30,985 nt of DNA from an uncultured Christensenellaceae bacterium (GCA_964453325.1 CAYVOZ010000005.1:1-30985); one strand, 5' to 3'. Counted from the stretch's first letter, positions 1-30,985 are shown. Numbers and translations are program-made. The notes: a model not told the origin generated them from the letters alone.

Positions 1-1369
1 GTGTGATTGCTCTATCCTCGTAAGGGTGTATATGAGAATGGCAGTCCGACCTTAAGTGTGCAGTTATTGTTCTACAAGGTCTATCTGCATACAATCTATA
101 GTATTTATCCTTGAACTTATCATTACGATGCGCATATGGCATTATGTCAGCAATCTTCGGATCGGTAGCATCATCCCCGGGATTCATTCTTCTGTAAATC
201 TCATAGTTCAATTCACTACAATAACGGGCTTTATGATTAAATACCAAAGGAATCTCTCGATCCTGATTTATTAGTCTCAAATATTCATTTTCCAGACCAG
301 TGTACGGATTTGAATCTATTTTTCTGCCGCCCTCTTCAGTATCAATTTCTCCCACATTCTTTTCATGAGGAGCCACTAATGATCGAACACCATCTAATGC
401 TTTTGATAAATTGTAAATAGGGTTGCTTTCATTATTCTCATGAATCTGCTTAAAAAGATCTTTAGGCGTTACATCCATTTTTTCTGAAACATCGTTTCGA
501 ATTGCAATATAAATCAATCTTTCTCTACTTTGTGCAACAGAAAAATCAGCGGAGTTCAAAAGTTCATAGTAAACGGAATAAGTGTAAGTGTATCCGTCCT
601 TGTGTATCTTCAAGCTTTCATAATCCTCGACTACTTGGTCAGCAACCTTCAGCATTCCTTTTACATTTTCCATTACAACAATTTTCGGTGAAAGTTGTTC
701 AATACACTTAATAAAAAATTTATACAATTCATTTCTCGGATCATCGATTACCCTATGATGCTTATTTGCTGAACTAAAACCTTGACATGGCGGACCCCCT
801 ATTACTACATCAACATCTTCATGAATATACTTACCAATGTGTTCTGAAATTTCTCTTATATCACCACAAACAATTGATTCTGAAGGTATTTCTGGATGGT
901 TATATTTATAAGTTTCAATACATAAAGGATCGAAATCGTTTGCAAAAAGAGTCTTAAATCCATTTTGTTTAAAACCAAGACTTAAACCACCTGCGCCACA
1001 GAACAAGTCAACCATTGTAGGTGCCAATCTGTTCTTTTCTATTTCCTGCAACTTTTTCCGTTCAGCATTGCTTAGATTAATTATAAATGGTTTAAACAGT
1101 CCATAATTTTCGTTAATAGTCGCAACAGCTCGGTATAAATCCTTAATTACTGATTTTGGCAGAACCGTTTGTAATAGGACTGCTTGGTCTGGAGAACCAA
1201 TAATGCCTATTTCAATCAGTCTATCTACCACCCCAGATTCATTAGTAGTATAAGAAAAAGAATATTTTTTACAAACAGCATCTACAATCTTTATCAATAA
1301 TGCGATTTTTTCCTTAAAATAGTTTTTCTCTGTAATTCCTTCTATATCTGAAACATTCTTAAATATCAT
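1..1369 (-). CDS. DNA (cytosine-5)-methyltransferase #2, 3'-truncated by the window edge, with ~118-aa N-terminal extension
   Basis: Hand translation, not in the ORF track. Open frame from ATG at 1369 to base 1: MIFKNVSDIEG...APTMVDLFCGAGGLSLGF (motif I)...VIGGPPCQGFS (IV)...VVMENVKGML (VI)...SVAQSRERL (VIII)...CRTITAHLRSDCHSHIHPYEDRAIT. Overlaps the stop of MTase #1 by 11 bp. Confidence 0.92.
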   Translation of the reverse strand, partial: MIFKNVSDIEGITEKNYFKEKIALLIKIVDAVCKKYSFSYTTNESGVVDRLIEIGIIGSPDQAVLLQTVLPKSVIKDLYRAVATINENYGLFKPFIINLSNAERKKLQEIEKNRLAPTMVDLFCGAGGLSLGFKQNGFKTLFANDFDPLCIETYKYNHPEIPSESIVCGDIREISEHIGKYIHEDVDVVIGGPPCQGFSSANKHHRVIDDPRNELYKFFIKCIEQLSPKIVVMENVKGMLKVADQVVEDYESLKIHKDGYTYTYSVYYELLNSADFSVAQSRERLIYIAIRNDVSEKMDVTPKDLFKQIHENNESNPIYNLSKALDGVRSLVAPHEKNVGEIDTEEGGRKIDSNPYTGLENEYLRLINQDREIPLVFNHKARYCSELNYEIYRRMNPGDDATDPKIADIMPYAHRNDKFKDKYYRLYADRPCRTITAHLRSDCHSHIHPYEDRAIT

Positions 1370-2585
1370 TTTTTTCCTCCTCAATCGGAGCAGATAAATA
1401 CGCACGAAAAGCTTTCGCTATTGCTTCTGCTAACAGCGGAGGAACTGCATTTCCGATTTGTTTAAACTGTTCTGTTCTAGATCCCTCAAAAATAAAATCA
1501 TCTGGGAAAGACTGTAGTCGTGCTGCCTCTCTAACAGTAATACTGCGGCCTTGAGTATAGTCAGGATGAATAAACTGATTTCCATCTTTATATAGATGCG
1601 CAATAATCGTTTTCGATGGAGTATCCCACCATTGAACTTTATAGCTATTAAAAAACACTCTCTTTTTCTCATGACCTAGGTCAGGGCGGTTCTCTAATAA
1701 CTCAAGAAAGTTCCAATGATTCAAAGCCATAACTTGATAGCGTTCTACATCCTTGGCATTATTGATTCGAGCCACATGACACCTCAAAACATTATCAGAA
1801 TTGGCTCTCATATGTCGTTGATATTCAGAGCACTCGTTTACATCCTTTGCATATTCAGCTATTGGGGTTCCTTCTCCTTGTCTTAACCATGGCAAGTCAT
1901 CAATAGCCTCTCGTACCGATACAAACTTCTTCTGCCCATCAGAAGGTATCTCACCAGGTGCATAGTGAGTCTTTGTAATGGCAGAATAAACTTCATCCGG
2001 CGTAAATTTTAAATCCTTCCTTACGCCCAAGAGTATTACACGTTTTCTCTCTTGTGGCACTCCGTAATGTGTTGCATTCAATACTATGGTTTCAGGATTT
2101 TTTACTATATTGTAATGAACACTAAGTTCTTTAGATACTAGGTCAAATATTTTCTTTCTTTTCACTTTAGCTTTTAGCATTCCTGTCACATTCTCAAAAA
2201 CAAAGACTTTCGGCAGAAAAGCATTAAGAATTTTAACATAACTTTCAAACAGGAAATTTCGAGGGTCATCCTCCATATTATTTTCATCTTTTGCTACACC
2301 TAAAGAAGAAAAGCTCTGGCATGGTGGACCCCCAATGATTACATCCACAGATTTATCGCCAACAACATCTCGAAGCCTATCAATAATATCTTCACTCGTT
2401 ATATCAGCCTCAAGCACAGCGTTCTTAACCTCTTGTTCTGAATACCCATAATGTTTCATACGAGTTCTCAATGTTTCACAAGCATAATGATCTATTTCAA
2501 CATGCGCAAGTGCATTGTATCCTTGCTTATAAAAGCCCTCCGTCAACCCTCCACATCCGGCAAAAAGGTCAATAAAATTTATCAT
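1359..2585 (-). CDS. DNA (cytosine-5)-methyltransferase #1
   Basis: C5-MTase motifs in order: DLFAGCGG, GGPPCQSFS, FENV, GVPQERKRV, REAARLQSFPD, QIGNAVPP. Confidence 0.96.
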   Translation of the reverse strand: MINFIDLFAGCGGLTEGFYKQGYNALAHVEIDHYACETLRTRMKHYGYSEQEVKNAVLEADITSEDIIDRLRDVVGDKSVDVIIGGPPCQSFSSLGVAKDENNMEDDPRNFLFESYVKILNAFLPKVFVFENVTGMLKAKVKRKKIFDLVSKELSVHYNIVKNPETIVLNATHYGVPQERKRVILLGVRKDLKFTPDEVYSAITKTHYAPGEIPSDGQKKFVSVREAIDDLPWLRQGEGTPIAEYAKDVNECSEYQRHMRANSDNVLRCHVARINNAKDVERYQVMALNHWNFLELLENRPDLGHEKKRVFFNSYKVQWWDTPSKTIIAHLYKDGNQFIHPDYTQGRSITVREAARLQSFPDDFIFEGSRTEQFKQIGNAVPPLLAEAIAKAFRAYLSAPIEEEKNDI

Positions 2586-2815
2586 AGTACATCCTCATCA
2601 TTCTCTTTATTTCGATCCGGGACATACTCGAGTACCTCTGAAATTTGACAGCCAAATACTGAGCATATTTTGTCCAGCGTATGTAAATCCACCTTTTTTA
2701 CATCTTCACGATATAAATCACCTATGGTGTTCGGCCTAATCCCAGTCAACTCCGAGAGTTTTTTTCTCGTCATTTTTTCTCGTCCCATTAGTTCACATAA
2801 TTTTATTTTTATCAT
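2582..2815 (-). CDS. XRE/Cro-C1-type HTH transcriptional regulator (controller-like)
   Basis: 77 aa, MTRKKLSELTGIRPNTIGDLY helix-turn-helix pattern, ICSVFGCQISEVLEY. ATGA overlap with MTase #1. Confidence 0.88.
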   Translation of the reverse strand: MIKIKLCELMGREKMTRKKLSELTGIRPNTIGDLYREDVKKVDLHTLDKICSVFGCQISEVLEYVPDRNKENDEDVL

Positions 2816-2842
2816 TATTCAACCTCACAATTCATGACAGAA

Positions 2843-2902
2843 AATAACGATTTTTGTTATATATTATCTTACCGTTGTTATTTAATAACGATTTTATTAT
2901 AT
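2843..2902. promoter_or_regulatory. Repeated operator-like motifs overlapping the -10 box/transcription start
   Basis: AATAACGATTTT at 2843-2854 and 2884-2895; ATAAC-N7-GTTAT (2844-2860); GTTATT-T-AATAAC (2877-2889). Confidence 0.55.
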
Positions 2903-2924
2903 CATACATGGTTCGTCATTTCAA
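2896..2924 (-). promoter_or_regulatory. SigA-type promoter for the XRE-MTase operon
   Basis: Minus strand TTGAAA (2924-2919), 17 nt, TATAAT (2901-2896), with TGn extension (TGATATAAT). Confidence 0.8.
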
Positions 2925-2944
2925 TCCATCAAAGCCATAAAATC

Positions 2945-2980
2945 ATAAAAAGATGTACCAGGTATTAACTTGGTACATCT
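2945..2980 (-). terminator. Intrinsic terminator of the DUF262 gene
   Basis: Perfect 10-bp stem AGATGTACCA/TGGTACATCT (2951-2980), followed by a T-run on the minus strand, 7 bp after the stop codon. Confidence 0.8.
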
Positions 2981-2987
2981 CAACATA

Positions 2988-5324
2988 TCAAATCATATAG
3001 TCACTAATTTCTATTTCTTCTATTTCTGGCTTTGAAAGCATCCATGTCATTGTTCCATCTGTATCCTTGAATAAAACAATGTGCCAATGAGTAATGGTCC
3101 CATCTTCGTCCTTTGAATTATTCAACCTTTCTATATGCTCCTCAATCAAGGAAACTGGCAATGCAACCATTATATTCTCATCTTTACAACCATATACTAC
3201 AAATGTTTCTTCGCAGTTCTTCAAATCCTCAAGAGGATTACGTCTATAAGCAAACCAGAACTTGTCACGTTTTCCTTGCTTGTACGCTTTAGAAGTCGTA
3301 ATCACATAACCATGTTTTCCGTCTGTCGTTACATACGAACTGCGTCCAACCTTGACTAATTCGGAATCCAAAGATTTTGCCAATCTCAACACGCACTTGT
3401 CAGCAAAATTCACTTTCTTGCTTTGCTGTTTAGGTTCTGAAACAGGTGTTATAACCTTCTTTGTAATCTCTTGCGAAGTATCCTCGATTTCCTCGTAAGC
3501 AATCCCCAAAGAGTTGCAAAGCAAATGTTTTATTTTGTCAAAACGCCTAGTGCAATAGTCTGTATAGTATTCCTTAAGAACAGGGAAATCATTTTCAGTA
3601 TATGGCATATCCATCCATTCAAGATCCGCTTCCTCGGTAAAACTGTATTTGCTTTCAACTTCATCCAAATTTACATGAAGCAGATATTTCTTATCTTGAT
3701 AGAAATTCTTATCTTTTTTGCTTCGATTAACATACTCAGGCAAATAACAAAGATTTGCTATACAGCTTATTGGTAACCCATCGCCATTGCAAGCTTCGAT
3801 GAGTTTTCTCATCTGCTCCTTTGGTGCAATGTGTTCAACATCAAATCGATCAATCGACAACTGATCCATGGCTGTAAAGGTTTTGAGATAAATACAATTA
3901 AGAATCACATACTCTTCACTTCGTGGACTTGCAACCTTTTTGACCTCAGCACGTAACATCGAACGTTCGAACAAACCATCCAATGCGACCATCCAGGCTC
4001 TACTAGATATTTCAGTCATGTATCTATTCGGTTTAGCCGCCGCATGAATTTTTCCAGTCCCGCCTTCACTCCAATAGTTTGTAATGATGTCATAGACATA
4101 GTACTGAACAAGATTCTTTGAGATTATATTTTTGCGTTCATTCCATGTGCCAGCAAAATTATCATAATTACCATTTGCATACATTTCTTTGAAAGTGGTT
4201 GAAATCATCGAAAGCACTTGATATTTAGAATGAAAAATCTTATTCGTGTTCCGAGAATTACCCTTGAATTTGGTCACAACAGAAATAGCACTGTTTACAA
4301 AATCAATAGCAGTACAGATGGCTTGCTCGAGAACATTCAGATCAATAGTACGAAGATTGGTATACAAGGTACGGATTCTATCTGTGTCGTTGAGGCAAGC
4401 ATTAACTAGCTCAAACGCAAGGGGATTTACTGTATCATCAGCAAGATTTTTATTAAACCCTAAAATTTCATATTTTGAAACCAAATACTTACTGAAACCA
4501 AATAGATACTCAAAGGCATTTACCCTTTTTGTTGTTCGCATCTCTTCACGACTGTATCCGTGAATTTGATAACCATCTTCCACAAAGGCATCATATTTGC
4601 GAACAATATTTTCGATGATATCAATGTTTTCAATAGTGTATTTTTCATTAACCGGCCAAGCAGCGGCGTATACCTCATACTGATCAAGTGGCGTACCTTT
4701 TGAATTGATACGGTCAAAGATATCCGGAAGATTACTCTCATCACCTATATAAACAATAACCGGTATTACAGTTCCTGCAATTTTATCATATAAATCCTGT
4801 CGCTCTTCAAAAAATATAGTGATGGTATCGATCAACCCTTCAATTGCATCGAAACTGGCATCAAACTCACCCGCTATCTGCTTTGCAACGGAGAAATATT
4901 GCAGGTTTTTAAATGTCTTCTGTTTCTTAATAAATGAAGTAAGGATGCCACGAATCACTGCATAATTATCCTTCCCCTCTTTTCCTAAGAGCGTCAGAAT
5001 ACTTTCGCAGAATTCGTCTGAAATACTATCATCGTAAAAAAACTCGGTAGGATTAGTCATGTATTTCTTGATACTGTTTCCTCGCTGTAATCCATCAACC
5101 AAAATATAAGTGCGCTTGTTGTCCTCAAACGTCTCATAAAAAAGCATAGTACCCACCGGGTAACCCTTAATCAAGGAATCTATAAATACCTGTTCTTGAG
5201 TACGGCTCCAACGCTTTCCACGTTGAAACATTGGAACAACAATTCTTTTATTATCTTTATGCATATCCTGGAGTGCAGAGGACAAATCCTGCAGTGTCCA
5301 GTTTTCACATGTGCATCCTGCCAT
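2988..5324 (-). CDS. DUF262 (GmrSD N-terminal) + HNH (DUF1524-like) protein with additional C-terminal domain; putative restriction/defence nuclease
   Basis: N-terminal VPMFQRGKRW, LVDGLQR and IFDRINSKGTPL motifs. HNH-like FDVEHIAPK...IANLCYLPEYVNRSK. About 140 extra C-terminal residues. Confidence 0.85.
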   Translation of the reverse strand: MAGCTCENWTLQDLSSALQDMHKDNKRIVVPMFQRGKRWSRTQEQVFIDSLIKGYPVGTMLFYETFEDNKRTYILVDGLQRGNSIKKYMTNPTEFFYDDSISDEFCESILTLLGKEGKDNYAVIRGILTSFIKKQKTFKNLQYFSVAKQIAGEFDASFDAIEGLIDTITIFFEERQDLYDKIAGTVIPVIVYIGDESNLPDIFDRINSKGTPLDQYEVYAAAWPVNEKYTIENIDIIENIVRKYDAFVEDGYQIHGYSREEMRTTKRVNAFEYLFGFSKYLVSKYEILGFNKNLADDTVNPLAFELVNACLNDTDRIRTLYTNLRTIDLNVLEQAICTAIDFVNSAISVVTKFKGNSRNTNKIFHSKYQVLSMISTTFKEMYANGNYDNFAGTWNERKNIISKNLVQYYVYDIITNYWSEGGTGKIHAAAKPNRYMTEISSRAWMVALDGLFERSMLRAEVKKVASPRSEEYVILNCIYLKTFTAMDQLSIDRFDVEHIAPKEQMRKLIEACNGDGLPISCIANLCYLPEYVNRSKKDKNFYQDKKYLLHVNLDEVESKYSFTEEADLEWMDMPYTENDFPVLKEYYTDYCTRRFDKIKHLLCNSLGIAYEEIEDTSQEITKKVITPVSEPKQQSKKVNFADKCVLRLAKSLDSELVKVGRSSYVTTDGKHGYVITTSKAYKQGKRDKFWFAYRRNPLEDLKNCEETFVVYGCKDENIMVALPVSLIEEHIERLNNSKDEDGTITHWHIVLFKDTDGTMTWMLSKPEIEEIEISDYMI

Positions 5325-5468
5325 AACTTCACCTTCCTACCGTGTTTAACATTCTTATCTACTCAACTATTACAATAATCATTTTATCAACTCAACCTTT
5401 TCCATTTTCAACTTGTCAACTCGACCCAAAAATCTCGATGGTTGATATGTTTTCTCAAAGCAAAAATC

Positions 5469-5501
5469 TGAGTATCTGAGTAACCAATCAACGGATACTC
5501 A
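5469..5501. repeat. Inverted repeat TGAGTATC-N17-GATACTCA downstream of rlmD
   Basis: Read directly from the sequence. Function (terminator or recombination site) unknown. Confidence 0.45.
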
Positions 5502-5541
5502 AATGTCCAGAAATACTTTATTCTAAGCCATTTTTCACTAT

Positions 5542-6891
5542 TTACTTCTGTACCTTTGACAGCAATACTACTGACTCAACATGCCCGGTCTGGGGGAACA
5601 TGTCGAACGGCTGGATAGAGACGGGGTAGAAGCCTTTTTCGATGAGCAGCGCGGCGTCGCGCGCGAGAGTGGCGGGGTCGCAGGAGACGTATATGAGCTT
5701 CTTTGCGCCGCTCTCGGCTATATCGTCTATGACGGAGGGGGAGAGCCCCTTGCGCGGCGGGTCGACTATGACCGCGTCGAGCCTGCCCTCGGCCTTTATT
5801 ATGCCGCCGAACGCGTCCGCGCAGTCCGCGCAGATGAACTCCGCGTTTGCGATGCCGTTTAAGACGGCGTTCTTTTTGGCGTCCTCTATGGCCTGCGGTA
5901 CTATCTCTATGCCGTATATGCGCTTTGTCTGCGGAGCCGCGCAGAGCGTTATCGTGCCCGCGCCGCAGTAAAGATCGGCGACTACGTCCTCCGAGCCCAA
6001 AAGCCCGAGTATATATGCATACATACGCTCCGTCCCGGAGTGATTTACCTGCAAAAATGTGTTTAAGGATATATCAAAGCTTCTGCATAAAATGCTCTCT
6101 CTAATGCGCCCGCTGCCGTATATCGGCTGGGTTTCGGCTCCGAGTATGGCGTTTCCGGGCTCGCGGTTTATGTTCAGCACGATGCTCTTTATGTCGGGAG
6201 AAGCCGCGGTCAGCGCGGATACGAGCTCTTCGCTCTTTTTAAGCCCGCTGCCGTTTATGACGAGCCCGGCCATGAGCTCTCCCGTAGAGGCGCGGCGCAG
6301 CACTATATGCCGCAAAAGCCCCTCGCAGGTCGTCTCGTCGTATATGCTTATATTGTTTTTGAGTATGAAGCCGCGTATCGCCTCTGCGGCGGCGGTGAAC
6401 TCCGGCGCGGAAATGCCGCACTCGCGCACGTCCACGACTCGGTGCGAGCGTCTGGCAAAGCAGCCTATTTGAAGCTCGCCCCTGTCCATGCCGACGGGCA
6501 GGGAGACCTTGTTGCGGTAGTGCTTCTCGCAGCCGGACGGTACGGTGGGGTTGGGCTCTATGGCAAGATGCGCAAACTTATAAAAGCACTCCGCGACGGT
6601 GCGGCGCTTAAATTCGAGCTGCGTTTCATACCGTATATGCTGGCAGGTGCAGCCGCCGCAGCGCCCGTATACCGGGCAGAACGGCTCGACGCGATCGGCG
6701 GAACGCGAAACGAGCCTCAGGAGCTTTCCCGAGGCATAGGTCTTTTTATTGCTGATTATGCGCACCTCGGCGGTCTCGCCGGGCAGCAGCCCTTCTATAA
6801 ATACGGTCTTGCCTTCGGCGCGCGCAATACCCACGCCGTCCGCGATATGAGCGTCGGCGGTCAGCGTGAGCACGTCGTTCTTCTGTATCAT
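5542..6891 (-). CDS. rlmD: 23S rRNA (uracil-5)-methyltransferase RlmD/RumA (TrmA family, TRAM domain, Fe-S)
   Basis: TRAM N-terminus, CPVYGRCGGC Fe-S motif, FLQVN, DLYCGAG, VDPPRKG, YVSCDPATLARD, DMFPQTGHVE. Confidence 0.95.
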   Translation of the reverse strand: MIQKNDVLTLTADAHIADGVGIARAEGKTVFIEGLLPGETAEVRIISNKKTYASGKLLRLVSRSADRVEPFCPVYGRCGGCTCQHIRYETQLEFKRRTVAECFYKFAHLAIEPNPTVPSGCEKHYRNKVSLPVGMDRGELQIGCFARRSHRVVDVRECGISAPEFTAAAEAIRGFILKNNISIYDETTCEGLLRHIVLRRASTGELMAGLVINGSGLKKSEELVSALTAASPDIKSIVLNINREPGNAILGAETQPIYGSGRIRESILCRSFDISLNTFLQVNHSGTERMYAYILGLLGSEDVVADLYCGAGTITLCAAPQTKRIYGIEIVPQAIEDAKKNAVLNGIANAEFICADCADAFGGIIKAEGRLDAVIVDPPRKGLSPSVIDDIAESGAKKLIYVSCDPATLARDAALLIEKGFYPVSIQPFDMFPQTGHVESVVLLSKVQK

Positions 6892-7238
6892 TTCTCGGTG
6901 ATGACGCAGGCTATTATGTGCAGAGGCGCATCGGACACGTTCTCTATGCCGTGCTCCTCGCCCTCAAAGCAGAACGTCATGTCGCCCGCGTGGACGGTGT
7001 ATTCCTTGCCGTTGTCGTTATAAAGCCCCTCGCCCTCGGCGATGAAGTAAAACTCGCACTCTCCGACGTGCCTGTGCATGCCGAGAGAGCAGCCGGGCTC
7101 TACGACGGTATCCGCAAGTATCCTGAAATGCGCGGGCATTTTATCTGTGGGGAGAAAGTGCTCAAAGTCCACCGTGCCTTTGCCGCCTCTTACGTTCGGT
7201 TTGGGCTCTACTATCCTGTCTTGTCTTGTTATAAGCAT
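6888..7238 (-). CDS. Cupin domain protein
   Basis: GCSLGMHRHVGECEFYFIAEGEG...GEEHGIEN cupin metal motifs. Start moved to ATG 7238 (AAGGAG RBS). 4-bp overlap with rlmD. Confidence 0.88.
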   Translation of the reverse strand: MLITRQDRIVEPKPNVRGGKGTVDFEHFLPTDKMPAHFRILADTVVEPGCSLGMHRHVGECEFYFIAEGEGLYNDNGKEYTVHAGDMTFCFEGEEHGIENVSDAPLHIIACVITEK

Positions 7239-7337
7239 GGCGTTGTCGCTCCTTGTTTTTTGTAATTGTACCATATATTGCGCTATGCAATAAAGCCCCT
7301 TTGTATTAAAATATAAGAGAACAGTTAGGAGACGCTT

Positions 7338-9317
7338 ATGGGAAAGTTTTTTTTAGAATCCAAATACAAGCCGTCCGGCGATCAGCCCGCCGCTATAGAC
7401 GCGCTCGTAAAGGGCGTGGAGGAGGGCAAAAAGGCGCAGGTGCTGCTCGGAGTCACGGGCTCGGGCAAGACGTTCACCATGGCAAATGTCATAGAGCGCA
7501 CGCAGCGGCCCGCGCTCGTGCTCGCGCATAATAAGACGCTCGCGGCGCAGCTCTGCACGGAGTTCAAGGAGTTCTTTCCGCATAACGCCGTGGAGTTTTT
7601 CGTATCGTATTACGATTATTATCAGCCCGAGGCGTATATCGAAAAGAGCGATACCTTTATAGAAAAGGACTCGAGCATAAACGACGAGATAGACCGGCTG
7701 CGCCACAGCGCGACGACCGCGCTTTTAGAGAGGCGCGACGTTATCGTCGTCGCCAGCGTGTCCTGCATATACGGCATAGGCTCGCCGGAGACCTATCTTC
7801 ATTCGACGCTGCCGCTGCGGCGGGGCATGAAGATAGACCGCGAGGACATCATACACCGGCTCACGGATATAAACTTTAAGCGCAACGATATAGATTTTCA
7901 GCGCGGCACGTTCCGTGTGCGCGGGGACACGCTCGAGGTATTCCCCATGAACCAGAACGACCGCGCCGTGCGCATAGAGCTCTTCGGGGACGAGATAGAC
8001 CGGCTTTTGGAGGTGGACGTGCTGACGGGCAAGGCCGTGAGCAGCGTGGAATACACCATGATATTCCCGGCTACGCACTATGCCGTGGAGCGGGAAAAGA
8101 TGCTCGGCATACTCCCCACGATACGCGACGATATGCAGAAGCAGGCCAATCTTTTCCGCGAGCAGGAAAAGCTGTTAGAGGCGGAGCGCATCACGCAGCG
8201 CACGACCTACGACCTTGAGATGCTGACGGCGCTCGGCTACTGCACGGGCATAGAGAACTATTCGCGCTATTTCGACGGCAGGAGCGAGGGCGAGCCGCCA
8301 TATACGCTCATGGACTATTTCCCCGAGGACTATCTGCTGTTTGTGGACGAATGCCATGCCACGCTGCCGCAGGTGCGCGGGATGTATAACGGAGACAGGT
8401 CGAGAAAGGATATGCTCGTAAAATACGGCTTCCGTCTGCCCGCGGCGCGAGATAACCGTCCGCTCGAGTTTCACGAGTTCAACGAGCGCGTGAACCAGGC
8501 GATATACGTCAGCGCCACGCCTGCGGAGTATGAGAAGAATCTTGCAGGCGGAGCCATAATCGAACAGATAGTCCGCCCGACGGGCCTCGTCGATCCGGAG
8601 ATAACCATTCGCCCGGTAGAGAACCAGCTCGACGATCTGCTCATAGAGATAAACAAGGTCGTGGAAAAGGGCATGCGAGTGCTTGTGACCACGCTCACAA
8701 AAAAGCTCGCAGAGCGGCTGACCGACTATTATGCGGAGATGGGCGTGCGCGTCAAGTACATGCACTCGGACATAGACACCATGGAACGCATAGATATAAT
8801 CCGCGGACTGCGCCTTAAGGAGTTCGACGTGCTCGTCGGCATAAACCTGCTGCGCGAGGGGCTCGATATCCCCGAGGTCGCGCTTGTGGCCATACTCGAC
8901 GCGGACAAGGAGGGCTTTTTAAGAAACGAGACCTCGCTTATACAGACCATAGGCCGCGCCGCAAGAAACGCGGAGGCGCGCGTCATACTCTATGCCGACG
9001 TCATGACAAAATCCATAAAGAACGCCGTTGCCGAGACCGAGCGCAGACGCAAAACGCAGATGGCATATAACGAGAGGTACGGCATCACCCCCACCACGAT
9101 AGTCAAGGAGGTAGCGGAGGGACTGTCCATGAGCGCCGCCGTGGACGAGGTCGCGCCCGCCGCCATATCGCCCGACGTGCCTATAGAGCAGAGGATCACG
9201 CTGCTCGAGAAGCAGATGCGCGAGGCCGCCGCGGAGCTCGAGTTTGAGGTCGCGGCAAAGCTGCGCGATGAGATAAAGAAGCTCAAAAAAGAACGGGACG
9301 AGCTGCCGTTTTTATGA
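7338..9317 (+). CDS. uvrB: Excinuclease ABC subunit UvrB
   Basis: [22 protein letters not shown] beta-hairpin, [24 protein letters not shown]-terminal UVR domain. AGGAG RBS. Confidence 0.99.
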
Positions 9318-9370
9318 TATTATCTTAAATAAGCCCGACGCTTTATAACAGGAAAAGAGAGGTATACGCC

Positions 9371-10186
9371 GTGAAAAAGCGCCTTACAGCCGCCCTGCTG
9401 GCGGTCATGATACTGCTTATATGCTGTGCGTGCAGTCCGACCGAAACAGAGCCGGGCGTACAGATACGCATTTTAAAGATAGGCAAGGCCGACGCGATAA
9501 TAATAAAGACGGCGTCTCACGCGCTGCTCATAGACTCCGGCGAGGACGACGACGGAGAGGAAATAGTCGATAATCTTAAGGAAATGCGTATTAACAAATT
9601 AGATATGTTCGTCGTGACGCATTATGACAAGGATCACATTGGCGGCGCGCCCGAGGTCATGACGTCGATAAACATCGACGAGATAATAGAGCCGGGCTAC
9701 GAAAAGGAGTCGGCGGTATACGACCTCTATTCAGATACGGCGGACGCCGTGAAAATAAAGCGCACAGTACCGGAGAGCAACGATCCCATTACGCTCGACG
9801 GAGTACAGATAGACATTCTCATGCCGAGAAAAAAGGCGTACGACGACGAGAACGATTCCTCTATAGCGCTGCGCCTGACCTGCGGAGAAAAAACGCTCAT
9901 GTTCCTGGGCGACGCCAAGGCCGAGCGCCTTTTGGAGCTCATGACCTATGAGGACATAACGGCGGACTTTGTAAAGGCTGCGCACCACGGCAGCTATAAC
10001 TCCGTGACCGATCCCTTTTATGACAAGATGGATCCGGACTATGCCGTGATAACCTGCTCGGAAAAGAACCCGCCCGACGAGCACACGCTTAGCTGCTTTG
10101 AAAAGCTCGGCACCGAGGTGATAAAGACCTCCGACGGGGACGTGACCGTAAAGGTCTCCGCGGACCGCATAAGCATTTATCAGTAG
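9371..10186 (+). CDS. MBL-fold metallo-hydrolase (ComEC/Rec2 C-terminal-like), probable lipoprotein
   Basis: THYDKDHIGG, LIDSG, FLGDA and AAHHGS motifs. Signal peptide ending LICCAC. GTG start. Confidence 0.85.
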   Translation: MKKRLTAALLAVMILLICCACSPTETEPGVQIRILKIGKADAIIIKTASHALLIDSGEDDDGEEIVDNLKEMRINKLDMFVVTHYDKDHIGGAPEVMTSINIDEIIEPGYEKESAVYDLYSDTADAVKIKRTVPESNDPITLDGVQIDILMPRKKAYDDENDSSIALRLTCGEKTLMFLGDAKAERLLELMTYEDITADFVKAAHHGSYNSVTDPFYDKMDPDYAVITCSEKNPPDEHTLSCFEKLGTEVIKTSDGDVTVKVSADRISIYQ

Positions 10187-10228
10187 AGAGCGGCAAAAAC
10201 GAATACTGCGGCATAAGCCGTACACGAT

Positions 10229-10261
10229 AAAGAGCGCCTTGGGCTTAAGGACGCTCTTTTG
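10229..10261 (+). terminator. Intrinsic terminator after the MBL hydrolase gene (possibly bidirectional)
   Basis: AAAGAGCGCCTT-gggctt-AAGGACGCTCTTTT. Confidence 0.75.
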
Positions 10262-10440
10262 CATATCGTTGCTTTCAAAATACGACTGCTGATTTTTTAC
10301 AGATTATGTTTCTGATCACTTCGACTTGTATCAGATAAGGATCTCAACTTTAAACATTGAATATGAACTGAATAATTTGAATATGAACTGTAAAATACAC
10401 TATTTGAACGATACAGTTCAAATTCAGCTGTGTTTATATC

Positions 10441-10482
10441 AAAAAAGCTTCTCTTATTCGGAAGACCCGGATCAGAGAAGCT
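10441..10482 (-). terminator. Intrinsic terminator of the deoB cluster
   Basis: AAGCTTCTCT...AGAGAAGCTT stem followed by a T-run on the minus strand. Confidence 0.8.
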
Positions 10483-10501
10483 TAAGTGCTGTGTTTTCAA
10501 T

Positions 10502-11665
10502 TCACCTCTGCGCCAAAAGGTCTTCTCCCGCCAGCTCGTCCGAATTTACGCCTAAAAGAGCGGCGGCGGTGGAGGCTATGTCCGCATAGGTCTCGCGCGT
10601 GCCGAGGTTTCCGGGCTTTATGCCCTCGCCCGTTATTATGAGAGGAACGTATTCGCGCGTGTGGTCCGTGCCGGGAAAGGCGGGGTCGCAGCCGTGGTCG
10701 GCGGTTATCATGAGCGCGTCGTCCGGACGCAGCTTCTTTAAAAAGCCGTTGAGCCATGTATCAAAGGCCGTCATTGCGGCGGCGTAGCCGTCCACATCGT
10801 TTCTGTGACCGTAGAGCATATCGAAGTCCACGAGGTTCACGAAGCAGAGCCCGTGAAAATCGCTGTCGGCGATGGCGTCCGTTTTTGCCATGCCGTCCGC
10901 GTTCCCCGTCGTCTTATAGGTCTTTGTGACGCTCTTTCCCGCGAAAATGTCGTATATTTTACCCACGCCTATGACGTCCATTCCGGCGTCACAGAGCACA
11001 TCGAGCAGCGTGCGCGCGGGCGGCTCGAGCGAAAAGTCGTGTCGGTTCGTAGTGCGCTTGAAGGTATCCGGCGTCTCGCCGGTAAAAGGCCGCGCAATGA
11101 CGCGCCCGACGCCCCATTCTCCCGTCAGCAGGGCGCGTGCCTCCGTGCAGATGTCATAAAGACGCTGCAAACCGAAATGCTCCTCGTGCGCGGCTAACTG
11201 AAAGACGCTGTCCGCCGAGGTATAGAGTATCGGGTTTCCCGTTTTTATATGCTCCATGCCGAAGTCGCGTATGACGTCCGTGCCGGAGTACGGCTTGTTG
11301 CACAGCATTTTCAGCCCGGTCTTGCTCTCGAAAGCTTCTACGAGTGCGGCGGGGAAGCCGTCCGGGAAGACTGGCAGCGGCTTTTCGGATACAACGCCTG
11401 CTATCTCCCAATGGCCTATGGTGGTGTCCTTGCCCTTTGACCGCTCCGCAAGACGCGCATATGCCGCCTTTGGGTCGTCTGTGCCGTCGGGCAGGACGCC
11501 GTCTATGTTGCAGTAGCCGAGGCTTTTAAGCGTGGGTATGCTGAACTTGTCGCTCTTTGAAATGCTTTTAAGCGTGTTCGCGCCCGCGTCGCCGAAATCT
11601 GCCGCATCGGGCAGCGCGCCTATACCCGCGCTGTCAAGTACGATGATAAATACTCTCTTTTTCAT
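10502..11665 (-). CDS. deoB: Phosphopentomutase
   Basis: IVLDSAGIG, GKDTTIGHWE, YTSADSVFQ, RVIARPF, DFDMLYGHRND, TADHGCDP, DHTREYVP. Confidence 0.97.
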   Translation of the reverse strand: MKKRVFIIVLDSAGIGALPDAADFGDAGANTLKSISKSDKFSIPTLKSLGYCNIDGVLPDGTDDPKAAYARLAERSKGKDTTIGHWEIAGVVSEKPLPVFPDGFPAALVEAFESKTGLKMLCNKPYSGTDVIRDFGMEHIKTGNPILYTSADSVFQLAAHEEHFGLQRLYDICTEARALLTGEWGVGRVIARPFTGETPDTFKRTTNRHDFSLEPPARTLLDVLCDAGMDVIGVGKIYDIFAGKSVTKTYKTTGNADGMAKTDAIADSDFHGLCFVNLVDFDMLYGHRNDVDGYAAAMTAFDTWLNGFLKKLRPDDALMITADHGCDPAFPGTDHTREYVPLIITGEGIKPGNLGTRETYADIASTAAALLGVNSDELAGEDLLAQR

Positions 11666-11674
11666 AATGCTCCG

Positions 11675-12907
11675 TTATCCTCTCGCCTCAAAGGCCAGGT
11701 CGCGTATGTGCTGCCCGTATTTCTCCGCAAGCCCGCCCTCGCCGGTCTCGCGGTATTTGCTGAAAAGATCCCTGCCCGTGGCATACATGGTATCCACTAC
11801 CATGTCGAAGGATATTTTCCGGGTGTCGGTGAGAAAGTTTGCGAGCGTGACCGCGTTTAACGCGCGCATCGCCGCGACTGCGTTCCGCTCTATGCAGGGT
11901 ATCTGCACTATGCCGCAGACGGGGTCGCAGGTCAGCCCCAAGTGATGCTCGAGCGCCACCTCCGCCGCGTATTCTATCTGGTCTATGTCCATGCCGTACA
12001 GCTCCGCGAGCGCCGCCGCCGCCATCGCGCAGGCGCTGCCTATCTCCGCCTGACATCCGCACTCCGCGCCGGATATGGACGCGTTCGTCTTTATCAGGTC
12101 GCCAATTATTCCGCCGGTCGCGAGCGCGCGGCAGATATCCGCATCGGAATAGCCGCGTTTTTCCTGCATGTATAACAGTACGGACGGCAGCACGCCGCAG
12201 CTCCCGCAGGTGGGCGCGGTCACGACCGTGCCGCCGCCCGCATTCTGCTCCGAGCAGGCAAACGCGTATGCGCATATGAGTCTGCTTTCGCGCGTCTCGG
12301 CGCTCTCGTCCATATGCTTGCCGCGAAAAAGTATGCGCGCCTTTCTCTGCACGCCGAGCCCGCCCGCGAGCACGCCCTCTGCTCTGAGCCCCTCGCGCAC
12401 GGTGGCGCGCATCTGCGCCCATACTGCGGACAGGGCATCGTCTATGGATTCGCCCTCAAAGTGCCGCACATATTCGCAAAGGCGCATATCGTTATGTACG
12501 CAGTACTGCCTTATATCCAAAAAGCTCTTATGCGGATATATGTCCTCCGGTGCGATGGGCGCCTCGCCCATGAGCTTTATCTTGCCTCCGCCCACGGACA
12601 GCACGCGCTGAAAGCCTATGGCAGTTCCGTTTTTAAAGGCTTGCATGTCCATGGTGTTGGGGTGGGGGAGCTCCCCGGTATCCACGTCAAAGATTATCTC
12701 TGCGGGGACGGGCAAAAGCGTGTTTTCGAGCACCTTATCCGTGAGATGCCCCATGCCTGTGCGCGCGAGAGAGCCGTAGAGCGTCACCCTGAATGCGTCC
12801 GCCTGCGGATAACGCTCCTTGAAAATGCGCGCCGCAAGCTCCGGCCCCATGGTATGCGAGCTCGACGGCCCTTTGCCTATTCTGTAAAGCTCTTTTAAGG
12901 ATTCCAT
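11675..12907 (-). CDS. sdaA: L-serine ammonia-lyase, Fe-S dependent, single-chain (beta+alpha)
   Basis: IGKGPSSSHTMGP, TAPTCGSCGV, GCQAEIGSA, LGLTCDPV..VQIPCIERNA. Confidence 0.95.
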   Translation of the reverse strand: MESLKELYRIGKGPSSSHTMGPELAARIFKERYPQADAFRVTLYGSLARTGMGHLTDKVLENTLLPVPAEIIFDVDTGELPHPNTMDMQAFKNGTAIGFQRVLSVGGGKIKLMGEAPIAPEDIYPHKSFLDIRQYCVHNDMRLCEYVRHFEGESIDDALSAVWAQMRATVREGLRAEGVLAGGLGVQRKARILFRGKHMDESAETRESRLICAYAFACSEQNAGGGTVVTAPTCGSCGVLPSVLLYMQEKRGYSDADICRALATGGIIGDLIKTNASISGAECGCQAEIGSACAMAAAALAELYGMDIDQIEYAAEVALEHHLGLTCDPVCGIVQIPCIERNAVAAMRALNAVTLANFLTDTRKISFDMVVDTMYATGRDLFSKYRETGEGGLAEKYGQHIRDLAFEARG

Positions 12908-12911
12908 ACGG

Positions 12912-13400
12912 TCACTCCCCGTCAGTCTGCCATCCCTTTGTAACGTCTATATACTCTTTTGCGTTGCCTATCCTGAAAAGCTCGTCAGGCGTGAGCTCTA
13001 TCGCGCTTGAGCTGCTGCCCGTCGCGGGAAAGACGGTCTTGAAGCGCTTTAAGGACTCGTCGAGATATACCGTCACGTCCTCGCGCTCTATCGCAAAGGG
13101 ACATACGCCGCCCACGGCGTGTCCGGTGAACTCCGTGACCTGCTCGGGCGTCAGCATAGTCGCCTTGGTGTGGAAGAGGTCCTTGAACTTGCGGTTGTCT
13201 ATCTTGGCGTCTCCCGCGCAGACTATGAGCACGCAGCTCCCGTCCTTGAGCAGAAACGAAAGTGTCTTTGCAATGCGCGCGCCCTCGACTCCGACGGCGG
13301 CCGCCGCGAGCTCCACGGTCGCGCTCGATACCTCAAACTCGAGCACGTCCTTGTCCTTACCGAACCGCCCGAGATATTCTCTCACTTTATCGACTGACAT
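12912..13400 (-). CDS. YbaK/EbsC-family aminoacyl-tRNA deacylase (ProX/YwhH-like)
   Basis: IAKTL conserved Lys and GHAVGGVCPF GXXXP loop. Confidence 0.9.
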   Translation of the reverse strand: MSVDKVREYLGRFGKDKDVLEFEVSSATVELAAAAVGVEGARIAKTLSFLLKDGSCVLIVCAGDAKIDNRKFKDLFHTKATMLTPEQVTEFTGHAVGGVCPFAIEREDVTVYLDESLKRFKTVFPATGSSSSAIELTPDELFRIGNAKEYIDVTKGWQTDGE

Positions 13401-13412
13401 ATGTATTCTACC

Positions 13413-13706
13413 TCAATCCAGATAATAATCCACGGCTACGCTCGATTCTCTGACGGCGTGCATGTGCTTCTTGACCACGCTCACGTGATAGGGATCGCTC
13501 TGATACCTGTCGAGCGCGTCCGTGTCGTCGAGAGTGACTTGCAGTATGAGGTCATACGATCTCTCGGAGCGCAGAAAATCCACGCCTACCTCGAGAGCGC
13601 GAATATAGTCGATATGATCGCTCATGGAGCGCAGCACCCCGGCTGCCTTTTCGCAGTTCTCACGCGAGCCGTCCTTGAGCTTGAAGCAAACTATATGCTT
13701 TATCAT
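13413..13706 (-). CDS. Dabb (stress-responsive alpha/beta barrel) protein
   Basis: MIKHIVCFKLK...LDRYQSDPYH pattern, 97 aa. Confidence 0.88.
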   Translation of the reverse strand: MIKHIVCFKLKDGSRENCEKAAGVLRSMSDHIDYIRALEVGVDFLRSERSYDLILQVTLDDTDALDRYQSDPYHVSVVKKHMHAVRESSVAVDYYLD

Positions 13707-13727
13707 GTTGTTCTCCTTTATGATAAG

Positions 13728-14375
13728 TTAAATGAATGTCGAAAGGTCGGGCAGTATGCGCGTATACGGCAGCGATAAAAAGTCCTCCGCGGGGGTGGTG
13801 CCGGTCGTGACCGCGACAAAGTCGACGTGAGCGTTGTTTGCGGTGTTGGCGTCTATCGTGCTGTCGCCGGTATAGAGCGTCGTTTCGAGCGTGCCGCCGA
13901 GCTCGTTCATGACCTGCAAAAGCCCCATGGGGTCGGGCTTGGGTATCTCGACGTCGTCTATCGCGAGCACGCGGTCTATGTATTTATCGAGCCCGCAGAG
14001 CTCGAGCGTCTCCACGACTCTGCGTCTGTGCTTTGTGGATATTATGCCCGTGCGCTTGCCGAGCGCCTTGAGCTTTTTAAGCATGGCCTCGGTATACGGG
14101 AACGGGGGAGTGTTCTCCGCCATAACTATATCTCCGTATGCGCGAAATTCCTGTGTATATTGCTCGAGCAGCTTTTCGTCTGTGACGCCGAGCAGTATAG
14201 TGAAGCACTCCGTAAGGGGAATGCCTATCGTCTTTTTTATTGCGTCGTCGCTTATACCCTCATAGCCGTGCGCCTCAAAAACGTGGCGGAAGCACATGGC
14301 GATGCCGTCGCCCGAGTCCATGAGCGTGTAGTCGAAGTCGAAAAGATATACGTCGTAATCCGTAGGTTTTTTCAT
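13728..14375 (-). CDS. HAD-family hydrolase (phosphoglycolate phosphatase-like)
   Basis: FDFDYTLMDS, ISTK, PKPDP, YTGDSTID motifs. Confidence 0.92.
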   Translation of the reverse strand: MKKPTDYDVYLFDFDYTLMDSGDGIAMCFRHVFEAHGYEGISDDAIKKTIGIPLTECFTILLGVTDEKLLEQYTQEFRAYGDIVMAENTPPFPYTEAMLKKLKALGKRTGIISTKHRRRVVETLELCGLDKYIDRVLAIDDVEIPKPDPMGLLQVMNELGGTLETTLYTGDSTIDANTANNAHVDFVAVTTGTTPAEDFLSLPYTRILPDLSTFI

Positions 14376-14395
14376 GTTTTATATCGTCCTGTGTA

Positions 14396-15382
14396 TTATT
14401 TTGCAGAAATGCCCTGCTTTTCGCACGGAAAGATCATCCCCGTCTGCCGCCTTGCCTCGTCCATGACCGCTAACTCCATGCGCGAGACGTCGAGCGTATC
14501 CGGTGCTCCGTTTATCTGACGCAGCCATTCGTCGAGCTCATATTCCATATTCCACGCCTTTTCGAGCGTATAAACCTCTGCTTCTCCGCCCCGGGGACGC
14601 AGGGTCACGCGCTGCGGGTTGTGTATCGTGTCGAGTGTTATTGTGCCTTTTTCGCCCTGTATCTGGCTCTCGCTATAGCCGTCGGTGATTTTTGAATATA
14701 TGAGCTCCGCTTGAAGGCCGCTGGTATAGTATGCGTGTATGACGCCCTCTCCGTCGAGTCCGTTATCGAGCAAAAGCGCGTCGGAGCAGATGCGGTCGGG
14801 CATGCCGAAGAGCTTTACGAGCGGATGAACGCAGTATACTCCTATGTCCATGAGCGAGCCGCCGCAGAAATCCGGGTCAAAGGCGTTCGTAACGACGCCG
14901 TTTCTGTATTTTTCGTATCTTGCGGAAAACTGGCTGTATTCAAATATCACGCGGCGGGGTGTGCCTATTCTGTCTATGAGCTCCGCGGCCTTTATGAACA
15001 TGGGGTCGTATACGGAGCGCATGGCCTCCATGAGCACGGCTCCGCCCTTTTCGGCGGCGGCGCGCATGCGTGAAAGCTCGCCGGAGTTAACGGCTATGGG
15101 CTTCTCGCAAAGCACGTGCTTGCCGTGGGACAGCATGAGCACCGATTGTTCGCAGTGCAGGCTGTTCGGGCTCGCGATATAGACCGCGTCGATGTCGGGA
15201 TCCTCCGCCAGACTCAAGAGGTCGGTGTGTATCTTTTCTACTCCGTGCTTTTCGGCAAAGGCGCGCGCGGTATCCTCTCTGCGTGAATATACGCAGGTAT
15301 GCTTTAGCACGTCGCGGCTCTTCGCCGCGGAAAGCAGCTTGTCCACTATAGTATTTGTGCCTATCGTTGCAAACCGAAGCAT
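14396..15382 (-). CDS. Gfo/Idh/MocA-family oxidoreductase
   Basis: ATIGTNTI, AVYIASPNSLH, HVLCEKP, GGSLMDIGVY. Start moved to ATG 15382 (GGAGGG RBS; TGcTATAAT extended -10 at 15410-15402). Confidence 0.92.
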   Translation of the reverse strand: MLRFATIGTNTIVDKLLSAAKSRDVLKHTCVYSRREDTARAFAEKHGVEKIHTDLLSLAEDPDIDAVYIASPNSLHCEQSVLMLSHGKHVLCEKPIAVNSGELSRMRAAAEKGGAVLMEAMRSVYDPMFIKAAELIDRIGTPRRVIFEYSQFSARYEKYRNGVVTNAFDPDFCGGSLMDIGVYCVHPLVKLFGMPDRICSDALLLDNGLDGEGVIHAYYTSGLQAELIYSKITDGYSESQIQGEKGTITLDTIHNPQRVTLRPRGGEAEVYTLEKAWNMEYELDEWLRQINGAPDTLDVSRMELAVMDEARRQTGMIFPCEKQGISAK

Positions 15383-15574
15383 ATGGAAACCCTCCGTAGC
15401 TATTATAGCACAGCCCGCCGTGTCGTGTATATCTGACGCTGCGGGCTGTTTTATTGGTTTTGATCTATGCGGCGGAGCACAGCCCTGCATATGCATAAAT
15501 GCGTTTATTCTGTTTGCCTGCCGGATAAGAGCCATGAGCTGTTACGTCAGGCGGGCGGTCCTTCGGATGGCTTG

Positions 15575-16330
15575 TCAGCCCTCTGCGGGGACTTCGGCCT
15601 CCGCATCGTCTGCGGTATCCGTGCTGTCTACGGTATATACCGAGCTGTATGCCCAGGATGCGTTTTTGACTATGGTATCAAAGTCGATATCCGAGCACTT
15701 TAAGGTATGGGTCTTCGGATACAGCACGGTAGCGGTCTTGTCCGCAACGAGCTCTCTTATGAGCTGCTGCACTCCGGCCGTAAGCGAATCAAAGTCCTCA
15801 TAGCTGTCTATGCTCTCGTCGAACTTCGTCTTGATAAAAGCCTCTGCGCTGTCCTTTAAAACATAGAGCTCTGCCGCGCGCTCCACGAGCAGATCGTCGC
15901 TCAGGTAAAGCGCGGTTTTTATGCTCTCCGAGAAGGACGAAAGATAGTCGTACTTTTTGGCGGAAAGAATATACTCGTCGTACGCGGTGGCAGCGGCGTC
16001 CTCATAGCTGACGGTCAGACCGTTCTCTGCGGCATATTCCGCTAAAACGGCGTATGCTACAACGGCTCCGAGGCTGTCGTCCATGGATACGGCCATTTCG
16101 TTGGCGTCGAGACCGAGCTGGGAGTACATGGAGGAGGCGGACTCATAGGCCGCGCCGTCTATGGCGTTCTTAAAAGCCACCTGTCTTTTTAATAACTCGG
16201 TTTCACCGTATTTCGCCACAACGTCGTCGTTCTTCACGGAGTTCCAGTCTATGCTGCCGGAGCAGCCTGCGGCCGCGAGCAGCAGCATTGCTGCCGCTGC
16301 GAACGCGAGAACTTTTCTAAAAGCCTTCAT
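15575..16330 (-). CDS. Lipoprotein, possibly SurA/PrsA N-terminal-like chaperone domain
   Basis: Lipobox LAAAG-C23. DDVVAKYGETEL and LAEYAAENGLTVS resemble SurA_N patterns. Acidic tail. Domain call is tentative. Confidence 0.6.
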   Translation of the reverse strand: MKAFRKVLAFAAAAMLLLAAAGCSGSIDWNSVKNDDVVAKYGETELLKRQVAFKNAIDGAAYESASSMYSQLGLDANEMAVSMDDSLGAVVAYAVLAEYAAENGLTVSYEDAAATAYDEYILSAKKYDYLSSFSESIKTALYLSDDLLVERAAELYVLKDSAEAFIKTKFDESIDSYEDFDSLTAGVQQLIRELVADKTATVLYPKTHTLKCSDIDFDTIVKNASWAYSSVYTVDSTDTADDAEAEVPAEG

Positions 16331-16355
16331 TTTACTAACGGTTCCTCTCTTCTGC

Positions 16356-17345
16356 TTACTTTACGTTGTTCTTATACTCGGGATTGAGTATCGTGCGGAT
16401 CTCCTTGCCTGCGTTGAAGTCGGAGATGACCTTTGCGCAGAACTCCATAACGTCGCGGACGCCCTGGGTGCTGACTGCGGCGGCGTGCGGGGAGACTATA
16501 ACGTTCGGCAGAGTCTTTAAGGGAGCGGGATTCGCGCAGAATTCCTTCTCGTTCACAAAAGCGTCGAGCGCTGCGCCGGCGATCTTGCCGCTCTTTAAGG
16601 CGTCGTAAAGGTCGCTCTCGTTCTGCAGTCCGCCGCGTGCGGTGTTGATGAGATATACGCCGTCCTTCATGCGGTCGATGTTCTTCTTGCAGATTATCTC
16701 CTTGGTGTCGTCGAGCAGCGGAAGGTGTACGGTGATTATATCGGACTGGGTTATGACCTCGTCGAGCGAGACCATCTTTACGTGCAGCTTTTCGGCCTGC
16801 TCGTAGTTGGGATACAGGTCATAGGCTATCATGTTCACGTCAAACGGCTGCAGCATTCTTGCGACGTGTCTTGCGATGTTGCCAAAGCCCAAAAGACCGA
16901 ACGTGCCTTCGACGGACTGGGACAGTCTGGCCTTGCAGGGGCCGACGCGCATTTCTCTGTCGTATGCGGTGATGTTTCTTAAAAGCGAGAATATCATTGC
17001 CACGGCGTGCTCTGCGACGCTGCGTGCGTTCATGCCGGGGGCGTTCGATATGGCTATGCCGAGCTCGGCTGCCTTTGCGAGGTCGAGGGTGTCAAAGCCT
17101 GTGCCGAAGCGCGCTATGAACTTGAGGTCGTCCTTGCAGGCCTCGAGAGTCTCCGCGCCCCAGTTCTCTCTGCCGGCGACTATATAGTTGCAGCCCTTGG
17201 CGGCCTCTATGACGGTCTTTGCGTCGGGAGTGTGGTTTACGGGATGATGTACTATCTCGCAGCCCTGAGCGATGGCGTCCTTGAACACCTCGTTAAAGTC
17301 TAAATTCAGCTCGTTTCTTACCAATATACCTATCTTGCCGCTCAT
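16356..17345 (-). CDS. D-isomer-specific 2-hydroxyacid dehydrogenase (phosphoglycerate dehydrogenase-like, no ACT domain)
   Basis: ARFGTGFD, NAPGMNARSVAE, GLLGFGNIA, HLPL, INTARGGL, SPHAA. Confidence 0.92.
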   Translation of the reverse strand: MSGKIGILVRNELNLDFNEVFKDAIAQGCEIVHHPVNHTPDAKTVIEAAKGCNYIVAGRENWGAETLEACKDDLKFIARFGTGFDTLDLAKAAELGIAISNAPGMNARSVAEHAVAMIFSLLRNITAYDREMRVGPCKARLSQSVEGTFGLLGFGNIARHVARMLQPFDVNMIAYDLYPNYEQAEKLHVKMVSLDEVITQSDIITVHLPLLDDTKEIICKKNIDRMKDGVYLINTARGGLQNESDLYDALKSGKIAGAALDAFVNEKEFCANPAPLKTLPNVIVSPHAAAVSTQGVRDVMEFCAKVISDFNAGKEIRTILNPEYKNNVK

Positions 17346-17400
17346 TTGTTTAATTCCTCCGAATAAAATTTGTTTGATCCTTAAAAGACATAGAGTCTCG

Positions 17401-17466
17401 AGAATACATTTCTTTTTAGTATTCTAATACAATCCTGTGGGTTTGGTCAAGTGCCTTGAAACCCAC
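17401..17466 (-). promoter_or_regulatory. Probable promoter with palindromes upstream of the 2-hydroxyacid dehydrogenase
   Basis: Minus strand TTGACC-18-TAGAAT. Inverted repeats GTGGGTTT/AAACCCAC (17437-17466) and AGAATAC/GTATTCT (17401-17425). Confidence 0.45.
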
Positions 17467-17507
17467 GAAAGCCCGCCATATGTAAACTTATTTTCCGCCG
17501 TGCGCCG

Positions 17508-19889
17508 TCAGTCGCGGAGTGTCGCCCCGAACTCACGCTTGAGCTCGTCGAGCAGCTTCTCCATATCGATATCCGCATCGGTCAGAGTGCCGTCCTTGGA
17601 GCGGAAGCGCAGCGAATACGCGAGTGACTTTTTGCCTTCGCCGATGTTCGCGCCCTGATATACGTCGAACAGCTCCGCGCTCTCGATATACTTTCCGCCG
17701 TGCGCGGTTATGAACGCCGCGATGCCGCCCGCGGGGGCGTCCTCTCCGACCGTGAGAGCGATATCCCTCTCTACCGCGGGGAATTTCGGCAGCAGCCTGA
17801 AGCGCAGGTTTTCTCTCACGAGTCCGAGCAGCGTGTCGATATTAAGCTCTGCGACATACGCCCTTCCGGGGATGTCATAGCTGTCCGCGACGTCGGGATG
17901 CACCTCTCCGAGCTCGCCTAAGTATTTGCCGTTAACGTATATCTTTGCCGAGCGGCCGGGATGCAGATACGAGCCGCCGCCGGGGACATACTCCGCGCCG
18001 CCGTCCACTCTCGCGGCCTCTAAAAGGTTCTCGATCATGCCCTTCAGCGTGAAGAAGTCCATATCTCCGCTGCCGCCGAGGCAGAGCATCTGATGCTCGT
18101 CGGGGAGTTTGCCCGCCTCTGTCGGACGGTATATTTTGCTCATCTCAAACAGGCGCAGGCGCTTGTTCTTGCGCTTGAGGTTCGTGGCGAGCACGGTCAG
18201 CATATCGCCTGTGAGTGTCGTGCGCATATATCCTGAGTCGTCGCCGAGCGGGTTCTTTATGCGTATGGCGTTTCTCATGGGATCGTCCCCGGGCAGACGC
18301 AGCTTGTCCCATACCGCGGTACCCGTGAAGGAATAGGTGATGCACTCGTCATAGCCCTGACCGACGAGATAGTATTTGAGCAGATCCCTTGCCGCGGGGC
18401 GCGGGTCGCCCATGCGCATCATTCTGCCGACGGGCTCGTTTACGGGTATGTTGTCATAGCCGTATATGCGTGCGATCTCCTCGGCGATATCGGCCTTTCC
18501 GTCGATGTCTCCGCGGAAGTGGGGGATATAGCAGAGTATCCTGCCGCCCTTGCGCTCCGTCCATATGAGCACGCGCTCGAGGCACTCGACCATCTTGTCA
18601 GAGGTGAGCTCCGTACCCAAAAGCGCGTTTATCTCGCCGGGCGTGACCTCTATCATGCGCTCGGATATGTCCTCGGAGAGCACGTCTATGCTGCCGCCGA
18701 CTATGTCTCCGGCCTTGAGCTCTGTCACGAGCTGGCAGGCACGGCGTATCGCATAGTCGCAGTTCACTGCGTCGATGCCCTTGGAGAAGCGCATGGACGC
18801 CTCTGTGGAGAGACCGAGCGCGCGCGAGGTCTGGCGGATACTTCCGTACATGAACTTTGCGGACTCGAAAACGACGGAGGTAGTGGTGTCCTTTATGCCG
18901 GAGTTCTCTCCGCCCATAACGCCCGCTATGCCTACGGGGCCTTCCGCGTCCGCTATGAGCAGCATGGACGGATTGAACACGCGCTCCTTGCCGTCGAGCG
19001 TGGTCATGCGCTCGCCGTCCTCGGCGCGGCGGACGATTATCTTTTTACCGCGTATATCGTCATAGTCGAAGGCGTGCATGGGCTGACCCGTCTCGAGCAT
19101 GACGAAGTTCGTTATGTCGACGAGATTGTTTATGGGACGCACGCCCGCGGCCTTTAAGCGCATCTGCATCCAGCGCGGCGAGGGCGCGATCTTTACGTTC
19201 TGCACCATCATGGCCATATATCTCGGGCAAAGGTCCTTGTCTTTTATCTCGACGTCCAGGAGATTCTTTATATCACCGCCCGCGGGCTTTGCCTCGGGTG
19301 TGGGTACGTGCGGTATTTTGCCTATGGCGGCCCCGGCCTCGCGCGCGAGTCCGAGTATGGACAGGCAGTCGGGACGGTTTGCGCCTACCTCGAAATCCAG
19401 CACGGTGTCGTCCGTCATAAGCACCTCGTTCATGTCCGTGCCGGGAGCCCAGTCCTCCTGCAATATGAGTATGCCGTATACGTCCGCGCCGGGGTAATCC
19501 GTAGCGGAGAGCGCGAGCTCCTCTCCCGAGCAAAGCATGCCGAAGGAGTCCACTCCGCGCAGCTTGCCCTTCTTTATGCTGACGCCGTTAGGCAGCAGCG
19601 AGCCGTGCAGCGCGGCGGGCACGAGCGCACCGACAAAGACGTTGTCCGCTCCCGTGACTATCTGCACGGGCTCGTCCTTTCCGACGTCGATGCTGCATAT
19701 CTGCAGCTTGTCGGCGTTGGGATGCTTTTCCAGTCCGATTATCTTGCCGACGACGACGTTCTTGCAGTGAGCGGACATATCCTCTATGCCCTCCACGGCG
19801 TTGCCGGTCATTACCATTTTATCGGCGAGCTCACGCGGGGAGAGCCCGGTCTTTACATAATCCATCAACCATCTGTAAGGCGCTTTCAT
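17508..19889 (-). CDS. pheT: Phenylalanine-tRNA ligase beta subunit
   Basis: HPNADKL, GKLRGVDSFGMLCS, NRPDCLS, NNLVDITNFVMLETGQPMHAFD, C-terminal FDX-ACB domain. Confidence 0.99.
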   Translation of the reverse strand: MKAPYRWLMDYVKTGLSPRELADKMVMTGNAVEGIEDMSAHCKNVVVGKIIGLEKHPNADKLQICSIDVGKDEPVQIVTGADNVFVGALVPAALHGSLLPNGVSIKKGKLRGVDSFGMLCSGEELALSATDYPGADVYGILILQEDWAPGTDMNEVLMTDDTVLDFEVGANRPDCLSILGLAREAGAAIGKIPHVPTPEAKPAGGDIKNLLDVEIKDKDLCPRYMAMMVQNVKIAPSPRWMQMRLKAAGVRPINNLVDITNFVMLETGQPMHAFDYDDIRGKKIIVRRAEDGERMTTLDGKERVFNPSMLLIADAEGPVGIAGVMGGENSGIKDTTTSVVFESAKFMYGSIRQTSRALGLSTEASMRFSKGIDAVNCDYAIRRACQLVTELKAGDIVGGSIDVLSEDISERMIEVTPGEINALLGTELTSDKMVECLERVLIWTERKGGRILCYIPHFRGDIDGKADIAEEIARIYGYDNIPVNEPVGRMMRMGDPRPAARDLLKYYLVGQGYDECITYSFTGTAVWDKLRLPGDDPMRNAIRIKNPLGDDSGYMRTTLTGDMLTVLATNLKRKNKRLRLFEMSKIYRPTEAGKLPDEHQMLCLGGSGDMDFFTLKGMIENLLEAARVDGGAEYVPGGGSYLHPGRSAKIYVNGKYLGELGEVHPDVADSYDIPGRAYVAELNIDTLLGLVRENLRFRLLPKFPAVERDIALTVGEDAPAGGIAAFITAHGGKYIESAELFDVYQGANIGEGKKSLAYSLRFRSKDGTLTDADIDMEKLLDELKREFGATLRD

Positions 19890-19900
19890 GTGAGACCTCC

Positions 19901-20923
19901 TTATTTGAACTGCTCTATGAAGCGAATGTCGTTTTCATACAGCAGGCGGATATCCGTTATGCCGTATTTTATGTTGGCGAGGCGGTCAAGGCCCATGCCG
20001 AACGCGAAGCCGGTATATTCCTCCGGGTCTATGCCGCAGTTTTTGAGCACGCGCGGATTGACCATGCCGCAGCCTAAGACCTCTATAACGCCCTGACCCT
20101 TGCATGCAGGGCAGCCCTTTCCCTTGCACAGGGAGCAGGTCGCGTCGACCTCCGCAGAGGGCTCAGTGAACGGGAAGAACGCCGGGCGGAACTTCGTGCG
20201 CGTTTCCGGCCCGAAGAACTCCTTAAGGAACGCGTCTATCGTCCCCTTGAGGTCGGCAAAGCTCGTGCCCTTGTCTATGACGAGCCCCTCGCACTGATTG
20301 AATATGGGGGAGTGCGTCGCGTCCACATCGTCGGAGCGGTACACTCTGCCCGGGCATATCATGCGTATGGGCGGCTTCTGCGAGAGCATGGTGCGCACCT
20401 GAACGGGCGACGTATGCGTGCGCAGCACGATATCGTCGGATACGTAAAAGGTGTCCTGCATATCCCGCGCGGGGTGATCCTTGGGGATATTGAGCATTTC
20501 AAAGTTGTATTTGTCATACTCTATCTCCGGCCCCTCTACCACCGAATATCCCATGCGCACGAATATATCGCGCACCTCGCGGTATACGCGCGTGAGCGGA
20601 TGCACGCTGCCTACGGCGCGTCCGGTGCCGGGCATAGTGACGTCTATGCGCTCTTTTTTGAGACGCTCGGCCTTAACGCCGTCCTCGAATTTCTTCTGTG
20701 CCGCCGCGATGGTGCGCTCCGCCTCCTCGCGCGCGGTGTTTATGAGCTGACCGAACTTAGGCCTCTCCTCGGGAGGCAGAGTCCCTAAAGTCTTCATCAT
20801 GGCTGTTAGCTCGCCCTTTTTGCCGAGATATTTGACTCTCAGCTCCTGCAGCGCTTCTCCGGATTCCGCGGTCTTGAGCGCGTTTCTCAGCTCCTCTGTG
20901 AGCCTTGCGATACTGTCCTGCAT
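19901..20923 (-). CDS. pheS: Phenylalanine-tRNA ligase alpha subunit
   Basis: HPARDMQDTF, LRTHTSPVQ, HSPIFNQCEG, FPFTEPSAE, GFAFGMGLDRL. Start moved to ATG 20923. Confidence 0.99.
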   Translation of the reverse strand: MQDSIARLTEELRNALKTAESGEALQELRVKYLGKKGELTAMMKTLGTLPPEERPKFGQLINTAREEAERTIAAAQKKFEDGVKAERLKKERIDVTMPGTGRAVGSVHPLTRVYREVRDIFVRMGYSVVEGPEIEYDKYNFEMLNIPKDHPARDMQDTFYVSDDIVLRTHTSPVQVRTMLSQKPPIRMICPGRVYRSDDVDATHSPIFNQCEGLVIDKGTSFADLKGTIDAFLKEFFGPETRTKFRPAFFPFTEPSAEVDATCSLCKGKGCPACKGQGVIEVLGCGMVNPRVLKNCGIDPEEYTGFAFGMGLDRLANIKYGITDIRLLYENDIRFIEQFK

Positions 20924-20957
20924 GTTCTTCCCCTTTCCGTACATACGTTTTCAAAAT

Positions 20958-21215
20958 CAAAAAGCCACCGACCCTGTGCGGGACGATGGCCATAACCTCG
21001 TGGTACCACCCGAATTTGCCGTATAAAGCATACGGCCTCGTTAAAGGAGGGGATAACGGAGCTCCGTCTCCGCCTGCGCCTACTTAAAAAAACGTTCAGC
21101 GCGGGATGCTCGGGGGTGAAATTTCATTCTTGCTCGCGGGGGCGGACTTTCAGCCGGTGATCCGCCGTCTCTTTCTGCCCGCGGGGTGCAAAAGCTACTT
21201 TGCCCCGTCTCGGCA
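20958..21215 (-). ncRNA. T-box riboswitch, Phe (UUC) specifier
   Basis: Stem I elements AGUAG, AGAGA, GCUGAAAG. Specifier loop GAAAU-UUC-ACCCC (UUC at 21120-21118). T-box AAUUCGGGUGGUACCACG. Terminator GCCAUCGUCCC..GGGUCGGUGGC-UUUUU directly upstream of pheS. Confidence 0.95.
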
Positions 21216-21221
21216 AGGGAT

Positions 21222-21250
21222 ATGTTAACACAGGCGTTTTCATTTTGCAA
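21222..21250 (-). promoter_or_regulatory. SigA-type promoter of the T-box-pheST operon
   Basis: TTGCAA-17-TAACAT with TGn extension. Confidence 0.65.
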
Positions 21251-21412
21251 GCCCGAATACGCGTGTTTTTCCCCATTCACCGACCTGCATCACCCTCACG
21301 AACATCTTAGACCGTGTCGGCGGTATTTGCGCTATGTCGGCATTTCCTTTTGCCTCAAGAAACTGTATAATATACGGGCAGGACGATTTTGCTGGTGAAA
21401 AGAGGCAGATAT

Positions 21413-23443
21413 ATGCTTAAAAGGATATACGACAGCTTTTTCAAAGAGAAATGGACGTTCTATACATATATGCTCGCGCTCTCGGCGCTGCTCGTCGTGG
21501 GTCAGCTGCTTGTGGTGTGCTATATAAACCTTACGCAGATGCCATACCATTTAGGGTATGACGCGACGTCGAATATATTGAAGGCCGCTCAGATATGGGA
21601 GCAGGGCTCGATCTTTCCGGCGGCATGGGTGGATCAGAATATACTGCTGTTCGATTCCGCAGCGCTGCCCGCAGCGCTTATATACGGCATATGCGGAGAC
21701 CTTCTGACAGCCTACGGCGTCGCCAACATTCTGATGACAGTCTGCCTCGTGCTTTGTGTGTGGGGGCTCGCAAAGAGCCTCGGCATGACTCCGCTTTCCT
21801 CGCTCATAACGCTCGTCATGTTCTTATGCCCATATGTTTCCGGCGCGTTTTCCAACGTAAACGACCTCGGCTATGTGTCGATGCTGTTTACGTCGGCGGG
21901 CTTTTACAGCGTGAGGATAATCACCTCGCTTTTAGCGGTAAAGACCGTTATAGACATAAAGAATAAGAGAAGCGCACGCGTATGCATACCGCTCGCGGCG
22001 GCGGGGGTGCTGCTTTCGGCGCTATGCGGAGCCTCGAGCGGAATGTTTCTTGCGGTCACTGTGCTCGCTCCTCTCGTGCTTTATATAGCGATAGACGCCA
22101 TAGCGAAAAACAAGCCGCGCGAGATACTGTCTCCCGCGATGCTCTTCGCCGTGGGCTCGCTCGTGCTGTCCGTGGCGGCGAGAATGATAGTGTCCCGCTT
22201 TGTCGGCTTTGACAGCAAGGACATGTCCATGAGCTTTATAGAGCCGGAGAAGCTTTTCGCCAATGCCGGCAATCAGATAATAGGCTTTATGATACTCATA
22301 GGCGCATATACCCCCATGGGCAAGATAGGGGTGATGAGCGGCACGGGGATGTGCTATCTGATAGGCCTCGTGATATTCGGTATATGCATCGTCGCCGTGG
22401 TATGCTTTGCTTTTGCACTGAAAAAGTATTTAAGGAACTCCGCGTATCTGCCGTTTTTTGTGATAGTTATATTCGACTTTCTGCTGTTTACGTTCGTGGA
22501 CACGAGCTACAGCCAGCTGATATTCGAGTATCGGTATCTGGTTTTTCCGTTCATATGCGTGATATTCCTCATTGCGCGGTATATCGACAGCCTTGGGGAT
22601 AACACTGCGTTTAAAAAAGCGGGCGTGCTCCTGCTCGCGGGGTGTATGCTTGTAATGACGGGTACCTCGGATTACAGATACCTGAGAGGAAAGAACAATT
22701 ACGATGTGATGTCGGATATTATCGTACGCACTGCGGAATATGACGTGAACGCGGCATATGTTATCGCGGGAGAGGACGACGATACTGTGGTGCTGGCTAA
22801 GAACCTCAGGGTCTTGGATCTGTCGAGAGAGTATAAGCTTTTGCATACCGATTACAAGGAGATCGTGCATTGGGGCGATTATACGGGCCGTGACGACGCG
22901 GCACTGGCGGGGGACGAGAACATAGTCATTGCTCCGGCCGGAGAATTTGACAAGCTGCCCGACTATATGAAAAACACCTACAGCCTGCTCTTTGAGAGCG
23001 GCGGATATTTCGTATATCATTCGGACACGAACCGCTTCGATCTCAACCACAAGGTACTGCGCGGAGCGAACAGAGAGCTGCCCGACAGCCCGATGCTTTT
23101 TGCGGAAAACGGCGGAATAACCGATACGGGGAGCTATCTTTCAAACGGCGCGGCGGGCTTCTGCCTGTCCGGCAGCACACAGTATACCGAGGCGGGCACG
23201 TATGACGTGACGCTCAATTATCGTATCCACGAGTCGTCGGACGAAGCTCCCGCACAGTTTGCGGTATTCGTGGACGGATGGGAGAACATAGTCGGCATAG
23301 AGACTCTTGATGCGAAGGAGGGTTCCGTTACGATAAGCGGCGTGTCGCTGACGAATTACTGCCAGTTCGGCTGCTTTGTCACGGAGAGCGACGGCACCGT
23401 GATAGAGATATACTCCGTGGATATTGTGAGCGCGGAGGGATAA
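21413..23443 (+). CDS. Polytopic membrane protein, GT-C-like glycosyltransferase with C-terminal carbohydrate-binding-like beta domain
   Basis: About 11-12 hydrophobic segments in the N-terminal ~430 aa. Acidic loop after TM1 (HLGYDATSN). C-terminal beta-rich YTEAGTYDVTLNY. Start ATG 21413. TATAAT at 21366-21371. Function is inferred. Confidence 0.55.
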   Translation: MLKRIYDSFFKEKWTFYTYMLALSALLVVGQLLVVCYINLTQMPYHLGYDATSNILKAAQIWEQGSIFPAAWVDQNILLFDSAALPAALIYGICGDLLTAYGVANILMTVCLVLCVWGLAKSLGMTPLSSLITLVMFLCPYVSGAFSNVNDLGYVSMLFTSAGFYSVRIITSLLAVKTVIDIKNKRSARVCIPLAAAGVLLSALCGASSGMFLAVTVLAPLVLYIAIDAIAKNKPREILSPAMLFAVGSLVLSVAARMIVSRFVGFDSKDMSMSFIEPEKLFANAGNQIIGFMILIGAYTPMGKIGVMSGTGMCYLIGLVIFGICIVAVVCFAFALKKYLRNSAYLPFFVIVIFDFLLFTFVDTSYSQLIFEYRYLVFPFICVIFLIARYIDSLGDNTAFKKAGVLLLAGCMLVMTGTSDYRYLRGKNNYDVMSDIIVRTAEYDVNAAYVIAGEDDDTVVLAKNLRVLDLSREYKLLHTDYKEIVHWGDYTGRDDAALAGDENIVIAPAGEFDKLPDYMKNTYSLLFESGGYFVYHSDTNRFDLNHKVLRGANRELPDSPMLFAENGGITDTGSYLSNGAAGFCLSGSTQYTEAGTYDVTLNYRIHESSDEAPAQFAVFVDGWENIVGIETLDAKEGSVTISGVSLTNYCQFGCFVTESDGTVIEIYSVDIVSAEG

Positions 23444-23468
23444 GGCCGTACGTTATAAGATGTGAAAT

Positions 23469-23517
23469 AAGGCCGCGGCAGGGATGCTTCAAAAGAGCGT
23501 CTCTGCCGCGGCCTTTT
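23469..23517 (+). terminator. Intrinsic terminator (probably bidirectional)
   Basis: AAGGCCGCGGCAG...CTGCCGCGGCCTTTT stem between convergent genes. Confidence 0.85.
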
Positions 23518-23612
23518 AGTCTGTCAGGGACAGCTATACTGATGTAAAGCCTGTTTGCATCGTTTTACGGTACATGTTGTCTGTCCTGCGATCGTCATTG
23601 TTTTGTCCTGCG

Positions 23613-24842
23613 TCATATCATCCAAATAGGCACTATCAAATTATCGCGGTCGAATGCACTGAGTCTGTCGGCCATACAGAGTATTGCGCCGGTTCCGGGA
23701 TGCAGCGGCGACTTGTCGATAACGCCAAAGGTGCGTACGAGGCGCCTGTCCGGCGCGGACGTCTTTTTTATCTCCAGTGGGCAGAGCCTGCCGTCGCTTT
23801 CCAGAATAACGTCGATCTCATTGGCGTCCCGGTCGCGGTAGTAGTGTATATAAGGCTCGCGTCCGGCGTTCTGATAGCTCTTCATGATCTCGGATACAGT
23901 GAAGTTCTCAAGAAGAGCACCGCTCATAGCTCCGCTTTCGGCCACCTCGGGCGACGACCAGCGCGTCAGATAGCAGACAAGGCCGGTATCGTAAAAATAC
24001 AGCTTAGGCGTCTTGATCGTGCGCTTAAGAACATTGTTCGAGTAGGGATGAAGAAGGAACACGATACCCAGCGTCTCAAGAATGTTTAACCAGTTTTTGC
24101 ACGTGACCTGGTCGATGTCGGAATCTTCGGCGATAGAACTATAGTTTACGAGCTGTGAGGCTCTGGCGGCAACAGCCGTAATAAAACGAATAAACTTCAA
24201 TGCGTCCACAGAGCCGGAAAGATCACGGACGTCGCGCTCCACATAGGTCGAGAGATAAGAGGAATAGAAAATGTCACGTCCGGTAAAAGCGCCGCTGATA
24301 AGACCGGGCATACAGCCCGTCCACAGACGTTTGAACAGCTCAGGAGTGGTCATAGGTTTTATTGACTTGCTCTGTTCAGCGAGCGTTTCAAAGTCGGTCG
24401 TGAACGGAACGCAGTCGGAGTCCGCAATTTCCCGCTGTGATAACGGCGACATATGCAAAAGCGCCACGCGTCCGGCGAGAGATTCCTGCACACCCCGCAT
24501 CAGTCGAAAGATCTGTGAGCCTGTCAGCCAGAAATCTCCGGGTCCATGGTACTCGTCCACATGGATCTTGATATAGGTGAACAGCTCCGGCGCGTACTGT
24601 ATCTCGTCAATGAGAACCGGAGGCTTATGAAGCTGAAGAAACATTTTCGGATCGTTCTTTGCAAGCTCACGCATATTCAGGTCGTCGAGTGATACATACT
24701 CCCGACCGATGTTTTCACGCGCGGCCAGTTCCCGCAGCATCGTCGTTTTGCCTGCTTGCCTCGGCCCGGTCAACAAGATCACCGGCCAGCTTTTGCTAAG
24801 AGCCTGCACGACTTCTTCCATATGCCGTTTGATATACTTCAT
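23613..24842 (-). CDS. AAA+ ATPase (AAA_14) with DUF4143 C-terminal domain
   Basis: Walker A GPRQAGKT, Walker B LIDEIQ, LTGS, KLYFYDTGL, and PD-(D/E)xK-like EIDVIL...PLEIKK. Start moved to ATG 24842. Confidence 0.9.
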   Translation of the reverse strand: MKYIKRHMEEVVQALSKSWPVILLTGPRQAGKTTMLRELAARENIGREYVSLDDLNMRELAKNDPKMFLQLHKPPVLIDEIQYAPELFTYIKIHVDEYHGPGDFWLTGSQIFRLMRGVQESLAGRVALLHMSPLSQREIADSDCVPFTTDFETLAEQSKSIKPMTTPELFKRLWTGCMPGLISGAFTGRDIFYSSYLSTYVERDVRDLSGSVDALKFIRFITAVAARASQLVNYSSIAEDSDIDQVTCKNWLNILETLGIVFLLHPYSNNVLKRTIKTPKLYFYDTGLVCYLTRWSSPEVAESGAMSGALLENFTVSEIMKSYQNAGREPYIHYYRDRDANEIDVILESDGRLCPLEIKKTSAPDRRLVRTFGVIDKSPLHPGTGAILCMADRLSAFDRDNLIVPIWMI

Positions 24843-24885
24843 AACACACCGCCATTCCCGCATCGGAAACAATGCTGTTTATATC

Positions 24886-24914
24886 ATTATAGACAGTCGG
24901 AGCGGAATTAGCAA
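24886..24914 (-). promoter_or_regulatory. SigA-type promoter of the AAA/DUF4143 gene
   Basis: TTGCTA-17-TATAAT. Confidence 0.65.
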
Positions 24915-24962
24915 TAAAAACTTCGGCAGATCCATATCATAGTCGAATATCTGCCGAAGTTT
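24914..24962 (-). terminator. Intrinsic terminator after rubrerythrin
   Basis: 14-bp perfect stem AAACTTCGGCAGAT/ATCTGCCGAAGTTT followed by a T-run on the minus strand. Confidence 0.8.
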
Positions 24963-25055
24963 CGGAGCGCGGACGCGGACATGAATGCCGGTCTGCGCTC
25001 CGGGTCGTATTGCTGTTATAAGCCTTGCCCGCGGCATTTCGGTCGCTTTACAGCC

Positions 25056-25616
25056 TTACTCCGCGATCCCGGGAGCGGGGTATACGGGCTCCTCGGCGGG
25101 GGCAAAGAAGCTCTGCGGATGCGAGCAGACCGGGCAGACCGCGGGAGCCTCGTCCGCATAGTGTATATAACCGCAGTTCGAGCATACCCACAGTATGCGC
25201 TGCGGCTTTTTGAATACCTCTCCGCTTTCGAGCTCGGAGAGCAGCGCCTCGTACCTTTGCATATGCGAGTGCTCTATTTTTGCTACCGCCTCAAAGCGCT
25301 GCGCCTGTGCGAAGAAGCCCTCCGCTTTTGCGTCCGCGGCAAAGCCCGCGTACATATCCGACCATTCGTATCTCTCGCCGTCGGCGGCATTTTTGAGATT
25401 TGCTAGCGTGTCGCCTATGCCGCCGACTATATCCGAATACCATATCTTTGAGTGCGCAAGCTCGTTTTCCGCGGTCAGCTCGAATATCCTAGCTATATTG
25501 TTATAGCCCTCCTTGCGCGCCTTCTCCGCAAAATATCTGTATTTGGCATATGCCTGCGTCTCGCCCGCCCATGCCGCGAACAGATCCTCATAGGTCTTTG
25601 AGCCCTTTAATTCCAT
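25056..25616 (-). CDS. rbr: Rubrerythrin
   Basis: AGETQA, ENELAH, GERYE, IEHSH diiron motifs plus C-terminal CSNC...CPVC rubredoxin-like domain. Start moved to ATG 25616. Confidence 0.93.
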
Positions 25617-25691
25617 AAAAAATACCACCCTTCGCTTTTTCGGATAGAATGTCCGTGCGGGGGCGGTATTATGCGGCGGCGCATGTTTTTT

Positions 25692-26909
25692 TCAGGGCGT
25701 ATAGCCCTTCATTAAGAGCACGCGGTATGCGCTCTGCTCGAGCCGCTCGCGCGTGAGCCTGCCCGAGGACAGCGCATCGTAAAGAGCGGTAAAGACCTTT
25801 TCCTGACGGCTCACGGTCTTGCCTATGAGCACGAGATCTCCGCCGGCCTCAATAAAGCGCACGGAGCCTTCTCCTATGCCTACCGTGGAGGCGATCGCCT
25901 GCATGCGCATGTCGTCCGACATTATCACGCCCTCAAAGCCGAGGGAATCCCGGAGAATATCGGTAATAAAGACGTCCGAGACGGAGGTTATGTCGCCGCA
26001 GACGGCGGGATAGGACATATGCGCCACGAGCATGCCGTCGAGCCCCGCGTCTATCGCGGCGGAAAACGGCAGAAGCTCATAGGAAGCGAGCTCGTCGTAT
26101 GTCGTTTGCAGCACGGGCAGCTCGTCGTGGGGGTCGGTGGCGGTGGAGCCATGCCCGGGGAAATGCTTGCCGAAGCTCTTTACGCCGCCGTCCTTAAGGC
26201 CGCGCACAGCTGCGTCCGCATGACGGGACGCGACCTCCGCGTCTCCGCTGAACATGCGCTTTCCGAGAAAGGTGGAGAGCGGCTCGGGCGCGATATCGAG
26301 CACGGGCGCGAGGTCTATGGTTATGCCGATCTCGCTGAGCCTGCCGCCTATGCGCAGGTATTGCTGATATGTATACTCCGTATCGTCCTTCTGACCGAGC
26401 GTATACGCGGAGTTTATGGACGGGCTCCACGAAAAGCGCAGCACACGCCCGCCCTCCACGTCTATGGCAAAGGAAAGCGGTATATCCGTGGGGTTGGCGT
26501 CGTTTACGCTGTCTATGAGCGCGGCGGTCTGCTCAAAGGACTCCGTGTTGTTGCCGAAGAGTATTATATTGCCGACCTTGTACTCCTCCATAAAGTCAAG
26601 GAAGCCCCCGGACGGCGAGGACACGCCCTCAAAGCCGCACATCACGAGCTGGCCTATGAGCTCCGCGTCGGACAGGGAATCTATGAGCGACTGCACCGCG
26701 TCCGGCTCCGGAGTCGGCTCGGGGGTCGGTGCCGGGGTCGGTACCGGGGTCGGCTCGGGCGTCGGCGCCGGCGTGGCTATCGGCGGAGGCGAGGGGAGCT
26801 GGAGACCCGAGGGGTATTCGCTTTTGCCTGCGTTATCCGCGCAGCCGGCTGCGCCTATGCACAAAACAAGCAGCATCGCCGTCAGCGAAAGGAGTTTCTG
26901 TTTAGTCAT
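25692..26909 (-). CDS. nagZ: GH3 beta-N-acetylhexosaminidase (NagZ-like) lipoprotein with Pro/Thr linker
   Basis: Lipobox GAAG-C23; IDVEGGRV, KHFPGHG, DPH, SDDMRM motifs. Confidence 0.88.
   Translation of the reverse strand: MTKQKLLSLTAMLLVLCIGAAGCADNAGKSEYPSGLQLPSPPPIATPAPTPEPTPVPTPAPTPEPTPEPDAVQSLIDSLSDAELIGQLVMCGFEGVSSPSGGFLDFMEEYKVGNIILFGNNTESFEQTAALIDSVNDANPTDIPLSFAIDVEGGRVLRFSWSPSINSAYTLGQKDDTEYTYQQYLRIGGRLSEIGITIDLAPVLDIAPEPLSTFLGKRMFSGDAEVASRHADAAVRGLKDGGVKSFGKHFPGHGSTATDPHDELPVLQTTYDELASYELLPFSAAIDAGLDGMLVAHMSYPAVCGDITSVSDVFITDILRDSLGFEGVIMSDDMRMQAIASTVGIGEGSVRFIEAGGDLVLIGKTVSRQEKVFTALYDALSSGRLTRERLEQSAYRVLLMKGYTP
26703..26795 (-). repeat. Low-complexity coding repeat (PTPA/PTPE/PTPV)n linker
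   Basis: Translated PSPPPIATPAPTPEPTPVPTPAPTPEPTPEP; 12-bp periodicity in the DNA. Confidence 0.9.
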
Positions 26910-29900
26910 CGGCTATCTCGAGCTCCTCCTTTGTGACTACTCTCGGGGGCCGCTTGCACAGCGAGTCGTAGAGTATGGGTATCACGAACAGCGTCATAAA
27001 CGTGGCGTATATGAGGCCGCCTATGCAGGTCACGGCGATGGGCTGCACGAGCGACGCGCCGGTGCCAATGGCAAAGGCCATGGGTATGAGTCCCAATATC
27101 GTCGTGAGCGCGGTCATGAGCACGGGGCGCAGCCTCGTGAGGCAGGCCTCCGTGACGGCCTCGCGCCGCCCGGCGCCGCTCTTGCGCAGCGTGTTCATAT
27201 AGTCTATGAGCACTATGCCGTTATTCACGATTATGCCCACGAGCATGACGAGTCCTATCATGGCCACGACGCTTATCTCCATATTTGCTATGAGCAGCGC
27301 CGCGAGTCCGCCCGTCGCCGCAAGGGGTATCGTGAACATGACTATAAGCGGAGACAGCAGCGACTGGAACTGAGCCACCATTATGAGATAGACTATGACT
27401 ACGCCTAAAAGCAGCATGAGCACGAGATCGCCGAGGGAGGACATTATGGTGTCGTTCTCGCCGGTGTCGATAAGGTACGTATCGCCGGGCAGCTCGAGCT
27501 TTTCTATGCGGGCTGCTGCGTCCGATGCGGTGAGAGTCACGTTATGCCCGTCAGCGACGGACGCGGTGACCGTAAGACAGCGCTTCTGATTCTGCCTCGA
27601 TATCGAGGCCAGCGTCTCGCCCTCGGATATGTCCGCGATGTCCGAAATGGGAGTGCTTATGCGCGTTCCGTCGGTGCGGCTCGTCTTTGTCAGCACGAGC
27701 GAGCGTATATCGTCCGTCGTTATCTCGTCTGTGCCTTCCGACGTGACGGTGACGCTCTTGCCGTCGATATCGTTCGTGAGCGTGGCGGTAGAGAGCTCTG
27801 CCGATACGGAGGCGTATACCTCCGCGACAGTGAAGCCCGCGCTCATTGCGGCGTCCTTATCTACTGTTATGACGAGCTCGTGAGAGGTGGTGTCTATGCC
27901 GTCGCTTATCTCCTCTATTCCGTCGACGCCCTCGAGCGCGGACGCCGTCATTCGCGCCGCCTCGGTGATATCGGCTATATCCGTGCCGTATACCGTGTAT
28001 GCGAGCCCGGAGGACGTCAGCGCAGAGCCCGTCATGGCGGAGGACGTGCCGGATATCGAATAATCCTCAATGCCGTGCGCGGCGAATATCTCGTTCATGC
28101 GCTGCTCGATCTCTCCGCCGCCGGAGTTCGTGCCGCCCTCGAGCACGGCGTACATCGTGACCTCGTTAGACGAGCCTGAACCGGAGGAAAGACCTATCAC
28201 TCCCGCGAGCCCGCTCGACTGCATCACACCGACGTCGGACACTCCGGGTATCTTTGCTATATCCGCTGCGGCGGCGTCGCAGACCTCCGCCGTATCGGCG
28301 AGGGTATTGTCCTCGTCGAGCGTTATATTGGCCATTATCTGAGTGCTCTCCATGGAGGGCATGAACGTAAAGCCCTTTGAGACGGAAAGCACGACCGTCA
28401 GCGCCAACAGCAGCGCGGAGAATACGAGCGTGAGGACCTTATGCTTCATCGTAAAGCCGAGCATGCTGCCGTATACGCGCTTCATGCCCTTGTTGAGGCG
28501 CGAGTCGCGCGTGCGGTTCTTTCTTAACACGCCGGAGGCCATCGCGGGGACGAGCGTGAGGGCGATTATAAGGCTGGCGAGCAGGGAATACGCTATCGTG
28601 AGCGCGAGATCCTGAAAGAGCTGCCGCGTTATGCCCTGCAAAAACACTATAGGCAGAAATACGCATACCGTGGTGAGAGTGGACGCGATGAGCGCGCCCG
28701 TGACCTGTCCCGCGCCGGAGATAGCCGCCTTAAAGGGCGAAAAGCCCAACGTGCGCAGGCGGAATATGTTTTCAATAGCGACTATGGAGTTATCCACGAG
28801 CATGCCTACGCCCACGGCAAGCCCCGCGAGGGATATGACGTTGAGCGTGACTCCCAAAAAGTACATGAGCACGACTGCGAACGTGACGCTCACGGGTATG
28901 GAGAGCGCGACTATGAACGTCGGTCGGATATCCCAGAGGAAGAAGAACAGTATCACTATCGCGAGCACCGCGCCGAGCAGCAGGTTTTCCAGCACGGAGT
29001 TTATGACTATATGTATATAGTCGCCCTGATCCATGAGCGCTGTGAAGCTTATGCCCGGGTATTCGGCGGTGAGCTTATCGAGGGTCTCCGATATGTTTTC
29101 GGAGGCGGTCGCCGTGGCAAAGCCGGACTGCTTGCGGAAGGAATAGAGCACGCCGGACACGCCGTTCATCTTGGCATATATGCCGTCAGCGTCGCTTATA
29201 GTCTCCGCTGTGGCGACGTCGGAGAGCTTTATGGGGTCGAGACCGTCCATGTCGAGGTCGAGCAGCGTGAGGGACCTCAGCTCGTCGATATCCGCAATGC
29301 TGTCGCCCACGCTCACGAGCCAGCTTTCGCCGTTTTCGTCGGCATAGCCCGCAGGCATGGAAAAGTTCTGCGCAAAAAGTATATCCGAGAGCATGCTTTT
29401 TGTTAAGAGCACGCCTAAATCCGCGCTGTCGTATGCGGACTGCTTCGCGTCTTCGATCTGCTCCTCCGCGCCCTCTATCTGCTCCTCCGCGCTGTCTAAC
29501 TGCGCGGACGACGCTCCGAGCATCTGCTCTCCCGCGACGATCTCCGCCAGCTTTTCATACATCTCATAATCCGCGGCGGCCTTGCTCGCGGCTAACTGAG
29601 CGCGCGCGTCCTCTATGCCCGTCTCGCCGCTTGAGAGCTGCGAGAGCGTGCCGTTGAGCTTTGCAATATTCGCGTTTAACGCCCCGAGTGCGGTGTTGAT
29701 CTGCGTGAGCGTGCCGCTGAGCGCCGCAAGATTCGTGTTTATGGTCGTGACGCCCGCCGTAGCCGTTGCGATGGCGTTCGGCAGGTCGGCTCTCACGAGC
29801 CCCTTAGCCGAGAGCTGTGCGTCTATATCCGCGAGCGCTGTCTCTATTGCCGCAAACTCGGGACTGTTGGCAGTGAGATAGGCTATCGCAGCGTCCCTCG

Positions 29901-30930
29901 TGAGAGAGGGGTCCGCTGCCATGGCTGCGGATATGAGCGCCTCGCGCTGTGAATCGAGCTGCGCCAGACCGTCGGAAAGCGCAGTGAGCGCGGCGAGCGC
30001 CGTCTCGGCGTCCGCTTTTTGCTGCTCCAGCCCGTCGATGCCGGTCTGCGTCGCGGTAATGTTCGTCTCGAGCTCTGTCTTTTTGCCGGTGAGCTCCGCA
30101 AGCGCCGTTGTGAGCTGCAGCTTTGCCTCTATGAGGGCGTACTCCTGCTCGTTTATCTTTCTGTCCGCTGCGGCGAGCTGTGCGGAGAGCTCCTTTTGAG
30201 CCTTGCCGAGCGCGCTTTTGCCGTCCTTTATCGAGTCGAGGCCCTCGTCCGTATCGAGTCTGCTCTTTTCGAGCTCCTCGCGTGCGTCCGTGAGCTCCTG
30301 CTCGGATTCCTCGAACTGCCTGTCTATTGCGGCGGTTATTTCCTTGTTTTTACTCTCTATAAGGGCGTCGTCGAGCACGACCCTTATGCTTTCGGTCACT
30401 ATGCCGCCGGGCGTCACGCCCGCTACGCCCTCAATGCCGTCGAGGCGGGGGGTGATCTTTTCGCTCGCGAACTCCGAAAGCTCGGTCACGCTCATATCCC
30501 CTCCGAGAGCATATACCGCGGTGGGTATCATGCTCGGGTCGATCTTAAGTATGGTGGGCGTACCCACGGTATCGCTCCACGCGGCGGAAACGAGGTTCAG
30601 CTTTTCGCGTATATCTATAACGAGCGTGTCCATATTCGCGCCCTCGCCGAACTCGAGAGTTATCATCGAATAATTGGGCGAGGATACGGAGGATACGTTT
30701 TTGATATTGTCGAGAGTAGCCATCTGCTGCTCTATAGGCCGCGTCACCTCCGTTTCGACCGAAGAGGGCGATGCGCCGGGGTAGGTCGTGACGACCACCG
30801 CATACGGAAACTCCATAGCCGGCAGCAGGTCGGGCGTCATATTTAAAAAGGACACGACGCCAAGTATGATTATGAGTATTATACCCACGAGTACGGTAAA
30901 CGGCTTTTTGACACTGAATTTTGCGAGCAT
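26902..30930 (-). CDS. RND efflux permease (AcrB/AcrD/AcrF family) with ~315-aa coiled-coil insertion
   Basis: TTYPGASP..VE.EVT.PIE, GVGMLVDNSIVAIENIFR, GIIVNNGIVLIDY, RLRPVLMTALTT motifs. 1342 aa versus about 1030-1050 for typical AcrB-family proteins. Confidence 0.93.
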   Translation of the reverse strand: MLAKFSVKKPFTVLVGIILIIILGVVSFLNMTPDLLPAMEFPYAVVVTTYPGASPSSVETEVTRPIEQQMATLDNIKNVSSVSSPNYSMITLEFGEGANMDTLVIDIREKLNLVSAAWSDTVGTPTILKIDPSMIPTAVYALGGDMSVTELSEFASEKITPRLDGIEGVAGVTPGGIVTESIRVVLDDALIESKNKEITAAIDRQFEESEQELTDAREELEKSRLDTDEGLDSIKDGKSALGKAQKELSAQLAAADRKINEQEYALIEAKLQLTTALAELTGKKTELETNITATQTGIDGLEQQKADAETALAALTALSDGLAQLDSQREALISAAMAADPSLTRDAAIAYLTANSPEFAAIETALADIDAQLSAKGLVRADLPNAIATATAGVTTINTNLAALSGTLTQINTALGALNANIAKLNGTLSQLSSGETGIEDARAQLAASKAAADYEMYEKLAEIVAGEQMLGASSAQLDSAEEQIEGAEEQIEDAKQSAYDSADLGVLLTKSMLSDILFAQNFSMPAGYADENGESWLVSVGDSIADIDELRSLTLLDLDMDGLDPIKLSDVATAETISDADGIYAKMNGVSGVLYSFRKQSGFATATASENISETLDKLTAEYPGISFTALMDQGDYIHIVINSVLENLLLGAVLAIVILFFFLWDIRPTFIVALSIPVSVTFAVVLMYFLGVTLNVISLAGLAVGVGMLVDNSIVAIENIFRLRTLGFSPFKAAISGAGQVTGALIASTLTTVCVFLPIVFLQGITRQLFQDLALTIAYSLLASLIIALTLVPAMASGVLRKNRTRDSRLNKGMKRVYGSMLGFTMKHKVLTLVFSALLLALTVVLSVSKGFTFMPSMESTQIMANITLDEDNTLADTAEVCDAAAADIAKIPGVSDVGVMQSSGLAGVIGLSSGSGSSNEVTMYAVLEGGTNSGGGEIEQRMNEIFAAHGIEDYSISGTSSAMTGSALTSSGLAYTVYGTDIADITEAARMTASALEGVDGIEEISDGIDTTSHELVITVDKDAAMSAGFTVAEVYASVSAELSTATLTNDIDGKSVTVTSEGTDEITTDDIRSLVLTKTSRTDGTRISTPISDIADISEGETLASISRQNQKRCLTVTASVADGHNVTLTASDAAARIEKLELPGDTYLIDTGENDTIMSSLGDLVLMLLLGVVIVYLIMVAQFQSLLSPLIVMFTIPLAATGGLAALLIANMEISVVAMIGLVMLVGIIVNNGIVLIDYMNTLRKSGAGRREAVTEACLTRLRPVLMTALTTILGLIPMAFAIGTGASLVQPIAVTCIGGLIYATFMTLFVIPILYDSLCKRPPRVVTKEELEIADD

Positions 30931-30985
30931 GCTTTACACTTCCTTTACCGTTATAAAATAACACAGTTTTATTTCGGCGGACAGT

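Follow-up and report, generated by a model that had tools for sequence, protein, structure and literature searches.

An RND permease of a single-membrane Clostridia lineage carries a long helical hairpin that probably stands in for its partner genes

RND pumps are the textbook three-part machines of Gram-negative bacteria, and how such a pump works in bacteria with a single membrane is poorly understood. The stretch of DNA analysed here (the window, 30,985 nucleotides from an uncultured Christensenellaceae bacterium) raises this question directly, as it encodes an RND permease, P0001, whose first external loop is interrupted by some 320 extra residues; an earlier note, written from the sequence alone, had suggested that these form a built-in substitute for TolC. 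Is the insertion a folded element that selection maintains, and what might it do for a pump of this sort? We have found no paper that describes the lineage of stalked Clostridia RND pumps to which P0001 belongs. The features of the locus are as follows.

26902..30930, minus strand: complete RND permease gene, 1342 aa plus stop (P0001), from the ORF list, its translation and the Pfam ACR_tran match (E 3.4e-197)
30370..30930, minus strand: N-terminal core, aa 1-187, with TM1, PN1, PN2 and the first DN strand (MdtB/MexB alignment, AF2)
29914..30369, minus strand: stalk arm 1, aa 188-339, predicted as one 152-residue helix (AF2 of the insert alone, heptad registers)
29794..29913, minus strand: stalk tip, aa 340-379, predicted as two short helices, 345-355 and 357-375 (AF2, family consensus)
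29422..29793, minus strand: stalk arm 2, aa 380-503, predicted as one 124-residue helix (AF2, near-invariant columns, heptads)
26902..29421, minus strand: C-terminal core, aa 504-1342, with the rest of DN, TM2-TM6, the second external loop (PC1, PC2, DC) and TM7-TM12 (Pfam profile 198-1017, alignment to MdtB 208-1019)
30931..30985, minus strand: 55 nt 5' of the start codon with an AAGGAAG ribosome-binding site, then the contig end (read from the sequence)
25692..26909, minus strand: downstream GH3 (NagZ-like) lipoprotein gene, context only (Pfam and NCBIfam matches, lipobox, Pro/Thr-rich linker)

The lipoprotein gene, which overlaps the pump's stop by 8 nt, is the next gene downstream and the window holds no MFP gene on that side, as had been noted before; GH3 is absent from the common downstream families of relatives (67 loci) and the pairing is not conserved. 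Because the window is the whole contig, the upstream side of the pump gene is unreadable in this assembly. A profile search returns P0001 as the sole ACR_tran gene of the assembly. The source organism, sampled from a bioreactor, belongs to the Clostridia and looks single-membraned.

P0001 scores 657.8 bits against Pfam ACR_tran (PF00873, cut-off 28), placing it in the AcrB/AcrD/AcrF family, and the match falls into two stretches, profile positions 2-208 and 198-1017, the second corresponding to aa 509-1321, with an interruption of ∼320 residues at aa ∼188-508. An AF2 model of aa 1-1200 is an RND core carrying a helical insert, with AcrD, CmeB, AdeJ and AcrB as its top Foldseek matches (probability 1.00, TMt 0.53-0.62), and from this model P0001 is predicted to fold as an RND protein with 12 TM helices, its porter and docking domains built from two large external loops. 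The closest sequence match among solved pumps is MdtB (E 2.5e-99), and the N-terminal core aligns to MdtB 17-202 and MexB 2-196. Scores against the NCBIfam models RND_permease_2 and RND_permease_1 (560.4 and 407.7 bits) fall short of the cut-off of 1250 bits. At E ≤ 0.01 P0001 matches ACR_tran only and not MMPL (PF03176); relatives give weak secondary MMPL matches on the C-terminal TM bundle. No HlyD-type lipoyl or β-barrel domains are found in P0001 with Pfam and NCBIfam, and OEP (PF02321) repeat domains are found neither in P0001 nor in the family inserts.

With the HAE-1 permeases AcrB, MdtB and MexB the protein shares the core fold, the domain order, the TM4 Asp and the TM11 Arg; it differs in its 320-residue hairpin at DN, in the absence of MFP/OMF genes (the upstream side of this copy being unreadable) and in a TM4 Asp-Asn pair. 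Against the residues of the AcrB proton relay, the motifs are VDN in TM4 (D713-N714, not Asp-Asp), VNN in TM10, with Asn at the MdtB Lys, and RLRP in TM11, where the Arg is kept; the HAE-1 relay set (Asp-Asp in TM4, Lys in TM10, Arg in TM11) is incomplete, and the TM4 and TM10 changes are common to stalk-less Clostridia pumps too. A segment that presumably aligns to the AcrB DN intermonomer loop is still present, and solely from this segment we infer that the pump is trimeric like its relatives.

Where does the insert sit and what is its shape? In phmmer alignments residue 190 of the query falls on MdtB 202 and residue 509 on MdtB 208, with residue 194 on MexB 196, so that ∼318 residues stand in place of ∼5. 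The first external loop holds the insert (profile position ∼197), at a site that alignment to MdtB and MexB puts at the beginning of the DN docking (funnel) subdomain, after its first strand and ahead of its first helix, in agreement with the earlier note, which had placed it at the AcrB DN docking subdomain. The interval given there, 29416-30363, corresponds exactly to aa 190-505, and the flanking strings are in place, IRVVLDDAL ending at aa 190 and LTKSMLSDILFAQNF starting at aa 509. Modelled alone by AF2 the insert is a single antiparallel hairpin (pLDDT 92.4), with helices at aa 188-339 (arm 1, residues 4-155 of the modelled fragment; block pLDDT 83-98) and aa 380-503 (arm 2) and tip helices at 345-355 and 357-375. 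The arms of ∼130 residues and the turn at aa ∼335-385 that had been read from the sequence come close to the modelled arms of 152 and 124 residues and to the modelled tip. The predicted stalk measures ∼19-23 nm, the paired part being ∼18-19 nm and the longer arm ∼22 nm; in the model that includes the core (aa 1-1200) pLDDT is low, 42-57, at the stalk base, aa ∼220-240 and 460-500. The insert's three prolines are at 341 and 357 (tip) and at the start of arm 2 (P384); across the family the tip carries the motif S-x-E-Y...A-Q-L-x-A-x-G, and G435 and L446 of arm 2 are near-invariant.

Heptad and face statistics were compiled over 81 aligned homologues with the arms split into four segments (basal and distal, arm 1 and arm 2). 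The family-averaged hydrophobicity has a period of 3.5 residues, with a 2.33 harmonic, bearing out the heptad-like arms first described, and the pattern is kept over the 81 sequences at a per-column identity of just 28% in the insert region. Large hydrophobic residues make up 81-90% of position d in three of the four segments and 34-93% of position a over the segments, basal arm 1 having them at a (93%) and small residues at d. In both distal arms and in basal arm 2 position g is Ala/Gly/Ser/Thr (56-82%, acidic ≤6%) and position e is polar or acidic; the heptads of aa 385-453 contain 9% charged residues. A canonical a/d core with a small-residue g face allows, on these statistics, lateral packing of hairpins, with a lumen not demonstrated.

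In a search with aa 150-560, matches at E ≤ 0.001 come from at least 1938 protein clusters, and the same architecture is present in at least 76 species genomes. Over the family the insert varies from 132 to 392 aa, with a conserved base and a distal part variable in both sequence and length, and basal clade members have inserts of only ∼39-84 extra residues. Length changes are paired heptad indels across both arms: relatives that are 71% identical differ by mirrored 21+21-residue indels, one per arm, the arm-length classes 161/147 and 168/154 lie one heptad apart in each arm, and the lengths of the two arms correlate (Spearman 0.61, 60 sequences). The heptad register, the paired indels and the conserved base and tip together argue for purifying selection on the hairpin.

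The partner genes offer a comparison between pumps with and without a stalk. In a sample of 250 genomes of the same class, with 15 insert-clade genes, a TIGR01730 MFP gene lies within 10 kb of none of the 15 and none has a nearby OEP gene, whereas each of the 47 stalk-less Clostridia RND genes examined, from 28 genomes, is next to an MFP gene and 14-15 also have an OEP gene within 5 kb. The stalk-less RND-MFP(-OEP) clusters, of which C. difficile CD630_24060-24080 is an example (PMC11170357), belong to the same class and share the TM4 and TM10 motifs of the stalked clade, but the adjacent MFP gene and the frequent TolC-family gene are theirs alone. No MFP/OMF partner was found beside the gene downstream in the window or in 13 sampled genomes, and in 68 species loci the common neighbours, with TetR genes (13 upstream, 18 downstream), ECF sigma factors (9) and MatE (4), do not include the HlyD family; no neighbours but regulators are conserved. 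The frequent TetR linkage suggests, as far as gene order can, inducible export of toxic or amphiphilic compounds by these relatives.

The host genome, 86.6% complete, contains no Omp85, LpxC or OEP and so looks monoderm, and its two MFPs are both in MacB-type ABC operons. OEP-family genes are also without a match in 11 of the 14 genomes carrying stalked pumps. A search for MmpS (PF05423) gave 0 matches in the host genome, and 0 in the control genomes as well. The premise that monoderms lack TolC is too simple, since OEP-family genes adjoin RND-MFP pairs in many of the same-class genomes sampled. The proposed TolC substitute itself gains comparative support from the MFP counts (0/15 against 47/47), with the amendment that the MFP is what is foremost replaced, not TolC alone.

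In a tree of core columns, the insert left out, all sampled insert-bearing Clostridia pumps form one clade (SH-aLRT 100) with the stalk-less Clostridia pumps as its sister lineage, and at the level of sequence the insert is shown to have arisen once among the pumps sampled. The partner contrast therefore traces to one branch and counts as one event, not as many independent ones, and MFP loss and insert gain may coincide rather than be causally linked.

The explanation that we favour, with a probability of about 0.5, is that P0001 is a stand-alone, proton-driven exporter of the AcrB/MdtB type whose hairpins form a six-helix stalk in place of the MFP and TolC-like partners. Three hairpins would rise off the rim of the exit funnel of this HAE-1-like pump, each lying against the next by its small-residue g face, and the resulting stalk would take over the role that an MFP hexamer and a TolC-like trimer have in other Clostridia pumps, placing the exit in the wall zone, ∼20 nm above the membrane, and the release of amphiphilic substrates far from the bilayer. 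Because the clade is without the helper genes always found beside its stalk-less relatives, the stalk probably stands in for such genes (MFP, TolC family). Several observations count against this explanation, among them the tracing of the partner contrast to one branch, the low pLDDT at the stalk base and the unreadable upstream side of the gene. Even close relatives differ in stalk length by >100 residues, which argues against a docking partner of fixed length and is compatible with weak constraint as well. The basal clade members with short inserts are also without an MFP; the polar e positions differ from the fully bifaceted repeats that form barrels; and peptidoglycan is porous to small molecules, so that a duct is not obviously needed by a monoderm. 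In AcrA/MacA α-hairpins and the TolC helical barrel, antiparallel hairpins side by side build a duct above the inner-membrane pump (PMC8277102). Those ducts have 12 helices contributed by separate proteins, as compared with at most 6 from the stalked pump's own hairpins, and the lipoyl, β-barrel and OEP domains of MFP/TolC are missing from the P0001 insert.

A possible but doubtful alternative takes the stalk to be a sealed hydrophobic six-helix tube, a convergent copy of that of MmpL5, with substrate travelling in its lumen across the wall zone. The analogy is to MmpL5, whose 196-residue coiled-coil insert, needed for efflux, has been modelled as a six-helix barrel, ∼13 nm long and with a lumen of 7-9 Å, built of type I and type II heptads (PMC12501195), and to MmpL10 (PMC12183618). 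Like P0001, the cluster-I MmpL proteins (MmpL4, MmpL5, MmpL10; HAE-2) are RND pumps with a long antiparallel coiled-coil hairpin in the extracytoplasmic domain, no TolC- or AcrA-type partners are involved in either case, and in MmpL trimers the three hairpins have been modelled or imaged as a tube-like extension (PMC12501195, PMC12183618). Leu/Ile at a and d, small residues at g and the loss of both duct-forming partners in the insert clade would fit such a tube. Yet P0001 belongs to ACR_tran and not to MMPL; its insert, placed in the DN subdomain of the first external loop as opposed to PD2 of the second, is larger (∼320 against 196 aa) and, with 0 Cys and 3 Met by segment count, is without the tip cysteine pair and disulfide and the Met-rich core lining of MmpL5; and its host appears to be without an outer membrane of any type, unlike the hosts of MmpL. 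Further, a funnel mouth of ∼30 Å is not sealable at the base by six helices without a taper, the polar or acidic e positions leave small residues on one flank of the core only, and Foldseek with the insert alone finds generic two-helix hairpins only, the nearest solved folds being antiparallel coiled coils of Rad50, SMC and chemoreceptors, with MmpL5 at rank 40 (E 0.27). The more far-reaching claim, likewise put forward as tentative, is that in single-membrane Clostridia a single protein replaces the entire tripartite pump, its three hairpins forming a ∼20 nm six-helix hydrophobic duct through which amphiphilic substrates pass from the RND exit funnel across the wall zone; the design would then have evolved once from MFP/TolC-dependent ancestors and independently of the MmpL tube.

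Alternatively, the hairpin could be a structural strut and not a duct, forming or stabilising the trimer or serving as a spacer or anchor to peptidoglycan, with substrates leaving the funnel sideways, a reading that we consider rather unlikely. The coiled-coil domain of MmpL10 does drive trimerisation (PMC12183618). A distal stalk of poor conservation and very labile length is what would be expected of a spacer, and the heptads are mostly canonical at a/d. However, AcrB-type pumps trimerise via the DN loop without any such domain, and the segment aligned to that loop is kept here; nor would a strut alone explain the missing MFP and OEP genes around the clade.

It is improbable that the hairpin works like an adaptor, with its conserved tip docking, in the way that MFP tips dock on TolC, on a wall-spanning or S-layer partner whose gene lies elsewhere. 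The tip motif is among the better conserved parts of the insert, and a tip partner has been proposed for MmpL5 also (PMC12501195), but the OEP-family gene is wanting in the host genome and in most genomes with stalked pumps, regulators are the only conserved neighbours, and the family's range of insert lengths fits a partner at a fixed distance poorly. Last, the idea that the insert is a low-complexity expansion without function, or an error of assembly or annotation, to which the biased composition (20% Ala, 13% Leu, 10% Glu) and the generic matches to SMC, Rad50 and myosin models might point, is hardly credible, being contradicted by the conservation data, with an open frame, an architecture so widely shared, the signs of purifying selection described above and an identical sequence on an independent Logan contig.

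This lineage, widespread among Clostridia of the gut, the rumen and digesters, appears to have given up two partner proteins and to use in their stead a stalk that is part of the pump. The parallel is to the coiled-coil tube of the tuberculosis drug pump MmpL5, described in 2025, though the RND family, the loop and the type of envelope all differ. Were the stalk a duct, a partner-free exit across the envelope would have been invented a second time, independently, and the pump would offer a simple single-gene system for studying small-molecule transport by helical barrels. The natural series of stalk lengths, from ∼40 to ∼390 extra residues on a conserved base, is a ready-made experiment, and the lineage has a bearing on the tolerance of gut and bioreactor Firmicutes to bile acids, antimicrobials and solvents.

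A final likeness is to the xxxLxxG (TIGR03057) ectodomains, extracytoplasmic helical domains of Gram-positive membrane proteins that share with the family inserts a core Leu followed three positions on by a small residue, a Leu/small-residue pattern that is seen in the family heptad statistics. The likeness is weak, with 16 of the 81 family inserts matching at E ≤ 0.1 (best 9.2e-5) and that of P0001 not among them; such repeats presumably occur in YhgE/Pip-type membrane proteins of Firmicutes.

Our analyses show P0001 to be an RND pump that has a stand-alone RND core and carries a coiled-coil extension, and a single gene contains the whole of the finding:

26902-30930, minus strand, RND permease P0001, 1342 aa

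The extension had been placed in the earlier note at 29416-30363, which corresponds exactly to codons 190-505. ACR_tran, the Pfam family of RND pumps, is the sole Pfam family in the protein (657.8 bits) and is matched in two stretches, with the N-terminal piece covering profile positions 2-208 in the whole-genome scan and the second, aa 509-1321, covering profile positions 198-1017 in Pfam. The best match among solved structures is E. coli MdtB (E 2.5e-99). Because residue 190 of the query aligns with MdtB 202, residue 509 with MdtB 208 and residue 194 with MexB 196, ∼318 residues in P0001 stand in place of about five in the solved pumps. The insertion site would thus appear to follow the first strand of the DN docking/funnel subdomain and to precede its first helix, an assignment based on alignment and the published AcrB domain plan (PMC8277102). 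No second ACR_tran gene was found in the genome to which the window belongs, a metagenome bin of 270 contigs, 86.6% complete with 3.45% contamination.

Taken together, the data show the insert to be a real, selected, antiparallel coiled-coil hairpin at DN. Family-averaged hydrophobicity has a 3.5-residue period with a 2.33 harmonic on both arms that fades in the tip. In an AlphaFold2 model of aa 1-1200 the RND core is normal and the insert helical (pLDDT 76 on average, with aa 270-430 at 84-94). Foldseek returns AcrD, CmeB, AdeJ and AcrB for this model, and the insert modeled alone reaches a pLDDT of 92.4 with the following elements:

aa 188-339, arm 1 helix, 152 residues
aa 345-355 and 357-375, two short tip helices
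aa 380-503, arm 2 helix, 124 residues

Taking ∼0.15 nm per residue, we obtain ∼18-19 nm for the paired part and ∼22 nm for the longer arm, close to the stalk length that had been estimated from the sequence at the outset. Adding the porter-plus-funnel height of ∼7 nm (PMC8277102) to the stalk length, the reach above the membrane would be ∼26-30 nm, given a stalk that points outward. A hinge in the stalk was considered and dropped: the full-length monomer model breaks the arms at aa 224-234 and 469-475, where pLDDT falls below 50, but the insert-only model has continuous helices at pLDDT ∼90, and we take the breaks as a modeling artefact or mere flexibility. Nor could a specific structural kinship be assigned to the stalk, for which Foldseek finds generic coiled-coil hairpins only (Rad50, SMC arms, chemoreceptors), with MmpL5 no higher than rank 40; a search of the ESM Atlas with the insert gave one ACR_tran cluster and otherwise unnamed clusters only, at scores of at most 0.91.

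We turn now to partner genes, namely the adaptor (MFP, TIGR01730) and the TolC-family protein (OEP). The earlier observation that no MFP gene lies downstream in the window is borne out, the next gene encoding a GH3 lipoprotein. Upstream, just 55 nt precede the start codon, the window being the whole contig, and the only other contig with an identical protein begins inside the pump gene. The GH3 gene is as follows:

25692-26909, minus strand, NagZ-like GH3 beta-N-acetylhexosaminidase with a lipobox (...AAGC) and a Pro/Thr-rich linker of ∼40 residues

The GH3 gene begins 8 nt before the pump gene ends, an overlap that suggests translational coupling. A tethered wall hydrolase beside a wall-reaching pump is suggestive, yet the pairing is not kept in relatives. 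Downstream of the GH3 gene lie an AAA_14/DUF4143 ATPase gene (23613-24872, minus strand) and a rubrerythrin gene (25056-25628, minus strand), both ordinary and with no sign of a tie to the pump. The window's own genome contains two MFP genes, both in MacB-type ABC operons on other contigs. Searches of the same 86.6% complete bin for OEP/TolC, Omp85 and LpxC gave no match, which would fit a single-membrane cell.

In order to compare stalked and stalk-less pumps we drew a sample of 250 genomes from the same class, 87 of which have ACR_tran genes, with insert-bearing pumps defined by an ACR_tran match split at profile position ∼197 and amounting, after the tree described below, to 15 genes in 13 genomes. 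None of the 15 has a TIGR01730 MFP gene within 10 kb, almost all matches being on other contigs, and none has an OEP gene nearby; 11 of the 14 genomes searched lack an OEP match anywhere. An MFP gene adjoins all 47 stalk-less RND genes (28 genomes, pumps of ∼1000-1100 aa), with the gap within ∼200 nt in 46 cases, and 14 of the 47 have an OEP-family gene within 5 kb, a fifteenth weakly. From these counts, the sampled genomes contain two designs, a pump with an adaptor (often also with a TolC-like protein) or a pump with a stalk alone. Complete MFP-RND-OEP clusters, with TolC-family proteins of ∼380-440 aa (compare PMC11170357), occur in many of the sampled genomes, for example:

G043:C1:755851-761230, MFP-RND-OEP cluster
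G020:C1:2142039-2146971, MFP-RND-OEP cluster
G237:C3:68023-73654, MFP-RND-OEP cluster

The premise that monoderms lack TolC, on which the earlier note had relied, appears too simple beside such clusters in genomes sampled by class.

The recurrent neighbors of stalked pumps are largely regulatory. Three homologue contigs have a TetR gene or nothing beside the pump; in the closest relative (locus L071) the TetR gene is upstream, while in a complete genome of the same family (G195) it is downstream and there is no MFP. Among the immediate neighbors in 68 species loci, called with a simple longest-ORF gene caller, TetR genes appear 13 times upstream and 18 times downstream, ECF sigma factors 9 times and MatE 4 times. 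The HlyD family is absent from the recurrent neighbors of these loci, counted as the 25 commonest families per position, so that a rare MFP is possible. In relatives, the linked TetR and MatE genes suggest that export is inducible and that its substrates are toxic or amphiphilic.

A tree was calculated from 59 proteins over 1010 core columns with the insert removed (IQ-TREE, LG+G4, quick search), rooted at the midpoint only. All insert-bearing pumps form one clade (SH-aLRT 100), comprising a basal subclade with short inserts of ∼39-84 extra residues and a long-stalk clade of 38 rows (SH-aLRT 100), and its sister group is made up of Clostridia pumps that have no stalk and are linked to an MFP. 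Since there is one insert clade, the partner contrast is one evolutionary event seen many times and shows association rather than repeated co-evolution. The basal, short-insert members are likewise without MFP, so either order is possible, loss of the MFP first or gain of the stalk first. An RND protein of 1168 aa in one sampled genome (L115, G152:C12:96900-100950) that had been scored as stalked falls outside the clade, has no insert at the site and was removed from the clade counts. Its extra sequence is elsewhere, with profile region 201-246 matched twice, ∼96 aa apart; the nearest MFP gene is 14 kb away, and the protein may be a second, independent MFP-less variant.

The results show a hairpin with conserved base and tip, variable distal length and a small-residue flank, on pumps with no MFP or OEP genes nearby. 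We infer a trimeric pump whose three hairpins would be seated on the rim of the funnel and associate as a six-helix stalk; such a stalk could do what the absent MFP and TolC-like proteins otherwise do, and would place the exit ∼20 nm away from the membrane. The heptads were tabulated for 81 homologues in four segments (basal and distal, arms 1 and 2). Position d is a large hydrophobic residue in 81-90% of cases in both distal arms and basal arm 2, while basal arm 1 is reversed, with a 93% hydrophobic and d 86% small; over the four segments a is large hydrophobic in 34-93%. The distal arms and basal arm 2 also share a polar or acidic e, together with a g that is Ala, Gly, Ser or Thr in 56-82% and acidic in at most 6%, and in the query aa 385-453 are 9% charged and 55% Ala/Gly/Ser/Thr. 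The xxxLxxG repeat model TIGR03057, presumably linked to YhgE/Pip proteins, is touched by 16 of the 81 inserts. As the two arms run antiparallel, their g positions share one flank of the core and give each hairpin a single conserved face, flat and uncharged. Such a face is what lateral packing on another helix pair would need, and it matches the "type II" heptads that have been reported for the modeled MmpL5 barrel (PMC12501195). Since the opposite flank is polar, it does not amount to proof of a barrel, and passage of substrates through a stalk lumen is a tentative possibility.

That the stalk is instead a strut or spacer we regard as slightly less probable than a lumen.

Across the family, distal parts keep little except heptad leucines, and the insert varies from 132 to 392 aa on a core of ∼1020 aa in 76 full-length genes, taken from genomes of different species; close relatives can be ∼90-140 residues apart in length. 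The length changes are paired between arms: in two 71%-identical proteins the 21-residue gaps mirror each other, at 263-283 and 503-523, and the commonest arm-length classes, 161/147 and 168/154, are one heptad apart in each arm. Over 60 sequences, with non-independent kin, the Spearman correlation between arm lengths is 0.61; these are alignment-anchored counts, tip placement by motif regex or prolines being too noisy. The basal ∼70-90 residues of each arm are conserved. In arm 2, otherwise variable, G435 and L446 stand out with at least 90% conservation; opposite them in arm 1 lies a conserved Q-x-A-x-A-x-x-E-L patch (aa ∼248-262), and the two together could be a functional 'waist' of the stalk. 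Docking of a distant partner is improbable; the tip does carry a conserved motif, S-x-E-Y...A-Q-L-x-A-x-G.

The closest functional analogue of the proposed stalk is the coiled-coil domain of mycobacterial MmpL4, MmpL5 and MmpL10 (PMC12501195, PMC12122801, PMC12183618). Unlike these, the stalked pump belongs to ACR_tran rather than MMPL, has its insert in loop 1 rather than PD2, and is without the tip disulfide and Met lining of MmpL5; a search of the window's own genome for MmpS gave no match, as was also the case for control genomes. By descent the stalked pump is closest to Clostridia RND-MFP(-OEP) pumps that have no stalk; one of these, C. difficile CD630_24070, has been described (PMC11170357). 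None of the papers searched was found to describe stalked Clostridia pumps, which databases name simply efflux RND permease subunits.

The proton-relay motifs of P0001 are as follows:

aa 711-721, window ∼28768-28800, minus strand, TM4 motif V-D-N, not Asp-Asp
aa 1234-1244, window ∼27199-27231, minus strand, TM10 motif V-N-N, where MdtB has Lys

We rejected the idea that the relay had changed in stalked pumps specifically, as stalk-less Clostridia pumps share VDN and VNN. These motifs are the majority pattern in stalked and stalk-less pumps alike, so that the Clostridia RND proton relay differs from the AcrB/MdtB paradigm.

DNA near-identical to window 26902-30985 occurs in bioreactor, wastewater, sludge and biogas-fermenter metagenomes and in one from faeces, which makes the organism an anaerobic-digester or wastewater Clostridia member, not strictly a gut one. 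At the other end of the contig, positions 1-5324 have 35-38% GC, versus 51-62% in the rest, and encode

2-1405, minus strand, C5 cytosine DNA methylase
1359-2585, minus strand, C5 cytosine DNA methylase
2988-5324, minus strand, GmrSD-type restriction endonuclease

This stretch looks like a horizontally acquired defence island.
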